A program made the position numbers and the translations under genes. 64,000 nucleotides of DNA from Dehalococcoidia bacterium (GTDB lineage Bacteria > Chloroflexota > Dehalococcoidia > UBA2979): assembly GCA_965237865.1 (NCBI GenBank), contig OZ250164.1:309217-373216 (forward strand), written 5' to 3'. Of this stretch, positions 1 through 64,000 are shown in pieces. The number at the start of each line of letters is the position of its first letter. Position 1 is the first letter of the stretch. A model generated the notes under the pieces. That model had not been told where the DNA came from. It ran no database searches and worked only from the letters and a program-made list of their open reading frames with translations.

Positions 1-1164
1 GCCCTCCCAGGAGATTGCGTAGTCACGCTCGCGGCCCCTGCGGGTGCGGTAGGAGACCTGGATCTGCTCGTCGCCCGCGCCGTCCATCAGCGCCGACCTC
101 TGGCGCTCGTCGAGGTTCTGGAGCGGGGTGTCGAGGTCGAAGCCGTAGGCAAGGCCCAGCGCCTCGAGGCGGCGGCGGTACCAGCTCAGCGTGGTGCTGA
201 GGCGCTGGTAGGGCAGGATCGCGCCCTCGTTGATCGTGAGCCGCGGGTTCGGCACCACGAGCTCCGGGTCGAGCTCCATGCGCATGCCGAGGCCGGCGCA
301 GGCCGCGCAGGCGCCGTGCGGGCTGTTGAACGAGAAGTTGCGAGGCTCGATCTCGCCCACCGAGTAGGGCGGATGCGTCGTGTTCGGACAGGCGAAGTGC
401 TCGCTGAAGGTCTCCTCCGAGCGGCCCTCCGGCGCGAACAGCAGCACGCCCTCGCCGAGCTTGAGCGCCTGCTCCACGGAGTCCGCGATGCGCTGCCGCG
501 TCGCCTCGGCGTCCTCGGCGCCGGCGGCCGGGGTGACCAGCCGGTCGACGACGACGTCGATGTCGTGCCACTGGTAGCGGTCGAGGTCGAACTGCTCCTC
601 GATGTCGCGCACGGCGCCGTCGACGCGCACGCGCACGAAGCCGGCGCGCCGGATCGCGTCGAAGACCTGCTCATGCTGCCCGCGGCGGTGGCGCACCACG
701 GGCGCGAGCAGCATCGCGCGCGTGCCGGGCGCCTCGGCGAGGATCGCATCGACGATCTGCTGGATGGTCTGGCGGCGGATCACCTGGCCGCAGTGCGGGC
801 AGTAGGGGATGCCGACGCGGGCGAAGAGCAGCCGCAGGTAGTCGTAGATCTCGGTCACGGTGGCGACGGTGGAGCGCGGGTTCTTCGAGACCCCCTTCTG
901 GTCGATCGAGATCGCGGGCGAGAGGCCGTCGATGTAATCGACGTCCGGCTTCTCCATCAGCCCGAGGAACTGGCGGGCGTAGGCGGAGAGCGACTCTACA
1001 TAACGTCTCTGTCCCTCGGCGTAGATGGTGTCGAAGGCGAGCGAGGACTTGCCGGAGCCGCTGAGCCCGGTGATGACGACGAGGCGATCACGCGGAATCT
1101 CGACGGAGATGTTCTTGAGATTGTGCTCGCGTGCCCCGGTGACGGCGATGCGGTCGGTCGGCAG
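1..1164 (-). CDS. uvrA: Excinuclease ABC subunit A (UvrA), N-terminal ~390 aa; 3' end lies beyond window start
   Basis: Minus-strand translation gives (P)[65 protein letters not shown] (Walker A), CPHCG and [17 protein letters not shown] zinc modules typical of UvrA. Not in ORF track because no stop in window. No ATG/GTG/TTG at the conserved N-terminus; CTG at 1162-1164 with GAGG 6 nt upstream is the best start candidate. Confidence 0.85.
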
Positions 1165-1416
1165 AGGCCACCTCGATTGTGTGGTGGGGGAGGGCGTCGA
1201 GCGGAGCGGGCGGCGCCCCTCGGCGGTTCGAATGGGCGTTCGCTGCCATCGTAGCGCCGCGCCCCCGGCGGCGCCAGCGCGCGGCGCCGGATCGCGAGGT
1301 CAGCGCGTGGGATCGAGGACGGTCGGGAGCGGTCCGTCGCCGTCGAGCGCGGCCGCGAGCGCCTCGCGGTCGGCCACGTCGACGGATGCCACGCCTCCGT
1401 TCCTGGTCGGCAGCGG

Positions 1417-1563
1417 CTACAGCTGGTCCGTTGGCGGCGGGGCGTCATCGAGGACGCAGCGCAGCCCCGCCTCGACAAGAGCGGAGATGGTTGTCTCTCG
1501 CCGCGTCGCTTCTTCCCGCAATCGCTTCAGCAGGGTGTCGTCGATGTTGAGCGTCGTCTTTAT
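1417..1563 (-). CDS. putative ribbon-helix-helix (CopG/VapB-like) small DNA-binding protein
   Basis: Minus-strand frame reads (I)[47 protein letters not shown]-stop, a classic RHH N-terminal beta-strand plus helix pattern. No canonical start codon in frame (ATA only), so the start is uncertain. No cognate toxin gene is evident downstream. Confidence 0.3.
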
Positions 1564-1581
1564 GTGAGACCCGTACGGCGG

Positions 1582-1986
1582 CTACGCGAGCGCCGGAGGC
1601 TCCTCGTCGCTATCGAGCTCGCCGAGCTGGCGGCGCAGTTCCGCCTCGATCTCGCTGAGGTGGGACTCGGTGATGCCCATCGAGGAGAGCGTCTCGCGGA
1701 TCAGGCGCTGCACCTCGTCCATCTCGCGGCGCAGCAGCGCGTCGGCGATCTCGAGCTGCGTCTCGACGGCGCGGAAGCCCTCGCGACGCGGCGTCGCGTC
1801 CTCCATCGCCAGGATCGTCGCCATCAGGCGCGTGAACAGCGTCGAGGTGCGGGCGATGCGCACGCGGTCATCGGGATCCTCGGGGAAGTCGCCCGTGACC
1901 GTGACCTCGAGGCCGGTGCGCGTGTCGGTGGCCACGTACTGGTTGGGCATGGGCTCCGCCGCGGCTCGCTCGCTCGTCGCGCGCAT
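1582..1986 (-). CDS. hypothetical protein (134 aa, acidic, helical)
   Basis: ORF-track ORF with coding-like composition (MRATSERAAAEPMPNQYVATDTRTGLEVTVTGDFPEDPDD...); no family recognised. Confidence 0.45.
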   Translation of the reverse strand: MRATSERAAAEPMPNQYVATDTRTGLEVTVTGDFPEDPDDRVRIARTSTLFTRLMATILAMEDATPRREGFRAVETQLEIADALLRREMDEVQRLIRETLSSMGITESHLSEIEAELRRQLGELDSDEEPPALA

Positions 1987-2084
1987 GGTAGCGCGGGAAC
2001 GGGGCGGCGGCTTCCTCCCGGCGGCGTGAGGGGGTGGGCGCTAGAATCCGCCCCGCGTGCGATGGCGCGCGGGAGGGGGCCGCG

Positions 2085-3086
2085 ATGAAGCTCGGGCTGC
2101 AGGCGCCGATGGGGGACGACTGGCGGGAGACGCTGGAGAAGGTGCGGATCGCCGAGGACCTCGGGATCGAGCACATCACCAGCGGCGGCGAATCGTGGGG
2201 CCCGTCCGCGATCCCGTGGCTCACGCTGCTGGCGGAGCACACGGAGCGCGCCACGATCCTGCCCTCGATCCTCAACGTCTTCTCGCGCAGCCCCGCGACG
2301 CTCGCCCAGGAGTTCGCGCGGCTCGAGCAGATCTCGGAGGGGCGGATGGTGCTCGGCCTCGGCTCCTCGGGCCACCTCGTGATCGAGCACTACTTCGGCG
2401 TGCCGTTCGAGCGGCCGCTGCGCCGCATCCGCGAGTACGTCGAGATCTTCCAGATGCTGATGGCGGGCGAGCGGCTGGAGTACGAAGGCGAGCTGTTCCA
2501 ACTGCAGCGCGGCTTCCGGCTGGACTACCCGCGCGTGCGCGACCGCATCCCGGTCTGGATCGCCGCGATCACCCCTCGCTCGATCCGCCAGACCGGCGAG
2601 ATCGCCGACGGCATCCTCCCGATCCACTGGCCGACGCGGCTGCTGCCGCAGCTCCGAGAACAGCTCGGCGAGGGCGCGAGCAGCGCCGGCCGCGACGCCT
2701 CCGCGATCACGATCGCTCCGTTCACCAACGTCTTCGTCCTCGACGGCAACGCGGACGAGGACGAGCGCAAGTGGATGGCGGCCCGCAGCCACGTGCACCA
2801 CTACGTGAACCGCATGGGCGACTTCTACTGGCGGATGCTCACCCGCGCCGGCCACGAGGACGACGTGGCCGCCTCGAGGGCGGCGTGGGGCGAGCGCGAT
2901 CGCGAGGCCTCGCTGGCCGCCCTCAGCGACGAGATGATCGCCGGCATCCAGGTGATCGGTCCGATCGAGCAGGTGCGCGAGCACCTCGCCGAGCGCGCCC
3001 GCCTCGGGGCGGACGTGCAGATGCTCTACATGCCCGACGGCGACCCGCGCGAGGTCGGTGGCGTGCTGGAGTCGCTGCTCGCCTGA
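2085..3086 (+). CDS. LLM-class (luciferase-like) F420/flavin-dependent oxidoreductase
   Basis: MKLGLQAPMGDDWRETLEKVRIAEDLGIEHITSGGESWG...LGLGSSGHLVIEHYFGVPFERP resembles the luciferase-like monooxygenase family. ATG at 2085 is preceded by GGGAGG at 7 nt spacing; the upstream part of the track ORF (from 2034) is probably not translated. Confidence 0.8.
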   Translation: MKLGLQAPMGDDWRETLEKVRIAEDLGIEHITSGGESWGPSAIPWLTLLAEHTERATILPSILNVFSRSPATLAQEFARLEQISEGRMVLGLGSSGHLVIEHYFGVPFERPLRRIREYVEIFQMLMAGERLEYEGELFQLQRGFRLDYPRVRDRIPVWIAAITPRSIRQTGEIADGILPIHWPTRLLPQLREQLGEGASSAGRDASAITIAPFTNVFVLDGNADEDERKWMAARSHVHHYVNRMGDFYWRMLTRAGHEDDVAASRAAWGERDREASLAALSDEMIAGIQVIGPIEQVREHLAERARLGADVQMLYMPDGDPREVGGVLESLLA

Positions 3087-3104
3087 CCCGCCGTCGCCGA
3101 GGAG

Positions 3105-3920
3105 TTACAGCGCGCGGAAGGTGCGCTTGCCCTCGACGCGCACGATGTGGCCGAAGCCCGGCGCCGGGAAGTGGCAGGCGGCGACGAGGTCGCCGTCCGC
3201 CTCGAGGCGCTCCAGCAGTGCGCTGCGCGTCTCCGCGCTCAGCATGCCGTCGCTGTCGAAGCTGGGGCTCCAGCCGGTCTCCTCGGTCTGCGCCGGGTGG
3301 TGAATCACGTCGCCGAGGATCACGGCCCGCTCGCCCGCCGAGGCGATCACGAAGCTCTGGTGTCCGGGTGTGTGGCCCGGAGTCGGGATCGCCGTAATCT
3401 CGTCGGTCAGCGCGACCTCGCCGGAGACGAGGTCCATCACGCCCAGCGCCTCGAGTGGCTCGATCTGGGCGGTGACGTGCGCCTCGTCGCGGAACTGCTC
3501 CCAGTCCGCCTGCGGCACCACGTAGCGCGCGTTCGCGAACGTGGCCGCGCCGTCCTCGGTGACGCTCCAGCCCACGTGATCGCCGTGCAGGTGCGTGAAC
3601 GCGACGCGCCCGACCGCCTCCGGCTCGATGCCCTGGGCGCGCATGTCCGGCACGAGGTTCCCCGACGCCCCGCCGAGGAAGGCGAAGGGCCCCGGCCCGA
3701 AGCCGGTGTCGATCAGCAGCGTCTCGCCGCCGGAGCGCAGGGCGTAGCACTGTGCGTTCGAGCGCCACGCATCGGCGCTCTCGCCGGAGCCCGGGTACTG
3801 CTCGAAGTAGGGAGCCCACTGCTCGGCGCTCACATCGGGGAAGACGTTGGCGAACGGGAATCCCAGCTCGAGGTCGAGGAGCTGCACGATCTCGACATTG
3901 CCCACGGTGATTGAAGCCAT
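3105..3920 (-). CDS. MBL-fold metallo-hydrolase
   Basis: 271-aa C-terminal part of the 823-aa track ORF; THLHGDHVGW (HxHxDH) and later His/Asp ligands; ATG at 3918-3920 with GGAGG 5 nt upstream. The 823-aa ORF fuses three real genes through low-complexity read-through. Confidence 0.8.
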   Translation of the reverse strand: MASITVGNVEIVQLLDLELGFPFANVFPDVSAEQWAPYFEQYPGSGESADAWRSNAQCYALRSGGETLLIDTGFGPGPFAFLGGASGNLVPDMRAQGIEPEAVGRVAFTHLHGDHVGWSVTEDGAATFANARYVVPQADWEQFRDEAHVTAQIEPLEALGVMDLVSGEVALTDEITAIPTPGHTPGHQSFVIASAGERAVILGDVIHHPAQTEETGWSPSFDSDGMLSAETRSALLERLEADGDLVAACHFPAPGFGHIVRVEGKRTFRAL

Positions 3921-3988
3921 CTCGTCCTCCGTCCGCGCTCCCGACTCCGCCCGTGATGGCGGCCGCGCGCATCCTATCGAACCGCGCG

Positions 3989-5152
3989 TCAGGTCGTGCG
4001 CGCTCGCCGCCGCGCCGGCGTCGTCTCCTCCTCGCGGCTGGGCAGCGCGATCACGGAGCGCGAGGGCATCACGTCCTCCTTGCGCTGGTTGAAGACGGAT
4101 CCCTCGACCTGGATGCAGTGCTCGCCGTCCTCGTCCACGAACTTGCGCGTGATCGTGTTGCGGAACGTCATCGCGTCGCCGAGGTAGACGAAGCGGCGGT
4201 AGTCGCAGGAGTTGCGCTTGATCCAGGCGTCGTCGCCGACCGCGTGGAGCAGGGATTGCAACTGGTACGACTGCCGCGCCGCGCCGAGGTCGTAGGCGCC
4301 GGGCAGGCCCGCGGTGCGGGCCGCCTCGTTGTCGAAGTGCACGATCTCGATCGGCTCGCGGGCGTTGCTCGCCGGATGCAGCATCCCGAGCGCGGGTGTG
4401 GCGAGGATGCCGCGGATCGAGCGCGAGTAGCCGTCGAGGATGCCGCGCGCGGAGAACCAGCAGATCATGTCCCACATGCGCAGCGGCCCCTTGACCAGTG
4501 GCTCGAGCGCGGTGTCTTCCTCCACGTCCTCCCACCAGAGCGGCTCGCGCCCGCGGATCTGCTCCGGCTCGCGCGCCGATGCCTCCTCGATGGCGAGCCG
4601 CTCCTCGTCGCTCCAGGGGTGCGGCACCTCGAGCCGGGTGTCGCGGCCCTTGCGGCGGGTGCTGCTGCGCTCGGCGCGCAGGTTGCGCACGTGCGAGCGC
4701 GCGACGAGCTCGCCGCGCTGGTTCGTCCAATCGCCGCGATAGTGCTCGATGATCGAGCGCGCGGCGAAGCGCGACTCGTCGCGCTCCTCGATCTCGTCGA
4801 AGGCGACCGAGGCGTGGATCGTGTCGCCCTCGTAGACCGGGGCCAGCAGCTCCCAGGCGGTGCCGATGTTGTAGCCCATGACGCCGCGCAGGCCGTGCAT
4901 CGCGTTGCCGAGGTGGATGCGGTAGAGGGCGCCGGGCGGCGCGATCGGCGCGCCGTAGGGCCCGGACGCGGCGTACGCCGCGTCCTGCCAGAGCGGGTTG
5001 GAGTCCCCGATCGCACGCGCGAAGATCTCGATCGCGGAGCGGTCGAGCAGGCCCTCGCCCTCCCAGGTGCGGCCGAGCCGCGTGCGGTGCCGGTCCAGCA
5101 TCTCGTCGCTGAGCACGCCTTCGACTGCCCAGCGCGGCTTCTGCTCCGTCAT
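3989..5152 (-). CDS. MaoC-like/FAS1-like double-hotdog (R)-specific hydratase/dehydratase
   Basis: 387-aa ORF with two hotdog-like halves; the N-half resembles the FAS1-like dehydratase domain and the C-half a MaoC dehydratase. Confidence 0.7.
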   Translation of the reverse strand: MTEQKPRWAVEGVLSDEMLDRHRTRLGRTWEGEGLLDRSAIEIFARAIGDSNPLWQDAAYAASGPYGAPIAPPGALYRIHLGNAMHGLRGVMGYNIGTAWELLAPVYEGDTIHASVAFDEIEERDESRFAARSIIEHYRGDWTNQRGELVARSHVRNLRAERSSTRRKGRDTRLEVPHPWSDEERLAIEEASAREPEQIRGREPLWWEDVEEDTALEPLVKGPLRMWDMICWFSARGILDGYSRSIRGILATPALGMLHPASNAREPIEIVHFDNEAARTAGLPGAYDLGAARQSYQLQSLLHAVGDDAWIKRNSCDYRRFVYLGDAMTFRNTITRKFVDEDGEHCIQVEGSVFNQRKEDVMPSRSVIALPSREEETTPARRRARTT

Positions 5153-5173
5153 CGCTGGTCTCCCGTCCGTTCG

Positions 5174-5617
5174 CTAGCCTCGCTCTGTGTCGCTGCCTCG
5201 CCGGATGCCGCAGGTGACGCGCGCCTTCGCGTTGAGCGCGCCATCCGAGGCGTCGCGGATCTCGACGTCGCCGACGGCGAGGCGGCCACCGCGGCGCAGC
5301 AGCCGTGCCTCGGCGATGGTGCGCTCGCCGCGTGCCGATGAGAGGAAGGAGATGCTCAGTTCCAGCGTCGGCCCCGGCTGCTCGCCGGGCCGCAGCACCG
5401 TGCCCGTGCAGAGCTGCATCGCCGCGTCCGCGAGCGAGGCGACCACGCCCCCGTTGAGCGAGTTGCGGACCCCGCGCAGCGGCGACGAGGCGCGCTCGAC
5501 GGCCAACCGCGCGTAGCCCTCGGCCAGCTCCTCGACCTCGATGCCGAAGGCGGTGAAGAACGGGTGCTCCCGCCACTGGCCGCCGATCGCCTCGCTCGGC
5601 GCGCCGGTGGCGCTCAC
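5174..5617 (-). CDS. PaaI/YbgC-type hotdog thioesterase
   Basis: 147 aa, with the GGVVASLADAAMQLC / LELSISFLSSA pattern typical of PaaI-family thioesterases. Confidence 0.65.
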   Translation of the reverse strand: MSATGAPSEAIGGQWREHPFFTAFGIEVEELAEGYARLAVERASSPLRGVRNSLNGGVVASLADAAMQLCTGTVLRPGEQPGPTLELSISFLSSARGERTIAEARLLRRGGRLAVGDVEIRDASDGALNAKARVTCGIRRGSDTERG

Positions 5618-6039
5618 GAGGCTCCCGCGACCGGCCGCAGCGAGTAGGTCGTCAGCCCTCGAGCCACGAGTTCGCCGCCGGGCGCGTGCGCCTCGAGTTC
5701 AATGTGCGCGGCGTAGTCCGCCCAGTGCGCCACGCGCGCGCTCACCTCGACGGCGTCCGGGAGGCGGCCGCCCGGCGGATCGACGAACGAGAGGTGCAAC
5801 TCGGCGGTGCCGTTCGCGAGCTGCACGTCCTCGTCGCGCTGCGCGTTGACGGCGGAGATCGCCGCCAGGTCCGCGGCGATCGTGAGCGAGCTGCGGAACA
5901 GCAGCTCGTCGGCGTCGTCGGGGCGGTCGACGCGCATGCGCGCGTAGCCGCGCTCGACGGTGTCGCCGCGGATGCCGAGGCGCTGGAGGATCGGGCGCTG
6001 CCAGTTGCGCAGCCAGTCGTCGAGGTCTGGAACGGGCAC
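5614..6039 (-). CDS. hotdog-fold thioesterase-like protein
   Basis: C-terminal 141 aa of the 342-aa track ORF (VPVPDLDDWLRNWQRPILQRLGIRGDTVERGYARMRVDRP...ELHLSFVDPPGGRLPDAVEVSARVAHWADYAAHIELEAH). GTG at 6037-6039 lies just after the stop of the upstream LLM gene; the Arg-rich upstream part of the track ORF overlaps that gene and is rejected. Confidence 0.55.
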   Translation of the reverse strand: MPVPDLDDWLRNWQRPILQRLGIRGDTVERGYARMRVDRPDDADELLFRSSLTIAADLAAISAVNAQRDEDVQLANGTAELHLSFVDPPGGRLPDAVEVSARVAHWADYAAHIELEAHAPGGELVARGLTTYSLRPVAGAS

Positions 6040-6056
6040 GCTGCTCCCCTCGCGGG

Positions 6057-6962
6057 CTACGTCCCCACGCCGTACTGCTCGGCGAAGTCGCGGATGGCGC
6101 CGATGTGCTCCTCGGGCGAGTAGTCCAGCTCCATGGTGCTGTAGTGCAGGTGCGTGACGCCCGCCGCCTGCACTTGCTCCGCCAGGTCGAGTTGCTGGTC
6201 CGGATTGAGGCCCGCGGCGTGCAGGTTGCTGCTCAGCCCCAGCGTCGAGGGGTCGCGCCCGGCGGCGCGGGCGGCGCCGAAGAACTTCTCGGCCTCGCTC
6301 GCGATCCGGCCCGGGTCGCCGCGGTAGGCGCGCGGCACGTGCCAGCCGTCCGCGAGGCGGCCCGCGCGGTCGACCGCGAGATCGGCCATCGCGCCGACCC
6401 AGATCGGGATCGGGCGTTCGGGCAGCGGCTTCAGCCCCGCCTTGGTCACGCGATCGAAGCGGCCCTCGAAGGTCACGAGCGGCTCCGTCCAGAGCTGCCG
6501 CAGCAGTCCGATCTGCTCCTCCATGCGCCGCCCGCGCGTCCGGTAGTCCTCGCCCAGCGCCTCGAACTCGACCGAGTTCCAGCCGACCCCGACGCCGAGG
6601 ATGAGCCGCCCGCCACCCGCGAGGATGTCGATCTCCGCGCACTGCTTGGCGACGAGCGCAGTCTGCCGCTGCGGCAGCACCAGCACGCCGGTCATGAACT
6701 CGAGGCGTTCGGTCAGCCCGGCGAGGAAGCCGAAGAGCACGAACGGCTCGTGGAAGGCACTCTCATGCGTGTAGGGCGGCGTGACCCGGTTTCCGTAGGG
6801 CCCGAGCCAGACGCCCTCGGGGCGATCGGGGTGGGCGCCGAGGACGTGATCGTAGGCGACGAGGCGGGTGTAGCCGAGATCCTCGGCGGCCTGCGCGAAG
6901 TCGCGGATCGCGATCCGGTCGTTCCCGATCTCGTTCGTGGGGAAGACGACGCCCAGCTCCAT
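6057..6962 (-). CDS. LLM-class F420-dependent oxidoreductase
   Basis: 301 aa; MELGVVFPTNEIGNDRIAIRDFAQAAEDLGYTRLVAYDHVLGAHP... is typical of F420-dependent LLM oxidoreductases. Confidence 0.8.
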   Translation of the reverse strand: MELGVVFPTNEIGNDRIAIRDFAQAAEDLGYTRLVAYDHVLGAHPDRPEGVWLGPYGNRVTPPYTHESAFHEPFVLFGFLAGLTERLEFMTGVLVLPQRQTALVAKQCAEIDILAGGGRLILGVGVGWNSVEFEALGEDYRTRGRRMEEQIGLLRQLWTEPLVTFEGRFDRVTKAGLKPLPERPIPIWVGAMADLAVDRAGRLADGWHVPRAYRGDPGRIASEAEKFFGAARAAGRDPSTLGLSSNLHAAGLNPDQQLDLAEQVQAAGVTHLHYSTMELDYSPEEHIGAIRDFAEQYGVGT

Positions 6963-7081
6963 CTCCGGCTCCGTTCCGCGCCAGCGATGCGGCGCGCCGG
7001 GATGGTACCGTAGCCCCGGCCTGCAGGGGCCAGGAACGCCAGCGAGACACGATCGCCGGCGGTGCGTGAGAGGCGGGGGCG

Positions 7082-8374
7082 GTGCTGATCGGGCATTTCA
7101 CGGAACGGCCATACCAGGACGAGGAGCACGGCTTCTTCGGCTCGACCACGCGCGAGGCGTACTTCGACCTCGGCCTCAGCAACAAGGACTACGACCCGCG
7201 GCTCGGAGCGCTCCTGTATCACCGCTACCTCGACGAGAAGCTCGCGGCCGAGGAGGCCGGGTTCGACGCGCTGATGCTCAACGAGCACCACAGCACCCCC
7301 GCCTGCATGGGCGGCGTGATGAACGTAGAGGCGGCGATCCTCGCGCGAATCACCACGAAGCCGAGGATCCTGCTGCTCGGCAACATCCTGCCGATCTGGG
7401 AGGACCCGCTCTGGCTCGCCGAGTCGCTCGCCGAGATCGACATGATCTCGCGTGGCCGCCTCGTGACCGGCTGGGTGCACGGCTCGGGGCGCGAGAGCGT
7501 CTCGCACAACGCGCAGCCGCCGTTCAACCGCGAGCGCTTCATCGAGGCGCACGACTTCATCGTCAGCGCCTGGACGAAGTCCGGCCCCTTCCGCTGGGAG
7601 GGCGAGCACTACAACTACCGCTACGTGAACCCCTTCACGCGCCCCTACCAGCAGCCGCACCCACCGATCTGGATTCCCGGCGGGGGCAGCAAGGAGAGCA
7701 CCGACTGGGCCGCCCAGCACCGCTACCCCTACGTGATGCTCGCGACCTCGCCCGAGGCGACGCGCGAGTCGTTCGCGTTCTACGACGAGCAGGCGCGCGA
7801 GCACGGCTTCGAGGCCGGCTCGCAGCACCGCGGCTACCTCTTCAAGGTCCACGTCGAGGCGACCGACGAGCTGGCGCACGAGGTCGGCCGCAAGTACATC
7901 CAGGGGCCGCCGAACCCGTTCCTCGAGGGCAACCAGGGCGGCGTCCATCGCTACCTGCAGAACCTGCCGGGTCTCGCGCCGCGGAACCGCACGATGCCCG
8001 CGGCCGCGCGCAACCGCGCCACCGCCTACTCGCGCGGCCTCGCGCCGCCGCCGGAGAGCGGCCCCGCGCTCTCCACGATCGAGCGCTCCGCCGGCACCTA
8101 CGAGCAGCAGGTCGAGCGCATGACGATCATCACCGGATCGCCGCAGACGGTGATCGAGAAGCTGCGCCACATCCTCGAGCTGCTGCGGCCGGGCTCGATC
8201 ATCCTCTGGGACGGCGAGGGCGCGATGAGCCACGAGGACCAGATGCGCAGCATGAAGCTGATGGGCGATGAGGTGCTCCCGGCCGTCCGCGAGATCGGGC
8301 GGGCGCTGGAGCTGCACAGCCCCTTCGAGGTCGATCCGGTGACGAACCAGCCCGTCGAGCCCGTCGCGTCGTAG
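7082..8374 (+). CDS. LLM-class flavin-dependent monooxygenase/oxidoreductase
   Basis: 430 aa; LGALLYHRYLDEKLAAEEAGFDALMLNEHHSTPACMGG resembles luciferase-like monooxygenases. Divergent from the 6057-6962 gene. Confidence 0.8.
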   Translation: MLIGHFTERPYQDEEHGFFGSTTREAYFDLGLSNKDYDPRLGALLYHRYLDEKLAAEEAGFDALMLNEHHSTPACMGGVMNVEAAILARITTKPRILLLGNILPIWEDPLWLAESLAEIDMISRGRLVTGWVHGSGRESVSHNAQPPFNRERFIEAHDFIVSAWTKSGPFRWEGEHYNYRYVNPFTRPYQQPHPPIWIPGGGSKESTDWAAQHRYPYVMLATSPEATRESFAFYDEQAREHGFEAGSQHRGYLFKVHVEATDELAHEVGRKYIQGPPNPFLEGNQGGVHRYLQNLPGLAPRNRTMPAAARNRATAYSRGLAPPPESGPALSTIERSAGTYEQQVERMTIITGSPQTVIEKLRHILELLRPGSIILWDGEGAMSHEDQMRSMKLMGDEVLPAVREIGRALELHSPFEVDPVTNQPVEPVAS

Positions 8375-8422
8375 CGGCTGGCAAGGCGGGGCCGCGCCGG
8401 CAAGGCCGTCTCGATGCGCGGA

Positions 8423-8800
8423 CTACGCGCGGAGGGCGTCGAGGTCGAAGTCGTCCGGCACGGGTACGACGACCGAGCAGCGCGGCAGCTCGATGGTGCG
8501 GGTGATGTGACCGTGGCCCGTCAGATCATCGGCCAGCAGCACGTCGCCGGCGCCAAGCTGCCGCGTCGTGCCGTCGCCGCACACCATCTCGGCCCGCCCC
8601 TGGACGGTGATCACGAACTGACGGCGGGGTGCGGTGTGGAAGTCCATCTCGTTTTCGGCGGTGGCTTCGCGCATGCTGATGCTCTCCGCCGGGAAGTGCT
8701 GCGTGCGGTTGCCGAGCCCCATCGCCTCCGGGAAGGCGATGTCGATGTCCTCGAAGTGGGACTCCCCGTCGTCGCCGGTGTAGACGCGCGTGATCCGCAT
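8423..8800 (-). CDS. cupin domain protein
   Basis: 125 aa with a small-barrel-like pattern (FHTAPRRQFVITVQGRAEMVCGDGTTRQLGAGDVLLADD...GHGH). Confidence 0.65.
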   Translation of the reverse strand: MRITRVYTGDDGESHFEDIDIAFPEAMGLGNRTQHFPAESISMREATAENEMDFHTAPRRQFVITVQGRAEMVCGDGTTRQLGAGDVLLADDLTGHGHITRTIELPRCSVVVPVPDDFDLDALRA

Positions 8801-8880
8801 CGCTCTGTGCTCCCTCCAGCGTGGCGCCGCCCGGGCGCTGCGCCGCGCGCCATGCTAGCAGGCGCGGGATCGCGGCCACG

Positions 8881-9483
8881 ATGAGCCTCGCCGACGCGCT
8901 GCGACGCCGCCGCTCGATCCGCGGCCTGCAGGGCCCGCCGCTCAGCCGCGAGGAGATCGAGGGCCTTGTCGAGCTGGCGCTGCTCGCGCCGGCGCCGCAC
9001 CACACCCGCCCCTGGCGCTTCGCCTCGATCTCGCAAGCTCGCCGCGCGGCGCTGGCCTCGGCGATGGCCGCGGCCTGGGAGGCGGACATGATCGCCGACG
9101 GCCTTGAGGAGGCGGTGCGCCGCCGCGCCCTCGAACGCTCGCGAGGCCGCATCGAGGGCGCGCCCACGCTGCTGCTGGGCTGCCTCGTCGGCGAGGGGCT
9201 CAACACCTACCCGGACGAGGAGCGCACCCGCGCGGAGTGGACGATGGCGGCGCACTCGTTCGGCGCGGCGCTGCAGAACCTGCTGCTCGAGGCCAGCGAG
9301 CGCGGGCTCGGCGCCTACTGGATGGCCGCGCCGCTCTACACACCGGACGAGGTGCGGCGGGTGCTCGAACTGCCGGAGGACTGGCGGCCGCAGGCGTTCA
9401 TCGCCCTCGGCCGCCGTCGCGCGGACTACCGTCCGTTCGATCGACCGTCGCCCGATCTCGGCGGCAGCCTGATCGAGCGCTGA
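8881..9483 (+). CDS. nitroreductase-family protein (FbiB C-terminal-domain-like)
   Basis: MSLADALRRRRSIRGLQGPPLSREEIEGLVELALLAPAPHHTRPWRF is the classic nitroreductase N-terminus. ATG at 8881 is in frame with the track ORF. Confidence 0.7.
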   Translation: MSLADALRRRRSIRGLQGPPLSREEIEGLVELALLAPAPHHTRPWRFASISQARRAALASAMAAAWEADMIADGLEEAVRRRALERSRGRIEGAPTLLLGCLVGEGLNTYPDEERTRAEWTMAAHSFGAALQNLLLEASERGLGAYWMAAPLYTPDEVRRVLELPEDWRPQAFIALGRRRADYRPFDRPSPDLGGSLIER

Positions 9484-9552
9484 CCGGGCGGGAGCAACTG
9501 CGCGCGAGGGTGCTACGCTCGGGCGCACGCAGACGGGAGGGATGGCGCGCCG

Positions 9553-11178
9553 ATGCTGCACAGCCTGATGAGCGACGACCACCCCCTCACGCTCGCCATG
9601 CTGTTCGAGCGCGCCGCGACGCAGTTCCCGGACAACGAGCTCGTCAGCCGCTTCCCCGACGGCCGCATCCACCGCTACCGCTACGCCGAATTCGCGCGCC
9701 GCACGCGCAAGCTTGCGAACGCCCTCGCCACGCTCGGCATCGAGCCCGGCGACCGGGTCGCGACGCTCTGCTGGAACGAGCATCGCCACCTGGAGCTCTA
9801 CTTCGCCGTGCCGATGAGCGGCGCCGTCGTGCACACGCTCAACGCGCGCCTGCACGCCGACGAGCTGACCTACATCGTCAACGACGCCGCGGACCGCGCG
9901 CTCTTCGTGCACAGCTCGCTGCTCGCCGCCTTCGAGGAGATCCGCGACCGCGTCTCCGTGGAGCACGTGATCGTGATCCCGGACGACGGCGAGACGCCCG
10001 AGGGGTACCGGGACTACGAGGAGCTGATCGCGGACGAGCCCGAGACGTTCGAGCCGCCGCCGCTGGACGAGCGGCAGGCCTCGGGGATGTGCCACACCTC
10101 GGGCACCACGGGCCGCCCCAAGGGCGTGCTCTACAGCCACCGCTCCACCTCATTGCTGGCGATGATGAGCTGCATGACGGACACCGTCGGCGTCCGCGAG
10201 CGCGACTCGATCCTGCCGGTGGTGCCGATGTACCACGCGAACGCCTGGGGCCTGCCCTACGCCGCGACGTACGCGGGCGCGAAGCAGGTCTTCCCCGGTC
10301 GCGACCTCAGCGCGGAGAGTTTGCTCCGCCTCTTCGCGGACGAGGGCGTCACCCTCACCGGCGGCGTGCCCACCGTCTTCCTCGACGTGCTGCGCATGCT
10401 CGACGAGCGGCCCGGCGAGTGGGACCTGTCCTCGATGCGCTCGATGCTGATCGGCGGATCGGCGGCGCCGCCCTCGCTGATCGAGGGCTTCGACCGCCAC
10501 GGGCTGCACGTCACGCACGCCTGGGGCATGACGGAGATGAACCCGCTCGGCAGCATCGCCAACCTCAAGCGCTCGCACGACGGGCTCGACGACGAAGGCA
10601 CGCTCGCCGTGCGTGCCCGCCAGGGCCACGCGCAGCCGCTGATCCAGTTCCGCCACGTCTCCGAGGACGGCACGGTGCAGCCCTGGGACGGCGAAGCGCT
10701 CGGCGAGTTGCAGGTGCGCGGGCCGACGATCGCGCGCGCCTACTACGGCGTCGAGCGCGCCGACGACTTCGCCGGCGACGGCTGGTTCCGCACGGGCGAC
10801 ATCGTGACGATCGACGAGCACGGCTCGATCCTGATCGCCGACCGCGCGCGCGACGTGGTGAAGTCCGGCGGCGAGTGGATCAGCAGCGTGGCGCTGGAGA
10901 ACGCGCTGATGGCGCATCCCGCCGTCGTCGAGGCCGCCGTCTTCGCGGCCGAGGACGAGCGCTGGGGCGAGCGCCCGCTGGCCGCCGTCGTCCACGCCCC
11001 GGACGTGAGCGCCAGCGACGAGGAGCTGCGCGCCTGGCTGGAGCCGCAGTTCCTGCGCTGGTGGCTCCCCGCCGGCTTCGTCGCCGTCGACGAAGTCCCG
11101 AAGACCTCGACCGGCAAGTTCGACAAGGCCGCGCTGCGCGAGCGCTACGGGCGGCGGCTGATCGAGGGCGCGGACTAG
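9553..11178 (+). CDS. AMP-dependent acyl-CoA synthetase / fatty-acid--CoA ligase
   Basis: 541 aa; MCHTSGTTGRPKGVLYSHRS (AMP-binding motif), GWFRTGD, and the terminal K in PKTSTGKFDK. Confidence 0.85.
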   Translation: MLHSLMSDDHPLTLAMLFERAATQFPDNELVSRFPDGRIHRYRYAEFARRTRKLANALATLGIEPGDRVATLCWNEHRHLELYFAVPMSGAVVHTLNARLHADELTYIVNDAADRALFVHSSLLAAFEEIRDRVSVEHVIVIPDDGETPEGYRDYEELIADEPETFEPPPLDERQASGMCHTSGTTGRPKGVLYSHRSTSLLAMMSCMTDTVGVRERDSILPVVPMYHANAWGLPYAATYAGAKQVFPGRDLSAESLLRLFADEGVTLTGGVPTVFLDVLRMLDERPGEWDLSSMRSMLIGGSAAPPSLIEGFDRHGLHVTHAWGMTEMNPLGSIANLKRSHDGLDDEGTLAVRARQGHAQPLIQFRHVSEDGTVQPWDGEALGELQVRGPTIARAYYGVERADDFAGDGWFRTGDIVTIDEHGSILIADRARDVVKSGGEWISSVALENALMAHPAVVEAAVFAAEDERWGERPLAAVVHAPDVSASDEELRAWLEPQFLRWWLPAGFVAVDEVPKTSTGKFDKAALRERYGRRLIEGAD

Positions 11179-11222
11179 GGCCGGCGGCCGGGGGGCGCCA
11201 CGGGGAGCCGGGCAGGAGCGAC

Positions 11223-11732
11223 GTGGAGACGAGAATCCTCGACTGGGACGACGTGCAGGGCCTGCTCGCGGGGTTGAGCGACCGCCTCGGTGAGGGCTCG
11301 GTGGTGTGGGGCGTGCCGCGCGGCGGCAGCCACGTCGCCTCGATGCTCAGCGTGCGCGGCGTCCGCGTCGCGCTCTCGCCCGTGGAGGCGACGGTCGCCG
11401 TCGACGACGTGATCGACACCGGCCGGACTGCCGAGCGCGTGCGCCTCCGCTACGGCATCGAGACGCTGGCGCTCGTCACGCGCCACGAGGGCGAGCTGTA
11501 CTACCTCTTCCCCTGGGAGCGCGCGGAGCTCGATAGCGGGTTGGACGCGGACGCCCGGGACCACGTCACGAGGCTGCTGCTGCTGCTCGGCGACGAGCCG
11601 CAGCGTGCGGAGTTGCAGCAGACGCCCGATCGCGTCGTCGAGTCGTGGAAGACGCTGTACGCGGGCTACCTCTCGGAGCCCGGCGAACTCAAGGCGTCGC
11701 TGAACTGGTTCAGCGACGCACCCCGGAGATGA
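11223..11732 (+). CDS. type-I phosphoribosyltransferase-like domain fused in frame to the N-terminal helix of GTP cyclohydrolase I; frame terminates at a C4-run frameshift
   Basis: GTG at 11223 follows GGAGCG. VVWGVPRGGSHVASML and VAVDDVIDTGRT give the PPi loop and PRPP-binding motif. This is followed without a stop by DARDHVTRLLLLLGDEPQRAELQQTPDRVVESWKTLYAGY, the FolE N-terminal helix. The frame stops at 11730-11732. Confidence 0.55.
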   Translation: METRILDWDDVQGLLAGLSDRLGEGSVVWGVPRGGSHVASMLSVRGVRVALSPVEATVAVDDVIDTGRTAERVRLRYGIETLALVTRHEGELYYLFPWERAELDSGLDADARDHVTRLLLLLGDEPQRAELQQTPDRVVESWKTLYAGYLSEPGELKASLNWFSDAPRR

Positions 11733-12121
11733 TCGTCGTGCGCGACATCTCCTTCCTCAGCAGCTGCGAGGAGCACCTGCTGCCCTTCTTCGGCACGGTC
11801 GGCGTGGCCTACCTGCCGAACGACCACGCCCTCGGCGAGAGCAAGCTGCACCAGATCGTCAGCGTCGTCAGCCGCAAGCTGCAGAGCCAGCAGCGCATGA
11901 CGCGCGAGATCGGCGAGGTCGTCTTCGACGCCGAGCGCACGCGCGGCGTCGCCGTGCACTCCCGTGCCACGCACCTCTGCTTCGCCGCGCTCGGCGCCGA
12001 GCGCGAGGGCGTGACCGTCGAGGAGACGTGGCTGTCCGGCGCCTTCGAGGCGGACCCGGGCACGCACTCGCGCTTCCTCGAAGCGCTGGGCGACGCCAGG
12101 GACGGCGTCAGTCCGGCCTGA
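11723..12121 (+). CDS. folE: GTP cyclohydrolase I (FolE) catalytic core, in a different frame from the N-terminal part (frameshifted gene)
   Basis: PEMIVVRDISFLSSCEEHLLPFFGTVGVAYLPNDHALGESKLHQIVSVVSRKLQSQQRMTREIGEVV...ATHLCF is the FolE core. Inserting one C into the C4 run at 11721-11724 restores a continuous FolE. The motif is CEEH where FolE normally has CEHH. Confidence 0.6.
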   Translation, partial: PEMIVVRDISFLSSCEEHLLPFFGTVGVAYLPNDHALGESKLHQIVSVVSRKLQSQQRMTREIGEVVFDAERTRGVAVHSRATHLCFAALGAEREGVTVEETWLSGAFEADPGTHSRFLEALGDARDGVSPA

Positions 12122-12130
12122 GCCGCGCTC

Positions 12131-13624
12131 CTACGCGAACCCGCGGCGCGCGAGGAAGCGCGGGTTGCTGATCCGCGTCGCGTCGAGCGCTCGGGTGCGC
12201 AGCCAGGCGGCGAGGGCGGCCTGCTCCGGGCCGGCGTCGTAGCGGCCCGCGCGGATGTCGCCAGCGAGGCGCGCCTCGGCGTCGCGCAGTGCGGCGCGCA
12301 CGTCCGCGTCGGCAGCAGCCGGTGCGCCCTCGATGGCGGCGAGGTCGGCAAGGGCGCGTCGTGCGGGCGCCTCGCCTGCTTCCAGTTCGCGCGCGGCGAT
12401 GCCCATCGCGTTGTCGGCCATGAGCAGCGCGTAGCGCTGCGCGCCCGGCACGTGCGGCGCGAGCTCGTCCATCAGCGCGCCGCGCGCGGCTTCGAGCAGC
12501 GCCGCGCCGTCGAGGGGATCGGATGCGGCTGACGCCACCGCGTCCGCCGGGGGCGAAGGCGTGGCGTCCGCGCCGCTGCCGTACTCGCCGCGCTCGCCCT
12601 CCTCGATCAGCGTCAGGATCTCTACTTCGATCTCGTCGACGATGCGGCCGGTCAGCGCCAGTTCCAGCGAGGGCTGGCGTCCGCTGCTGTGGCGCTCGCC
12701 CTGGTGGATGGCGATCACCGCCCAGCGCACGTGCGCCATCACCTCCCAGTAGTGGAGCGCCCTCGGCGGCAGCTCGCGCCCGTAGCCGCGCTCGAAGTCG
12801 GCGAGGTCGCCGAGGCCGCCGGCGCGGCGGTCGTAGCGGTTGAAGCGCCAGCAGCGGGCGCTGAACCAGCCGGCGTCATCGAGCGGATCGCCCCAGCGCG
12901 CGAACTCCCAGTCGAGGACCCCGTGCAGCCCGCCCTCGCCGACGAGGAAGTTGCCGGTCCGGTAGTCGCTGTGGACCAGCACCAGGCGGTCCGTCCGTGG
13001 CGCCTCGCGCTCCAGCCAGCGCAGGCCCCACTCCATGGCCGGCCGCGGCTTCGGGTGCGCGTCGAGGGCGGCTCGATACTCGGCGACGGCGGCGAGCGCC
13101 GGGCTCGGCTCGGGCGTGGGCAGCCACTCAAGGCCGGCCGTTCCCGGCTCCAGCGTCTGGATGCGCGCGAGCTCCGCGCCGAGCTGCTCGAGCAGCGCCG
13201 GACGCGGGCCGCCGAGCGTCTCGTCGCGCACAAGCAGATGCCCCGCCGCGACGCCCTCGACAAAGCGTGAGATGGAGAAGGCGCGTCCCAGCACGGAATC
13301 GTCGGCCTGCCAGAGCGGCTCCGGCACGGCGACGCCGGCCTCGAACGCCGCGCGCGCGATCGTGAACTCCTCGGCGACGCTGTGGCTCTCCTCCAGCCGC
13401 GCGTCGCCCTCGGCGCGCAGCACGATGGCGATCGGATCGCCACCGTGGGGGCCGCCCTCGAAGGCCACGTTGATGCGCCAGTGCTGGTGGATCGCGCCAC
13501 CCGTGAGCGGCGTCGTGTCGCCGATGCTCGCGCGCTCGGCTCCGGCGACCGCGGCGAGCCAGCCCGCGAGGGCGTCCCGCACCGCCTCGTCGCCGAGGTC
13601 CAGCGGCGCAGCGGCGGAGCTCAC
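12131..13624 (-). CDS. phosphotransferase-family protein (APH/choline-kinase fold, ACAD-associated) with C-terminal helical extension
   Basis: C-terminal 497 aa of the 731-aa track ORF; VLVHSDYRTGNFLVGEGGLHGVLDWEFARWGDP carries the HxDxxxxN and D motifs. GTG at 13622-13624 overlaps the ACAD stop by 4 nt. Confidence 0.75.
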   Translation of the reverse strand: MSSAAAPLDLGDEAVRDALAGWLAAVAGAERASIGDTTPLTGGAIHQHWRINVAFEGGPHGGDPIAIVLRAEGDARLEESHSVAEEFTIARAAFEAGVAVPEPLWQADDSVLGRAFSISRFVEGVAAGHLLVRDETLGGPRPALLEQLGAELARIQTLEPGTAGLEWLPTPEPSPALAAVAEYRAALDAHPKPRPAMEWGLRWLEREAPRTDRLVLVHSDYRTGNFLVGEGGLHGVLDWEFARWGDPLDDAGWFSARCWRFNRYDRRAGGLGDLADFERGYGRELPPRALHYWEVMAHVRWAVIAIHQGERHSSGRQPSLELALTGRIVDEIEVEILTLIEEGERGEYGSGADATPSPPADAVASAASDPLDGAALLEAARGALMDELAPHVPGAQRYALLMADNAMGIAARELEAGEAPARRALADLAAIEGAPAAADADVRAALRDAEARLAGDIRAGRYDAGPEQAALAAWLRTRALDATRISNPRFLARRGFA

Positions 13625-14817
13625 TGCCAGCTCCAGAAGTCGTGCTGCTCCTCCATGTAGAGCCGGGCGAGCACCATCTTGTGCACCTCGGATGCGCCGT
13701 CGACGAGCCGTGCCTGGCGGGCGTAGCGGTACATCCACTCCAGCGGCGTGTCCTTCGAGTAGCCGCGCGCGCCGCAGAGCTGGATCGCGGTGTCCACGGC
13801 GTTGTGCAGCGTCTCGGAGACGTGGATCTTGGCCATCGAGACGTCCTGGCGGGCGAAGTCGCCCTGGTCGAGACGCCAGGCCGCGCGCATCGTGAGCAGG
13901 CGGCCGACCTCGATCGCCATCGCGACCTCGCCGAGCATCCACTGCACGCCCTCGTGCTCGTGCAGCTTCTGCCCGAAGCTCTCGCGCTCGCGCACGTAGT
14001 CGGCGGCGATCGACATCGCGCGCTGCGCCATGCCGAGCCAGCGCATGCAGTGCGTGAGCCGCGCCGTGCCGAGGCGGATCTGCGTCGCCTTCAGGCCCTC
14101 GCCGACCTCCATCAGGCGCTGCTCGTCGGGGATCACGAGGTCGTCGAAGCGCAGCTCGCAGTGCCCGCCGTGCTCCTCGGGGCCCATGATCGGGATGCGC
14201 CGCTCGATCTCCCAGCCGGGCTCGGCGGCGTCGAAGAGGAAGGCCGTCAGGCCGCGGCGCTGGTCGTCGCCGGTGCGCGCGATCAGGATGAAGTGCTGCG
14301 CCTCGGCGCCGCCGGTGATGAACCACTTGCGCCCGTTGATGCGCCAGTGGTCGCCGTCCCGCTCGGCGGTGGTGAGCATCATCGAGGGGTCCGAGCCGGA
14401 GCCCGGCGCGGGCTCGGTCATGGCGAAGGCCGAGCGCACGCGGCCCTCGATGATCGGGTCGAGCCAGCGCTGCTTCTGCGCCTCGGTCCCGACGCGCTCA
14501 AGCAGGATCATGTTGCCGTCGTCGGGGGCGGCGCAGTTGAAGCTGACCGGCCCGAACAGCGAGCGGCCCATCTCCTCGTAGCAGGCCGCCATCCCCGCCA
14601 CGCCGAGGCCGAGGCCCCCGCGCTCGCGCGGCATCTGAGGCGCCCACATGCCCTGAGCCTTGACCTCCGCACGCAGTTCGCCGAGCAGGTCGAGGCGGAT
14701 GTTCTCGTGCTCGTCGAAGGAGTCCGGGTCGGCTTCCAGGGGGATGATGCGCGTCTGTGTGAAGTCGCGGATGCGCAGACGCAGTTCGTCTACCTCCGGC
14801 GAGAGCGTGAAGTCCAC
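13621..14817 (-). CDS. acyl-CoA dehydrogenase
   Basis: 398-aa C-terminal part of the 1093-aa track ORF, with ACAD hallmarks AFAMTEPAPGSGSDPSMM, the WRINGRKWFITGG region and GARGYSKDTPLEWMYRYAR. GTG at 14815-14817 follows AGGAGG at 7 nt spacing. Confidence 0.85.
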   Translation of the reverse strand: MDFTLSPEVDELRLRIRDFTQTRIIPLEADPDSFDEHENIRLDLLGELRAEVKAQGMWAPQMPRERGGLGLGVAGMAACYEEMGRSLFGPVSFNCAAPDDGNMILLERVGTEAQKQRWLDPIIEGRVRSAFAMTEPAPGSGSDPSMMLTTAERDGDHWRINGRKWFITGGAEAQHFILIARTGDDQRRGLTAFLFDAAEPGWEIERRIPIMGPEEHGGHCELRFDDLVIPDEQRLMEVGEGLKATQIRLGTARLTHCMRWLGMAQRAMSIAADYVRERESFGQKLHEHEGVQWMLGEVAMAIEVGRLLTMRAAWRLDQGDFARQDVSMAKIHVSETLHNAVDTAIQLCGARGYSKDTPLEWMYRYARQARLVDGASEVHKMVLARLYMEEQHDFWSWQ

Positions 14818-14940
14818 CGCCTGCCTCCTCGCGAACCCGTGCCGCCGCGAAGATAGCGCAGCCCGCCTGCCCGCGGTGCGGTCGCCCTCGGCAGGGCGGG
14901 GGCGCGAACGTACAATCGATGGTGCGCGAGGAAGCCGGCG

Positions 14941-16350
14941 ATGACGAACCCCTACCGCGAACTGCCCGCGATCGAGCGGCTGCTGGCGCACCCGCGCGTG
15001 GCCCCGCTCGCCGAGCGCCACGGCCACGACGCGATCGTGCGCGTCGCGCGCGAGGTGCTCGACGACTACCGCGCGGAGATCGAGCGCTCCGGCGCGCCGC
15101 CCGAGCAGCCCGCCGCCGAGGCGGTGGCCGATCGCGCCGCCAGCCTGGAGCCGAGCCTGCGCCGCGTCGTCAACGCGAGCGGCGTGATCATCCACACGAA
15201 CCTCGGACGCGCTCCGCTCTCGCAGGCGACGATCGCCGCGATGGCCGCCGCCTCCGAGGGCTACTCGAACATCGAGTTCGATCTCGACGCGGGGGAGCGC
15301 GGATCGCGCTTCAGCCACCTCGGCGGACTGCTGGCGAGCGTGAGCGGGGCCGAGGCGGGAATCGCGGTCAACAACAACGCCTCTGCGCTGCTGCTGGCGC
15401 TCTCGGCGCTCTGTACCGGCGGCGAGGTGGTGATCGCGCGCGGCCAGCTGGTCGAGATCGGCGGCGGCTTCCGCATCCCCGACGTGATGCGCCAGTCCGG
15501 CGCGACGCTCGTCGAGGTCGGCACGACGAACCGCACGTACCTGCGCGACTACGCGGAGGCGATCAGCGAGCGCACCGTGGCGCTGCTGCGCGTTCACGCC
15601 TCGAACTTCCGCGTCGTCGGCTTCACCGAGGAGACGCCGCTCCCGGCGCTGGCCTCGCTCGCGCGCGAGCGCGGGCTGTTGCTGCTCGACGACCTCGGGA
15701 GCGGGGCGCTGCTCGATCCCCGCGAGTACGGGCTGGCGGCGGAGCCGCTGGTGCGCGACTCGGTCGCCGCCGGCGTGGACGTGGCGCTGTTCTCCGGCGA
15801 CAAGCTGATCGGCGGGCCGCAGGCGGGTATCGCGGTCGGGCGCGAGCGCGCGATCGCAACGATGCAGCGCCACCCGCTCGCGCGAGCCGTGCGCATGGAC
15901 AAGGCCTCGATCGCCGGGCTGGCCGCCACCCTCGGCCACTACACCCGCGGCGAGGCCGTCGAGGAGATCCCGATCTGGCGCATGATCGCCGCCCCGCTCG
16001 ACGGGCTGCGGCGGCGCGCGCGCCGCTGGGTGCGCGCCTGCGCCGGCGACGCGGACGCCTCCGTCGACGTGGCGCGCTCGATGGTCGGGGGGGGCTCGCT
16101 GCCGGGCGAGGGCCTGGAGTCCGCGGTCTGCGCGATCGCCGCGCCGCCCGGCGGCGCCGACGCCTTCGCCGCCGCGCTGCGCCGCGCCGACCCGCCGATC
16201 GTCGCGCGCATCGAGCGCGGCGCGGTGCTGCTTGACCCGCGCACGGTCGCGCCCTCGGACGATCGCCACGTCGCCGACTCGCTGACCGCGCTCTGCGGCC
16301 CCGAGGAGGGCGCCGCCGACGGCAGCCCGGAGGATTCCACTGGACGATAA
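14941..16350 (+). CDS. selA: L-seryl-tRNA(Sec) selenium transferase
   Basis: 469 aa; VINASGVIIHTNLGRAPL, NNNASALLLAL and FSGDKLIGGPQAGI (PLP lysine) match the SelA family. Confidence 0.8.
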   Translation: MTNPYRELPAIERLLAHPRVAPLAERHGHDAIVRVAREVLDDYRAEIERSGAPPEQPAAEAVADRAASLEPSLRRVVNASGVIIHTNLGRAPLSQATIAAMAAASEGYSNIEFDLDAGERGSRFSHLGGLLASVSGAEAGIAVNNNASALLLALSALCTGGEVVIARGQLVEIGGGFRIPDVMRQSGATLVEVGTTNRTYLRDYAEAISERTVALLRVHASNFRVVGFTEETPLPALASLARERGLLLLDDLGSGALLDPREYGLAAEPLVRDSVAAGVDVALFSGDKLIGGPQAGIAVGRERAIATMQRHPLARAVRMDKASIAGLAATLGHYTRGEAVEEIPIWRMIAAPLDGLRRRARRWVRACAGDADASVDVARSMVGGGSLPGEGLESAVCAIAAPPGGADAFAAALRRADPPIVARIERGAVLLDPRTVAPSDDRHVADSLTALCGPEEGAADGSPEDSTGR

Positions 16351-18742
16351 GGCGCTCGCCGTCCTCGAGTTCCCGGCGATCCGGGAGCGGCTCGCGCGGG
16401 AGACCTCGTTCGCGGCCGGGCGCGAGCTGGCGCTGGCGCTGCGCCCCGTCGCCGACCGCGAGCGTGCGGTCCGGCGCCAGCGCGAGACCGCCGAGGCGGT
16501 GCGCCTGCGCACCCTGCGCGTCGACGTCGGGATGGGCGGCGTGCGCGACGTGCGGCCCTCGGCGCGCGCGGCGGGGCTTGGGCAGGTGCTCGCCGCCTCC
16601 GAGCTGCTGGAGATCGCGGAGCTCGCGAGGGCGTCGACGCGGCTGCGGCGCACCTTCGTGCGCACGCGGCAGGAGACGCCGCTGCTCTCCACGCGCGCCG
16701 CCGGACTCGCGGACCTCGAGGCGCTGCGCGAGCTAATCGCCACGGCGGTCGACGAGCGCGGCGAGGTGCGCGACTCGGCGAGCCGCGAGCTGGCGGCGAT
16801 CCGCCGCGAGCGCGACGCCGTGCACGGCCGCCTGCAGCAGCGCATGGAGGCGCTGCTGCGCTCCGCCTCACTGCGGCCCTCGCTGCAGGACCCGATCGTC
16901 ACGCTGCGCGACGGGCGCTACGTGCTGCCGGTGCGCGCCGAGGCCCGCAGCGCGGTGCCCGGCATCGTGCACGACAGCTCTGCCTCCGGCGCGACGATCT
17001 ACGTCGAGCCGCTCGCCGTGATCGAGCTCGGCAACCGCTGGCGCGAGCTGCAGGCGCAGGAGCGCCACGAGATCGAGCGCATCATGCGCACGCTCTCCGA
17101 GGCGGCCGGTGAGGCGGAGCACGAGCTCGTCGACGCCGTCGAGCGCCTCGCGCGACTCGACCTCGCGCTGGCGAAGGCGCGCCTCGCCGAGCAGATCGGC
17201 GCCGCCGACTTGACCGAGGCGGGGAACGACGCGCCCTGGCTCGTCGAGGCGCCCGCGGCGCTACGGCTGGTGGAAGCGCGGCACCCCCTGCTCGAGGGCG
17301 AGGTCGTCCCCGTCACCATCGAGGCCGGCGGCGAGACGCGCGCGCTGCTGATCACCGGGCCGAACACCGGCGGCAAGACCGTCGCACTGAAGACCGCGGG
17401 CCTGCTCTCGCTGATGGCCCTCGCCGGGCTGCCCGTCCCGGCCGACGAGGGCACCCGCATCCCCGTCTACGACGCCGTCTTCGCCGACATCGGCGACGAG
17501 CAGTCGATCGAGCAGTCGCTCTCGACGTTCTCGGGCCACGTGACGGCGATCATCGACATCCTCGAACGCGCCGGGCCGCGCTCGCTCGTGCTGCTCGACG
17601 AACTGGGCGCCGGCACCGACCCGACCGAGGGCGCCGCGCTGGCGATCGCGATCGTCGGGCGGCTCGTCGAGGCGGGCGCGACGCTGATCGCGACCACGCA
17701 CCACAGCGAGCTGAAGCTGTTCGCGCACCGCGAGGCGGGGGTCCTCAACGCATCCGTTGAGTTCGACGTGGAGACGCTCGCGCCCACCTACCGGCTGCGT
17801 ATCGGCGTGCCGGGCCAGTCCAACGCGCTCGCGATCGCCGAGCGGCTGGGCATGCCGGGCGCGATCGTCGAGGCCGCGCGCGAGGGCCTCTCGCACGGGC
17901 AGCGCGACCTCGAGGCGGTGCTCGGCGACCTGCGCACGCAGCTGAGCGCCGCCGAGGAGCGCGCCGCCCGCGCCGCCGCCGACCGCGACGCCGCCGAGGA
18001 GCTGCGCGGCGACCTCGAGCGGCAGCTCGCGACGCTGGCCGGCGAGAGCGAACGGCTGCGCGCCGAGTCGCGCGAGCGCGTGCGCGAGGAGGTCCGCGAC
18101 GCGGAGCGGATGCTGCAGCGCGCGCGCCGCGAGGTGGAGTCGGCGCGCCTCGAACAGGCGGCGGCCGACCTCGAGCGCGCGCGCGAGGCCGTCGCCGCGC
18201 TCGCGCCCGAACCGCCGCCCGCGCCGCCGCCCAGCGAAGACTCCCTCTCCCCGCGGGAGAGGGTTGGGGTGAGGGCTCCGCGCACGCTGCCGTCGCCGGA
18301 GCTGGGCTCGCGGGTCTGGCTGCGCGGCATCGGCTCACCGGGCGAGGCGCTGAGCGAGCCGGACGCGGCGGGCGAGTTCGAGGTGCAGCTCGGCGCGCTG
18401 CGCACCCGTGTGCGCCTCGCCCAGGTCGAGCGCATCGAGCAGCCGGACGGCGCGGTGATCGTGGCGGTGAGCACGCCGCCCGCGCCGAGCGCGCCCGAGC
18501 AGATCGAGATCCGCGGCCAGATCGTCGCCGAGGCGCTGCCCTCGGTGGAGGCCTTCCTCGACGACGCGGCGCGCGCCGGACGCGAGCGCGTGCGCATCAT
18601 CCACGGCAAGGGCACCGGCGCGCTGCGCCGCGCCGTGCGCGAGCTGCTCGCGCGCCACCCCCTGGTCACCGCCTATGAGAGCGGCACGCCCCAGGAAGGC
18701 GGCGAGGGCGTCACCGTCGCCCTCCTCGCCCACGTGCGGTAG
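16340..18742 (+). CDS. mutS2: endonuclease MutS2 (MutS domain plus C-terminal Smr)
   Basis: LITGPNTGGKTVALKTAGL (Walker A), DELGAGTDPTEGAALA, and a C-terminal Smr region (RIIHGKGTGALRRAVRELL). The N-terminus LDDKALAVLEFPAIRERL is conserved but lies upstream of the first canonical start (GTG 16499); CTG at 16340 with GGAGGA 6 nt upstream is the likely start. Confidence 0.85.
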   Translation: MDDKALAVLEFPAIRERLARETSFAAGRELALALRPVADRERAVRRQRETAEAVRLRTLRVDVGMGGVRDVRPSARAAGLGQVLAASELLEIAELARASTRLRRTFVRTRQETPLLSTRAAGLADLEALRELIATAVDERGEVRDSASRELAAIRRERDAVHGRLQQRMEALLRSASLRPSLQDPIVTLRDGRYVLPVRAEARSAVPGIVHDSSASGATIYVEPLAVIELGNRWRELQAQERHEIERIMRTLSEAAGEAEHELVDAVERLARLDLALAKARLAEQIGAADLTEAGNDAPWLVEAPAALRLVEARHPLLEGEVVPVTIEAGGETRALLITGPNTGGKTVALKTAGLLSLMALAGLPVPADEGTRIPVYDAVFADIGDEQSIEQSLSTFSGHVTAIIDILERAGPRSLVLLDELGAGTDPTEGAALAIAIVGRLVEAGATLIATTHHSELKLFAHREAGVLNASVEFDVETLAPTYRLRIGVPGQSNALAIAERLGMPGAIVEAAREGLSHGQRDLEAVLGDLRTQLSAAEERAARAAADRDAAEELRGDLERQLATLAGESERLRAESRERVREEVRDAERMLQRARREVESARLEQAAADLERAREAVAALAPEPPPAPPPSEDSLSPRERVGVRAPRTLPSPELGSRVWLRGIGSPGEALSEPDAAGEFEVQLGALRTRVRLAQVERIEQPDGAVIVAVSTPPAPSAPEQIEIRGQIVAEALPSVEAFLDDAARAGRERVRIIHGKGTGALRRAVRELLARHPLVTAYESGTPQEGGEGVTVALLAHVR

Positions 18743-18887
18743 GCAGCGCCGGATGCGCTGTCCGCCGGGTTGTACTGGGCGGACCCTGGTCATTGCGAAT
18801 GTGATATACCTGACGAGACCGCTTCGGCCGGGGGTGCCTGCGTCTCGCGCGGCGTTGGCGAGCGGTGGGCCGGGCCCGGTGAAACGC

Positions 18888-20561
18888 ATGACCTTGAGTA
18901 CTATCCCTCCCGCGCTGCTGGCGCTCCTCGGAGCAGTCGTCATCCTGCTGGCTGGCGCGCCAACGGCCCTGCACGCGCAGTCCACACCCTCGATTTCGAT
19001 CGAGCTGTCACCGGGTCAGCACGTCCCGCACACGGTCGCCCTCACGGGCGAGGTGACCCTGAGCAACCTGGCCCCTGCTGACTACTCGATGGTGACGCTC
19101 CGCGCCGACATCACCGGGCACGAGGATCGGACGAGCCACTGCTACGGCGAGGACACCAGCAGCGATATCGAACTCGCGGTGGACGAGAGTCTGGAGGCAG
19201 TAACGCTCAGGCTGTTCAAGCCCTGCACGAATGCCCCGGGCGGATTCGGAACGTATGACTACGCGCTCACGATCAGCGTATCGAGGGCCGATCCGATGCA
19301 GCCCGGCGACACCATCGAGCTGGTATCGATGCACGTGCCCTTCCTGGTGTCGACATACCTGACTCCCGGGGAGCAGACCCTTCCGGCCCCTGATCCCAGT
19401 GCGCTGGCCTGGTTTGACCCGGATCCCAGAACTTCCGCGATGTACGTGGGAGAGTGGCGCCAATTCCGCTTCCGCACGGACATTTCCAGGTATGCCGAAG
19501 ACCATCTGAACGTGTACGTGGACGCCGGCGATCCCGGTGACTTCGTTGCGAGATCGGGCGAAGGTCCTTCTCCCGGCAGCGCCGAGGAAGCCTGCAACGA
19601 CTCGCATCCAACGCAGAACTGGCGTCGTGCCATCCATCAGCCTCTCTGGGTTGTTCCCTGCAAGCCGGGTCCGGCAGTCTTTTGGCTGTCGCACGAGACC
19701 CTGGGCGTGCCGCCCCTCTACACCTACGAATTCGAGGTGTACCCGGCCGACGAATCTCGAGGAGGGCCGATCGTTGGTGGGCCGAGTGGCGGGGGCGGCG
19801 CTCCGCCCTCGTCCGGCCCCACGCCGAGTGGCGGGGGCGGCGCTCCGCCGTCGTCCGGCCCCACGCCGAGCGACGCCGACTTCGCCTGGACCGTCGATAA
19901 GGACATCGACGCGCTCGACGCCGGGAATGACGAGGCGACTGGCCTCTGGGGCGACGGCGCGACGATCTGGGTAGCGCAGAACAGCGACGGCGGCGGCGAC
20001 GGCGTCTTCGCCTACGACCTCGCAAGCGGCGAACGCCTCGAGGATCGCGAGTTCGAACTCGACACCGCCAACCTCGCCCCGCGCGGCCTCTGGTCCAACG
20101 GCGAGACGATCTGGGTTTCCGACAGCGGCAAGGAGAAGCTCTACGCCCACGACCTGGAGAGCGGCGAGCGCCTCCCGGCGCGTGACATCAAGCTCAGCGA
20201 TGCGAACGACGACCCGCGCGGCATCTGGTCCGATCGGACGACGATCTGGGTGCTCGACGACCGCGACGAGAGCGTCTATCTCTACGACCTCGGGAGTGGC
20301 GAGCAGACGGCCGTCTACGAACTCGACGCCGCCAACGACGACCCGCACGGCATCTGGTCCGACGGCGTCGCGGTCTGGGTCTCCAACCACGACCCCAAGC
20401 GGCTCTTCGCCTACCGCCTCGTCGACGACGCCCTCGTGCGCGAGTCAGACGAGGACTTCACGAGGCTGGGCCGGGCCAGCAACAACAGCCCGCGCGGCAT
20501 CTGGTCGGACTACAGCGTGATCTACGTCGTCGACGCCCTGGACGAGCAGGTCTACAGCTGA
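18888..20561 (+). CDS. secreted repeat protein (five ~50-aa beta-propeller-like repeats; Pro/Gly linker duplication)
   Basis: Signal peptide MTLSTIPPALLALLGAVVILLAGAPTALHA-QS. The C-terminal half has five tandem repeats of the form GIWSDGxTIWVxD...YAYDLxSGER. An exact tandem duplication GGGGAPPSSGPTPS x2 lies around 19790-19870. Confidence 0.55.
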   Translation: MTLSTIPPALLALLGAVVILLAGAPTALHAQSTPSISIELSPGQHVPHTVALTGEVTLSNLAPADYSMVTLRADITGHEDRTSHCYGEDTSSDIELAVDESLEAVTLRLFKPCTNAPGGFGTYDYALTISVSRADPMQPGDTIELVSMHVPFLVSTYLTPGEQTLPAPDPSALAWFDPDPRTSAMYVGEWRQFRFRTDISRYAEDHLNVYVDAGDPGDFVARSGEGPSPGSAEEACNDSHPTQNWRRAIHQPLWVVPCKPGPAVFWLSHETLGVPPLYTYEFEVYPADESRGGPIVGGPSGGGGAPPSSGPTPSGGGGAPPSSGPTPSDADFAWTVDKDIDALDAGNDEATGLWGDGATIWVAQNSDGGGDGVFAYDLASGERLEDREFELDTANLAPRGLWSNGETIWVSDSGKEKLYAHDLESGERLPARDIKLSDANDDPRGIWSDRTTIWVLDDRDESVYLYDLGSGEQTAVYELDAANDDPHGIWSDGVAVWVSNHDPKRLFAYRLVDDALVRESDEDFTRLGRASNNSPRGIWSDYSVIYVVDALDEQVYS

Positions 20562-22084
20562 TATGGAGTGACCGGTTGTCAAGCAGCACCGGCGGTGGTC
20601 GTGGCGATCCGGCTCCGGAACGGGGGGAGATGGACGAACGAGGGCGCTGCTTCGACGACGTGTCACTCTGATATTCGCGGGTTGCCTGGGGCCTTGCCGC
20701 ATGACCGTGCTTCGCCGGGAGGGGTCGCCGTCTACGGTCGCGGGTTGACGGCGCCGGGCGCCGCTGCCGCATAGCTGTACCGCGCGTCCTCCTGAGCCTG
20801 CCCTCGCTCATCCACCCCCTCCTGCTCCGGAGCGGCGTATCGCCAGCTCCGCCTTCGCCGCGGACCGCGCGCGTGCTGTCAGGCCGCCGCCTGCTCCCGG
20901 GCGCCGATGTTCAGCACCGCCCACAGGTAACCCGCGAGTTCACGGGCGACGGCCACGTTCGCCACGACCGATGGCTTGCCGTGAGCGGCCAGCCGCCGGT
21001 GGCGGCGATAGAGCCGGGTCTGCGCCCGGTCGGCCAACACCACGGCCCAGCCCGGCTGGCCCTCCCTGCGCTTGCGCAGCGCTGCCCCCACCCGCGGCGG
21101 GTGGCGGTAGTGCCAGGCGCTCTCCACCAGGATGCGGCGCACGTGGCTGTTCCCTGTCTTCGTGATCGGTCCCCGCCGCTGACGGGCGCCGCTGCTGTAC
21201 TCGCTCGGCGTGAGCCCGAGGTAGGACATCAACTGCCGGGCGCTGCCGAAGCGCGTGACGTCGCCGAGCTCGGCCAGCACCGTCATCGCCGTCACCGTGT
21301 CGACCCCGCGGAAGCAGCGCAGCAGCCCCACCGCCTCGCGGTAGTCGTCGCTGGCGGCACACGCGGCCAGTTCCTGCTCCAGCGTGCGCAGCCGCTCCTC
21401 CACGCCCTCGAGCGCGCGCAGGTAGTCGTCGAAGGTGGCCTGCGCGGCCGGGTGTTCGAAGCGCAGCGTCAGCAGCCAGCGGCGGTGCCGCAGCGTCCAG
21501 TTCCGGCCGTCGTAGGCGATGCCGCGCCGCAGCAGCAGCTTCGCCAGGCGGTGGCGCGCCCGGGTGCGGTCGGTCACGGCGTCCTCGCGCGCCCGGCAGA
21601 GGTCGCGCACCGCCTCCTGGTCGATGGTCGGGGGATGCACCGCCGTGAGCAGGTCCGCGCGCAGCAGCTCGGCCAGCTTCCTGGCGTCGCGGCGGTCGGT
21701 CTTGACGCGGTCGCCGGGCCGCCTGGGGATGAGCGCCGGCGCGATCACCTGGCATTCGATGCCCTCGGCCTCGAGCTGGCGCTGCAGCGCGAAGCCCCCC
21801 GGCCCCGCCTCGTAGCAGGCCACGACCGGCCCCGGCGCCATGCGCCGCAGGCGCTGCGCGAGCCGCTTCACCGCCTTCGGCTCGTTCGCCAGCTGCCACT
21901 CCTCGGGCCGCTCGGCCCCCGGCGCCAGCACCGCCACGTGGATCGCCCGCGCGTGTGCATCCATCCCTGCATATGTGGTAGTCATCTTCCTGACCGGCTC
22001 CTTTCGCATGCGGCTCTGCAGCCCTCGCGTCTGTAACCCGCGAGTTTGCGGACTCGGAGCCGGTCACTCCATACGGTCTACAAC
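20562..22084 (-). mobile_element. IS110-family insertion sequence (approximate boundaries)
   Basis: A DEDD transposase gene sits between two unrelated surface-protein ORFs, with a 318-bp non-coding flank on its 3' side and ~75 bp on its 5' side. The 14-mer GTAACCCGCGAGTT occurs at 20927-20940 and 22033-22046. Termini are not defined; IS110-family elements lack terminal inverted repeats. Confidence 0.5.
20879..21985 (-). CDS. IS110-family transposase (DEDD/RuvC-like N-domain plus Tnp C-domain)
   Basis: MTTTYAGMDAHARAIHVAVL... with C-terminal ...ITKTGNSHVRRILVESAWH, typical of IS110/IS1111 transposases. The second in-frame Met was chosen as start. Confidence 0.85.
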   Translation of the reverse strand: MTTTYAGMDAHARAIHVAVLAPGAERPEEWQLANEPKAVKRLAQRLRRMAPGPVVACYEAGPGGFALQRQLEAEGIECQVIAPALIPRRPGDRVKTDRRDARKLAELLRADLLTAVHPPTIDQEAVRDLCRAREDAVTDRTRARHRLAKLLLRRGIAYDGRNWTLRHRRWLLTLRFEHPAAQATFDDYLRALEGVEERLRTLEQELAACAASDDYREAVGLLRCFRGVDTVTAMTVLAELGDVTRFGSARQLMSYLGLTPSEYSSGARQRRGPITKTGNSHVRRILVESAWHYRHPPRVGAALRKRREGQPGWAVVLADRAQTRLYRRHRRLAAHGKPSVVANVAVARELAGYLWAVLNIGAREQAAA

Positions 22085-22726
22085 ATGCCCGACGCCATCG
22101 ACGCCCGGCTCGCCTCGCTGGCGCTGAGCGGCGTGGACATCGGCGAGTTCGACGGCCGCAGGCCGGTGTACGTGGGCGTCCTCGGGGAGGGCGTGAGCGA
22201 GACCACGGTCGAAGCGGAGACGGTCCAGTCCGGCGCGAGCGTCGCGATCACGCCCGCCGACGCTGATGATGACGCGGAGAACGGCCACCAGGCCGCAATC
22301 GAGGATGGCACGGAGATCACGGTCACGGTGACCTCGGAGGACGGTAGCCGGACGCGGGTGTACCGGGTGCGGATCGGCGAGCCGGAAGAAGGCGAGCCGG
22401 AAGATGGCGAGCCGGAAGAAGAGGACCAGGAACCGGGGCGCTCGCCGGAGTGCCTGCGCGGCCTGGTCGCGGGCCGCTTCAGCCTTGTCGTCTACGAGGG
22501 TGGCAGCCTGGCCGACCTCGAGTCCTGTGCGCGGAGCCTGTCGGTGACGGCGCTGTACAGCTGGCAAGACGGCGACTTCGTGCACTACATCCTGGGCGCG
22601 CCGGCGTTCGTGAACGAGGGGTTCGTGGCGCTCTTCCCGGCGGCTCTGCCTCCTGACACCCCGCTGATTGCCCAGCGCGAGCTGCCGCCGCCGGAGGCGG
22701 AAGCCCCCGCAGAGGACTCGCCGTAG
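22085..22726 (+). CDS. cadherin-like beta-sandwich domain protein (possible fragment) with acidic GEPE-repeat linker
   Basis: LASLALSGVDIGEFDGRRPVYVGVLGEGVSETTVEAETVQSGASVAITPAD...GTEITVTVTSEDGSRTRVYRVRI fits the cadherin-like beta-sandwich pattern, followed by the repeated linker GEPEEGEPEDGEPEE. No signal peptide; sits immediately 5' of the IS. Confidence 0.45.
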   Translation: MPDAIDARLASLALSGVDIGEFDGRRPVYVGVLGEGVSETTVEAETVQSGASVAITPADADDDAENGHQAAIEDGTEITVTVTSEDGSRTRVYRVRIGEPEEGEPEDGEPEEEDQEPGRSPECLRGLVAGRFSLVVYEGGSLADLESCARSLSVTALYSWQDGDFVHYILGAPAFVNEGFVALFPAALPPDTPLIAQRELPPPEAEAPAEDSP

Positions 22727-22838
22727 CCCGGCCGTCACGGCTGCGCGCCCGCCGCGGATCGCGTTGACGCTACCGGGGCGCGGGTGGACGATGATTCGGC
22801 CCAGCGCGCCGACCTGAATCCCCATCTCCGGAGGCACC

Positions 22839-23942
22839 GTGAACCTGCGTACGCCGGGTCCGATTCCCGTTCCCGCGGAAGTCGCACAGGCGGGCGTGGC
22901 CCCGATGATCAACCATCGCGGGCCGGAGTTCGCCGAACTGATGGCGGCCCTCGGCGAGGGTCTGCAGTACGCCTACCGCACCGAGAACGACGTGCTCGTG
23001 CTGACCGGCTCCGGCACCTCCGGCATGGAGGCCGCCGTCGTCAACCACATCTCGCCGGGTGATCGCGTGCTGGTGGTCACCGTCGGCGTCTTCGGCGAGC
23101 GCTTCCTGGAGCTGGTCCGCATCTACGGAGGCGATCCGGTGCACCTCGCCTTCGAGTACGGCACGGCCGCCGACCCGAACCGCATCGACGAGGCCCTCGC
23201 CGCCGACGGCGAGATCCGCACCGTGCTGGTCACGCACAACGAGACCTCGACCGGCGTGACCAACCCGCTCGAGGAGATCGCGCAGGTCGTCCGGCGTCAC
23301 GACCGGCTGCTGATCGTGGACGCGATCTCGTCGCTCTCCTCGATCCCGGTGGAGACGGACGCGTGGGGCCTCGACGTGGTCGTGTCCGGCTCGCAGAAGG
23401 GCTGGATGGTCGCGCCCGGGCTCTCCTTCGTGAGCGTCAGCGAGCGCGCGTGGGAGGCGCAGGACCGCTGCACCACGCCTCGGATGTACCTCGATCTGCG
23501 GCGCGCGCAGCGCTCGATGCAGGCCGGCCAGACGCCGTGGACCCCGGCGATCTCGCTCATGTTCCAGCTGCGGCAGGCGCTCTCCATGCTGCGCGCCGAG
23601 GGCATCGAGAACGTCTGGGCGCGCCACCACGACACCGCCGAGCGCGTCCGCGAGGGCATCCGGGAGCTCGGCCTCGAGCTCTACGCCGCCGAGGGCGTCC
23701 GCTCCGACACCGTGACGGCAATCCTGCCGCCGGAAGGCGTCGCCGCGAACGAGCTGCGCGCGATTGCCCGCTCGGACTTCGGGACCGACTTCGCGGGCGG
23801 CCAGGCCAGCCTCGGAGGCAAGATCATCCGCTTCGGCCACCTCGGCTATACGAGCGAGGAGGACGTGCGCGGCGCCCTCGAAGCGCTGCAGGGCAGCCTC
23901 GCGAAGCTCGGCCACGCCCCCGTGGCGGCGGCGAGCGGCTAG
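22839..23942 (+). CDS. class V aminotransferase (serine--glyoxylate / phosphoserine aminotransferase family)
   Basis: 367 aa; VLVTHNETSTGV and VVSGSQKGWMVAPGLS (PLP lysine) match AGXT-type aminotransferases; directly upstream of serA. Confidence 0.75.
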   Translation: MNLRTPGPIPVPAEVAQAGVAPMINHRGPEFAELMAALGEGLQYAYRTENDVLVLTGSGTSGMEAAVVNHISPGDRVLVVTVGVFGERFLELVRIYGGDPVHLAFEYGTAADPNRIDEALAADGEIRTVLVTHNETSTGVTNPLEEIAQVVRRHDRLLIVDAISSLSSIPVETDAWGLDVVVSGSQKGWMVAPGLSFVSVSERAWEAQDRCTTPRMYLDLRRAQRSMQAGQTPWTPAISLMFQLRQALSMLRAEGIENVWARHHDTAERVREGIRELGLELYAAEGVRSDTVTAILPPEGVAANELRAIARSDFGTDFAGGQASLGGKIIRFGHLGYTSEEDVRGALEALQGSLAKLGHAPVAAASG

Positions 23943-23970
23943 GGCGCCCCAGGCCACGGGAGGCGGCTCG

Positions 23971-25551
23971 ATGGCGACCGTCCTCGTTGCCGACCAGATC
24001 GCCGAACAGGGCATCGCGCGCCTGCGCGAGCGCCACGACGCCGTAGTCCGCACCGGTCTGAGCGAGGGTGAACTCGTCGCAGCCGTCGCCGACGTGGCCG
24101 GCATCATCGTGCGCAGCCAGACCCGCATCACCGAGCGCGTGATCGAGGCCGCCCCGCAGCTCACGGTGATCGGCCGCGCCGGAGTCGGCGTCGACAACAT
24201 CGACCTCGAGGCGGCGACGGCGCGCGGCGTGGTCGTCGTCAACGCGCCGCTCTCCAACACCATCTCCGCCATCGAGCACGCCCTCGCGCTGCTGCTCGCC
24301 GTCGCGCGCAACGTGCCGCAGGGCCACGCCTCGCTGCGCGCGGGCCGCTGGGAGCGCAGCAAGCTGCAGGGGGTCGAGCTGGCCGGGCACACGCTCGGCA
24401 TCGTCGGCCTCGGGCGCATCGGCACGGGCGTGGCGCAGCGTGCGCGCGCCTTCGAAATGCGCGTGGTCGCCCACGACCCGTTCGTCTCCAGCGAGCGCGC
24501 CGCCTCGATCGGCGTCGAGCTGGTCTCGCTCGACGCGCTGCTGGAGCAGTCCGACTTCGTGACGCTGCACACCGCGCTGCACGAGGAGACGCGAGGGCTG
24601 ATCAGCCGCGAGCAGCTCGCGCGCATGAAGCCGGGCGCCTACCTCGTCAACACCGCGCGCGGCGCGCTCGTGGACGAGCAGGCGCTGCATGAGGCGGTCG
24701 AGGGCGGCGTGATCGCCGGCGCGGCGATCGACGTGTTCAGCGAGGAGCCCGCGATCGGCAACGTGCTCACTGCCACGGACGGCATCGTCGTCACGCCGCA
24801 CCTCGCCGCCTCGACCGCCGAGGCGCAGGACCGCGCCGCCGTCGACGTCGTCGACGAGGTGCTGGCCGTGCTCGCGGGGCGGCCCGCCCGCTTCGCGGTC
24901 AACGCCCCGCTCGTCGACCCGGAGACGATGGCGATCATCGGCCCCTACATCGACGCCGCCGAGGTCGCGGCCTGCGTCGCCTCGCAGCTCCAGGGCGGCC
25001 AGCTCGCGCAGTTGAGGATCGATTACCTCGGAGAGATCGCGAACCACGAGACGGGTCCGCTGCGCGCCGCTGCCATCGTCGGGGTGCTGGAGCGCGTCTC
25101 GTCCGGCAAGGTGACGATCGTCAACGCCGACCAGGAGGCGCGGGAGCACGGCATCGGCATCGTCGAGGACCGCGGCGCGGCGCGTGAGCCCTACGCGAAC
25201 CTCGTGGTCGTGCGCGTCATCTCCGAGAACGGCGGCACCAGCGTCGCCGCCACGCACACGCCGGCGGGGGTCCGCATCGTCGGCATCGACGGCTTCGAGG
25301 TCGAGATCGCACCCGGCGCGGCGCCCTACGTGCTGGCGCTGGAGAACGTGGACCAGCCGGGCATGGTCGGACAGGTCGGCGGGCTGCTCGGCGAGTGGTC
25401 GATCAACATCAACTTCATGTCCGTCGCCAGCGGCGAGGCGGGCCGCGCGCTGATGGTGCTCGGCATCGACCGCCCGCTCGACGCCGGCGAGCGGGCCGCC
25501 CTCGAGGCGCTCGACGCGATCTTCGGCGTGCGGCTGATCAACCTCACGTAG
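23971..25551 (+). CDS. serA: D-3-phosphoglycerate dehydrogenase (with ASB and ACT domains)
   Basis: 527 aa; NAD-binding GIVGLGRIGTGVA, catalytic region, and a C-terminal ACT domain (GMVGQVGGLLGEWSINI). Confidence 0.85.
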   Translation: MATVLVADQIAEQGIARLRERHDAVVRTGLSEGELVAAVADVAGIIVRSQTRITERVIEAAPQLTVIGRAGVGVDNIDLEAATARGVVVVNAPLSNTISAIEHALALLLAVARNVPQGHASLRAGRWERSKLQGVELAGHTLGIVGLGRIGTGVAQRARAFEMRVVAHDPFVSSERAASIGVELVSLDALLEQSDFVTLHTALHEETRGLISREQLARMKPGAYLVNTARGALVDEQALHEAVEGGVIAGAAIDVFSEEPAIGNVLTATDGIVVTPHLAASTAEAQDRAAVDVVDEVLAVLAGRPARFAVNAPLVDPETMAIIGPYIDAAEVAACVASQLQGGQLAQLRIDYLGEIANHETGPLRAAAIVGVLERVSSGKVTIVNADQEAREHGIGIVEDRGAAREPYANLVVVRVISENGGTSVAATHTPAGVRIVGIDGFEVEIAPGAAPYVLALENVDQPGMVGQVGGLLGEWSININFMSVASGEAGRALMVLGIDRPLDAGERAALEALDAIFGVRLINLT

Positions 25552-25563
25552 CCGCCGGACCGG

Positions 25564-26865
25564 TCAGTCGAGGCGGTTGAGGACCATGCCGGTGGCCAGC
25601 TTCGGGTAGAAGTACGTCGCCTTCTGCGGCAGCACGTCGCCCGAGCCGGCCACGGCGATCACCTGGTCGATGCGCGGCGGATTGACGAGGAAGGCGAGGC
25701 GGTTCGGGCCGTCCTGCACCCACTCCCAGGCGTGTCCGGCGTCCTCGCTGAACCGCACGCGCCCGGCCCTCAGCTCCGCCGCGTCGATGCCGAGCAGCGG
25801 GTGGAGAATCGCCTGGTTCAGGATCTGCACGTCGAGCGCGCGCGACGCCTCGGACCACTCGGCTGGGAGGAGCGCATCGATTGCCTCCGGCGAGCGTGGA
25901 CGCAGCAGGTGCAGGCCGCCGCCCGGCAGTCCGATCAGCCCGAACGTCCCCGGCTGCGACGCTTCCGCTTGCACCTGCTCCCAGAGCCGCATTGCCGCTC
26001 CGCTATCCGCCGGGTTGGCCGAGTCCGAGACGCGCGGCGTCAGCGGCTCGACGACGTAGAGCTCCTCGAGCCGCTCGATGAAGTCCCCTGCGAGGTCCAC
26101 GTCCGGGACCAGTCGGTGGGTCGGCAGGATGTCGAGGCCCGGGTCGTTCTCGGGGACGAGGCAGGCGAGCATCCAGCGGCGGCCCTCCTCGTCGCGATCC
26201 TCAAGGTGTCCGAGCGCCGTCTCGTAGCGGTGGTGGCCGTCGGCGATCGTGACCGGCGCGGCGGCGGCCGCCTCCACCAGCCGTGCGATCTCCGAAGGAT
26301 CGTCGATCATCCAGAGGCGGTGCTCATCCCCGCGTCCGTCCGTGGCGGCGAAGGCCGGCTCGCGCGAGGCGACCTCCGCGAGCAGCGCCGAGGCCGTGCC
26401 CGTGTCTCCCCCGGAAATCACGAGGATCGGGCTCACGTTCGTCTGTGTCGCTTGCAGCAGGGCCAGCCGCTCCGCCTTCGGGTCGGCCATCGTGCGCTCG
26501 TGCGGAAGCACCTCGCCCGCCTCGAACGGGCTCAGGCGCAGCCTCGCGAAGTAGCCCCGCCGCACGCGCCGCGGGCCATCGTCGCCCTCGATGCGGGTGC
26601 GCTGCTCGTAGGCGTAGAGCGCGGGCTCGGGATCGCGGAGCAGCACGCCCTCGGCCTCCCAGCTGCGCAGCGCGGCCGCCGCCTCCTCGAAGCGCTGCTC
26701 GCCGCCGCGAGGCGACTCGACGCGCGCGACGTTGTAGGGCGAGCGAGCGTGCAGCGCGGCCACGTCGTCCTCGTCGACCACGTCGTAGGGCGGGGCGATG
26801 ACGGCGTCCGGATCGACGCGCGAGGGGTCGTAGCGGAGCCCGCGGAAGGGAGCGATCTCTGCGAT
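25564..26865 (-). CDS. DUF1015 family protein
   Basis: Conserved N-terminus (I)AEIAPFRGLRYDP...VIAPPYDVV. The track ORF adds a 38-aa Arg/Pro leader from ATG 26979; AGGAGG lies 6 nt upstream of the ATC codon at 26863-26865. Confidence 0.7.
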   Translation of the reverse strand: MAEIAPFRGLRYDPSRVDPDAVIAPPYDVVDEDDVAALHARSPYNVARVESPRGGEQRFEEAAAALRSWEAEGVLLRDPEPALYAYEQRTRIEGDDGPRRVRRGYFARLRLSPFEAGEVLPHERTMADPKAERLALLQATQTNVSPILVISGGDTGTASALLAEVASREPAFAATDGRGDEHRLWMIDDPSEIARLVEAAAAAPVTIADGHHRYETALGHLEDRDEEGRRWMLACLVPENDPGLDILPTHRLVPDVDLAGDFIERLEELYVVEPLTPRVSDSANPADSGAAMRLWEQVQAEASQPGTFGLIGLPGGGLHLLRPRSPEAIDALLPAEWSEASRALDVQILNQAILHPLLGIDAAELRAGRVRFSEDAGHAWEWVQDGPNRLAFLVNPPRIDQVIAVAGSGDVLPQKATYFYPKLATGMVLNRLD

Positions 26866-26968
26866 GGGGCGCCTCCTCGGCTGCTGCGGGGTAGCCCGTC
26901 CACGCGGGCCGCGGTTAGGCTGCGGCGGAGCGGTCCGCCCGGCCGCAGCATGGCCGCCCGGAAGGTAC

Positions 26969-27331
26969 TTGCCGATCACGTTCGAGCGCTACTGCATCTT
27001 CTGCCGGATCATCGCCGGCCAGGCGCCGGCCGACGTGCTGCACGACTCGGAGCGGGTGATCGTCTTCCGCAACCAGCTGCGCTGGGTGCCGATCATGCTG
27101 CTCGCCGTGCCCAAAGAGCACATGACGCAGGAGCAACTCTGGGAGAGCGATCTGCTCGCCGAGGTCGGACGGATCGCCTCGGAAGTGGGCCGCGAGCACT
27201 GCCCGAACGGCTACCGCCTGGTCTCGAATGCGGGCTGGGAGGCGAAGCAGTCGCAGGAGCACGCGCACATCCACGTCCTCGGTGGCGCGTTCCTGGGCGA
27301 CTACGTGAACCCCGGCAGCGGCTGGTGGTAA
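26969..27331 (+). CDS. HIT-family (histidine triad) hydrolase
   Basis: (M)PITFERYCIFCRIIAGQAPADVL...QSQEHAHIHVLGG (HxHxHxx triad). TTG at 26969 follows GGAAGG; the upstream part of the track ORF (from 26864) overlaps the DUF1015 gene. Confidence 0.7.
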   Translation: MPITFERYCIFCRIIAGQAPADVLHDSERVIVFRNQLRWVPIMLLAVPKEHMTQEQLWESDLLAEVGRIASEVGREHCPNGYRLVSNAGWEAKQSQEHAHIHVLGGAFLGDYVNPGSGWW

Positions 27332-27356
27332 GCGGCCCGGCGCTGCGCCGGGCCGC

Positions 27357-28097
27357 TCAGCGCTGAGCCGCGCGCTCCTCGGCCAGCGCCTCGCGCTGCG
27401 CCACGAACAGGTCCGCGATCCCCGCCCCCGCGAGCGCGACGACGCGATCGAGGTCGCCTCGGGAGAAGGGGGCGCGCTCGGCCGTGCCCTGCACCTCGAC
27501 GAGCTTCCCCGTGCCGAGCTGCACGACGTTGAAGTCCGTCTCCGCGCTCGAGTCCTCGTCGTAGTCGAGGTCGAGCAGCGCCATGCCGTCGCTGAGGCCG
27601 ACCGAGATCGCGGCGACCTGCGTCGTGAGCGGCGAGGCGGCGAGCGCGCCGCCGCGCTGCAGCCAGTCGATCGCCAGCGCCAGCGCCACCCAGCCGCCGG
27701 TAACCGCCGCGGTGCGGGTGCCGCCGTCGGCCTGGATCACGTCGCAGTCGACGGTGATTGTCTGCTCGCCGAGCCGGTCGAGGTCGAGCGCGGCGCGCAG
27801 CGAGCGGCCGATCAGGCGCTGGATCTCCTGGGAGCGTCCGCTCTGACGGCCCTCGCGGGCCTCGCGGCGGCCGCGCGTGTGCGTCGCGCGGGGCAGCATC
27901 CCGTACTCCGCCGTCACCCAGCCGGAGCCGGTGCCGCGCAGCCAGCGCGGCACGCCGCGCTCGACGCTGGCCGCGCAGAGCACGCGCGTGTCGCCCATCG
28001 AGATCAGCGCGGCGCCCTCGGCGTGCCGCAGCACGCCGGTCTCGATCGTCAGCGGACGCAGCTCCTCGAGGCTGCGCCCGCGTAGTCGGCTCACCAT
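27357..28097 (-). CDS. rph: ribonuclease PH
   Basis: [45 protein letters not shown]...[14 protein letters not shown]...[20 protein letters not shown]; ATG at 28095-28097 with GGGAGG upstream. Confidence 0.85.
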
Positions 28098-28141
28098 CGC
28101 TGGCCTCCCGATCGCTGCCCTCGAGTCACCGTAGCACGCGA

Positions 28142-30456
28142 TCAGCGCGAACTCCGCACCCACAACCGCTCGCCGTCGGAGCGCAACGTCACGTCCCCGT
28201 GCTCGTCCGTGCGGTAGAGGGCGATCGCGGCGTAGCGCGCGACCACCTCCGGGTGCGGGTGGCCGTGCCGGTTGCGCGCCCCGACCGAGGCGATCGCGAC
28301 TCTCGGCTCGACCGCCTCGAGGAAGACCTCGCTCGACGACGTGCGCGAGCCGTGGTGCGGCAGCACCAGCGCGTCCGCCCGCAGGTCGAGCCCGCTCGAG
28401 GCGAGCCACTGCTCGGCGGGCGCCTCGATGTCCGCGGGCAGCAGGATCCGCCGCTCGCCGATCGTCACCAGCAGCACGAGCGAGCGGTTGTTGGCGCCGC
28501 GGTGCGCGCGGCCCGCCGTGACGACGGGCGGCGAGAGCACCTCGATCGAGGTCCGCTCGCTGAGCCGGATGCGATCGCCGATGTCGAGCGCCCGCGCGCC
28601 GCCGTCGCCGTCATCGGGGGCCACGGCGGCGAGCGTCTCCGCGCTGCCGAGCAGCACGCCGACGCGCAGACGCCGCCGCAACTCCGCCAGCCCGCCCGCG
28701 TGATCGCTGTCGCCGTGCGTGAGCAGCACCGCGTCGAGCGTGCGGCCCTCGAGGGCGCGAGGCAGCGCCGTCAGCACGGCGCCGTCGGCCGGTCCGGTGT
28801 CCACCAGTACGGCCGCGCCGCGATCGCGCACGAGGATCGCCTGCCCCTGTCCGACATCGAGCACGGTCACGCTCGCCATGCCGTCCGAGGGCGTCAGCAC
28901 GGCCAGCCAGAGGCCCGCTGCCGCCGTCGCGAGCGCGACCGGCGCCGCGAGGCGCGCACGTTGCCCCGGCAGCGCGATCAGCGACGCCCGCCGGTTGAGC
29001 AGCCAGACGAGGCCGCCCAGCAGCGCGAACCAGCCCGCGCCGGCGAGGAGCGACGGTCGCAGCTCGACCGTCGCGATCGGCAGCGAGGCCATCGCCTTGA
29101 CGGCGGCGACGAAGGCCGCGGGCGCGAAGACGCCGGCGACCTCGACGAGCCGCGCGACGGGCTCGAGCCAGCCGAGCAGCGCCGCGACCGCGGCGACGAG
29201 CACGGTCGCCTCGTAGAGCGGCGCGACGGCCACGTTCGCCGGCGCCTGCAGCAGCGGCAGCGTTCCGAAGGCGGCGGCCTGCACCGGCAGCACCGCGAGC
29301 GAGGCCCCGACTGCGCCGCCGCCTCGGTAAACCCGGCCGCGAGGCTGCCCGGCGCCACGCCGAGGCGGGCGAGGGCGCGGTCGCGCAGCGGCGGCGCGAT
29401 CAGCAGCACCCCGACGGTCGCCGTCGCGCTCAGTTGGAAGGCCACGTCGCGGATCAGCAGCGGCCGCAGCGCCAGCATCAGCGCGAGCGCGTAGACGAGG
29501 TAGATCCAGGCGGGCGTGCGCCTCCCCGTGATCGCGGCGATCGCGATGCCGACGGCCATGATCGCCGCCCGCACCACCGGCGGCTCGGCCCCCGTGAGCA
29601 CGACGTAGCCCGGCAGCAGCGCGAGCGCGATCAGCGCCGCCTGCCGCCTCGCGACCAGCGCGCCGAGCAGGCCCACCGCCGTCCCGAGGAGCAGCGCGAT
29701 GTTCTGCCCGGAGACGACCAGCAGGTGGGTCGTCCCCGTGCGGCGCAGACTCTCCTCCAACGCCGCCGGCATCGTGCGCTGCCGCCCCAGCAGCATGCCT
29801 GCCGCCAGCGACGCCTCCGGCTCCGGCAGGGCGAGCTCGATGTTGCCGAGCGCCCAGCGCCGCATCCCTCGCAGCGCGTCGACGATCGCGGGCTCGGCGT
29901 TGCGTTCGAGCAGCGTCCAGCGCTGCGGGTACGCGGCGACGGCGTGGATGCCGCGGCTGCGCAGGAACGCCGCGTAGTCGAACTCCTCGAAGGCGCCGGG
30001 ACGCTCGACCTCCAGCGTTGCGGAGATGCGGTCGCCCGCACGCAGCGGCTGCAGCGGGGCAGGCAGCCTGAGCCGCAGTCCGCCCTCCGCCGCTGCGCCG
30101 TCGATCGACTCGACGCGCAGATCGAGGCGCGCGATCGCGCCCGACACGCGCGGGTCCGGGAGCACCACGCCCGTGATCTCGTGCACGCCCTCGAGGCTGG
30201 CGAGCGGCGGCGGGGCGCGCGAGTCCGCCTCGCTTCCCCGGGCGTGCCCGGCGGCGGCAAGGGCCACGACCGCGATCAGCATCAGCAACGTGCGGGCCCG
30301 GCCGCCGCGTCCGAGGCGCCAGAGCGCCGCCGCCGCGCTCGCCGCGAGCGCGGCCAGCAGGGTCACGGTCCACGGCCCGCCGATCAGCGCGCCGCCGATG
30401 CAGCCCGCGATGAACGCCGCCGCCGCAAGCGGCAGTGCGGGAACCCGCGCGCTCAC
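28142..30456 (-). CDS. comEC: ComEC/Rec2 competence protein (DUF4131 plus competence TM domain plus C-terminal MBL domain); reading frame broken in a C4/G4 run
   Basis: The N-part (track ORF 28978-30456) and C-part (track ORF 28142-30373, with MBL motif [12 protein letters not shown]) are in different frames. One extra G/C in the C4 run at 29305-29308 gives a continuous ...[35 protein letters not shown].... GTG start overlaps the comEA stop. Confidence 0.75.
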
Positions 30457-31001
30457 CGCGCCGCGATCATGTCCCGGATCACCTCGTAGACGTGCTCCGG
30501 GATCGCTCCGCGCGCCGTGAGATTGTCGGTCGAGGCGTAGGGGCCTGCGCGCTCGCGCTCGGCGATGATCGCGGCGGCGTAGGCCGCGCCGATGCCGGGC
30601 AGCGCGTCCAGCTCCTCGCGCGAGGCGCTGTTCACGTCGAGCAGCGCCGCCGCCTCGCCACGCCGCGGCACGCGCACGGCATCCTCGTCCACGACGCGGC
30701 GCGAGAGGTTCAGCGGCGCCGTGTCCGCGTCCGGGGCGAGCCCGCCAGCGAGCGCGATCACGTCGCTGACGCGGTCCCCGGGCGCGGCGGTCACCACCTG
30801 CGGCTGCAGCACCGCGCCCGAGACGTCGACGCGGATCTCATCAATGCCCTGGCGCGGATCGCGCGCCTCGATCTCGATGCCGCGCGGCTCGCCCGGTCGC
30901 AGCGCGAGGATCGCGAGGGCGGCGACTATGGCGAGGCCGAGCGCGATCTGGAGGACGGTGCGCGCTTCCGGCGCCCCGCGAAGCCTCTGGAGGTACGACA
31001 C
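30453..31001 (-). CDS. comEA: competence protein ComEA (helix-hairpin-helix DNA-binding)
   Basis: 182 aa; N-terminal TM helix, then LLDVNSASREELDALPGIGAAYAAAIIAERERAGPYASTDNL (HhH tandem). Confidence 0.8.
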   Translation of the reverse strand: MSYLQRLRGAPEARTVLQIALGLAIVAALAILALRPGEPRGIEIEARDPRQGIDEIRVDVSGAVLQPQVVTAAPGDRVSDVIALAGGLAPDADTAPLNLSRRVVDEDAVRVPRRGEAAALLDVNSASREELDALPGIGAAYAAAIIAERERAGPYASTDNLTARGAIPEHVYEVIRDMIAAR

Positions 31002-31011
31002 GCGCCGGGGG

Positions 31012-31308
31012 CTACTCCTCGTCCTCGAGCAACTGGCGCAGCAGCGCCTTGAGCCGCGGCGCGCGATCCAGTTCCTTGCGGAGCGGGCGTAATTCGCGCT
31101 CGTTGATGATCAGGGAGCGCCGCTCCAGTTCCCCCTCGGGATCGTAGGCGGCGAAGCGAATCGCCATCTGGCCGGCCTTCTCGCCGGTCTCGTAGCGCAT
31201 GAGCTGCAGCGAGGGCGCGTGGAGGCCGCCCTCGATCGCCGCTTCCTCGACGATCCTGCCGCCGCCCCAGAGCAGATTGAACGGGCGCGGGATCCGGCGT
31301 TGGGCCAT
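31012..31308 (-). CDS. hypothetical small protein (98 aa)
   Basis: MAQRRIPRPFNLLWGGGRIVEEAAIEGGLHAPSLQLMRYETGEKAGQMAIRFAAYDPEGELERR...; ATG at 31306-31308 with AGGGGA 6 nt upstream. The upstream part of the track ORF is rejected. Confidence 0.45.
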   Translation of the reverse strand: MAQRRIPRPFNLLWGGGRIVEEAAIEGGLHAPSLQLMRYETGEKAGQMAIRFAAYDPEGELERRSLIINERELRPLRKELDRAPRLKALLRQLLEDEE

Positions 31309-31417
31309 GCTGCATCCCCTCCGGTGCTCGTCGGGCTCCTCGCGCGCCTGCCTGCAAGGCGCAGCGACGCGTAGCATAGCGTGCGCGGCGCGCAGCCCGC
31401 GCCCGGCGACGGAGGAG

Positions 31418-32755
31418 ATGCGCCTCGTGACAGCCCCCAGCGACCTCAGCGGCGACCCCGCGCGCCTCACCGCCAGCGAGGCCGCGCGACGCATCGCCGA
31501 GGGCTCGCTGAGCTCGGAGGCGCTCGTCCGCGCCTGCCTCGCGCGCATCGAGCAGCGCGAGCCGCTGGTGCGCGCCTGGACGGCGCTCGATCCCGCGGAC
31601 GCCCTCGCCCGCGCGCGGGCAGCCGACACCGCGGAGCCCATGGGGCCGCTGCACGGCGTGCCGTTCGGCGTGAAGGACATCTTCGACACCGCCGAGATGC
31701 CGACCGGGTACGGCTCCCCGCTCTACGAGGGCCACCAGCCGGCCCGCGACAGCGCCGCGGTCGCCGCACTGCGCGAGGCCGGCGCGCTGGTCCTCGGCAA
31801 GACGGTGACGACCGAGTTCGCCTTCCGCACGCCCGGCGCGACGAGGAACCCGCACCGCCCGGAGCACACGCCCGGCGGATCCTCGAGCGGCTCGGCGGCA
31901 GCCGTCGCCGACGGCATGGTCCCGTTCGCCCTCGGCACCCAGACCGGAGGATCGACGATCCGTCCGGCGGCGTTCTGCGGCATCTTCGCCTTCAAGCCGA
32001 CCTACGGCTTCGTCAACAGCGACGGCGTGCACCCGCTGGCCACGGCGCTCGACACCGTCGGCTGGTTCGCACGCAGCATCGAGGATCTCGCGCTCGTCGG
32101 GGCAGTGCTCAGCACCACGCAGTCGGCCGCGCTGGACGCGCCCGCGCAGCCGCTGCGCGTCGGCGTCGTCCGCACGCCGGAGTGGGGGCGCGTCTCGCCC
32201 GCGGGGCAGCGCGCCATCGAGGAGACGGCGGCAGCGATCGAGGCCGCGGGCGGGCAGGTCACCGACCTCGATCTGCCGGCCGAGTGCGACGGCCTGGGCG
32301 AGGCCTGGGGCCCGATCGTGGCGGCCGGCGCGGCGAGCGCCTTCGCGCGCGAGTACGGCGAGCAGCGCGAAGGCCTCAGCCCCGCGCTGCGCGAGCTGAT
32401 CGAGGCGGGCCGCGTCCTCGCTGGCCCCGCGCGCAGTGAGGCCGAATCGCTGGCCCTGCACTGCCGCGCGGCCGTCAGCGAGACCTTCGCGCAGGTCGAC
32501 GCCTTCCTCACGCCGAGCGCGCCCGGCGAGGCGCCCGCTGGCCTCTCCTCCACGGGCGACCCGCTCTACAACCGCGTCTGGACGCTGCTGCGCCTGCCCT
32601 GCGTCGCCCTGCCCACCGGCGCGGGCGAGGGCGGCCTGCCGGTCGGCGTTCAGCTCGTCGGGCGTCACGGCGGCGATCAGTCCCTGCTCGAGCTTGCCCG
32701 CGCCGTCGCCGATCTGCTCGCGCCGCCCGCCTTCCCCGGCGGCGACTCGGCCTGA
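31418..32755 (+). CDS. amidase (amidase-signature family, GatA-like)
   Basis: GGSSSGSAAAVADGMVPFALGTQTGGSTIRPAAFCGIFAFKPTYG is the amidase signature, with the Ser-cisSer-Lys triad context. Confidence 0.8.
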   Translation: MRLVTAPSDLSGDPARLTASEAARRIAEGSLSSEALVRACLARIEQREPLVRAWTALDPADALARARAADTAEPMGPLHGVPFGVKDIFDTAEMPTGYGSPLYEGHQPARDSAAVAALREAGALVLGKTVTTEFAFRTPGATRNPHRPEHTPGGSSSGSAAAVADGMVPFALGTQTGGSTIRPAAFCGIFAFKPTYGFVNSDGVHPLATALDTVGWFARSIEDLALVGAVLSTTQSAALDAPAQPLRVGVVRTPEWGRVSPAGQRAIEETAAAIEAAGGQVTDLDLPAECDGLGEAWGPIVAAGAASAFAREYGEQREGLSPALRELIEAGRVLAGPARSEAESLALHCRAAVSETFAQVDAFLTPSAPGEAPAGLSSTGDPLYNRVWTLLRLPCVALPTGAGEGGLPVGVQLVGRHGGDQSLLELARAVADLLAPPAFPGGDSA

Positions 32756-32916
32756 CGCCGCCTTCAGCCTGGCCCTCTCCCGCGGACAGAAGGGGTAGGA
32801 ACGCGCCGCCGGGCGCCGATCGTCCGCACGCTCGCGGCGGCGCGTGTTGCCCGCTTGGCGGCATATACTGGACGGCAGCCGACACACCGAACAACACCGG
32901 ACTGCAGGAGCTAGCG

Positions 32917-33834
32917 GTGACTCCCCGCCATTTTTCTTCGATCCTCGATCTCTCCCCGGGGCAACTCGGCGACCTGCTTGACGCGGCGCTCGCGATCAAG
33001 CGCGACGGCTGCGGTCCGGTGCTCGCCGGGCGCTCGCTGGCGCTCGTCTTCGAGAAGCCGTCACTGCGCACGCGCGTCTCGTTCGAGGTCGCGATGCAGC
33101 GCCTCGGCGGGCGCGCGATCTACCTCGGACCGCAGGAGATCGGCCCCGGCGAGCGCGAGCCGGTGCGAGACATCGCGAGGGTGCTGGGGCGCATGGTGCA
33201 CGGCATCGCCGCCCGCACCTACGAGCATGACACCGTCCTCGAGTTCGCGGAGTGGGCCGGGGTGCCCGTGATCAACGCGCTCAGCGACCGCGAGCACCCC
33301 TGCCAGACGCTCGCCGACCTGCTGACGCTGCGCGAGCGTTTCTCGTCGTTGCGCGGCCTGCGCATCGCCTACCTCGGCGAGGGCAACAACGTCGCGCGCT
33401 CGCTCGCCTACGCGAGCGTGCTCGCGGGCATGGAGCTGCGCTGCGCCTCGCCCGAGGGCTACGGACTGAGCGACGCCGACATCGAGCGCGCGCACGCCGC
33501 CCCCGGGGGCGGCCGCGTCGAGCGCCTCAGCGATGCCGAGGAGGCTGTGCGCGATGCCGCCGCCGTCTATACGGACGTGTGGGCCTCGATGGGCGACGAG
33601 GACAAGCTGACGAGCCGCCTCGAGACCTTCGAGGCGTTCCGCCTCGACGAGCAACTGCTGGACGCCGCACCGCCCGATGCGCTGGTGATGCACGACATGC
33701 CCGCGCACCGCGGCCAGGAGATCAGCGCCGGTGTGATGGAGTCGCCGCGTTCGGTCATCTTCGACCAGGCGGAGAATCGCTTGCACGCGCAGCAGGCGCT
33801 CCTCGGCTGGCTGCTGGGTGGTGGCGCGGGCTGA
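32917..33834 (+). CDS. argF: ornithine carbamoyltransferase-like protein (atypical HDMP in place of HCLP)
   Basis: SLRTR (STRTR-type), HPCQ and DVWASMG motifs present. The usual HCLP motif reads MHDMPAHRGQE. GTG start follows GGAG. The gene is isolated from any arg cluster. Confidence 0.65.
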   Translation: MTPRHFSSILDLSPGQLGDLLDAALAIKRDGCGPVLAGRSLALVFEKPSLRTRVSFEVAMQRLGGRAIYLGPQEIGPGEREPVRDIARVLGRMVHGIAARTYEHDTVLEFAEWAGVPVINALSDREHPCQTLADLLTLRERFSSLRGLRIAYLGEGNNVARSLAYASVLAGMELRCASPEGYGLSDADIERAHAAPGGGRVERLSDAEEAVRDAAAVYTDVWASMGDEDKLTSRLETFEAFRLDEQLLDAAPPDALVMHDMPAHRGQEISAGVMESPRSVIFDQAENRLHAQQALLGWLLGGGAG

Positions 33835-33903
33835 TCGCTGGCTGCGGGGAGCGCAGAGCCTTCCCCGGCACGGCACGCACGGTCCGAAGTGGGAGGCGTT
33901 CAG

Positions 33904-34743
33904 GTGCCGGAAATCCCGGACGGCGTGCGCGATGTCGCCGAGCGCCTCGACGCGGGCGCGGTGCTCGACATCCTGCTGATCACGGTCGCCATCTACTGGC
34001 TGCTGCTGCTGCTGCGCGGCACCACCGCGATGACGGTGCTGCGAGGCGTCTCCGTACTGTTCTTCGGCACCTTCCTGCTCGCCCGCATCTTCGACCTGAG
34101 CGTTGTGAACTGGCTCCTCGAACGCATCATCACCGGTCTCGTGATCGGCGTGATCATCGTCTTCCACCCGGAAATCCGCCGCGCCCTGGAGCGGCTGGGG
34201 CGGACCGGCTGGCGGCCCTCACTCGTGCGCGCGGAACAGGAGCAGAGCATCGAGCACGTCGTGCGGGCGGCTCTGAGGCTCTCGCGGCAGTCGCATGGCG
34301 CGCTGGTGGTGCTGGAACGCGAGACCGGGCTGCAGGAGGTCATCGACACCGGAGTGTCGCTCGGCTCGGAGCTGACGCCGGAGATCCTCGGCAGCATCTT
34401 CGCGCCCGGCACGCCGCTGCATGACGGCGCCGTGATCGTGCGCTCGAACCGCATCATCGCCGCCGGCTGCACGCTGCCGCTTTCCGAGGCCCCGCTCCCC
34501 GCCGACCTCGGCATGCGTCACCGCGCCGGCCTCGGCATCACGGAGGGCAGCGACGCCGTGGTCGTCACCGTCTCCGAGGAGAGCGGCGCGATCTCGCTGT
34601 GCTCGCAGGGGCGGATGCTGATGGATCTGGATGAGGAGCGCCTGCGCTCGCAGCTCCGCCGGATGTTCCACCTGACCGGAGACGGCTCGTCCGCCGAGCT
34701 TCCGCTCGCCGACACCGCCGGTTCGCGGCACGAGGCCTCCTGA
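33904..34743 (+). CDS. cdaA: diadenylate cyclase CdaA (DAC domain, N-terminal TM helices)
   Basis: TM N-terminus, then GTPLHDGAVIVRSNRIIAAGCTLPLS...RHRAGLGITEGSDAVVVTVSEESG (DGA and RHR motifs). GTG at 33904 follows GGGAGG at 7 nt spacing. Confidence 0.8.
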   Translation: MPEIPDGVRDVAERLDAGAVLDILLITVAIYWLLLLLRGTTAMTVLRGVSVLFFGTFLLARIFDLSVVNWLLERIITGLVIGVIIVFHPEIRRALERLGRTGWRPSLVRAEQEQSIEHVVRAALRLSRQSHGALVVLERETGLQEVIDTGVSLGSELTPEILGSIFAPGTPLHDGAVIVRSNRIIAAGCTLPLSEAPLPADLGMRHRAGLGITEGSDAVVVTVSEESGAISLCSQGRMLMDLDEERLRSQLRRMFHLTGDGSSAELPLADTAGSRHEAS

Positions 34744-34744
34744 G

Positions 34745-36103
34745 ATGGCGCGTTCGCACTTCCCGCACGCGCCGCTCACCGACCTGCGCGAAATACTCGG
34801 CGGCGTCTGGTGGCGCAGCTTCAACGCGGTGCGTCGCACGCCCGGCCTGTTGCTGCTCTCGATCGCGCTCGGAATCGCGATCTGGTTCTTCGTCACCGAG
34901 GAGGAGAACCCCACACTGAGCGGCCTCTTCGCCAGCCCGATCGAGGTCGTCGCCGTCAACGTCGGGCGCGAGGTCGCCGTCGCCAACGCGCTGCCGTCCG
35001 CCAGCATCCGCATCGCCGCGCCCGAGGATCGCTGGGACAGCCTCACCAGCGCCAACTTCCGCGCGATCGTCGACCTCAACGGCCTCAACGCGCGGGAGCA
35101 GACCGTGCCCGTGCGCGTCGAGGTCAACGACGCGCGCGGCGTGCGCGTGGTCAGCGTCGATCCCCCGGAGATCCTGGTGAACCTCGAACAGATCGTGACC
35201 CGCGGCGTGCCGGTCGACGCGCGCCTCGTCGGCGCACTGCCGCGCGGGTTCGCGGCCGGGGAGGCCGTGCCCGACCCCGCCACCGTAGAGGTCTCCGGCC
35301 CCGAGTCGCTCGTCGACCTGGTGGTCAGCGCCGGCGCCGACATCAACGTCACGGGGCTGACCCTTGGCATCTCACAGTCGCTCCGGCTCGTCGCCCGCGG
35401 CGCGGGCGGCGGGGAGATCCGCGGCGTCACGATCGTTCCTCCCAACGTCCGCATCGAGGTCGCGATCGAACAGACGGTGCTCACCCGCACCGTGCCGCTC
35501 GATGTCCAGCTGCTCGGGCAACCGGCGCCCGGCTACCGCGTCGAAGGCGTCCAGATTCAGCCCGGCGTCTTCGTCGTCGAGGGAAGCTTCGAAGTGCTCC
35601 AGACCATCGACGGCCTCTCGCTCGGGCAGGTGCTGCTCGACGGCGCGCGCGCGAACCTGAGCGTCGCGCGGTCGCCGCGCCTGCCGCCAGGAGTCAGCGC
35701 CGTGTCCGCGGAGGACGTTGACGTGATCGTCTCCATCGCGCCCATCGAGGGCTCCACTGCCCTTACGGTCGTGCCGAGGCTGATCGGAGTGCCGGCCGGC
35801 CTGAGGGGCGCCCTCGGCCCGCTGGTCGTGACCGTCGTGCTCGAGGGCGAGCTTCCGCTGCTCAACGCACTCGGCCCTGACGATCTCCGCGCCGACGTCG
35901 ACGCGAGCGGACTCAACGCCGGCGTGTCGCAGGTAGAAGTGCTGATCGAGGCGCCGGAGCGAATTCGCGTGCGAGAGGTGCGACCCGCGCAGATTGAGCT
36001 TACGCTTCGGCCGATCGCGACGCCGACACCGACACCGACAGCAACGGCGACGGCGACGCCGACAGAGGCTGTGCCGGACGCCACCGTGGAGAACGACGAA
36101 TGA
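34745..36103 (+). CDS. cdaR: CdaA regulatory protein CdaR (YbbR-like domains)
   Basis: 452 aa; N-terminal TM helix, then repeated YbbR-like segments, and a C-terminal Pro/Thr-rich tail (PTPTPTATATATPTE). Start is 2 nt after the cdaA stop. Confidence 0.7.
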   Translation: MARSHFPHAPLTDLREILGGVWWRSFNAVRRTPGLLLLSIALGIAIWFFVTEEENPTLSGLFASPIEVVAVNVGREVAVANALPSASIRIAAPEDRWDSLTSANFRAIVDLNGLNAREQTVPVRVEVNDARGVRVVSVDPPEILVNLEQIVTRGVPVDARLVGALPRGFAAGEAVPDPATVEVSGPESLVDLVVSAGADINVTGLTLGISQSLRLVARGAGGGEIRGVTIVPPNVRIEVAIEQTVLTRTVPLDVQLLGQPAPGYRVEGVQIQPGVFVVEGSFEVLQTIDGLSLGQVLLDGARANLSVARSPRLPPGVSAVSAEDVDVIVSIAPIEGSTALTVVPRLIGVPAGLRGALGPLVVTVVLEGELPLLNALGPDDLRADVDASGLNAGVSQVEVLIEAPERIRVREVRPAQIELTLRPIATPTPTPTATATATPTEAVPDATVENDE

Positions 36104-37455
36104 CCCTGGAAGCGCCGCTCGTCGCGATCGTCGGGCGTCCGAACGTCGGCAAGTCTGCGCTGTTCAACCGGCTCACGCGCTCGCGCCGCGCGCTCGTCGA
36201 GCGTCTCCCCGGCACCACGCGCGACCGCCAGTACGGCAACTGCCGCTGGCGCGGCCGCGAGTTCCGCGTCGTCGACACGGGCGGCCTCGAGGGCCCCTCG
36301 GACGATCCCTTCGACGCGCCGATTCGGGAGCAGGTCGGGCAGGCGCTCTCGGAAGCGGCGCTGCTGCTCTTCGTGGTCGACGCAGCAAGCGGTCTGACGG
36401 CGGCGGACCACGTGATCGCCGAGCAACTGCGCCGCTCCGACCGGCCCGTGCTGGTCGTGGCCAACAAGAGCGACCGCCGCGAATCGCGCAGCAACGTGCA
36501 CGAGGCGCACGCGCTCGGCCTCGGCGATCCGCTGCTGATCTCCGCCTACCACGCCGAGGGCATCGGCGATCTGCTCGACCTCGTCTTCGAGGCGCTGCCG
36601 GAGGCGCCCGATGAGGAGGCGCAGGAGCGCGATCCCGGCGATCGCGCGCTGCGGATTGCGATCGTCGGGCGTCCCAACGTCGGCAAGTCCTCGCTCGTCA
36701 ACGCCATCCTCGGCGAGCAGCGCGTGATCGTCTCCGAGGTGCCAGGCGCGACCCGCGACTCCATCGATTCGCCGTTCGCCTGGGAGGGGCGGTCGATGGT
36801 GCTGGTCGATACGGCGGGGATCCGCCGCCGCGGGAAGATCGGTCGCGGGGCGGAGCGCCACTCCGTGCAGCAGGCCGAGCGCGCGATCACGCGCGCCGAC
36901 GTGGTGGTGCTGCTGATCGACCCCTCGGAGCCGGTGGCGGCTCAGGACTCGCACATCGCGGGCTGGGCGATCGAGCGCGGGACCGGGCTCGTGCTCGCCG
37001 TCAACAAGTGGGATCTCGCCGCACCCGGCACCGATCGCCACCAGTTCGCCAAGCGCATCGACCACCGCTACCGCTTCGCGCCCTGGGCCCCGGTCCATTT
37101 CACCTCGGCGCTGACCGGCGCGGGCATCCCCGATCTCTTGCAGCTCGCGATCCACGTCGAGGAAGTGCGGCAGCGCCGCATCCAGACCTCGGAGTTGAAT
37201 CGCGTGCTGCTGCGCGCGGTGGCGCAGCAGCCGCCGCGCTACCAGGGGCAGCGACGGCTCAAGGTGCTCTACGTGACGCAGGCGGAGGTGGCGCCGCCCA
37301 CATTTGTCTTCTTCGTGAATGATCCAGACCTGCTTCATTTCGCCTATCGTCGGTTCCTGGAGAATCGCATCCGCGACGCCTTCGGGTTCGAAGGGACGGC
37401 GATCCGGATGCGTTTCCGCAGTCGCACGCCGGAACAGGTGGGGGCCCTCGCGTGA
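36100..37455 (+). CDS. der: ribosome-biogenesis GTPase Der/EngA (tandem GTPase domains plus KH-like domain)
   Basis: Two G-domains: VAIVGRPNVGKSALFN...DTGG and IAIVGRPNVGKSSLVN...DTAG; start overlaps the cdaR stop. Confidence 0.9.
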   Translation: MTLEAPLVAIVGRPNVGKSALFNRLTRSRRALVERLPGTTRDRQYGNCRWRGREFRVVDTGGLEGPSDDPFDAPIREQVGQALSEAALLLFVVDAASGLTAADHVIAEQLRRSDRPVLVVANKSDRRESRSNVHEAHALGLGDPLLISAYHAEGIGDLLDLVFEALPEAPDEEAQERDPGDRALRIAIVGRPNVGKSSLVNAILGEQRVIVSEVPGATRDSIDSPFAWEGRSMVLVDTAGIRRRGKIGRGAERHSVQQAERAITRADVVVLLIDPSEPVAAQDSHIAGWAIERGTGLVLAVNKWDLAAPGTDRHQFAKRIDHRYRFAPWAPVHFTSALTGAGIPDLLQLAIHVEEVRQRRIQTSELNRVLLRAVAQQPPRYQGQRRLKVLYVTQAEVAPPTFVFFVNDPDLLHFAYRRFLENRIRDAFGFEGTAIRMRFRSRTPEQVGALA

Positions 37456-38075
37456 TTGCCGCACTGCTCGTCCTCGTCGGCTACCTGATCGGCTCGATCC
37501 CCGTGGGCGTGCTGGTCGGCCGCATCTACCGAGGCGTGGACGTGCGCGACTACGGGTCCGGCAAGATCGGCTTCACCAACACGTTGCGCTCACTGGGCTG
37601 GGGCGCCGCGCTGATCGTCGCCGTCGGGGACACCATGAAGGGCGTCGTGCCGATCCTGATCGGGCGCTTCGTCTTCGACGACCCCTGGGCCGTCGCGCTT
37701 GGCGGCGTCGCGGCGGTGGCCGGTCACATGTTCCCGCTGTTCGCCGGCTTCCGGGGCGGCCGGGGCGCGGCGACCGCGTTCGGCGCGTTCGCCGCGATCG
37801 CTCCCATCGCCGGCCTGGTGCTGATTGCCTGCGCCGTTATCGCGTTGGCGGCGACGCGCTACGCCTCGCTGACGACGGTGACCGCCACGGCCGCGGGGTG
37901 CCTCGCGATCGTCGCGCTGGTCGTCGCCGGATGGCTGCCCCCGCACTACCTGCTGTTTGCCCTCACGGTGACCGCCTCGATCGAGCTCAGCCACATCGGC
38001 AACATTCGCCGCCTGCTCGCCGGCGTGGAGCCGAAGCTCGGCCAGGGCGGCTCCCCGCGCACGGGCGGTGCCTGA
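37452..38075 (+). CDS. plsY: glycerol-3-phosphate acyltransferase PlsY
   Basis: 207 aa multi-TM; GSGKIGFTNTLRSLGWG and FAGFRGGRGAATAFG motifs. Confidence 0.85.
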   Translation: MIAALLVLVGYLIGSIPVGVLVGRIYRGVDVRDYGSGKIGFTNTLRSLGWGAALIVAVGDTMKGVVPILIGRFVFDDPWAVALGGVAAVAGHMFPLFAGFRGGRGAATAFGAFAAIAPIAGLVLIACAVIALAATRYASLTTVTATAAGCLAIVALVVAGWLPPHYLLFALTVTASIELSHIGNIRRLLAGVEPKLGQGGSPRTGGA

Positions 38076-39084
38076 GCGCGAGGCGGCCCCGGCGCCGATC
38101 CGCCGGGCCGCCGTCGTCGGGGCCACCGGCTGGGGCGTGACGATCGCGATCCTGCTCGCGGGTAACGGCGTCTCCGTCACCCTGCTCGCACGCAGCGACG
38201 AGGAAGCCGAGCGCCTGCGCACGGACGGCGAGCTCCATCGCCTGCCCGGCGTGACGTTCCCGCCGGGCCTCGCGATCTCCTCGGACCCCACCACGCTCGA
38301 GGTCGCCGATCTGATCTGCTTCGTCGTGCCGGCGCAGACCATGGCGGCGAACGCCGCCGCCCTCGCGGCGCACGTGCCGCCGTCCACGCCGCTGCTCTCC
38401 GGCTCCAAGGGCATCGAGAGCGAGAGCGGCCGCCGCATGACGGAGGTGCTGGCCTCGCAACTGCCGGGCCGTCCGCTCGCCGCCCTGTCCGGGCCGAATC
38501 TCTCGCGCGAGGTCGCCGCCGGGCTCCCCGGCGCGACCGTCATCGCCTCCGCCGATCCGTCGCTCGAGGCGATCCGCGCCGCGTTCCACAGCGCCGCGTT
38601 CCGCGTCTACACCAGCGGCGACGTCGTCGGCGTCGAGTTTGGCGGGGCGCTCAAGAACATCATCGCGATCGCGGCCGGAATGGAGGACGCCTTCGGCTTC
38701 GGCGACAACGCGAAGGCCGCGCTCATCGCGCGCGGCCTCGCCGAGATATCGAGGCTCGGCGTGGCCGCCGGCGCCGATCCGCTGACCTTCCTGGGCCTCG
38801 CCGGCGTCGGTGACCTGATGGCCAGCTCCTACAGCCCGCTCGCGCGCAACCGCCGCCTCGGCGAGCTGATCGGCGGCGGAGCGAGCCGCGCGGACGCCCT
38901 CGCCAGCATCGGCGAGACGGTCGAGGGCGTCTCGACGACGCCGGCCGCCCTGCGCCTCGCTTCCCGCCTCGGCGTCGAACTGCCGATCGCCGCCGCGCTG
39001 CAGGCGATTCTCGACGAGGAGATCTCGCCGCAGGAGGCGCTGGCGGTGCTGCTCGAGCGCGACCCGATGTCGGAACTCGCCTGA
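38068..39084 (+). CDS. gpsA: NAD(P)H-dependent glycerol-3-phosphate dehydrogenase
   Basis: AAVVGATGWGVTIAILLA (Rossmann fold), GSKGIESESGRRMTEVL, GVEFGGALKNIIAIAAGM. Confidence 0.85.
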   Translation: MPEREAAPAPIRRAAVVGATGWGVTIAILLAGNGVSVTLLARSDEEAERLRTDGELHRLPGVTFPPGLAISSDPTTLEVADLICFVVPAQTMAANAAALAAHVPPSTPLLSGSKGIESESGRRMTEVLASQLPGRPLAALSGPNLSREVAAGLPGATVIASADPSLEAIRAAFHSAAFRVYTSGDVVGVEFGGALKNIIAIAAGMEDAFGFGDNAKAALIARGLAEISRLGVAAGADPLTFLGLAGVGDLMASSYSPLARNRRLGELIGGGASRADALASIGETVEGVSTTPAALRLASRLGVELPIAAALQAILDEEISPQEALAVLLERDPMSELA

Positions 39085-39136
39085 TCGCCGGGCCGCTGAC
39101 GATAGGCGCTGCTAGACTCCCCCTCGGAGGTCGCCG

Positions 39137-40150
39137 ATGAGTCCTCCCGATGCGACGGACGGCGCCGCAAGCGACGGCGATCCGTTCGCCGATGATCGGC
39201 AGCGCGAGTACCCGGCCGCGGCGGACGTGCTCGCCGCGATCGCGGACGAGACGGGGCCGATCGCCTTCGCCGACCTGCCCGCGCTCAGCAACCCTGACGA
39301 CGCCACCGTCGGGCGCGTCTTCGCCCTCTGGAGCCGGCTGACGCCGAACCGTCGCCGCGACTTCCTCGCGGCGATCCAGCAGCTGGCTGACGAGGATGCG
39401 ACGCTGGGCTTCGAGCGCATCCAGCTCTCCGCGCTGCACGACCCGGACGTCGCGACGCGCATCCTCGCGATTCGCGGGCTCTGGGAGAGCGAGCGCCCGG
39501 AGTACGCCGCAGTCCTGCTGGACCTCGCGAGCGACGACGCCGAGGCGAGCGTGCGCGCCGCCGCCGCCGACGGTCTCGCCAGCTTCGTCGTCAGCAACGA
39601 GTTCGGGATGCTGCCGCTGGAGCTGGGCGAGCGCATGCTGGACGCGCTGCGCGACCGCATCGAGGACGTCACGGAACAGGACGAGGTGCGCGGAACCGCG
39701 CTCACCGCCCTCGGCGCGTCCTCGGAGGAGTGGGTCGCCGAGCTGGTCGCCGAGCAGTACGAGACCGGCAGCACGCGGATGCGCCTCGCAGCCGTGGCGG
39801 CGATGGGTCGCCACGGCTCCGACGACTGGCTGCCCGTGCTGATCCAGACCTTCGAGGACGAAGACGAGGACGTGCGCGCGGCCGCCGCCATCTCCGCCGG
39901 CAATCTGCTGCTCGAGGCCGCCGTCGAACCCCTCACGCTGCTGCTCGAGGACGAGGAGCAGGAGGTGCAGGTGGCCGCGATCAGCGCGCTCGGCGAGATC
40001 GCCGGCGACCGCGCCGAGCAGATCCTGCGGGATCTGCTGCGCAGCCCCGAGCCGCACATCGCCGGAGCCGCGGGGCAGGCTGCCGAGGAAGCGCGGATGA
40101 TGGCGGTCGATCCCGGCGAGGAGTCGCCCCTCGAATGGACCGGGGACTGA
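39137..40150 (+). CDS. HEAT-repeat protein
   Basis: Repeated VRAAAA...LG helical repeats (PDVATRILAIRGL, ASVRAAAADGLASF, EDVRAAAAISAGNL, QEVQVAAISALGEI). Confidence 0.6.
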   Translation: MSPPDATDGAASDGDPFADDRQREYPAAADVLAAIADETGPIAFADLPALSNPDDATVGRVFALWSRLTPNRRRDFLAAIQQLADEDATLGFERIQLSALHDPDVATRILAIRGLWESERPEYAAVLLDLASDDAEASVRAAAADGLASFVVSNEFGMLPLELGERMLDALRDRIEDVTEQDEVRGTALTALGASSEEWVAELVAEQYETGSTRMRLAAVAAMGRHGSDDWLPVLIQTFEDEDEDVRAAAAISAGNLLLEAAVEPLTLLLEDEEQEVQVAAISALGEIAGDRAEQILRDLLRSPEPHIAGAAGQAAEEARMMAVDPGEESPLEWTGD

Positions 40151-40611
40151 TGAGCGCCTGCGACGGCGCGCGCGAGATCTGGTCGGCGGGCGGCGTCGTC
40201 TACCGGCGCGGCGGCTCCTCCGGCCTCGAGGTCGTGCTCGTCGCGCGGCCGCGCGAGCGCCTCTGGGCGCTGCCCAAGGGCAAGCCCGAGCCCGGCGAGA
40301 GCATCGAACAGACGGCGCTGCGCGAGGTCGCCGAGGAGACGGGGCTGCGGGTCGCCATCGATCGGCGCGAACCGCTCGGCTCGATCCGCTACTCGTACGA
40401 GGCGCCGCGGGAGGGCGGGCGCGTCAACAAGGTCGTCCACCACTACCTGATGCAGCCGATCGGCGGCGACCTCGAACATCACGACGAGGAGTACGACCTG
40501 GCCGGGTGGTTCGACGCCCACGAGGCGTGCAAGCGCATGACGTACGGGAACGAGCGCTCGATCGTCGAACGGGCGATCGAGGCGCTCAACGGCGGCGAGG
40601 CGCCAAGATGA
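40150..40611 (+). CDS. NUDIX hydrolase
   Basis: Nudix box GKPEPGESIEQTALREVAEETGL. ATG overlaps the HEAT gene stop (ATGA). Confidence 0.7.
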   Translation: MSACDGAREIWSAGGVVYRRGGSSGLEVVLVARPRERLWALPKGKPEPGESIEQTALREVAEETGLRVAIDRREPLGSIRYSYEAPREGGRVNKVVHHYLMQPIGGDLEHHDEEYDLAGWFDAHEACKRMTYGNERSIVERAIEALNGGEAPR

Positions 40612-41225
40612 CCGCCACCGCGCCGCGCGTCATCGCCGAGGGCCGCCTCGTGCGCCTGCGCGAGAAGCAGATCGAGGACGCCTGGCGGGACTACACCTGG
40701 CGCAAGGACCGGGAACTCGCCGACTACGACGCGACGCGCCCGATCACGATGACCTTCCGGGCCTACACCGCGACCATCACGGAGGATCTGCGCCGCCCCT
40801 CCCGGTTCCGCCGCACCTTCGCGATCGAGGACCGCGAGAGCGGGACGCACATCGGCAACGTGATGTACTACGGGTACGACTCGTACCTCGGCGAGGCCGA
40901 GCTGGGGATCACGATCGGGGACCGGGCGTACTGGGCGAGGGGCTATGGCAGCGAGGCCGTGCGCTACCTGCTCGGGCACCTCTTCGGGGAGCTGGAGCTG
41001 CGGCGCGTCTACCTGCACACGCTGACCAGCAACGTGCGCGCACAGCACGCCTTCCGCCGCGCCGGCTTCCGCCGCCTCCGCTCCGTGCGCCGCGACGGCT
41101 ACGACTTCGAGCGCATGGAGATCAGCCGCGAGGAGTACCAGCAGCAAGAGCGCGACGCCGCCTCCGGCGAGGTCCAGCCGGAAGGCGGCGACCCCTCGGG
41201 CGCGGCTGGCGCTGGCGCGCTGTAG
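40608..41225 (+). CDS. GNAT-family N-acetyltransferase
   Basis: RVYLHTLTSNVRAQHAFRRAGF matches the acetyl-CoA binding motif A region. ATG overlaps the NUDIX stop. Confidence 0.7.
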   Translation: MTATAPRVIAEGRLVRLREKQIEDAWRDYTWRKDRELADYDATRPITMTFRAYTATITEDLRRPSRFRRTFAIEDRESGTHIGNVMYYGYDSYLGEAELGITIGDRAYWARGYGSEAVRYLLGHLFGELELRRVYLHTLTSNVRAQHAFRRAGFRRLRSVRRDGYDFERMEISREEYQQQERDAASGEVQPEGGDPSGAAGAGAL

Positions 41226-41349
41226 GGGCCGGTGCTACCTTCTCGCTCGATGCCGGACCGAGCGGTTCGGGGGCCCGGTGGCGGGTCGCGGCGTCCCGGT
41301 TCGAGGGACGCGCAGCCCCCTGGCGGGGACCGCTGAGGAGCGCGCCCGG

Positions 41350-41724
41350 GTGATTCCAGAGCTGTTCGGCCGCGTCGGGGTACTTATCCTTCTGGGCGTG
41401 GTCTTTCCCGCGATTCCGCTCATTGCCTCCTTCGGCATCTACCTGCTGCGCCGCCGGCCCAGCAATCCCGACCCCATCAAGCACGCCACCTACGAGTGCG
41501 GCGTCGAATCCGAGGGCAACGCCTGGGGGCAGTTCAACGCCCGCTACTACCTGTTCGGGCTCGGCTTCGTGATCTTCGACGTGGAGGTCGTCTTCCTCTA
41601 TCCGTGGGCGCTGCAGCACGGCGTGCTCAACACCGATGCGCTGTTCAAGGCCGCGATCTTCGTCGGCGTGCTGGCCTTCGGCCTTGCCTACGCCTGGCGG
41701 CGCCGCGCGCTGGAGTGGCGCTAG
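41350..41724 (+). CDS. nuoA: NADH-quinone oxidoreductase subunit A
   Basis: VIPELFGRVGVLILLGVVFPAIPLIASFG...YECGVESEGNAW...FVIFDVEVVFLYPWA. GTG at 41350 follows AGGAG; the N-terminal part of the track ORF is rejected. Confidence 0.8.
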   Translation: MIPELFGRVGVLILLGVVFPAIPLIASFGIYLLRRRPSNPDPIKHATYECGVESEGNAWGQFNARYYLFGLGFVIFDVEVVFLYPWALQHGVLNTDALFKAAIFVGVLAFGLAYAWRRRALEWR

Positions 41725-41725
41725 C

Positions 41726-42241
41726 GTGCCGGCGGGCCCGCGGCAGCTGAGCGGCGAGGTCGTCGCGGCGCCCCTCGCCGCAGCTGTCCCCGACGCGATC
41801 CTGCGCGCGACCGACGAGTGGGTCGAGGTGCGGCCCGAGCGCATCGTGGACGTGCTGCGCTTCCTGCACGACGACGCCGACCTCGACGCGCGGCAGCTCA
41901 GCAGCCTCTGCGCCGTCGACCGCTACGACCGCTTCGAGGTGGTCTACCACTTGCAGTCGCTCGACCAGAACCATCAGATCGTGATCAAGGCGATCATCGC
42001 CGAGCACGACGAGCCCTCGCTGCCGAGCTCCTACGGCGTCTACAAGGGCGCGCTGCTGCAGGAGCGCGAGGCCTACGACCTGATGGGCGTGCGCTTCGAG
42101 GGCCACCCGGACCTGCGCCGCATGTTCCTCTGGGAGGGCTTCCCCGGCTTCCCGCTGCGCAAGGACTTCCTGCAAATCCCCGAGCACCACCCCGGCCTGC
42201 CGAAGTTCCCCTTCGAGGAACCCGGGGTGCAGGCAAGATGA
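41726..42241 (+). CDS. nuoC: NADH-quinone oxidoreductase subunit C (30 kDa)
   Basis: FEVVYHLQSLDQNHQIVIKA...YDLMGVRFEGHPDLRRMFLWEGFPGFPLRKDF. GTG lies 1 nt after the nuoA stop, so there is no nuoB between A and C. Confidence 0.8.
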   Translation: MPAGPRQLSGEVVAAPLAAAVPDAILRATDEWVEVRPERIVDVLRFLHDDADLDARQLSSLCAVDRYDRFEVVYHLQSLDQNHQIVIKAIIAEHDEPSLPSSYGVYKGALLQEREAYDLMGVRFEGHPDLRRMFLWEGFPGFPLRKDFLQIPEHHPGLPKFPFEEPGVQAR

Positions 42242-42251
42242 CGGTGACGCG

Positions 42252-43355
42252 ATGACCGCCGCGACCGAGCCGTACGTCCTGAACATCGGGCCTCAGCACC
42301 CCTCGACCCACGGGGTGTTCCGGCTGCGCGTCGTCATGGACGGCGAGCGCATCCAGGACGTCGAGATGGTGGTCGGCTACCTCCACCGCTCGATGGAGAA
42401 GCTGGCCGAGGAGCGCAGCTACACGCAGAACATCCCTTTCACCGACCGCGCCGACTACCTGGCGGCGATGAGCGGCAACCTCGGCTACTGCCTCGCCGTG
42501 GAGCGCCTCGCGGGTGTCGAGGTGCCGGAGCGCGCCTCCTACCTGCGCGTGATCTTCGCGGAGCTGCAGCGCATCGCCAGCCACTCGATGGCGAACGGCA
42601 CGTTCGTCAACGACGCGGGCGCGTGGCAGACGCCGCTGATGTACATGTTCCGCGAGCGCGAGCGCATCCTCGATCTTTTCGAGATGACCTGCGGCGCGCG
42701 CCTCACCACGAACTACATGCGCATCGGCGGTGTCGCCTTCGACCCGCCGGACGAGTTCTACCCGGCGATCAACTCGCTGGTCGATGAGCTGCCGGAGCGC
42801 ATCGACGAGTACGCGGAGCTGCTGGTCGACAACGAGATCCTGCTCGCGCGCGGGCGCGGCGTGGGCATCATCACCGCCGAGGACGCGATCAACGGCTCGC
42901 TCGTCGGACCGATGCTGCGCGGCTCGGGCGTGCCCTGGGATCTGCGCAAGGCCGAGCCCTATTGCGTCTACGATCGCGTCGACTTCGAGATCCCCGTGGG
43001 GCGGCGGGGCGACGCGTACGATCGCTTCCTCGTACGCCTCGAGGAGGTCCGCCAGTCGACGCGCATCATCCGCCAGGCGCTCGACGGGTTGCCGTCCGGC
43101 CCGCACAAGACGCAGATCCCGCTCGCGCTGCGGCCCGATCCCGGCGAGGCCTACGCCCGCGTCGAGGGCCCGCGCGGTGAGCTCGGCTTCTACGTCGTCT
43201 CCGACGGCGGCTCCGCGCCGTTCCGCTTCCACATCCGCGCGCCCTCGCTGATCAACCTCTCGCTGCTGCGCGAGATGGCGACCGGCGCCTCGCTGCCGGA
43301 CGCGATCGTGGCGCTCGGCTCCATCGACATCGTCGTCGGGGAGATCGACCGATGA
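42252..43355 (+). CDS. nuoD: NADH-quinone oxidoreductase subunit D (49 kDa)
   Basis: MTAATEPYVLNIGPQHPSTHGVFRL...RIGGVAFDPP...RAPSLINL. Confidence 0.9.
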   Translation: MTAATEPYVLNIGPQHPSTHGVFRLRVVMDGERIQDVEMVVGYLHRSMEKLAEERSYTQNIPFTDRADYLAAMSGNLGYCLAVERLAGVEVPERASYLRVIFAELQRIASHSMANGTFVNDAGAWQTPLMYMFRERERILDLFEMTCGARLTTNYMRIGGVAFDPPDEFYPAINSLVDELPERIDEYAELLVDNEILLARGRGVGIITAEDAINGSLVGPMLRGSGVPWDLRKAEPYCVYDRVDFEIPVGRRGDAYDRFLVRLEEVRQSTRIIRQALDGLPSGPHKTQIPLALRPDPGEAYARVEGPRGELGFYVVSDGGSAPFRFHIRAPSLINLSLLREMATGASLPDAIVALGSIDIVVGEIDR

Positions 43356-44797
43356 GTTCGCTGCGAACCGGCAAGCGGCTCCCGCAGCGCGTGGTTCCGC
43401 GCGCGCTGATGGTGCTCGGCGCGCTCGGCGCGCTTGGCTTCCTCGCCGTCAACGTGGCCATCGGCTACGTCGTGATCGACGGCCATCTCGATGGGCAGTG
43501 GTACGACGTGCGCGATCTCGGCATCGGCGTCGAGGCGCTGCGCGAGTGGCTGGACGATCGCAACGCGCAGCAGCCGGGCATCCTCGACTTCCTCGGCCAG
43601 CACTGGATCTCGTACGCCGTCACGGCGCTGCTGGGCGCTACCGGCATCCTCAGCCTCGTCGGCGGCGCGCTGCTGATCCTGATCTGGGTCGAGCGGCGGC
43701 TGATCGGCCGCATGCAGATCCGCCGCGGACCGAACCGCGTCGGGCCCTACGGCCTGCTGCAGCCGGTCGCCGACGCGCTCAAGCTGATCCAGAAGGAAGT
43801 GCTGATGCCGCGCGGCGCGGACCGCGCGATGTTCTTCCTCCCGCCCGCGATCATCTTCATCCCGATGATCGTCGCCTGGGGTCCGATCCCGTGGGGCGGG
43901 CAGATGTCCTACCTCGACGTGCACGTCGGGATCCTCTTCCTGATCGCCGTCAGCTCGCTCACCACGCTGGCGATCTTCATGGCCGGCTGGTCGTCGAATA
44001 ACCACTACGCGCTGCTCGGCGCTATGCGCACGATCGCGATGATGATCTCCTACGAGATCCCGCTCTCCCTCGCGCTGCTCTCCGTGGTGCTGCTCAGCGG
44101 CTCGATGCAGCTCTCGGTGATCGTGGAGTGGCAGGCCACCCACAACGCCTGGCTCGCCGCGCTGCTGCCGCTGGCGATGCTGACCTACTTCTTCTCCGCG
44201 ACCGCCGAACTGAACCGCACGCCCAACGACATCGCCGAGGCGGAGTCCGAGATCGTCGCCGGCTTCCACACCGAGTACTCCGGCATGAAGTTCGGGCTCT
44301 TCTACGCCGTCGAGCTGGGCAACGCGCTCTTCGTCGCGGCGCTGACGGCGACGCTCTTCCTCGGCGGCTGGTCGTTGTTCGGCCTCGAGGAGTGGATACC
44401 GGGCTACCTGATCCTCGGGGCGAAGATCTCGGCGGCCTACTTCCTGCTGATCTGGCTGCGCGGCACGCTCCCGCGCTTCCGCCTGGACCAGCTGATGCGC
44501 TTCGCCTGGCAGTTCCTGATCCCGCTCTCGCTCGTCAACCTGCTGATCGTCGCCGCCGAGGCATCCCTGTTCGCGCGCTGGGAAGTCGAGGGTATTGTCA
44601 GCCTCGGGCTCTTCGCGATCGTGAACTGGGCCGCTGCGGCGTTCCTCCTGCGCGAGTGGGCGCGCCGCCTCGGCTACCGCCCGGAGCACGAGGCAGTCCG
44701 GCGGCCGGTGCTCACCCAGGATGTCGGCGGGATGCAGGCGGCGCGCAGGCTCGGCGCGGCGGAGCCCGGCGTGCTGGAGATGGGGACGGAGGCCTGA
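43352..44797 (+). CDS. nuoH: NADH-quinone oxidoreductase subunit H with N- and C-terminal extensions
   Basis: Core RMQIRRGPNRVGPYGLLQPVADALKLIQKE...; ~95 extra aa with one TM helix at the N-terminus and ~75 extra aa at the C-terminus (481 aa versus the typical ~330-400). Confidence 0.8.
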   Translation: MSSLRTGKRLPQRVVPRALMVLGALGALGFLAVNVAIGYVVIDGHLDGQWYDVRDLGIGVEALREWLDDRNAQQPGILDFLGQHWISYAVTALLGATGILSLVGGALLILIWVERRLIGRMQIRRGPNRVGPYGLLQPVADALKLIQKEVLMPRGADRAMFFLPPAIIFIPMIVAWGPIPWGGQMSYLDVHVGILFLIAVSSLTTLAIFMAGWSSNNHYALLGAMRTIAMMISYEIPLSLALLSVVLLSGSMQLSVIVEWQATHNAWLAALLPLAMLTYFFSATAELNRTPNDIAEAESEIVAGFHTEYSGMKFGLFYAVELGNALFVAALTATLFLGGWSLFGLEEWIPGYLILGAKISAAYFLLIWLRGTLPRFRLDQLMRFAWQFLIPLSLVNLLIVAAEASLFARWEVEGIVSLGLFAIVNWAAAAFLLREWARRLGYRPEHEAVRRPVLTQDVGGMQAARRLGAAEPGVLEMGTEA

Positions 44798-45312
44798 TGG
44801 ACTCCGCGGGAATCATCGTCGCCTTCTGGCTGCTCTCCGCGATTGCGGTGGGCTCCGCCATCGGTGTCTTCCTCGCGAGGAACCTGATTCACGCCGTCGC
44901 GCTGCTCGTGCTCTCGTTCGTCGCCACCGCGGGGCTGTTCCTCACGCTCTCCGCGGACTTCATCGCCGTCGCGCAGGTGCTGATCTACGCTGGCGCGATT
45001 CCGGTGCTGATGGTCTTCGCCGTGATGCTCACCCCGCTCGCGGGGCGCGACAACGGCAACTCGCTCTTCGTCGTGCCCGGCGTGCTGCTCGGTGGCGCCT
45101 TCGCCGTGGTCGTCGCGATCATCGCGATCGATGCCGAGTGGGGCGCGCTCGGCGGCGCCGCGCTCGCCGGCCAGTCCTTCGAGACCACCGCCGACGCGAT
45201 CGGCGACGCGCTGCTCGGGCGCTACGTGCTCGCCTTCGAGATCGCCTCGGTGCTGTTGCTCGCTGCGCTGATCGGCGCGATCGTGCTGGTGCGAGAGGAC
45301 GAGCCGGCATGA
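44797..45312 (+). CDS. nuoJ: NADH-quinone oxidoreductase subunit J
   Basis: MDSAGIIVAFWLLSAIAVGSAIGVFLARNLIHAVALLVLSFVATAGLF. ATG overlaps the nuoH stop, so there is no nuoI between H and J. Confidence 0.8.
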   Translation: MDSAGIIVAFWLLSAIAVGSAIGVFLARNLIHAVALLVLSFVATAGLFLTLSADFIAVAQVLIYAGAIPVLMVFAVMLTPLAGRDNGNSLFVVPGVLLGGAFAVVVAIIAIDAEWGALGGAALAGQSFETTADAIGDALLGRYVLAFEIASVLLLAALIGAIVLVREDEPA

Positions 45313-45635
45313 GCGTGGAGCTGGCCCACTACCTGACCGTGGGCGCGATGATCTTCGGCGTCGGGATCGCCATCGCGCTCTCCAAGCGCAACGCGATCGC
45401 CGTGCTGATGGGCGTCGAGTTGATGCTCAACGGCGTCAACCTCACCTTCCTCGCGTTCTCGCGCTTCGGCGGCGCCTTCGACGGCGGGGACGCCCCGCTC
45501 GCGGGCCACGTCTTCGTCATCTTCGTGCTTACCGTCGCCGCCGCCGAGGCCGCGGTCGCCCTCGCGATGGCGGTGCTGATCTACCGGCGGCGCGAGACCG
45601 TCGACCTCGATCGCATCAACCTGATGCGCTGGTAG
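45309..45635 (+). CDS. nuoK: NADH-quinone oxidoreductase subunit K
   Basis: MSVELAHYLTVGAMIFGVGIAIALSKRNAIAVLMGVELMLNGVNLTFLAFSR. Confidence 0.85.
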   Translation: MSVELAHYLTVGAMIFGVGIAIALSKRNAIAVLMGVELMLNGVNLTFLAFSRFGGAFDGGDAPLAGHVFVIFVLTVAAAEAAVALAMAVLIYRRRETVDLDRINLMRW

Positions 45636-45648
45636 GGCGGAGGGGCGT

Positions 45649-45837
45649 ATGTGGGTGAAGTTCATGGACGCGCCCGACGGCTACGCCGCAGCGATGTGGT
45701 GGGAGCTGTTCAACACGGAAGCCATCGCCGTGCGCATCGTGCCGCCCCTCGAAATCGGCCCGATGTCCGCGCCCCGCGAGATCTGGGCGCCCGACGGCAA
45801 GACCCACGTCGCCCGCGAAGTGCTGAACAAGATCTAG
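45649..45837 (+). CDS. small hypothetical protein (62 aa) between nuoK and nuoL
   Basis: ATG preceded by GGAGG at ~5 nt; third-position G/C bias consistent with coding; no TM segment; MWVKFMDAPDGYAAAMWWELFNTEAIAVRIVPPLEIGPMSAPREIWAPDGKTHVAREVLNKI. Confidence 0.45.
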   Translation: MWVKFMDAPDGYAAAMWWELFNTEAIAVRIVPPLEIGPMSAPREIWAPDGKTHVAREVLNKI

Positions 45838-45883
45838 CGGCGATGCGCACACCCGGAAACCGAACACAAGCTGGCGAGGCCTG

Positions 45884-47842
45884 ATGCTGCTCGGTCAAGT
45901 CCCCGAAGCCGTCGTCTGGGCGATCTATTTCGCCCCGGTCGCCTCGACGCTGCTGATCACCGCCGGGCTGATCGCGCGGCGGCTGTTCGGTGCCCGCTGG
46001 CTGCGTGACGAGTGGGCCGGACGACTCACCATCGCCGCGCTCACCGTCGCCTGGCTCGCCGCGCTGTGGGCGCTCGACAGCTCCATCGAGGCGGGGGGCG
46101 AGGCGCTCGGCTTCCACGCGCACCAGTGGCTGACGCTGTTCGACCTGCATGTCGAGATGGGTGTGCGAATCGACGGCCTCTCCGCGATCATGGTCGTGGT
46201 CGTCACGAGCGTCTCGCTGCTCGTCCAGATCTACTCCGTCGGCTACATGCACGGCGACAGCGGCTACGCCCGCTACTTCGCATTCATGTCGCTGTTCACG
46301 GCGGCGATGCTGGGGCTGGTGCTCTCCTCGAGCTTGCTCCAGTTGTTCGTGCACTGGGAGCTGGTCGGGCTCGCCTCGTACCTGCTGATCGGCTTCTGGT
46401 TCCACCGGCCCGCGGCGGCGGCGGCCGCGAAGAAGGCGTTCATCGTCACGCGCTTCGGCGACTTCGCCTTCCTGCTCGCCGTGCTGCTGATCTGGGGCAA
46501 GGCCGGGACGTTCGACATCCACGAGATCAACGAGCTGGCGCTCGCGGGCGCGCTCTCCTCGGCGGTGCTCACGGGCTTCACGCTCGGTCTGCTCTCGGGC
46601 GCCATCGGCAAGTCCGCGCAGTTCCCGCTGCACATCTGGCTGCCCGACGCGATGGAGGGCCCGACGCCCGTCTCCGCGCTGATCCACGCCGCCACGATGG
46701 TCGTCGCCGGCGTCTACCTGATCGCGCGCATGTTCCCCAGCTTCGAGGCCGCCCCGGCGGAGATCCTGGACCTCGTGGCCTACATCGGCGGCTTCACGGC
46801 GTTGCTGGCGGCCGTGTTGGGGCTGGTGCAGACGGACATCAAGCGCGTGCTCGCCTACTCGACGATCTCGCAGATCGGCTACATGGTGCTGGCGCTCGGG
46901 GTGTTCGGCTACGTGGCGGCGATCTTCCACCTCTTCACGCACGCCTTCTTCAAGGCGCTGCTCTTCCTCGGCGCCGGCTCGGTCAACCACGCGACGTACA
47001 GCTTCGACATGCGCCGCATGGGCGGCCTGCGCTCGTACATGCCGATCACCTACGTGACCTTCGTGATCGGCGCGCTCTCGCTGTCTGGCGTGTTCCCCCT
47101 CGCGGGGTTCTGGAGCAAGGACGAGATCCTGCTCGACGCCTGGAACCACGACAAGCTGCTGTTCGTGATCGGCATCGCCGTCGCCTTCATGACCGCGCTC
47201 TACATGTTCCGCGCGATCTTCCTCACCTTCTGGGGCGAGTACCGCGGCGGCGAGGAGCCCGAGGCCGGCCGCGGCGATATCTCCACCGTTCCCCACGAGT
47301 CCCCGCCCTCGATGGCGTTCCCGCTGCTGATCCTCGCCGTGCCGGCCGTCCTCGCCGGCCTGTTCGCGCTCGGCGGCGGCTTCACGCACCTGATCGAGGG
47401 CTCGCTGCCGGCTGAGTTGCGGCACGGCAAGCCGCACATCGAGGGCATCGTCGTCGCCGCCTCGCTCGTCGCCGCCCTCGCGGGCATCGGCGTCGCTACC
47501 GCGGTCTACCTCTACCGCCGGCCCGCTTCCGAGGCCGTCGCCGCCCGCCTCGGTCCGCTTCCGGGCGTCGTCGAGCAGAAGTACTACCTCGACTTCCTCG
47601 CCGAGACGGTGATCGTGCGCTGGATCCTCAACACCGGACTGCAGCGTGCCGCCGAGCTCTTCGACCGCTACATCGTCGACGCCATCGCGGACGGGATCGG
47701 CACGGGCACGCGGCTCGCCGGCGACGCGCTGCGCCGCTCCGAGGCGGGCTACGTGCAGGCCTACACCTCGCTGTTCTTCATCGGAGTCGTGATCGCCGTC
47801 GTCGCGGTCGCGGTCCTCGGCACTGACGTGGTGGGCCGCTGA
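45884..47842 (+). CDS. nuoL: NADH-quinone oxidoreductase subunit L
   Basis: 652 aa; SALIHAATMVVAGVYL and typical antiporter-like TM repeats. Confidence 0.9.
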   Translation: MLLGQVPEAVVWAIYFAPVASTLLITAGLIARRLFGARWLRDEWAGRLTIAALTVAWLAALWALDSSIEAGGEALGFHAHQWLTLFDLHVEMGVRIDGLSAIMVVVVTSVSLLVQIYSVGYMHGDSGYARYFAFMSLFTAAMLGLVLSSSLLQLFVHWELVGLASYLLIGFWFHRPAAAAAAKKAFIVTRFGDFAFLLAVLLIWGKAGTFDIHEINELALAGALSSAVLTGFTLGLLSGAIGKSAQFPLHIWLPDAMEGPTPVSALIHAATMVVAGVYLIARMFPSFEAAPAEILDLVAYIGGFTALLAAVLGLVQTDIKRVLAYSTISQIGYMVLALGVFGYVAAIFHLFTHAFFKALLFLGAGSVNHATYSFDMRRMGGLRSYMPITYVTFVIGALSLSGVFPLAGFWSKDEILLDAWNHDKLLFVIGIAVAFMTALYMFRAIFLTFWGEYRGGEEPEAGRGDISTVPHESPPSMAFPLLILAVPAVLAGLFALGGGFTHLIEGSLPAELRHGKPHIEGIVVAASLVAALAGIGVATAVYLYRRPASEAVAARLGPLPGVVEQKYYLDFLAETVIVRWILNTGLQRAAELFDRYIVDAIADGIGTGTRLAGDALRRSEAGYVQAYTSLFFIGVVIAVVAVAVLGTDVVGR

Positions 47843-49314
47843 TGCTGTCGGTCTTCGTGCTGCTGCCGGCCGTCGGGGCCCTGATCATCGCCACGCTGCC
47901 GCGCGCCCGCACGGGCGACGCCCGCTGGATCGCGCTGTTCTTCAGCATGATCACCTTCGTGCTCGGGATCGTGATCTTCGCCCGCCTCGACCGCGTCGCC
48001 GAGGGCTACCAACTGGTCGATCGCTTCGACTGGATCCGCGCGGGCGACACCGGGTTCGCGGTGCAGTACGTGCTCGGCGTGGACGGCCTCTCGGCGCCGC
48101 TGGTGCTGCTCACGGGGCTGCTCGGGTTGGTCTCGGTACTGGTCTCGTGGCGCATCGACAAGCGGGTGAAGGAGTACTTCGTCTGGCTGCTCATCCTGGA
48201 GACGGCGGTCGCCGGGGTCTTCCTCTCGCTCGACCTGATCCAGTTCTTCTTCTTCTGGGAACTGGAGCTGCTCCCGATGTACATGCTGATCAGCATCTGG
48301 GGCAGCGGACGGCCGCGCTACAGCGCGATGAAGTTCCTGCTGTTCACGATGGCCGGTTCCGCGCTGATGCTCGCCGGCTTCCTCGTGCTCGGCCTCCAGG
48401 CGGGGACGTTCGACATTGCGGTGCTCACCGCAGACCCGCCGACGGAGGCGCTGGTCCCGCTCAGCCTCGTGTTCTGGCTGATCATGGCCGCCTTCCTCGT
48501 CAAGCTGCCGGTCTTCCCGCTGCACAGCTGGCTGCCCGACGCGCACACCGACGCGCCGACGGCGGTCTCCGTGATGCTCGCCGGTGTGCTGCTGAAGATG
48601 GGCGGCTACGGCATTCTGCGCATCGTGCTGCCGATCCTGCCCGGCGAGGCGCAGGACTTCCGAGTCATCCTCGCGGCTATCGCAGCCATCTCCGTGATCT
48701 ACGGCGCGGTGCTGACGCTGCAGCAGCGCGATCTGAAGCGGCTCATCGCCTACTCCTCGGTCTCGCACATGGGCTACGTGCTGCTCGGCGTGTCCGCGAT
48801 GGGGGCGGCCGGCCTCTCCGGCGCGGCGCTGCAGATGTTCTCGCACGGCGTCATCACTGGCCTGCTCTTCATCGTCGTGGGCCTGATGTACGACCGCACC
48901 CACACGCGCCAGATCTCCGACCTCGGCGGGTTGCTGCACCAGATGCCGCTGCTCGGCCTCGTGGCGATCATCGCGGGCTTCGCGGCGCTCGGGCTGCCGG
49001 CCCTGAGCGGCTTCGTCGCCGAGTTCGCGGTCTTCGCCGGGACGCTGCAGGTGCACCCGGCGGCGACGATCATCTCCGCCTTCGGCGTCGTGCTCGCGGC
49101 GGGCTACATCCTCTGGGCCGTGCAGCGCGTCTTCACCGGCCCCGCCAACGAGCGCTGGTCCGGCCTCGGCGACGCGACCGAGTGGTGGGAGCTTGCGGCG
49201 ATGGCCGCGATGCTGGTCTTCGTGATCGGCGTCGGCGTCTACCCGCGGCTGCTCACCGACGTGGTTGAACTCGGCATCGAGCCGATCGCGCTGATCGTGC
49301 GGGCCGCCGCATGA
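47842..49314 (+). CDS. nuoM: NADH-quinone oxidoreductase subunit M
   Basis: 490 aa; LHSWLPDAHTDAPTAVSVMLAGVLLKMGGYG. Confidence 0.9.
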   Translation: MLSVFVLLPAVGALIIATLPRARTGDARWIALFFSMITFVLGIVIFARLDRVAEGYQLVDRFDWIRAGDTGFAVQYVLGVDGLSAPLVLLTGLLGLVSVLVSWRIDKRVKEYFVWLLILETAVAGVFLSLDLIQFFFFWELELLPMYMLISIWGSGRPRYSAMKFLLFTMAGSALMLAGFLVLGLQAGTFDIAVLTADPPTEALVPLSLVFWLIMAAFLVKLPVFPLHSWLPDAHTDAPTAVSVMLAGVLLKMGGYGILRIVLPILPGEAQDFRVILAAIAAISVIYGAVLTLQQRDLKRLIAYSSVSHMGYVLLGVSAMGAAGLSGAALQMFSHGVITGLLFIVVGLMYDRTHTRQISDLGGLLHQMPLLGLVAIIAGFAALGLPALSGFVAEFAVFAGTLQVHPAATIISAFGVVLAAGYILWAVQRVFTGPANERWSGLGDATEWWELAAMAAMLVFVIGVGVYPRLLTDVVELGIEPIALIVRAAA

Positions 49315-50786
49315 ACTGGTACGAACAGCTCCACTACATCGGCCCGGCCTTCGCGCTGCTGCTCGGCGCGGGCGTCGTGATGACGGCCGACCTGATCGCG
49401 CCGCGCCGCGCGCCTGTCCTCGCGCTCACGATCCTCGTGCTGCTCGCGGCGGGCCTCTGGGCGATTGTGCAGGCCGTCTCCGGCATCGAGGGCCCCGCGC
49501 TCTCGGGCGCGATCGTCGTCGACCGCTTCGCGCTGTTCTTCACCTTCCTGCTGATCGGCGTCTCGCTGGCCGTCGTGATCGCCACTTCCGAGGGCCTCTC
49601 GCGCGTCGAGCACCGGCCCGAATTCTTCGCGCTGCTGCTGACGGCGACCGGCGCGATGGTGCTGCTGGCGCAGTCCAACGACCTGATCGCGATCTTCGTC
49701 GCGCTCGAGACGACCTCGATCGCGCAGTTCGTGCTGGCCGGCATCGCCCGCGACGACCGCTCCTCCGAGGCGGGGATCAAGTACCTGCTGAGCGGCGCCG
49801 TCGCCGCCGCCGTGCTGCTCTACGGCTTCGCGTTCCTGTTCGGCCTCTCCGGCACGACCTCGCTCGAGGGCATCGCCGCCTTCGTCCAGACCGGGTCGGA
49901 CGGGACACAACTGGCGCTCGTGCTCGGCTTCGTGCTGGTCGTGGCGGGGCTGGGCTTCAAGATGTCGATCGCGCCCTTCCATGCGTGGGTACCGGACGTC
50001 TACGAGGGCGCCCCGACGACCGTCACCACCTTCCTTTCGGTCGCCTCGAAGGCGGCGGGCTTCGCGGTGGCGCTGCGCATCTTCTACGGCGGCCTCGGGG
50101 GCGGCGACACCTTCATCGCCGAGCACTGGGCGGCGCTGATCGCCGTGCTTGCAGCCGCCTCGATGATCTTCGGCAACGCCGCCGCGATCCTGCAGACGAA
50201 CGTGAAGCGGCTGCTCGCCTATTCCTCGATCGCGCAGGCGGGCAACATCGCGGTCGGGCTCGCCGCCGTGGCAGCCGGGAGCGTCGCCGGGCCCTCGGCG
50301 GTGCTGTTCTTCCTCGGGGCCTACGCGGCGACGAACGTGGGCGCGTTCCTCTGCGTGATCGTCGTCTCCGAGCGCATCGGCGTCGAGGATCTGAGCGGTT
50401 ACGCCGGCCTGATGAAGCGATCGCCGCTGGTGGCGGGGGTGCTGGCCTTGTGCCTGCTCTCGCTCACGGGCATCCCCCCGGCCGCGGGGTTCCTCGCGAA
50501 GCTGTATATCTTCAACAGCGCGGTCCAGTCTGGCCACGACTGGCTCGTCTGGCTGGTCGTGATCGCCGTGCTCAACTCCGCCGTCTCCGCCTTCTACTAC
50601 CTGCGCTGGGTGCGCACGATGGTGCTCGACGAGCCCGAGGACGAGGCTCCCTTCCACGCGAGCGCGCCGGTCCAGGTGCTGCTCGGCCTCGCCGCCCTCG
50701 CGGTGCTGTTCTTCGGCCTGATCCCCGGTCCGTTGCTCGGCGCCGCCCAGCGCGCTGCGGAGACGCTCGTCATCGCCGCGCCGTAG
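49311..50786 (+). CDS. nuoN: NADH-quinone oxidoreductase subunit N
   Basis: 491 aa; FHAWVPDVYEGAPTTVTTFLSVASKAAGFA. Confidence 0.9.
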   Translation: MNWYEQLHYIGPAFALLLGAGVVMTADLIAPRRAPVLALTILVLLAAGLWAIVQAVSGIEGPALSGAIVVDRFALFFTFLLIGVSLAVVIATSEGLSRVEHRPEFFALLLTATGAMVLLAQSNDLIAIFVALETTSIAQFVLAGIARDDRSSEAGIKYLLSGAVAAAVLLYGFAFLFGLSGTTSLEGIAAFVQTGSDGTQLALVLGFVLVVAGLGFKMSIAPFHAWVPDVYEGAPTTVTTFLSVASKAAGFAVALRIFYGGLGGGDTFIAEHWAALIAVLAAASMIFGNAAAILQTNVKRLLAYSSIAQAGNIAVGLAAVAAGSVAGPSAVLFFLGAYAATNVGAFLCVIVVSERIGVEDLSGYAGLMKRSPLVAGVLALCLLSLTGIPPAAGFLAKLYIFNSAVQSGHDWLVWLVVIAVLNSAVSAFYYLRWVRTMVLDEPEDEAPFHASAPVQVLLGLAALAVLFFGLIPGPLLGAAQRAAETLVIAAP

Positions 50787-50820
50787 CGCGGAGCGAGAGC
50801 GCGCCGCGCGCGGCTCTCCC
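50787..50820 (+). terminator. GC-rich hairpin immediately after nuoN stop (possible terminator, no clear U-tract)
   Basis: GAGAGCGCGCCGCGCGCGGCTCTC palindrome directly after the TAG at 50784-50786. Confidence 0.3.
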
Positions 50821-51650
50821 CACCCGCCCGCCCTCGGAGTTTCTATCTGTGGGGGCTGTGTCCCCACGCCCCCGGCGGGTTGGCAGTGCAACCGCCGCCC
50901 CGAGGCAGGCGCATGTCTGTTGTGGGGGGCGCAGCCCCCCACGCCCCCATCCCGGAGGAGCACGCGCTGCGCGCGGCTCTGGCCCACCCGCCCGCCCTCG
51001 GAGTTTCTTTCTGTGGGGGCTTCGCCCCCACGCCCCCGGCGGGTCGGCAGCGCAACTGCGGCCCCGAGGCAGGCGCATGTCTGTTGTGAGGGGCTGCGCC
51101 CCCCACGCCCCCATCCCGGAGGAGCACGCGCAGGGTGCTTCTGTTGACGCGGGGATACCCCGCAGGGCGGCTCTGGCCCACCCGCCCGCCCTCGGAGTTT
51201 CTTTCTGTGGGGGCTTTGCCCCCACGCCCCCGGCGGGTTGGCAGTGCAAGCGCGGGCCCGAGGTAGGCGCGCGTCCGCTGTGGGGGCTTTGCCCCCACGC
51301 CCCCGGCGGGTTGGCAGTGCAAGCGCGGGCCCGAGGTAGGCGCGCGTCCGCTGTGGGGGCTGCGCCCCCCGCAGGGGGCGCAGCCCTCATCCAGACAGGC
51401 GCGGCGATGTGCCCTCTGTGAAGCCGCGGCGTCCCCGCGCGCGGGCGTCGAGGGCTCAGGATGGTCCGAGGCGTCTCGGGCACGGTTCGCTCAGCCGGTA
51501 CGGGGAAGGGAACCCGCTTTGGCGCGGAGCCACGCCGCCGGCAGCTCGTGGGGGTGTGGGGGCGCAGCCCCCACATAGAGAACAATCCGGGGTGGGTGGG
51601 CGGGCCAGAGCCGCGCGCAGCGCGTGCTCCTCCGAGTCCCTCGCGGGCAA
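50808..51650. repeat. complex tandem array of G/C-rich hairpin repeats (about three ~165-195 bp super-units, including a perfect 72-bp tandem duplication, plus one inverted partial copy)
   Basis: The hairpin core CTGTGGGGGC(N3)GCCCCCAC is followed by GCCCCCGGCGGGTTGGCAGTGCAA...CCCGAGGCAGGCGC and recurs at about 50847, 51011, 51205 and 51277. Positions 51205-51276 and 51277-51348 are identical. A second unit, TGTGGGGGGCGCAGCCCCCCACGCCCCCATCCCGGAGGAGCACGCGC, occurs at about 50921 and 51085. The connector GGCTCTGGCCCACCCGCCCGCCCTCGGAGTTTCT occurs three times. A reverse-complement copy of the connector plus unit-2 piece lies at about 51590-51645. Confidence 0.8.
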
Positions 51651-51691
51651 CCGCCTTCGAGGCGCCCTCGAAACCCCCGCAGCCTGACCGG

Positions 51692-52192
51692 TCAGCCGCC
51701 GTGGTGCTGGCCGTGGCCGCCGCCGGCGGCGTGGATCTCGCTGCCCAGGACGGCCTCCTCGCGCTCACGCATCGTCACGGCGTCCTCGGCGGCGTCGTGG
51801 TCGTAGCCGAGGAGGTGGAGCAGGCCGTGCAGCACCACGTGGTGGAGCTCCAGCTCGAAGGTGAGGCCGGCGTCCTCGGCCTGGCGGCGCACGGCGGGCG
51901 CGGAGACGGCGATGTCGCCGAGGAACGGCGGAGGCTCGTCGCCGTCCTCGCGATCGTCGCGCGCCGCGGTCTCGTCCTCCTCGGCGGGGAAGGCGAGCAC
52001 GTCCGTGAAGTCCTCGATGCCGCGGTGCTCGCGGTTGAGCCGCAGCAGCAGCTCGTCGCCGGCGAAGAGCAGCGCGACGGCGGCGGCGTCCAGGCCCTCG
52101 CCGGCGAGGGCGTTCGCGATCATCACGCGTACGGGCCGCACGTCGAGGCCGCGCGCCGCGCCGTCCAGCTCGATCGAGATCTCGTAGGCCAT
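51692..52192 (-). CDS. ybeY: rRNA maturation endoribonuclease YbeY
   Basis: C-terminal 166 aa of the 1052-aa track ORF; HHVVLHGLLHLLGYDHD zinc-binding H3 motif; ATG chosen by counting back from the stop. Confidence 0.8.
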   Translation of the reverse strand: MAYEISIELDGAARGLDVRPVRVMIANALAGEGLDAAAVALLFAGDELLLRLNREHRGIEDFTDVLAFPAEEDETAARDDREDGDEPPPFLGDIAVSAPAVRRQAEDAGLTFELELHHVVLHGLLHLLGYDHDAAEDAVTMREREEAVLGSEIHAAGGGHGQHHGG

Positions 52193-52327
52193 GGATCGAG
52201 GGTACAGGGGGCCGTGGTTGCGCGCCGCGAGCGCGAGCGATGGCGGGCGGACGGCTGCCGGCGCGCCGCGCTGGTACACTGGCCGGGCGGCGACGGCCGA
52301 GTCCCCCGGTCGGCGCATGGGGTGTCG

Positions 52328-54124
52328 GTGAGCCAGGAAGTCCTCTACCGGAAGTGGCGTCCCGGCGGCTTCGCCGAGGTCGCCGGACAAGACCCGATCA
52401 CCACGACGCTGCGCAACGCGGTCGCCGCGGGTTCGCCCGCCCACGCCTACCTCTTCACCGGCCCGCGCGGCACCGGCAAAACCAGTACCGGGCGCATCCT
52501 CGCCAAGGCCGTGAACTGCGAGGCCCCCCGCGGCGGCGAGCCGGACAACGCCTGCATCTCCTGCCTCGCGTTCAACGAGGGCCGCGCGCTCGACCTGATC
52601 GAGCTCGACGCGGCCTCCAACCGCGGCATCGACGAGGTGCGCGCGCTGCGCGAGAGCGTCGGCTACGCTCCCAACGCGGGCAGCTACAAGGTCTACCTCG
52701 TGGACGAGGTCCACATGCTGACGGACGCGGCCTTCAACGCCCTGCTCAAGACGCTCGAGGAGCCGCCCGCCCACGTCATCTTCGTCCTCGCCACCACCGA
52801 GCCACACCGCATCCCGCCGACAATCAGCTCGCGCTGCCAGCGTTTCGACTTCCGGCGCGCCTCGCTGCCCGCGCTCGTCGAGCGCATCGGCGTGATCGCC
52901 GACGGCGAGGGCATCAGCGTCGCCGAGGGCGGGCCGGAGCTGATCGCGCGCCAGGCCGGCGGCTCCTTCCGCGACGCCGTGAACCTGCTCGACCAGCTGG
53001 CCGCCTACCACGGGTCCGAACTCGACCTCGAGGCGGTGCAGCGCGGCCTCGGCCTCGTCGTCGACGACCGCGCGGCGGCGCTCGCGCGCGCCGCGGTCGG
53101 CCGCGATCTGGCGACCGGCCTCTCGCTGCTGTCCTCGGTGCGCGACGACGGCATCGAGGTGCGGGCGTTCATTCGCGAGGTGGTCCAGACGCTGCGCACG
53201 CTGCTGCTGCTGCGCGCGGGCGCACGCGAGGAGATCGGGCTCTCCGACGCCCAGCTCGAGGAGCTGCGTCCGATCGCCGAGGAGACCCAGGCGGTGGAGA
53301 TCGTCGCCGCGCTGCGCGCCCTCGGCGAGATCGACTTCGCGGGCGACGCCTACGACGCGCTGCCCGCGGAGATCGCCTTCGCCTCGTTCGCCGTCGGGCT
53401 GCCGGCGGAGGCCGACGCGCTCGCGACGCCGGAGGCTGCGGCGCCTGCTCCCGCTGCACCGGCCCAACCCGCGCAGCAGCAGCCACAGGGCCGCCGTGAG
53501 GCCGCTCCGCGTCGTGAACGCGCGCAGCGCGCGCCACAGCAGCCGCCTGCGCCGCGCCCGCCGCAGCCGCGCGCCGAGCCGCCGACGGGCAGCGCAGCAG
53601 CCGCCGGCGCGCCCGCGCGTGCTGCCGCCTCGCCCGCTCGCCGCTCGCCCCCTCCGCCTGTCCTGCCCGAGGGCGAGGCCGCGTCGCCTGAGCTCGCCGC
53701 GCTGCGCGAGCGCCACGCCGAGATCCGCGACGGTGCGCGCGCCGCGCACCAGACCGCGGGCGCGCTGCTGAACTCGCGCTGCTACATCAAGAGCTTCGAG
53801 GGCGACACGGTCGAGATCGGCTTCCAATCGAAGCTGCTGGTCGAGAAGGCGCTTGGCGATCCGGCGGTGCTGGAGGCGATGAGCGCCGCCGTCGGGGGCG
53901 TCGCCGGCCGCGAGGTGAAGGTCGTGCCGGTCGTCTGGGAGGTGTTGCAGAGCGCCGCTCCGCCGCGCGCCGCTGCCCCGGCTGCGCCGCCGCCGGGTGG
54001 CGCACCACCGCCTGCCGGGCCGCCGCCTGCCGGGCCGCCGTCGGCCGCTGCGCCGCCCGCCGAACGCGGCGGCCATCTCTTCGATGAGGCGCGCAGGCTC
54101 GGCGCCGTCCCAGTCGAGGAGTAG
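52328..54124 (+). CDS. dnaX: DNA polymerase III subunits gamma/tau
   Basis: (M)SQEVLYRKWRPGGFAEVAGQDPITTTLRNAV...LFTGPRGTGKTSTGRILAKAVNCE...CISC...VYLVDEVHMLT; Pro/Ala-rich tau linker and C-terminal domain. GTG start aligns with the canonical MSYQALYRKYRP N-terminus. No obvious A-rich slippery site seen. Confidence 0.85.
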   Translation: MSQEVLYRKWRPGGFAEVAGQDPITTTLRNAVAAGSPAHAYLFTGPRGTGKTSTGRILAKAVNCEAPRGGEPDNACISCLAFNEGRALDLIELDAASNRGIDEVRALRESVGYAPNAGSYKVYLVDEVHMLTDAAFNALLKTLEEPPAHVIFVLATTEPHRIPPTISSRCQRFDFRRASLPALVERIGVIADGEGISVAEGGPELIARQAGGSFRDAVNLLDQLAAYHGSELDLEAVQRGLGLVVDDRAAALARAAVGRDLATGLSLLSSVRDDGIEVRAFIREVVQTLRTLLLLRAGAREEIGLSDAQLEELRPIAEETQAVEIVAALRALGEIDFAGDAYDALPAEIAFASFAVGLPAEADALATPEAAAPAPAAPAQPAQQQPQGRREAAPRRERAQRAPQQPPAPRPPQPRAEPPTGSAAAAGAPARAAASPARRSPPPPVLPEGEAASPELAALRERHAEIRDGARAAHQTAGALLNSRCYIKSFEGDTVEIGFQSKLLVEKALGDPAVLEAMSAAVGGVAGREVKVVPVVWEVLQSAAPPRAAAPAAPPPGGAPPPAGPPPAGPPSAAAPPAERGGHLFDEARRLGAVPVEE

Positions 54125-54193
54125 CGGCTGCGTGCGGCTCCTCCCCCGACACACAGCGCGCACGACGGCGCAGCCCTTCCCGGAGCGGCGATC

Positions 54194-54868
54194 GTGACGC
54201 TGCGGCAAGGCGGCTCCGGCTCCTCGATCTCGCGTCTCGTCGAGGCGTTCCGGCGGCTGCCGGGCGTGGGGCCGAAGTCCGCGCAGCGCCTCGCCTACCA
54301 CGTGCTGCGCTCGCCCGCGGGCGAGGCGCGCGATCTCGCCGAGGCGCTGATCGAGGTGAAGGAGCGCACCGTCTTCTGCTCGCGCTGCCAGCAGATCAGC
54401 GACGGCGATCCCTGCCCGATCTGCCTCGACGGGCAGCGCGACCGCAGCGTGATCTGCGTGGTCGAGGAGCCGCTGGACCTCGTCGCGATCGAGCGCACGC
54501 AGGGCTTCCACGGGCTCTACCACGTGCTCCACGGCGTGATCTCGCCTGCCGACGGCGTCGGCCCCGAGGACCTGCGGATTCGCGAACTGCTGAGGCGCCT
54601 CGACGGCGTCGGAGGCGCCGAGCCGTCCGACGGCGAGGAGGGCGAGGAATCCGCGGCGTCCGACGCCGTGCCCGTCTCCGAGGTGATCGTCGCGACGAAC
54701 CCCAACCTCGAGGGCGAGGCGACCGCGATGTACCTCGCGAGGCTGATCGAGCCGCTGGGGGTGCAGGTCACGCGCCTCGCGCGCGGGCTCCCGGCGGGCG
54801 CTGACCTCGAGTATGCGGACAACGTCACGCTCGAGCGCGCCCTTACCCACCGCCAGCGCGTCGAGTAG
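54194..54868 (+). CDS. recR: recombination protein RecR
   Basis: ISRLVEAFRRLPGVGPKSAQRLAYHVL (HhH), the C4 zinc finger CSRCQQISDGDPCPIC, and a Toprim domain (ICVVEEPLDLVAIERT). Confidence 0.85.
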   Translation: MTLRQGGSGSSISRLVEAFRRLPGVGPKSAQRLAYHVLRSPAGEARDLAEALIEVKERTVFCSRCQQISDGDPCPICLDGQRDRSVICVVEEPLDLVAIERTQGFHGLYHVLHGVISPADGVGPEDLRIRELLRRLDGVGGAEPSDGEEGEESAASDAVPVSEVIVATNPNLEGEATAMYLARLIEPLGVQVTRLARGLPAGADLEYADNVTLERALTHRQRVE

Positions 54869-54870
54869 CC

Positions 54871-55734
54871 ATGCCCGCGCGTGCGCCCCGCGTCACCCGC
54901 AGCGAGGTGGTGGTGATCCGCCACCGGCGCTTCGGCGACAGCGACCGCATCGTCACGCTGCTCACCCCCGCGCGCGGGAAGCTGGACGCGATCGCCAAGG
55001 GCGCGCTGCGCCCGCGCAGCAGGCTTGCCGGGCACCTCGAGCCGCTGACCCACGCCGAGGTGCTGCTCGCCCACGGCCGCAACCTCGACATCATCACGCA
55101 GGCGCAGACGATCGAGGGCTTCGCCGCGATCCGCGACGACCTCGATCGGCTCAGCCTCGCGCTCTACCTGCTGGAACTGGCCGACCGCTTCACGGTCGAG
55201 CACGCGGAGGCCGACGGCGTCTACCGTCTGCTGCTGGTCGCGCTGTTGCGCCTCGCGCGCGGCGACGGCGAGCAGATCGTCGTGAGGTCGTTCGAGCTGG
55301 GGCTGCTCGATGCGACGGGCTTCCGGCCGGAGTGGCGTGACTGCGCCGCCTGCGGGGAGCCGGTCTCGCCGGACGCGCTGGCGTGGTCGCCGCTGGCGGG
55401 AGGCGTGCTCTGCACGGCGTGCCGGGCGGCGCATCCGGAGGCGGGGCCGATCGACGTGTCGGTGCTGAAGGTGCTGCGCTTCATCCAGCAGGAGCCGTAC
55501 GAGGAGGCCGCGCGGGTGCGCCTGAGCCCCGATCTCGCCTCCGGCCTGGAGTGGGTGATGCACGAGCTGATGCGCGCAATGGCGGAGCGCGATCTGGGCA
55601 GCGCGCGCTTCCTCTCCGAGGTGCGCCGGACGCCTCGGGCGGCCGGCGGCGGCGAGGCGCCCGAGGCCCCGGCGGCGGCGGCATCCCTCAGGGAGGCGCA
55701 CGCGTATACTGAGCCGGACAGCCTGGACGACTGA
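54871..55734 (+). CDS. recO: DNA repair protein RecO
   Basis: 287 aa; N-terminal OB-fold region and the zinc-binding CAACGEPV...CTAC motif. Confidence 0.8.
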   Translation: MPARAPRVTRSEVVVIRHRRFGDSDRIVTLLTPARGKLDAIAKGALRPRSRLAGHLEPLTHAEVLLAHGRNLDIITQAQTIEGFAAIRDDLDRLSLALYLLELADRFTVEHAEADGVYRLLLVALLRLARGDGEQIVVRSFELGLLDATGFRPEWRDCAACGEPVSPDALAWSPLAGGVLCTACRAAHPEAGPIDVSVLKVLRFIQQEPYEEAARVRLSPDLASGLEWVMHELMRAMAERDLGSARFLSEVRRTPRAAGGGEAPEAPAAAASLREAHAYTEPDSLDD

Positions 55735-55757
55735 CTGACGGATCGAGGAGACGCGGC

Positions 55758-56168
55758 ATGCCGCTCTACGAGTACTACTGCGAAGGTTGCGACGGCATCT
55801 TCGAACTGATTCGCCCGGTGCGCGAGTCCTCGGACTCGCAGCCGTGCGTCGTCTGCGACGGCGACGGGCGGCGCCTGATGCCAACCGAGGTGCACGCCTT
55901 CACCATGCGCGGCGGCATGCCGCGGCGCATCCCGGACCAGAACCTCTACTGGACCCCCAAGGGCCAGTCCACGAAGCCGATGCAGACCAACGACGTGCGC
56001 AAGATGGAGCCCTTCCTGGTGAAGGACCCGCGCATCGTCTCGGCATCGACGAAGCTCACGCCCGAGGAGGTGGCCGCCGGCAAGGCCACGGTGGAGGTCC
56101 GGGAGCGCGCCAGGGGCAGCGGCTCGCGCGGCCGCCGCCGCGCTCGCGGCGAGGGCAAGGGCGCGTAG
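55758..56168 (+). CDS. FmdB-family zinc-ribbon protein with long Arg/Gly-rich tail
   Basis: MPLYEYYCEGCDGIFELIRPV...CVVCDG (CxxC...CxxC at the N-terminus, FmdB-like), then a ~90-aa extension ending RARGSGSRGRRRARGEGKGA. Confidence 0.6.
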   Translation: MPLYEYYCEGCDGIFELIRPVRESSDSQPCVVCDGDGRRLMPTEVHAFTMRGGMPRRIPDQNLYWTPKGQSTKPMQTNDVRKMEPFLVKDPRIVSASTKLTPEEVAAGKATVEVRERARGSGSRGRRRARGEGKGA

Positions 56169-56198
56169 CTCCTCGATCTCCGGGTTGCCGCAAGCCGC

Positions 56199-57176
56199 TC
56201 AACTGCGGCGCGTCAGCACGTACTCCGTCAGCGACTCGAACGTCTCGCGAGGCTCGCCGCCGGGCAGCGCCTCAAGCGCCTCCGCGGCCTGCTCGGCGAA
56301 ACGCTGCGCCGTCTCCAATGACTCGTCGAGGAGGCCCGACTCGCGGATCTCGCTGATCGCGCGCTGCAGATTGGCGCGGCTGCGCACGCCGCTGAAGGCG
56401 CGCCGGATCGGGTTGTCGTCCGGGTAGCGGTCCAGGTAGAGGAGCGCGGGCAGCGTCAGCGTTCCGGCGAGCAGGTCGGAGCCGACGGGCTTGCCGAGCT
56501 CCTCGGCCGTTGCGCTGAAGTCCAGCACGTCGTCGACCACCTGGAAGGCCATGCCGAGCTGCTCGCCGAAGCGGCGGGCCGGCTCGACGAGCGGCTCGGG
56601 CGCGCCGCAGACGATCGCCCCGCCCTCTGCAGCGGTGGCGAAGAGCGAGGCGGTCTTGCCGTGGATGCGGTCGAGGTAGCGGCGCACGTCGGGCGAGTAC
56701 TCGTAGGCCGCGAGGTCCTGGCTGATCTCGCCGCGCGCCATCACGCGCAGTGTCTCGGCGAAGTTGCGCACCACGCGCAGGTTGCCCGTCTGCGCCACGA
56801 AGTGGGCGGCGTGGGCGAACATGTAGTCGCCGAGCATCACGCTCGGTCCGTTGCTGAACTGCGCCGCCGCCGTCGGCCGCCCTCGCCGCTCCCTCGCCTC
56901 ATCGATTACGTCGTCGTGGACGAGCGTCGCCGTGTGCAGCAACTCGACGCTCGCCGCCATCGGCACGAGCAGATCGAGGTCGTAGCGTCCGAGGCGTCCC
57001 GCGAGCAGCGTCAGCGCCGGCCGCAGCCGCTTGCCGCCGCCGCCGAGCACCGCTTCGAGCATCTCGCGCAGCCACGGGAACTCGACATCGCACAGCGAGT
57101 CGAGCAGCTCGTCGACGCGCGGGAGATCGTCCGCGACGGGGCCGTAGACCTCGAACTGGCTGGCTGGCGCGGTCAT
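56199..57176 (-). CDS. polyprenyl diphosphate synthase (trans-isoprenyl diphosphate synthase family)
   Basis: LVHDDVIDEARERRGRPT (first DDxxD) and VVDDVLDF (second DDxxD). Confidence 0.8.
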   Translation of the reverse strand: MTAPASQFEVYGPVADDLPRVDELLDSLCDVEFPWLREMLEAVLGGGGKRLRPALTLLAGRLGRYDLDLLVPMAASVELLHTATLVHDDVIDEARERRGRPTAAAQFSNGPSVMLGDYMFAHAAHFVAQTGNLRVVRNFAETLRVMARGEISQDLAAYEYSPDVRRYLDRIHGKTASLFATAAEGGAIVCGAPEPLVEPARRFGEQLGMAFQVVDDVLDFSATAEELGKPVGSDLLAGTLTLPALLYLDRYPDDNPIRRAFSGVRSRANLQRAISEIRESGLLDESLETAQRFAEQAAEALEALPGGEPRETFESLTEYVLTRRS

Positions 57177-57988
57177 CGAGGCAGCTCGAAGCCGAAGAGC
57201 CGCGCGGCGTTCTCCGCCGTCACGCGCGCGACCGTCTCCGGCGTGTCGCCGCGCAGCTGCGCGATGAAGGCGATCGTCTCGAGGATGTAGGCCGGCTCGT
57301 TGCGCCCCCCGCGGTGCGACTGCGGCGTCAGTGCCGGCGCGTCGGTCTCGACCAGCAGCGACTCGAGCGGCGCCGTCCTCGCGACCTGCTGGCGCTGCGT
57401 GCCGCCAGGGTAGGTGACCGGGCCGGGGATGGAGAGCAGGAAGCCGAGCGCGCGATAGCGCTCACCGAGTTCGGTGTCGCCGGCGTAGCAGTGCATCATC
57501 CCGATCTCGCGGTCCGGCCCGAGGTAGCGCCCCGAGTGGCGCGCCCACTCCTCGATCACCGCGTACGACTCCTCGTCGGAGTCGCGGCTGTGGATCACCA
57601 CCGGCAGCGAGGCCTCGCGCGCCAGGTCGAGCTGGTAGCGGAACGCCTCGTACTGCACGTCGTGCGGAGAGAGATTGCGATAGAAGTCGAGGCCCATCTC
57701 GCCGAGCCCGACGAAGCGCCCGCTGTGCGCCTGCTCGTGCAGCTGCTCGCGCTGCTCCGGCAGATCCTTCGCGCGGTGCGGGTGCAGGCCGGCGACCGCG
57801 TGGACGCGCTCGTCGGCCGCCGCGAGAGCGTACGCCTCCTCGCTGCTCGGCGCGCTGCCGCCGACCTCGACGACCGCCGTCAGGCCGGAGCCCCAGGCGC
57901 GCTCCATCACCTCGTCGTGGTCCTCGTCGAAGGCGCCGGACCAGGTGTGCGCGTGCGCATCGATAATCGGGGCGTCGAGGGGGCTCAT
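57173..57988 (-). CDS. tatD: TatD-family metal-dependent hydrolase/DNase
   Basis: C-terminal 271 aa of the 857-aa track ORF; MSPLDAPIIDAHAHTWSGAF..., GEMGLDFY, VVIHSRDS, HCYAG, LLVETDAP (TatD motifs). Confidence 0.8.
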   Translation of the reverse strand: MSPLDAPIIDAHAHTWSGAFDEDHDEVMERAWGSGLTAVVEVGGSAPSSEEAYALAAADERVHAVAGLHPHRAKDLPEQREQLHEQAHSGRFVGLGEMGLDFYRNLSPHDVQYEAFRYQLDLAREASLPVVIHSRDSDEESYAVIEEWARHSGRYLGPDREIGMMHCYAGDTELGERYRALGFLLSIPGPVTYPGGTQRQQVARTAPLESLLVETDAPALTPQSHRGGRNEPAYILETIAFIAQLRGDTPETVARVTAENAARLFGFELPR

Positions 57989-58014
57989 CGCTTGCTTGAC
58001 CTCCGTCGCCCGGC

Positions 58015-59682
58015 TTACTGGCCGAGCCGCGCCTCTTCTTCCTCGACCAGCGACGGGTCGAGCTTGCGGAACAGCGGTGCCGGCTCGGGCAGGGCCGTGC
58101 CGGGCGCGACCGGGGTGCGCGCCCAGCCCGCCGCCTCGATCTCGCCCTCGCAGCCGGCGAGCGCCCACGCGCGCGGTGAGGTGAAGGGGAGGAACGGCTG
58201 CAGCAGCGTGGCCAGCCCCGCGATCACCTGGATCGCCGTCGAGAGCGTCTCCGCCGCCGACTCGCGGTCCTCGCGCACGGCCGTCCAGGGCGCGCGCTCG
58301 TCGAGGTAGCGGTTCGCATCCTGCGCGACGCTCATCGCGGCCCCCAGTGCCGCGCGCAGGCGCAGGCCGTTGATGTGCGCGCCGACCTCCTCGAAGGCCG
58401 CATCGACGCGCGCGAGCAGCGCGGCCGACTCCGGAGCGGGAGCGCCCTCGGTCTCCGGCACGCGCGCGTCGAAGTGCCGCCGCGTGAGGGTGAGCACGCG
58501 GTGCACGAGGTTGCCCCAGCGCGCGACGAGCTCGTCGTTGTTGCGGCGCACGTACTCCGCCCACGTGAAGTCGGTGTCGGAGCTCTCGGGCATCATCGCG
58601 GTCAGCCCGTAGCGCAGCGGGTCGGGGTCGTGGCGGTCGAGGTAGTCGGGCATCCAGATCGCCCAGTTGCGCGAGGACGACGCCTTCGAGCCGGAGATCG
58701 TGACGTACTGGTTGGCGGGCACGTCGTAGGGGAGGTTGAGGCCGCCGTAGCCGAGCAGCATGGCCGGCCAGATGGTGGTGTGGAACGGCACGTTGTCCTT
58801 GCCCTGGAAGTAGACGGTGCGCGCCGACGGGTCCTTCCAGAACGCCTCCCAGGCGTCCGGCTGCCCCGAGCGCTGCGCCCACTCCTTCGTCGCCGAGAGG
58901 TAGCCGATCACCGCCTCGAACCAGACGTAGATGCGCTTGTCGTCCCAGCCATCGAGGGGTACGGGCACGCCCCACTGGATGTCGCGCGTGATCGCGCGGT
59001 CGTGCAGGCCCTCGCGCAGCAGGCCGAGCGTGAAGTTGCGCACGGCGGGCCGCCAGTGCGTCCGCGGCTCGACCCACTCGAGCAGCTGATCGTTGAAGGC
59101 GCTGAGCCGCAGGAAGCAGTGGTTCGTGCGGCGAGGCTCCGGCGTCGCCTCGGAGAGGCGCGAGCGCGGCCCGATCAGCTCGAGGGCGTCCATCGTGCGG
59201 CCGCACTGGTCGCACTGGTCGCCGCGCGCGTCCTCGTAGTCGCAGTACGGGCAGGTGCCCTCGACATAACGGTCCGGCAGGAAGCGTTCGGCCTGCGGGT
59301 CGAACAGCATCGTCATCTCGGCCTCGTAGATGTAGCCCCGCTCGTGGAGGCGCAGGAACATGTCCTGCGTGACCTCGGCGTGGTTCGCGGTGCCGGTCGA
59401 GGTGAACAGGTCGAAGGCGATGCCGAAGCGCTCGAAGGTATCGAGGAAGGAGGCGTGGGCGCGCTCGATCACGGCCTCGGGTGTAACGCCCTGCTCCTCG
59501 GCGCGGATCGTGACGGGCGTGCCGTGCACGTCGGAGCCGGAGACCATCAGCGTGCGGTTGCCGCGCATGCGGTGGTAACGGCAGAAGATGTCGGCGGGCA
59601 GGTAGGCGCCCGCGATCTGGCCCGCGTGCAGCGCGCTGTTCGCATAAGGCCAGGCGACCGCGGCGAGGACGGTTTCGGCCAT
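58015..59682 (-). CDS. metG: methionine--tRNA ligase (compact form, no C-terminal tRNA-binding domain)
   Basis: 555-aa C-terminal part of the 684-aa track ORF; PYANSALHAGQ (HIGH-type), the zinc knuckle CPYCDYEDARGDQCDQCG, and KASSS (KMSKS-type). Confidence 0.85.
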   Translation of the reverse strand: MAETVLAAVAWPYANSALHAGQIAGAYLPADIFCRYHRMRGNRTLMVSGSDVHGTPVTIRAEEQGVTPEAVIERAHASFLDTFERFGIAFDLFTSTGTANHAEVTQDMFLRLHERGYIYEAEMTMLFDPQAERFLPDRYVEGTCPYCDYEDARGDQCDQCGRTMDALELIGPRSRLSEATPEPRRTNHCFLRLSAFNDQLLEWVEPRTHWRPAVRNFTLGLLREGLHDRAITRDIQWGVPVPLDGWDDKRIYVWFEAVIGYLSATKEWAQRSGQPDAWEAFWKDPSARTVYFQGKDNVPFHTTIWPAMLLGYGGLNLPYDVPANQYVTISGSKASSSRNWAIWMPDYLDRHDPDPLRYGLTAMMPESSDTDFTWAEYVRRNNDELVARWGNLVHRVLTLTRRHFDARVPETEGAPAPESAALLARVDAAFEEVGAHINGLRLRAALGAAMSVAQDANRYLDERAPWTAVREDRESAAETLSTAIQVIAGLATLLQPFLPFTSPRAWALAGCEGEIEAAGWARTPVAPGTALPEPAPLFRKLDPSLVEEEEARLGQ

Positions 59683-59757
59683 CGCTGGAATCGTAGCACC
59701 TGCACCCCGCAGGGCCACCTGCCGCGGCTCGGCCGGCATCAGGCACGCTGACTGCCC

Positions 59758-60135
59758 GTGAAGCTCACGATCGTCGTCCCCGCCTTCAACGAAGAGGCCT
59801 ACCTCGCCGCGACCCTCGATTCCATCAAGGCCGCCGCCGCGCACCTGCGCGCCCACTCCGACGCCGGGATCGAGACGATCGTCGTCGCCAACAACAGCGA
59901 GGACGGGACCGCCGCCATCGCTCGCGAGCAGGGCGCGAGGGTGGTCGACGAGCCGGTGCAGGGCATCGCGCGGGCCCGCACCGCCGGCGCCCGCAACGCC
60001 GAGGGTGAGGTGCTGGTCTTCGTCGACGCGGACGTGATCGTGCCGGACACGCTCCTCACGGCGATCCATGCTTCATCGCGCTGTTCCGTCGGCAAGGCGG
60101 TCTGGCAGGGCTGGTACAGGCACGAGGTGCGGTAG
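59758..60135 (+). CDS. glycosyltransferase family 2, N-terminal fragment (125 aa, probably truncated)
   Basis: MKLTIVVPAFNEEAYLAATLDSIKAAA...LVFVDADVIVP (DxD) is the GT2 N-terminal half; the reading frame stops after ~125 aa without the acceptor-binding half. Confidence 0.55.
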   Translation: MKLTIVVPAFNEEAYLAATLDSIKAAAAHLRAHSDAGIETIVVANNSEDGTAAIAREQGARVVDEPVQGIARARTAGARNAEGEVLVFVDADVIVPDTLLTAIHASSRCSVGKAVWQGWYRHEVR

Positions 60136-60289
60136 CCCTCGCGCGGCCCGGTAAGGCCCGAATCGCAGCTCCCGAGGGCCGCGACGTTGACCCTCGATCC
60201 GGCGGGCTCTACCATTCACAAAAGCAGGGTGACCGTGGCGGGACCCATGCGACAACCTGGCAACGGACGGCCTCGGGCGCATCCCGGGC

Positions 60290-60322
60290 AAGACCCCTCC
60301 CCAGTGGCGGGGTCTTTGTGTA
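60290..60322 (+). terminator. candidate intrinsic terminator (GC stem plus T-rich tail)
   Basis: AGACCCCtccccagtggcGGGGTCTTTGTGT stem-loop followed by a U-rich tract, downstream of the GT2 fragment. Confidence 0.35.
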
Positions 60323-60410
60323 TGCGCCCCACGCGCCTCATGCGCCCTCCCCGGTCGCTGTGCTCGCCGCTCGGCGTCACCTGAGCCACCGACGGGGGAG
60401 GGATACGAGG

Positions 60411-61562
60411 ATGACGGCAGCGCAGCGCAAGAGCCTCGAGCGCGCCTGGGGGTTCGACGACGTGGCGATCGTCCCCGGCGCCGTCACCACGAACCCCGAC
60501 CTCGTCGAGCCCGTCCTCACCCTCGGCGAGCACTCCTTCCCCGTCCCGATCCTCGCCTCGGCCATGGACGCGGTCGTCGACCCCTCCTTCGCCTCCGCGC
60601 TCACCAAGGCCGGCGGCCTCGCCGTGCTCAACCTCGAGGGCCTGCAAACCCGCTACGAGGACACCGAGGGCATCTTCGAGGAGATCGCCGCCGCCAACCT
60701 CGAGCACTCGACCGAGATCATCCAGCACGTCTACTCCCAGCCGATCCGCGACGAGCTCGTCGGACGCCGCATCGAGGAGATCATCGAGCGTGGCGGCATC
60801 GCCGCCGTCAGCGCCACGCCGCAGAACACGAAGCGCCTGGCGCCGATCGCGAAGGACGCGGGCGCGAGCTTCTTCGCCGTGCAGTCCACCGTCACCACCG
60901 CCCGCCACGTCTCGCGCTCCCTGCGCGGTCTGCGCCTCGACGAGCTGGTCGAGCAGATCGCCCCCGTCCCCGTGCTCGTCGGCAACACGGTTGACACCGG
61001 GGCGGCGATGGAGCTGATGGAGACGGGCGTGCACGCGCTGCTCGTCGGCGTGGGGCCGGGCGCGGCGTGCACCTCGCGCGAGGTGCTGGGCATCGGCATC
61101 CCGCAGGTCAGCGCCACGCTCGACACCGCCTACGCGCGCGACCTCTACCACGAGCAGACGGGCCGCTACGTGCCGATCATCACGGACGGCGGCATCCGCA
61201 CCGGCGGCGACCTCTCGAAGTCGATCTGCGCGGGCGCCGACGCGGTGATGATCGGCTCCCCGTTCTCGGCGACGAAGGAAGCCCCGGGGCGCGGCTACCA
61301 CTGGGGCATGGCGACCCCGCACGCGGAGCTGCCTCGAGGCGTGCGCGTGCACGTCGGCCAGCCGCGCACCCTCGACACGCTGCTCTTCGGCCCGACCTCG
61401 CGCACGGACGGCACCGAGAACCTGGTCGGCGCCCTGCGCACCTCGATGGCCACCTGCGGCGCCCTCACCATCCCGGAGTTCCACGCCGCGCGCATGGTGA
61501 TTGCTCCGTCGATCAAGACGGAGGGGAAGATCTACCAGCTGGCGCAGCAGACGCCAGGGTAG
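60411..61562 (+). CDS. IMP dehydrogenase-family protein lacking CBS domains (GuaB3-like)
   Basis: MTAAQRKSLERAWGFDDVAIVPGAVTTNPDLV...ASAMDAVV...GVGPGAACTSREVLGIGIPQVSA...ITDGGIRTGGDLSKSICAGADAVMIGS is an IMPDH/GMPR TIM barrel without a CBS insert. GGGAGGG upstream; ATG is the 32nd codon of the track ORF. Confidence 0.75.
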   Translation: MTAAQRKSLERAWGFDDVAIVPGAVTTNPDLVEPVLTLGEHSFPVPILASAMDAVVDPSFASALTKAGGLAVLNLEGLQTRYEDTEGIFEEIAAANLEHSTEIIQHVYSQPIRDELVGRRIEEIIERGGIAAVSATPQNTKRLAPIAKDAGASFFAVQSTVTTARHVSRSLRGLRLDELVEQIAPVPVLVGNTVDTGAAMELMETGVHALLVGVGPGAACTSREVLGIGIPQVSATLDTAYARDLYHEQTGRYVPIITDGGIRTGGDLSKSICAGADAVMIGSPFSATKEAPGRGYHWGMATPHAELPRGVRVHVGQPRTLDTLLFGPTSRTDGTENLVGALRTSMATCGALTIPEFHAARMVIAPSIKTEGKIYQLAQQTPG

Positions 61563-61573
61563 GGGCGGGGGCA

Positions 61574-61603
61574 TTGACAGAACACATGTTTCTGCTTCAT
61601 GAT
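61574..61603 (+). promoter_or_regulatory. candidate sigma70-like promoter (TTGACA -35 plus weak -10) in front of the methyltransferase operon
   Basis: TTGACA at 61574-61579, then a 17-18 nt spacer, then TCATGA/CATGAT. AT-richer than the surrounding sequence. The -10 is weak. Confidence 0.25.
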
Positions 61604-62531
61604 GGCAGCCCATGAAGGTCTGGGGAGCATGACGCAGGCGAGTCTCGTTCCGTCTCCCCAGACGGAGCCCGACAAGATCCCAACTTCGCCTATCCCGGCC
61701 GTGAACGTCGCCTCCGTACCCCAGCGCAGCCCGCTCCGCTATCCCGGTGGTAAGACGTGGCTGATCCCGCATATCCGTGCTTGGCTCGAGGCATTGGAGT
61801 CCGAACAGCGACTGCTGATCGAGCCTTTCTGCGGCGGCGGCATCGTGTCGCTCACCGCAGTCATGGAAGGGTACGTCGAGCGGGCACTGATGGCCGAGAT
61901 CGATCGCGACGTAGCCGCGTTCTGGCACGCGGCGCTCCGTCACGGCGACGAACTGCGGAAGCGGTGGCTCGGCTTCGAACCAACGCGGGAGACGGTCGAG
62001 CAGTTGGCGCGTCAGCACCCGGAGAATGTCGTCGACCGTGGGTTCCGCACGCTCGTTCTGAATCGGACGCGCCGCGGCGGCATCCTGGCGCCCGGGGCGT
62101 CATTCACCCGGAACGGTGAGAACGGCAAGGGAATCAGATCCCGCTGGTACCCAGAGACGATCGCGAACCGGCTGCGTGAGATCTCCGGCTGCGTCGACCG
62201 GCTCGTGTTCTGCGAGACGGACGGGATGCAACTCCTCGCGGCGACCGTACGAACTCCAGGGTCGGTCGTGTTTGCCGATCCGCCTTACACAGCCGGAGGT
62301 AAACGGGCTGGCGCACGCCTCTACGCTTCGCACGAGTTCGATCACGCGGACCTGTTCGCGCTGTTGGATGACTCTGGGGCAGAGTTCCTGATGACCTACG
62401 ACCGCGCGCCAGAGATTGTTTCGCTCGTGGAGAAGCATGGGTTCTGTGCTGTCGGCGTCTCGATGAAGAACACGCACCACGCGCAAGTACAGGAGTTGGT
62501 GATCACGCGGCGTCCGGTGTTCTCGGGATGA
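61599..62531 (+). CDS. DNA adenine (N6) methyltransferase, Dam/D12 class
   Basis: RYPGGKTWLIPHI, EPFCGGG (motif I, FxGxG), FADPPYTAGG (motif IV, DPPY). Alternative start ATG 61629 (MTQASL...) with GGGGAG upstream. Noticeably lower G+C than flanking core genes. Confidence 0.8.
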   Translation: MMAAHEGLGSMTQASLVPSPQTEPDKIPTSPIPAVNVASVPQRSPLRYPGGKTWLIPHIRAWLEALESEQRLLIEPFCGGGIVSLTAVMEGYVERALMAEIDRDVAAFWHAALRHGDELRKRWLGFEPTRETVEQLARQHPENVVDRGFRTLVLNRTRRGGILAPGASFTRNGENGKGIRSRWYPETIANRLREISGCVDRLVFCETDGMQLLAATVRTPGSVVFADPPYTAGGKRAGARLYASHEFDHADLFALLDDSGAEFLMTYDRAPEIVSLVEKHGFCAVGVSMKNTHHAQVQELVITRRPVFSG

Positions 62532-63430
62532 AGGCTCCCCGCTACGGCATCGCGGAGTGGTACGGCCAGCGGTTCGCCACGCTCACGCCAGCGGCGCGCA
62601 CACGGCTCGCTGACCGCGCGCTTGGTGGCGGTGAGCCCCCACCCTGCCCGTTCCAGGACGGCGAGCCCCCGTGTTCCAAGAAGTACGGTGTCTGCTCCAT
62701 CGACCGGTACGCGGAGGGTGACGATAGTCGGCTCGGCGAGCCGGACGGGGAGCCGGTCATTACCTGCCCGCGAAGATTCGAAGAGGGCCGCCTACTTGTA
62801 CTCTGGCTCGCCGAGATCGTTGGTTTCCCTCCGGGTCAGGTACAGATCGCCCGTGAAGTTGCGTTCATGCGGAACCCGAACACGGGCCGCGCAGCCGGGA
62901 TGATCGACTTGGTAGTGGCAACGGACCCGAACGGCAGGATCGAGTGGTACGGGATGGAGATGCAGGCCGTCTACTTCTCGGGTAGCGGGATGCCGGCGGA
63001 AATCGAAGCTCAGCGGAGCGAGCCCGGCGACGAGCGCTCCGCGCCCTTCCCCAACGCTGTCCGCCGTCCGGACTGGCGCTCGTCGAGCGCAAAGCGTCTG
63101 ATGCCACAGTTGGACGTCAAGGTTCCGCTGCTCCGGCAGTGGGGGCGTAAGACCGCCGTCGCGGTGGACCGGCCATTCTTCGACTCGATCGGGGGTCCGA
63201 GCGTCGCGCCCAGTGACGACCTTGATGCCGGCGACGTGATCTGGATGGTACCCGACCTCGTCGCCGACAGCAGCGGCCGGTACCACTTGGAGCGCGGGCA
63301 CTGGGAAGTGCTGACACTCGAAGACTCGCGGCGCAAGCTACTCTCGGCCGAACCTATCTCTCGCGCCGCGTTCGAAGATGTGCTTCGGAGCAAGCTCGAG
63401 CCGCTTAGGCGCGCACAGGATGGTCCATGA
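62528..63430 (+). CDS. putative restriction endonuclease-like protein (Cys-rich N-terminal metal-binding module plus PD-(D/E)xK-like core)
   Basis: ATG overlaps the methyltransferase stop (ATGA). The N-terminus carries a five-Cys cluster (CPFQDG...CSKKYGVCSIDRY...ITCPRRF). A central MIDLVVATDPNGRIEWYGMEMQAVYFSG segment looks like a beta-strand D...E.E/Q nuclease core. The functional call is inference from context. Confidence 0.4.
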   Translation: MKAPRYGIAEWYGQRFATLTPAARTRLADRALGGGEPPPCPFQDGEPPCSKKYGVCSIDRYAEGDDSRLGEPDGEPVITCPRRFEEGRLLVLWLAEIVGFPPGQVQIAREVAFMRNPNTGRAAGMIDLVVATDPNGRIEWYGMEMQAVYFSGSGMPAEIEAQRSEPGDERSAPFPNAVRRPDWRSSSAKRLMPQLDVKVPLLRQWGRKTAVAVDRPFFDSIGGPSVAPSDDLDAGDVIWMVPDLVADSSGRYHLERGHWEVLTLEDSRRKLLSAEPISRAAFEDVLRSKLEPLRRAQDGP

Positions 63431-64000
63431 ATGGTGAACGATCTCTCGCCTGGTTCGTACTTCAAGTTTTACGCTGGCTATCGGGGCAACTGCCCACGGT
63501 GCGGCACGAAGGCTGTGACCTTTAAGCGGCTGTTTCCAGAAACAATAAACGAGCTGTTCCTCGTGCGTGTGATGGTGCTTCGTTGCGAGCACTGTCAGAG
63601 GGCGTTCACAGCCGAAACTGAGGTCCTAAGTACGGACACAGGGAATACGCGAATGTTCCGCTTCTACCCTCCAGCGGGGGTTGAGGTTACTCCCAGCCCC
63701 TTTCTTCCCGAAGGCTCAGGAATCGTCGAGTCACTTCAGGAGGCGAGACTCTGCGGTGCCGTTGGAGCAGGTGGTGGGCGGCTGCATGTTGGCTCGTCGT
63801 GCGATCCAGCTCGTTGTGCGCGATAGGGGCGCGAGCGGCAAGAACCTCGCCGACGAAATCGATTCGCTTGAGATTTCCGAAGACCTTAAGACCGTCGCCC
63901 ACTCGATCAGGCTCATCGGCAACGAAGCAGCACACCCTGACCTTGATGACTGGAGCAACGTCACCAGCCAAGATCTCCTGATGCTGTTGGGGCTGATATC
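63431..64000 (+). CDS. zinc-ribbon plus DUF4145-domain protein (frameshifted in a G-run; 3' end beyond window)
   Basis: The N-part CPRCGTKAVTF...CEHCQRAFT is two CxxC ribbons. After a frame change near 63771-63780 the sequence reads ...GCMLARRAIQLVVRDRGASGKNLADEIDSLEISEDLKTVAHSIRLIGNEAAHPDLDDWSNVTSQDLLMLLGLI, which matches the DUF4145 consensus (...IR.IGN.AAHP...). ATG lies immediately after the upstream gene stop. Confidence 0.6.

Follow-up and report, generated by a model that had tools for sequence, protein, structure and literature searches.

What occupies the 905 bp between nuoN and ybeY, and is it peculiar to this locus? In the window, the whole 64-kb stretch of DNA that was analyzed, nuoN (NADH-quinone oxidoreductase subunit N; 49311–50786, plus strand; translation, with Pfam PF00361 on an identical protein) lies upstream of a set of direct repeat copies and converges with ybeY (endoribonuclease YbeY; 51692–52195, minus strand; Pfam PF02130 on an identical protein), leaving a spacer at 50787–51691. 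The array of hairpin repeats that the original prediction placed between the two genes was confirmed, with repeated G/C hairpins far above chance: GTGGGGGC-N3-GCCCCCAC, with up to two mismatches, has six matches in the 64-kb window, all within the spacer, compared to 0.08 expected from shuffled sequences. The spacer contains three direct copies of an element, a further 2.3 sub-units of 73 nt and, adjoining ybeY, a single copy in inverted orientation. We conclude that it probably represents local accumulation of a REP/BIME-type mosaic repeat, non-coding, dispersed and specific to the lineage, that is lodged in the 3′ flanks of genes and was amplified by unit-level duplication.

The unit that is shared among genomes is a composite of ~125–160 nt comprising hairpin A, a conserved linker, a stem (P2), four C-triplets, a T-rich stretch and hairpin B. 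The basic palindrome, GTGGGGG(G)C-loop-G(C)CCCCCAC, has RCCCCC as its tail. Hairpins A (21 nt, 9-bp stem) and B (19 nt, 8-bp stem) are placed head to tail on either side of a conserved spacer of ~70 nt, which contains P2 in a short or extended form, the C-triplet tract (CCCRCCCRCCCRCCC, with a G-quadruplex motif on the opposite strand) and the T-rich stretch; between successive palindromes this ~70-nt spacer alternates with a conserved one of ~45 nt. The earlier division into a unit 1, a unit 2 and a connector does not describe the evolutionary unit, as the stretch that genomes have in common consists of hairpin A (the former unit 2), the connector and hairpin B (the 5′ half of the former unit 1). 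The remainder of unit 1 is a linker less widely shared among genomes.

Copy 1 (50789–50873, plus strand; nhmmer 50792–50872, 68 bits) begins 3 nt past the nuoN stop codon without a hairpin A and contains P2 (50795–50816), the C-tract (50819–50833), the T-rich stretch (50836–50848) and hairpin B (50849–50867, one stem mismatch) with a GCCCCC tail. The linker S2 that follows (GGCGGGTTGGCAGTGCAA...GGCGCATGTCTGTT; 50874–50918, plus strand) is found again at 51038–51082 and in a variant form at 51232–51277 and 51305–51350; it is common to the orthologous arrays and, more loosely, to a few other loci. Copy 2 (50919–51037, plus strand; nhmmer 50954–51036, 76.5 bits, and family alignment) is the complete short form, with hairpin A (GTGGGGGGCGCAGCCCCCCAC, 50922–50942), CCCCCATCCCGGAGGAGC (50944–50961), P2 (50958–50979), the C-tract (50983–50997), the T-rich stretch (51000–51012), hairpin B (51013–51031) and the GCCCCC tail. 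Its centroid fold has three hairpins separated by unpaired C/U-rich linkers. Copy 3 (51083–51231, plus strand; nhmmer, family alignment and motif coordinates) is a long form in which hairpin A (GTGAGGGGCTGCGCCCCCCAC, 51086–51106) has an inverted loop and one mismatch, and the loop region of P2 (51122–51173) is replaced by a conserved ~33-nt extension that includes the hairpin GCGGGGATACCCCGC (51149–51163); the C-tract (51177–51191) and hairpin B (51207–51225) follow. This extension is also present in copies of four other assemblies (L011, L033 and L059, with a variant in L024, L034 and L059).

Tandem Repeats Finder assigned a 164-nt period with 2.0 copies to 50800–51131 (91% matches) and a 73-nt period with 2.3 copies to 51205–51369 (97% matches). 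The latter stretch is made of plus-strand sub-units of hairpin B, tail and linker, with 51205–51277 identical to 51278–51350 and 51351–51369 partial. A perfect tandem pair had been predicted here and does exist, but its length is 73 rather than 72 nt, and the 72-nt intervals originally given for it do not match each other. A long palindrome with a 13-bp stem (GGGCTGCGCCCCC CGCA GGGGGCGCAGCCC, 51357–51386) forms the right end of the direct-repeat block, in which all units run head to tail as judged by their RCCCCC tails and flanks. Next to it is a nonrepeated center of ~160 bp (51390–51549) with no Rfam match, no matches in the other loci and no conservation in the orthologous spacer of L066. 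Inverted copy 4 (51550–51676, minus strand; nhmmer 51633–51551, 68 bits, and inverted-repeat pair) starts ~15 nt past the ybeY stop codon with a variant 5′ module (hairpin TTCGAGG-CGC-CCTCGAA, 51656–51672) that also adjoins ybeY in L066, followed by P2 (51608–51629), a G3×4 tract on the plus strand (51590–51604), hairpin B (51556–51574) and the tail. A reverse-complement copy was expected from the original reading, but at 51590–51645; its 85-nt core instead spans 51550–51634, is 85% complementary to 50953–51037 and continues to ~51676 with the variant module. Many of the element copies have members of another hairpin family, CCCTCTCCC-loop-GGGAGAGGG, at their flanks.

Other loci were fetched by the hairpin pattern and then compared with the spacer by BLAST and nhmmer. 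At least 35 further copies were recovered in 22 loci of at least ten ‘Dehalococcoidia bacterium’ assemblies (30 in 21 loci and five in L148); among the matches listed, extended ones (75–300 nt, 80–93% identity) occurred only in assemblies so named. An exact 22-base pattern marks at least 4–5 loci per 3–3.6-Mb assembly and one locus in the 64-kb window. Arrays with periods of 167–244 nt are present in L049, L066, L089 and L109, two long-form sub-families coexist in one genome (L059), each shared between genomes, and the hairpin loops are found in both orientations. Since over 20 further loci in other genomes contain the unit, the option that the original reading put first, a REP-like family that is dispersed, is borne out. 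In metagenomes, a first pattern with a variable gap gave no matches, and a second gave only the C-tract core in another family and one probable relative, L119. The hairpin-plus-C5 unit by itself recurs at terminator-like positions in several GC-rich phyla. Apparent occurrences of a 25-nt hairpin-B pattern in low-GC Firmicutes and Bacteroidota were rejected, the contigs actually having 54–72% G+C, as was a reading of actinomycete instances as 5′ leaders, which lie 60–100 nt downstream of tRNA genes and are co-oriented with them.

The positions of the copies relative to genes were then scored with our own G+C-based gene calls, and the counts that follow are small and post hoc. None of 34 copies lies inside a gene. 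Most begin 0–110 nt past a stop codon and point in the same direction as the gene that it ends, and a co-oriented gene precedes the copy in 25 of the 31 scorable cases. The element loci comprise nine convergent, seven tandem and three divergent spacers. Co-orientation was seen in five of seven tandem spacers, the co-oriented gene was the nearer one in five of six single-copy convergent spacers, and the rule held in all four cases from two independent two-sided spacers; pooled, this gives 14 of 17 (one-sided binomial P ~ 0.006, post hoc). The four C-triplets are all intact in ~36 of 39 copies, with their single-base spacers varying among A, G and T, and constitute the most conserved non-palindromic portion of the element.

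The array has no coding character, in agreement with the original reading. Its G+C content is flat across codon positions (0.74–0.77 in all six frames), compared to 0.68/0.47/0.96 for nuoN, and the six ORFs crossing it have no Pfam match. Spurious ORFs called on top of the element, as well as the unusual length of the nuoN–ybeY spacer, are accounted for by the repeat; in L148 the nuoN gene call extends 67 codons into the array. Transcription signals were likewise absent from 50787–51691, where we found no promoter-like site and, on either strand, no hairpin followed by a T-run as in an intrinsic terminator; the T-rich stretch of the element precedes hairpin B. Canonical hairpin-plus-T-run terminators are not enriched in the window (nine in ~60 kb against ~9.8 expected). 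Because only one of the three convergent spacers of the window carries the element, it is not the general terminator of this genome. A role of the C-tract in Rho loading (rut) found no special support, because the tract is not exceptional in the C-minus-G skew of the window; no rho gene was present in the sequence examined.

Comparison of orthologous loci revealed that the array changes readily. Copy numbers (direct plus inverted) are 3+1 in the window, 2+1 in L066 and 4+1 in L148, so that the suggested copy-number comparison across related genomes did uncover a difference, of two to four direct copies. The same-species contig L001 has 3+1 copies with an 80-bp unit deletion, although this is a 3.77× long-read contig in which an assembly error is possible. 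The array is absent from L143 and L144 (94% NuoN identity). In the four more distant L145, L146, L147 and L149, nuoN, ybeY and dnaX are all on one strand with no element at any of them, the nuoN–ybeY spacer being only 29–65 nt in L146 and L147; relative to these four relatives ybeY is inverted in the window. With four gene arrangements within ~20% NuoN divergence and an inverted ybeY, the locus is plausibly a recombination hotspot. There is no support for recombination among element copies as the cause of the ybeY inversion, because the ybeY–dnaX spacer holds no copy or remnant.

Several alternatives to a dispersed REP/BIME-like repeat were weighed. A CRISPR-like array or a one-off duplication scar, suggested by the tandem structure at the nuoN–ybeY locus, has been refuted and retains practically no credibility: the segments between hairpins are themselves repeated, as had been noted from the start, no cas gene lies within 10 kb, and units unique to the locus with constant copy number, named beforehand as the mark of a scar, are not what the other loci and genomes display. 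Hardly more credible are a tandem series of small-RNA genes, each transcribed on its own, or a single long and structured non-coding RNA. The whole spacer folds far better than shuffled sequences on both strands (z = −11.6 and −9.8), and C-rich linkers are predicted to stay unpaired between the hairpins. These scores, however, arise because repeated and inverted copies pair with each other, and single elements reach only z of about −1.7 to −1.9. Across 22 copies, RNAalifold and explicit pair counting gave pairing in 92% of cells; hairpin B, which doubled as search bait, is subject to ascertainment bias. Covariation is almost nil, departures being mostly unpaired bases rather than compensatory changes, and slid controls score similarly, so that the copies give no evidence of a selected RNA fold. 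The lack of a promoter-like site and terminator, the free shifts in copy number among close relatives and Rfam 15, which gave no match in the window at gathering scores and only chance-level matches of 11–23 bits at E values up to 10, also speak against RNA genes. Somewhat less remote, yet still improbable, is a DNA-structure element. Here the G3×4 tract, carried by the strand that serves as template for the upstream gene, would adopt a G-quadruplex, and the C-strand an i-motif, once the duplex opens. The structure would either block RNA polymerase or replication in an orientation-dependent manner or create a site prone to recombination, and the hairpins would assist extrusion. The G5/C5 runs first singled out as quadruplex sites are not the best candidate, which is the conserved C3×4/G3×4 tract: the window contains four instances of GGGNGGGNGGGNGGG, opposite the C-tracts, where 0.09 would be expected, and all of them fall within the four element copies. 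The near-invariant triplets with variable one-base loops and the repeated rearrangement of the locus are consistent with this reading. An unrelated ~90-nt repeat family, from a 64%-GC organism in one metagenome, contains exactly the same 22-nt core, GGCCCRCCCRCCCRCCCTCGGA, but shows no clear orientation rule. Moreover, quadruplex and i-motif are predictions from a sequence motif, protein recognition of the C-triplets or their use at the RNA level predicts the same conservation, and 72%-GC DNA easily generates G-rich tracts.

The most serious rival, which we nevertheless regard as doubtful, is a purely selfish non-autonomous mobile element (MITE- or REPIN-like), mobilized in trans, for example by a RAYT-type Y1 transposase, and without host function, so that position and orientation merely reflect where insertions are tolerated. 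Its many copies at unrelated loci in several species, the two long-form sub-families of L059 that each recur in several genomes and the absence of the array from L143 and L144 all fit such an element. So do hairpins beginning with GTGG, a variant REP head given in PMC2817692 and PMC3733652, stem mutations left mostly uncompensated, as in decaying copies, and loops in both orientations, a DNA-level palindrome behavior. Signs of mobility were nonetheless absent where looked for. Flank alignment of 34 copies revealed neither a flanking direct repeat or target-site duplication nor terminal inverted repeats distinct from the hairpins, similarity fading without a sharp common boundary. A tblastn search with E. 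coli RayT over 1.2 Mb (window and fetched loci) gave no match (best E value 1.9), RAYT usually being single-copy, and no transposase recurred among 140 neighboring proteins. Plasmid, phage and viral collections had no match, ten viral matches to a 17-mer being dismissed as chance coding matches, and no related insertion sequence was found among the neighboring proteins or in the plasmid and phage collections. The ‘REP/MITE-like’ label proposed for the array holds in its REP half, but not for MITE, which calls for terminal inverted repeats, target-site duplication and a related insertion sequence. In addition, the non-palindromic C-triplets are kept better than expected for a parasite needing only its ends, and orientation tracks local gene direction even inside one spacer.

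For the REP/BIME-like repeat that we favor, the history of the locus may have run as follows. Inversion of ybeY would have created a convergent, ‘safe’ spacer in which the copies following the two genes ended up opposite one another; unequal recombination or replication slippage between head-to-tail units could then have added and removed units, with the perfect 73-nt duplication as the probable most recent gain. The elements would be part of the nuoN and ybeY transcripts as their 3′ untranslated ends, where the three stable hairpins could block 3′ exonucleases, as REP/BIME do in E. coli, and could serve as partial, factor-dependent stops insulating the convergent genes. A function as a 3′-UTR hairpin barrier or partial terminator is thus what we infer. 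A bolder version, to which we give little weight, casts the C-triplet tract, single-stranded between stable hairpins, as the active portion of a portable module that would end transcription or insulate genes in an orientation-dependent way, either through a quadruplex or i-motif roadblock or by recruiting a factor that binds C-triplets. The G3N1G3N1G3N1G3 motif (G-rich strand GGGCGGGCGGGTGGG, with its C-rich complement) always falls on the strand that is template for the upstream gene. If true, such a module would operate in high-GC Chloroflexota, where canonical terminators were not enriched in the window, and the recurrences of the 22-nt core and of the hairpin-plus-C5 unit would mark a wider, unrecognized class of gene-end signals.

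For a phylum in which next to nothing has been described of the non-coding biology of uncultured soil members, the family provides a well-defined mosaic repeat. Since the closest available genomes differ in copy number, it can also serve in practice to mark micro-diversity. Should the orientation rule and the conserved C-triplets reflect function, they would offer a tractable handle on transcript ends in GC-rich bacteria without hairpin-plus-U terminators. Modular repeats are known elsewhere. BOX elements of Streptococcus pneumoniae are built of boxA-boxB(n)-boxC modules, one of them tandemly multiplied, with module number varying by locus and strain, and resemble the present element in having distinct modules, strong folding and an intergenic, non-coding character; they are not known to have a conserved C-triplet tract, and they belong to another phylum with another base composition, so sequence similarity is not expected. 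MITEs such as the Correia elements of Neisseria are likewise 100–200 nt long, dispersed between genes, co-transcribed with neighbors and hairpin-forming, whereas the element here is without terminal inverted repeats separate from its internal palindromes, target-site duplication or a full-length insertion sequence relative.

The closest likeness is to REP and BIME sequences. Those of Enterobacteria, Pseudomonas and Stenotrophomonas are likewise short G/C-rich palindromes beginning with GT(A/G)G (PMC2817692, PMC3733652, PMC3333891). REPs are 20–40-bp G/C-rich imperfect stem-loop palindromes, a description that hairpins A and B (21 and 19 nt) fit. According to PMC3733652, most REPs follow ORFs and occupy the gaps that separate unidirectional or convergent genes; the copies here are also extragenic (0 of 34 inside genes) and mostly downstream of ORFs in such spacers. 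REPs usually exceed 100 copies per genome; for the present family the exact 22-base pattern sets a lower bound of 4–5 loci per 3–3.6-Mb assembly. Several differences set the family apart. Every unit starts with GTGG, which is paired with a 3′ CCAC inside the stem, whereas the GT(A/G)G head of REPs is described in PMC3733652 and PMC2817692 as an unpaired tag. Each unit carries an additional C5 tail, and the conserved spacer, at ~70 nt, is long and includes a stem of its own and a C3×4 tract of the G-quadruplex type. RAYT was not found in the 1.2 Mb of window and loci. The units do not alternate in orientation as REPs do in BIMEs, but run head to tail, an arrangement seldom seen for dimers in REP families. 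As described in PMC3733652, the GTAG-23 REPs of Thermomicrobium roseum come from the same phylum and a GC-rich genome and are associated with other small palindromes, as the present family is with CCCTCTCCC-loop-GGGAGAGGG; compared by description only, the present family differs in being dispersed also as single copies and in its much longer composite unit. Shared with BIMEs are mosaic arrays with conserved non-palindromic linkers and variable unit number, and copy number and location that vary between strains. The proposed 3′-UTR roles are shared as well, as exonuclease barrier and partial terminator; E. coli REP325 is a partially Rho-dependent terminator and mRNA stabilizer (bioRxiv 10.64898/2026.03.23.713779). 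The repeat family scattered in the genomes of these uncultured high-GC Chloroflexota is probably an undescribed relative of the REP/BIME elements of E. coli.

The 905-bp spacer between the convergent genes nuoN (ending at 50786) and ybeY (ending at 51692 on the opposite strand), by far the longest hairpin-rich spacer of the window, holds a real, non-coding array that has been dynamic recently and belongs to an undescribed REP/BIME-like family of mosaic repeats. The hairpin array of the original prediction was confirmed here with small coordinate corrections: Tandem Repeats Finder detected periods of 164 nt (50800-51131, 91%) and 73 nt (51205-51369, 97%), and all six occurrences of GTGGGGGC-N3-GCCCCCAC in the 64 kb fell within the spacer (0.08 expected). 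The proposed perfect tandem pair is exactly identical, with units of 73 nt (51205-51277 and 51278-51350) in place of 72-nt coordinates that were off by one, and the proposed reverse-complement partial copy is present as 85 nt at 51550-51634. In agreement with the predicted lack of coding potential, codon-position G+C carries no signal in the spacer, and none of its ORFs matches Pfam; nor did it yield an Rfam family, a sigma-70-like promoter or a terminator made of a hairpin and a T-run. The sole other window spacer of this size (18743-19850; 1.1 kb without a gene call by codon-position G+C, between two same-strand genes) contains no strong perfect hairpin. Inside the called gene 19851-20561, a 129-147-nt unit is repeated in tandem four to five times at 19914-20528 (69-78% identity), and the product appears to be a protein of repeated ~45-residue modules (...GIWSDG..TIWV...).

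The conserved unit was defined from the foreign matches that cover the spacer and from alignments between genomes. This composite element of ~125-160 nt comprises hairpin A (TGTGGGGGGC-N3-GCCCCCCAC with an RCCCCC tail), then ATCCCGGA(C/G)GAGC, stem P2 (GAGC.CGCGC-TGC-GCGCG.GCTC), a C-tract (GGCCCRCCCRCCCRCCCTCGGA) followed by a T-rich stretch, and hairpin B (TGTGGGGGC-N3-GCCCCCAC with a GCCCCC tail). The two hairpins represent a single REP-like palindrome in two versions that follow each other head to tail. The earlier parse into two units and a connector needs re-registering: the conserved unit joins its unit 2, its connector and the first half of its unit 1; the rest of unit 1 is a linker common only to orthologous arrays and, loosely, to a few loci. 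Element copies lie at 50789-50873 (without hairpin A), 50919-51037, 51083-51231 (long form) and, on the minus strand, 51676-51550, the last with a variant 5' module that also adjoins ybeY in the related locus L066. In the long form, a conserved ~33-nt extension with its own hairpin replaces the P2 loop region; it comes in two sub-types, GCGGGG-ATA-CCCCGC and GCGAGG-GATA-CCTCGC, distinguished by a single compensatory pair; each is present in more than one genome, with both co-occurring in one.

A scan for GTGGGGGCNNNGCCCCCACGCCCCC across one genome per species returned at least 116 loci, and among the matches listed, extended similarity to the whole spacer (75-300 nt, 80-93%) came only from long-read 'Dehalococcoidia bacterium' assemblies. 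A profile built from the window's four copies recovered at least 30 further copies in at least 21 'Dehalococcoidia bacterium' loci, plus five in L148, bearing out the suggestion of a dispersed REP-like family. NuoN homologues carry the source names Chloroflexi or Dehalococcoidia bacterium, which places the window in an uncultured high-GC (~72%) Chloroflexota lineage. Outside the genome collection, a 74.5%-GC metagenome contig (L119, 560-680) carries a co-oriented GGCCCACCCGCCCACCCTCGGA tract and then a G6/C-rich hairpin, immediately past the stop codon of a gene that ends in PHGRPTLVHVSGEAIARSFLRR, resembling a MutL-type C-terminus; this repeat is probably a diverged family member. Many element copies in the related assemblies (L011, L017, L024, L033, L059, L065, L109 and L118) are flanked by another hairpin family, CCCTCTCCC-loop-GGGAGAGGG, which also makes up an array of 65-nt period in L059 (1839-2121). 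Its lone window copy (18243-18263) lies inside the called gene 16349-18742, whose C-terminal end (IIHGKGTGALRRAVRELL) resembles by eye a MutS2-type Smr domain. This copy has the appearance of a palindrome inserted into the gene in frame.

Position and orientation were scored against gene calls by codon-position G+C, which reproduced the published calls on the twin contig of the window. None of 34 copies lay inside a gene, and for 25 of the 31 scorable copies the stop codon of a same-strand gene was found on the 5' side, 0-110 nt from the element start. Elements were co-oriented in five of seven tandem spacers and in all four cases from two independent two-sided spacers, and lay nearer the co-oriented gene in five of six single-copy convergent spacers; pooled post hoc, 14 of 17 informative cases agreed (p ~0.006). 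The orientation tracks the local gene even by reversing over a few hundred bases, evidence against a replication-strand rule. Convergent spacers were over-represented among carriers (9/19), and the neighbours were ordinary metabolic or housekeeping genes, with no recurrent transposase found among them.

The element is a dispersed, oriented, 3'-flank mosaic repeat, and its arrays gain and lose whole units. The twin metagenome contig (L001) has identical NuoN and YbeY and the same spacer save for 80 bp that are missing, a single sub-unit of hairpin B, and a hairpin-A loop in inverted form, both uncertain at 3.77x assembly. Copy number differs in the relatives compared: L066 (NuoN 93.7% aa, 91.4% nt) has a convergent 707-bp spacer with two direct copies and one inverted, without the 73-nt duplication and with a centre unalignable to the window, and L148 (88% nt over nuoN and array) has four direct and one inverted. 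The public nuoN call in L148 (4001-5677; 558 residues versus 491) extends into the array, a repeat-caused annotation artefact. In L143/L144 (NuoN 94%), a 145-codon ORF and other hairpins follow nuoN and the element is absent; this ORF (L143, 5556-5993) has a signal-peptide-like start and may be a real gene. L145 (NuoN 85%) reads nuoN-snoaL-ybeY(+)-IS481 transposase-dnaX, and L146, L147 and L149 (NuoN 78-83%) have nuoN, ybeY and dnaX on one strand and no element, with nuoN-ybeY spacers of 29-65 nt in L146 and L147. Compared with these last four loci, where nuoN, ybeY, dnaX and recR all share a strand, ybeY (51692-52195) is inverted in the window, L066 and L148. Four gene arrangements occur 3' of nuoN within ~20% NuoN divergence. 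The array is therefore derived and located where ybeY has been inverted, and even at short evolutionary distance its copy number shifts. In the ybeY-dnaX spacer no remnant of the element was found, so element recombination is not shown as the cause of the inversion. Units would turn over by unequal recombination or slippage between head-to-tail palindromes.

The C-tract is the clearest constraint on the element: all four C-triplets are intact in ~36 of 39 copies while their single-base spacers vary, and GGGNGGGNGGGNGGG occurs in the window only within the four element copies (0.09 expected). The sense-strand centroid fold has three hairpins with unpaired C/U-rich linkers between them. Over 22 copies, 92% of cells were paired, double changes affected only two pairs and covariation was no better than in slid controls. 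Departures from pairing were mostly uncompensated and hairpin loops occurred in both orientations, which points to palindromes that behave and decay as DNA and not to an RNA fold under selection; hairpin-B conservation is uninformative because hairpin B served as search bait.

A function for the element is plausible: its copies may be part of transcribed 3' UTRs and act in the manner of REP/BIME elements. The window shows no enrichment of canonical terminators (9 found, ~9.8 expected), which leaves room for such a role; counting against it, only one of three convergent window spacers carries the element and the C-tract is not exceptional as a C>G region. The leading alternative is that the element is purely selfish and would be mobilised in trans. 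No RAYT, the Y1-type transposase tied to REPs, was found in the window and fetched loci; neither terminal inverted repeats nor target duplications were seen in 34 aligned copies, and plasmid, phage and viral collections gave no carrier replicon.

Parts of the element recur elsewhere. Its 22-nt C-tract core is the centre of an unrelated ~90-nt repeat (...CCCCTCCCCGGATGGTGGGCCCGCCCRCCCGCCCTCGGATGCTCCGCGGCT...; L120-L142) of a 64%-GC organism, mostly from one metagenome (Ga0114945); this repeat shares exactly the 22-nt C-triplet core, is often bracketed by the inverted repeat GAAAAYG...CRTTTTC and showed no clear orientation rule. The 25-nt unit GTGGGGGC-N3-GCCCCCAC-GCCCCC also appears, with flanks that differ by lineage, in other GC-rich bacteria (L003-L118, excluding the Dehalococcoidia loci). 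In assembly CATOTI010000002 it lies within a large mosaic repeat of at least 350 nt, present at nine or more loci, that has CTTTCTT and GCCGGATCGGC in common with the element as well. In Ca. Viridilinea (L068, L111) it builds arrays with a 43-nt period, in the actinomycetes Actinomadura, Kutzneria and Amycolatopsis it follows tRNA genes of the same orientation at a distance of 60-100 nt, and in Rhodobacterales it is found repeatedly, its flanks conserved. No carrier contig among the matches listed falls below 54% G+C. Convergence of simple G5/C5 palindromes may suffice to account for these wider recurrences.

A literal search of a collection of papers for the motif sequences returned nothing relevant, and the element is filed as a REP/BIME-like kind outside any named family. 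REPs are already known in Chloroflexota, where PMC3733652 describes T. roseum GTAG-23 as block-clustered and tied to small palindromes. The element hairpins match REPs in their size, in lying outside genes and in being clustered with conserved linkers. They begin with GTGG, a variant of the REP head, but here the head is paired, and their units run head to tail whereas those of BIMEs alternate.

Follow-up and report, generated by a model that had tools for sequence, protein, structure and literature searches.

The restriction endonuclease NotI carries an Fe-Cys4 motif, and a catalytic variant with glutamine in place of lysine has been reported for NotI and BglII (PMC4081073). RAZR (ring-activated zinc-finger RNase, formerly PD-T7-4) of E. 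coli is a single-gene abortive-infection protein, a zinc-finger/HEPN RNase, whose assembly takes place on ring-shaped phage proteins and whose cleavage of cellular RNA aborts the infection (PMC13017515). Genes for DUF4145 proteins have been reported in operons with restriction-modification (R-M) systems (Anantharaman et al. 2013). PD-lambda-5, from an E. coli prophage, is described as a compacted R-M plus abortive-infection (Abi) system. In RefSeq, a 'NotI family restriction endonuclease' and a 'DNA adenine methylase' are annotated together on a plasmid of Aeromonas veronii (NZ_CP121823.1) and also in A. caviae (NZ_AP026379.1).

The window analysed here is a stretch of 64,000 nucleotides from a Dehalococcoidia bacterium (contig OZ250164.1). 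It was compared with two sibling genomes, L082 and L083, whose sequences share 92-97% identity with the window backbone. At its right end lie three tightly packed genes, which the original prediction had proposed as a possible variant R-M or defence module. Our analysis makes it very probable that the region 61565-64000 is a small defence spot of two independent units, both of known kinds: a methyltransferase-nuclease (M-R) cassette and a homologue of RAZR. The features of the locus are as follows.

59758-60135, plus strand: remnant of a GT2 glycosyltransferase gene (Pfam Glycos_transf_2, positions 1-97 of 168)
60411-61562, plus strand: IMPDH/GuaB-like core gene (Pfam IMPDH, 1.1e-44), whose stop codon bounds the variable spot on the left
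61563-61628, plus strand: left junction and leader of the putatively inserted cassette, with a candidate sigma-70-like site inside
61599-62531, plus strand: M, alpha-class (D12) SAM-dependent DNA adenine-N6 methyltransferase (Pfam PF02086, PADLOC, motifs)
62528-63430, plus strand: R, predicted NotI-family type II restriction endonuclease (Pfam NotI PF12183), whose start overlaps the M stop (ATGA)
63431-63769, plus strand: N-terminal part of the RAZR/PD-T7-4 homologue (gene 3), with Cys4 zinc ribbon, linker and start of the HEPN domain (ORF and translation; alignment with RAZR 9y9c_OA)
63770, plus strand: single extra G, a +1 frameshift between the zinc-ribbon and HEPN parts (DNA alignment with L083)
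63771-64000, plus strand: C-terminal DUF4145 (divergent HEPN RNase) domain of the RAZR homologue (Pfam, PADLOC), continuing to about 64103

Results

Composition and gene layout of the island

Immediately past the stop codon of the IMPDH-like gene (61562) the G+C content drops from 0.72 to 0.63. Over 61565-64000 it is 0.633, which is below all 592 windows of equal length taken elsewhere in the window (minimum 0.680, mean 0.722; z = -4.3). GC3 is likewise lower, with 0.77 in M, 0.79 in R and 0.62 and 0.74 in the two parts of gene 3, compared with 0.95-0.97 in the core genes IMPDH-like, metG and tatD (0.97 in the IMPDH-like gene). The predicted fall in G+C from about 61560 was thus borne out, and the G+C and codon check supports the view of foreign, defence-related DNA that differs from the rest of the window. 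Since the three genes are not syntenic core genes with the composition of their flanks, the island is real; what does not hold, on other grounds given below, is the view of it as one system.

The tight gene coupling that had been described agrees with the coordinates. The ORFs 61599-62531 and 62528-63430 overlap as ATGA (62528-62531), and the ATG of gene 3 at 63431 follows the TGA of the second gene (63428-63430) without a gap. The leader upstream of M contains a sigma-70-like candidate consisting of TTGACA (61574-61579), 18 nt and CATGAT (61598-61603). In a promoter scan this site had 10 of 12 matches, and one such site was found where 0.4 were expected, which alone is not significant. When 61563-61628 was compared with the siblings and with other cassettes, no homology was found.

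M is a D12-class adenine methyltransferase

The first gene matches Pfam PF02086 (MethyltransfD12) with 41.8 bits (1.4e-10; cut-off 22), and its motifs stand in D12 order, FCGGG (FxGxG, motif I) at residues 77-81 and DPPY (motif IV) at residues 227-230. Both lines of evidence agree with its earlier assignment as a D12-class adenine methyltransferase. The best PADLOC model was PD-Lambda-5_B (9.6e-43; positions 5-270 of 291), and MTase_II was matched with 1.8e-31. Adenine methyltransferases in the PDB were also recovered (7m6b, 1.3e-8; Dam, 1.4e-3). As an orthologue of Dam (GATC), M was rejected: it reaches 40.7 bits against 114.85 for TIGR00571 and 27.1 against 441 for PRK10904, and is Dam-like in class only. 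In the closest cassettes DNA homology begins at 61629, and the true start of M may be the ATG at 61629 instead of 61599. M would methylate the host copies of a specific site.

R is a NotI-family nuclease with a different recognition site

The second gene had been said to match no nameable family. A Pfam HMM search assigned it to NotI (PF12183) with 131 bits (cut-off 22; E = 5.9e-38), covering model positions 16-233 of 238. The predicted N-terminal Cys module and PD-(D/E)xK core were both recovered, the module with four cysteines rather than five. These residues, C40, C49, C56 and C80, form a predicted metal site and are invariant among 39 close R homologues; in a larger alignment (n = 57, the R of the window and 56 cluster representatives) three of them show no variation, and C40 is conserved in at least 90% of the sequences. 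D127...E144-x-Q146 is invariant or almost so in the family alignments and represents a candidate PD...(D/E)xK motif with Q for K. Besides the Pfam match, the assignment of R to this family and fold is supported by its Cys4 site and by D127, E144 and Q146, which fit the Fe-Cys4 motif and the K-to-Q variant stated for NotI. R has its fold in common with the NotI crystal structure. The suggested resemblance to metal-cluster type II endonucleases was therefore well placed.

R and NotI (PDB 3bvq/3c25) thus share the Pfam family and an N-terminal four-Cys motif, in R a predicted metal site, and R has a candidate for the PD...ExQ-type motif of NotI. They differ in that R is only 17% identical to NotI, which sequence profiles fail to reach, and in length, with 300 aa for R and 342 residues for NotI (3bvq chain). 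They also differ in their methylation partners. The NotI site, GCGGCCGC, contains no adenine, whereas the partner of R is an adenine methyltransferase; the recognition site of R must therefore differ from that of NotI. R was for this reason rejected as a NotI isoschizomer of GCGGCCGC specificity, its partner being a D12-class enzyme with DPPY and not a cytosine-specific one. When 1.06 Mb of host loci were scanned for avoided palindromes, no clear candidate recognition site emerged.

In the proposed mechanism R, probably a homodimer, would act as a NotI-fold PD-(D/E)xK nuclease that cuts the site of M in unmethylated incoming DNA. D127, E144 and Q146 would constitute the Mg2+ catalytic centre, and the structural Cys4 metal site would help to position the DNA-recognition elements.

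M and R form a two-gene cassette

In each of the 81 related loci examined, the gene immediately preceding R encodes a homologue of M (58-81% identity). As in the window, the stop codon of M shares bases with an NTG codon (NTGA) in 51 of these 81 loci, and any other neighbour family occurs in at most 13 of them. In 64 of 67 loci the G+C content of the M-R pair is below that of the flanking DNA. M and R are adjacent, co-oriented and co-inherited, as are the genes of type II R-M systems, and the cassette holds neither a controller protein nor a mobility gene. Judged from their sequences, M and R are predicted to be a self-contained, compact type II R-M cassette of approximately 1.8-1.9 kb. The ATGA overlap suggests that translation of R is coupled to that of M, so that the nuclease would not be produced without the methylase.

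It is highly improbable that the pair no longer restricts, with M serving as an orphan or regulatory methylase and R being an inactive or re-purposed nuclease. M does have weaker PADLOC matches to orphan-methylase models, but R retains every residue that is invariant among the 39 aligned family members, its AlphaFold model is confident (pLDDT 89), and the strict M-R linkage over 81 loci, with the stop/start overlap, argues for selection on both genes.

The M-R subfamily constitutes one tight protein cluster from at least 410 species-level genomes. The best 80 loci fall into at least 7 phyla (Chloroflexota, Actinomycetota, Acidobacteriota, Latescibacterota, Binatia, Pseudomonadota, Rhodothermales). 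Judged by their names, most of the genomes carrying M-R are linked to marine invertebrates.

Outside this cluster, the Aeromonas pair has an R of 35% identity and an M of 41% identity (E = 2e-80), again adjacent and co-oriented. It shows that the pairing of such a nuclease with an adenine methylase is an existing, annotated kind, and R is not the unfamiliar nuclease that it was thought to be. The two pairs differ in order (R then M with a 133-bp gap in Aeromonas, M then R with an overlap in the window) and in location (4-kb plasmid versus chromosome). The Aeromonas pair is distant in sequence from that of the window, and its specificity may differ.

Gene 3 is a frameshifted homologue of RAZR

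Gene 3 resembles RAZR in its N-terminal Cys4 zinc ribbon and C-terminal DUF4145/HEPN domain. The ribbon consists of C21, C24, C52 and C55, and both CxxC pairs align with RAZR chain 9y9c_OA. The DUF4145 part (Pfam DUF4145, 3.7e-12) contains an R-x7-H motif, SIRLIGNEAAH, which aligns with ICRIVGNQAVH of RAZR; its Arg and His correspond to the catalytic R146 and H154. In sequence the two proteins are distant: gene 3 matches the PDB entry of RAZR (9y9c) with E = 1.2e-4 and the PADLOC model PD-T7-4 with 2.2e-6, improving to 1e-9 (model positions 15-177 of 211) for the repaired protein.

The zinc ribbon and DUF4145 domain predicted for gene 3 are thus both present. They do not lie in one ORF, as had been supposed, but are split by the extra G at 63770. 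The N-terminal ORF (63431-63826) continues in the wrong frame until a TAG at 63824-63826, and the DUF4145 part is read in another frame from 63741 to beyond 64000. Pairwise DNA alignment with the intact L083 copy has one gap, GCAGGTGG in the window versus GCA-GTCA in L083. The source-genome protein P0122 (115 aa) adds 44 residues past the window end, and gene 3 extends approximately 100 nt beyond it. In the window the two domains are therefore not part of one intact polypeptide, whereas the L083 copy is intact. As written, the split gene should be inactive.

A sequencing or assembly error at 63770 would leave RAZR intact and place two working defences on one transcript. We regard this as a possible reading, though a somewhat doubtful one. 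The change is a single G beside another G (GCAGGTGG), and the rest of the gene is conserved, including the four cysteines and the R...H motif, the repaired version aligning to L083 without gaps. Moreover, the related contigs are metagenome assemblies, and the adjoining GT2 gene in L082 also has a frame break. However, of gene 3 only the 115-aa C-terminal ORF (P0122) is annotated in the public record of the source genome, hence the frameshift is present in the deposited sequence. Defence genes in variable spots also decay frequently, which likewise speaks against an error.

The three genes are not one system

M, R and the DUF4145 effector were considered as one integrated R-M plus Abi defence system. 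The three ORFs are co-oriented and abut without intergenic space, DUF4145 genes are known from R-M operons (Anantharaman et al. 2013), and the best PADLOC model of M is the methylase of PD-lambda-5. However, neither R nor gene 3 matched the PD-Lambda-5_A model at E <= 0.1, and the locus is accordingly not a PD-lambda-5 system. Among the 81 related M-R loci, tblastn and HMM searches found a RAZR/DUF4145 ORF in none, nor was there a zinc-ribbon neighbour; M-R is a bare pair throughout. Conversely, L083 carries the RAZR-like gene (approximately 220 aa) alone at the same site, as RAZR stands alone and works as one gene in E. coli (PMC13017515). Gene 3 further differs from the M-R pair in G+C (0.57 versus 0.65) and is frameshifted here. 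The integrated reading is largely refuted by the neighbour census, and we give it hardly any credence. The three-gene module of the original prediction is therefore abandoned, gene 3 being a homologue of a characterised stand-alone system and not a part of the R-M unit.

The cassette was probably inserted next to a resident gene

Homology to the window ends at 61564 in L082 (nucleotide identity 96.8%) and at 61562 in L083 (94.6%). The IMPDH-like protein to the left is identical in L082. In L083 an intact RAZR gene begins 8 bp past the IMPDH-like stop and both M and R are absent, and L082 has two unrelated genes at the same position. From this comparison we infer that the M-R cassette entered a variable defence spot, between the stop codon of the IMPDH-like gene and a RAZR gene already present there. 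The RAZR homologue would then be the older resident gene immediately downstream of the cassette. The same pattern would result if the L083 lineage had lost M-R by deletion. Only three genomes, the window, L082 and L083, bear on the direction of events. A return to prmC/prfA synteny past the right end of the window is assumed from the siblings.

The comparison supports the past insertion event that had been proposed for this locus. The truncated GT2 gene that had been placed beside the island is indeed truncated. It lies 1.4 kb away, beyond the conserved IMPDH-like gene, and has an in-frame internal deletion of 345 bp (L083 positions 7027-7371 are missing from the window); L083 encodes an intact GT2 of 241 aa. 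This deletion is a separate event outside the island.

Discussion

Both units of the island belong to known kinds of phage defence, and the current understanding of defence systems is unchanged by these results. It has also to be considered whether M-R represents a NotI-fold enzyme, adenine-dependent and so far uncharacterised, whose site is new and possibly long and which spread recently by horizontal transfer via a shared host-associated community. We think this unlikely; if true, the M-R pair would be a community-wide methylation 'password'.

The NotI-fold subfamily is large and highly conserved, and its predicted nuclease goes together with an adenine methylase; it is thus a reasonable source of new restriction specificity. 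The comparison of the three genomes offers a clean case from nature in which a bare R-M cassette, lacking a mobility gene, apparently came to lie between one gene's stop codon and the start of the next. Genes may be tightly packed without constituting an operon-level system: in this locus two defence units, probably differing in age and origin, stand end to end.

Layout and composition of the island

Three co-oriented ORFs are located downstream of the IMPDH-like core gene, which ends with a stop codon at 61562:

61599-62531, + strand: gene 1 ORF, adenine methyltransferase (M), 310 aa
62528-63430, + strand: gene 2 ORF, nuclease (R), 300 aa
63431-63826, + strand: gene 3 zinc-ribbon ORF, 131 aa

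Genes 1 and 2 overlap as ATGA, and the ATG of gene 3 follows immediately after the TGA of gene 2. The G+C content drops from ~0.72 to 0.64-0.66 across genes 1 and 2 and further to 0.57-0.59 across gene 3. The island as a whole (61565-64000) has a G+C content of 0.633 (z = -4.3); among 592 windows of the same length taken from the rest of the 64 kb, the lowest value is 0.680. At third codon positions the island has 0.62-0.79, compared to 0.95-0.97 in the neighbouring core genes. Based on these two contrasts the compositional shift described in the original prediction is real and strong. Neither an integrase nor a transposase was found at the island, and no convincing flanking repeat was found around the M-R cassette. 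Throughout the 64-kb window, no tRNA genes and no Rfam families at the gathering threshold were detected. The 7-nt sequence CCATGAA is present near both cassette ends (61610-61616 and 63425-63431); its recurrence is probably due to chance, 7 nt being too short to tell a target duplication from chance.

Genes 1 and 2 encode an adenine methyltransferase and a NotI-family nuclease

The assignment of gene 1 to the D12 class of adenine methyltransferases was confirmed by Pfam (1.4e-10) and by the order of its motifs, where motif I FCGGG (residues 77-81) precedes motif IV DPPY (residues 227-230). The top PADLOC models were PD-Lambda-5_B (9.6e-43) and a type II methyltransferase (1.8e-31), and among solved structures the closest matches are to the adenine methyltransferases 7m6b (1.3e-8) and Dam (1.4e-3). 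Since gene 1 scored far under the cut-offs of the NCBIfam Dam models, it resembles Dam only in class. The closest related cassettes show DNA homology from 61629 onwards, and a promoter-like TTGACA-18-CATGAT is located at 61574-61603. Because of these two observations, the true start of gene 1 may be the ATG at 61629.

Gene 2 had been described as having a five-cysteine N-terminal module and no clear match to a nameable family. It matches Pfam NotI (PF12183) with 131 bits (E 5.9e-38), which does place it in a named family, and the count of cysteines is four (C40, C49, C56, C80). No NCBIfam model was found for R. The four cysteines, D127, E144 and Q146 are invariant among 39 aligned close homologues. 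Most of these seven residues are still (nearly) invariant in a 57-sequence alignment, which includes 56 cluster representatives at 31-63% identity. The alignment-based AlphaFold model is confident (pLDDT 89, pTM 0.84). The invariant Cys4 and D...ExQ pattern agrees with the description of NotI in a review, where Fe2+ is found in a Cys4 structural motif and Q replaces the K of PD...(D/E)xK, likewise in BglII (PMC4081073). Sequence profiles of the gene 2 clade did not reach the NotI chain, indicating that NotI is only a distant relative. The NotI site, GCGGCCGC, contains no adenine, whereas R is paired with an adenine methylase, so the M-R pair must recognise a different site. A palindrome-avoidance scan of 1.06 Mb of host loci revealed mild 6-mer depletion (AAGCTT 0.45, CACGTG 0.54, AGATCT 0.59), and no 6-mer stood out as a candidate site.

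The gene 2 ORF extends ~8 codons (RRAQDGP; 63407-63430) beyond the end of nearly all homologues (...KLEPL). DNA homology to other cassettes is limited to 61629-63409. The tail may therefore be junction sequence from the insertion. Eleven viral contigs from IMG/VR (L084-L094) encode NotI-family relatives with 30-39% identity to gene 2, none of which is a member of the close gene 2 subfamily.

Gene 3 is a RAZR homologue, frameshifted as written

Gene 3 had been predicted to combine a zinc ribbon with a DUF4145 domain. Both domains are indeed present, only not in one continuous ORF. The zinc-ribbon ORF (C21, C24, C52, C55) stops at TAG 63824-63826, and Pfam places DUF4145 (3.7e-12) in another frame, from ~63741 to the window end; NCBIfam gave no model for this DUF4145 fragment. 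A 192-aa homologue (P0121, 59% identity) is encoded on L083, a contig of a sibling genome, and P0122, a protein of 115 aa encoded by the source genome, puts the end of gene 3 ~100 nt beyond the window. Compared with the sibling copy, gene 3 has a single extra G at 63770, which splits the frames. When this G was removed, gene 3 aligned gap-free to the 219-aa L083 protein. The extra G could be an assembly error and the frameshift not real, a possibility to which we give some weight while doubting it. The repaired protein matched PADLOC PD-T7-4 (1e-9, positions 15-177 of 211) and PDB chain 9y9c_OA (1.2e-4), with both CxxC pairs aligned and SIRLIGNEAAH placed on ICRIVGNQAVH.

PD-T7-4 has been renamed RAZR, a zinc-finger and DUF4145/HEPN RNase in which R146 and H154 are required for defence (PMC13017515). 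DUF4145 was placed in the HEPN superfamily in 2013 (Anantharaman et al.). RAZR works as a single gene; it forms oligomers around phage proteins with a ring shape (Gp77, portal proteins) and, once activated, cuts RNA and stops translation, so that infection is aborted (PMC13017515). Gene 3 shares with RAZR the Cys4 zinc ribbon, the DUF4145/HEPN domain and the aligned R146/H154 region, and differs by the frameshift.

Sibling genomes point to a variable defence spot

L083 and a second sibling contig, L082, share the recO, tatD, metG, GT2 and IMPDH-like backbone with the window at 92-97% nucleotide identity, and the IMPDH-like protein is identical on L082. In both contigs homology to the window stops at 61562-61564. 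L083 has an intact RAZR gene whose start lies 8 bp past the IMPDH-like stop; a coiled-coil gene, prmC and prfA come next, and neither M nor R is found at this position. The two RAZR copies share ~70% DNA identity, compared to 92-95% for the flanks. At the same position L082 carries two unrelated genes (150 and 277 aa) without clear family. For this segment (11157-12445; G+C 0.66 versus 0.70-0.71 in the flanks) no Pfam family and only a weak match to PADLOC PDC-S32 (0.014) were obtained; the genes may represent another, unrecognised defence or toxin-antitoxin pair. The simplest reading is that a variable defence spot follows the IMPDH-like gene and that RAZR was resident in it before M-R arrived. 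A 1.8-1.9 kb M-R cassette would then have inserted between the IMPDH-like stop codon and the RAZR start.

A truncated GT2 fragment had been thought to adjoin the island. It lies 1.4 kb upstream, with the conserved IMPDH-like gene in between. Compared to the intact 241-aa gene of L083 (6713-7438), the window GT2 (59758-60135) carries an in-frame 345-bp internal deletion that leaves a 125-aa remnant ORF. In L082 the GT2 gene (about 6487-7213) is split over two frames. The deletion is an event separate from the island insertion, and GT2 appears to be undergoing independent decay in this lineage. A second variable spot is located between GT2 and the IMPDH-like gene, comprising only 8 bp in the window (60136-60143), an 822-aa NHL-repeat protein in L082 (7214-9732) and an oppositely oriented 187-aa gene in L083 (7439-8470).

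M and R form a widespread two-gene module

Homologues of gene 2 are numerous (1399 in a large protein collection, many at ~60% identity). The wider family comprises 728 clusters at 50% clustering, and the subfamily of the window corresponds to about one cluster. In a scan with one genome per species, at least 410 genomes encode a relative, the best 80 loci being in MAGs of Chloroflexota, Actinomycetota (including Candidatus Poriferisocius), Acidobacteriota, Latescibacterota, Binatia, Pseudomonadota and Rhodothermales. Each of the 81 loci examined has a gene 1 homologue (58-81% identity) directly upstream of the nuclease. In 51 of these loci the stop codon of M shares bases with an NTG codon (NTGA), in agreement with the overlap in the window.

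The three genes had been proposed to form one variant R-M or defence module. By tblastn and an HMM built from two RAZR-like proteins, a zinc-ribbon/DUF4145 homologue was found within 6 kb of M-R in 0 of the 81 loci; conversely, L083 has its RAZR gene without the pair. A single three-gene system is therefore highly improbable. Clustering of all neighbour ORFs within 3.5 kb yielded no family present in more than 13 of the 81 loci. The top cluster (13 loci) was rejected as a conserved partner, as it appears to consist of spurious high-G+C ORFs. The window RNase PH gene (27357-28409, - strand) has ~70% nucleotide similarity to sequence just upstream of M-R in several Chloroflexota loci (L042, L054, L055, L073); this is ordinary rph conservation and means that the cassette adjoins rph in those genomes.

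The pairing of genes 1 and 2 has a counterpart on an Aeromonas veronii RefSeq plasmid, where an annotated 'NotI family restriction endonuclease' adjoins a 'DNA adenine methylase' with 41% identity to gene 1 (E 2e-80). On a Paraburkholderia RefSeq plasmid the endonuclease adjoins a cytosine methyltransferase and Vsr instead. Given the RefSeq annotation and the homologous Aeromonas methylase, the pairing of NotI-family nuclease and adenine methylase is, by annotation and homology, an already existing kind. Both units, the M-R cassette and the RAZR homologue, fall within known kinds.

Taken together, the island is very probably an ordinary type II R-M system beside a RAZR-type abortive-infection RNase that would be inactive as written. 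M would adenine-methylate host sites, and R, with its NotI fold, would cleave the same sites where they are unmethylated; the gene overlap probably couples their translation. In 64 of 67 loci M-R has a lower G+C content than the flanking DNA (mean difference 5.2 points), which fits repeated horizontal acquisition. The pair is conserved, with 51-81% protein identity, in MAGs from at least seven phyla (L002-L081), and the names or bin labels of many of these, for example Candidatus Poriferisocius, hint, as labels only, at sponge or coral hosts. This distribution, together with the lower G+C, suggests that M-R has spread widely by horizontal transfer within host-associated communities.
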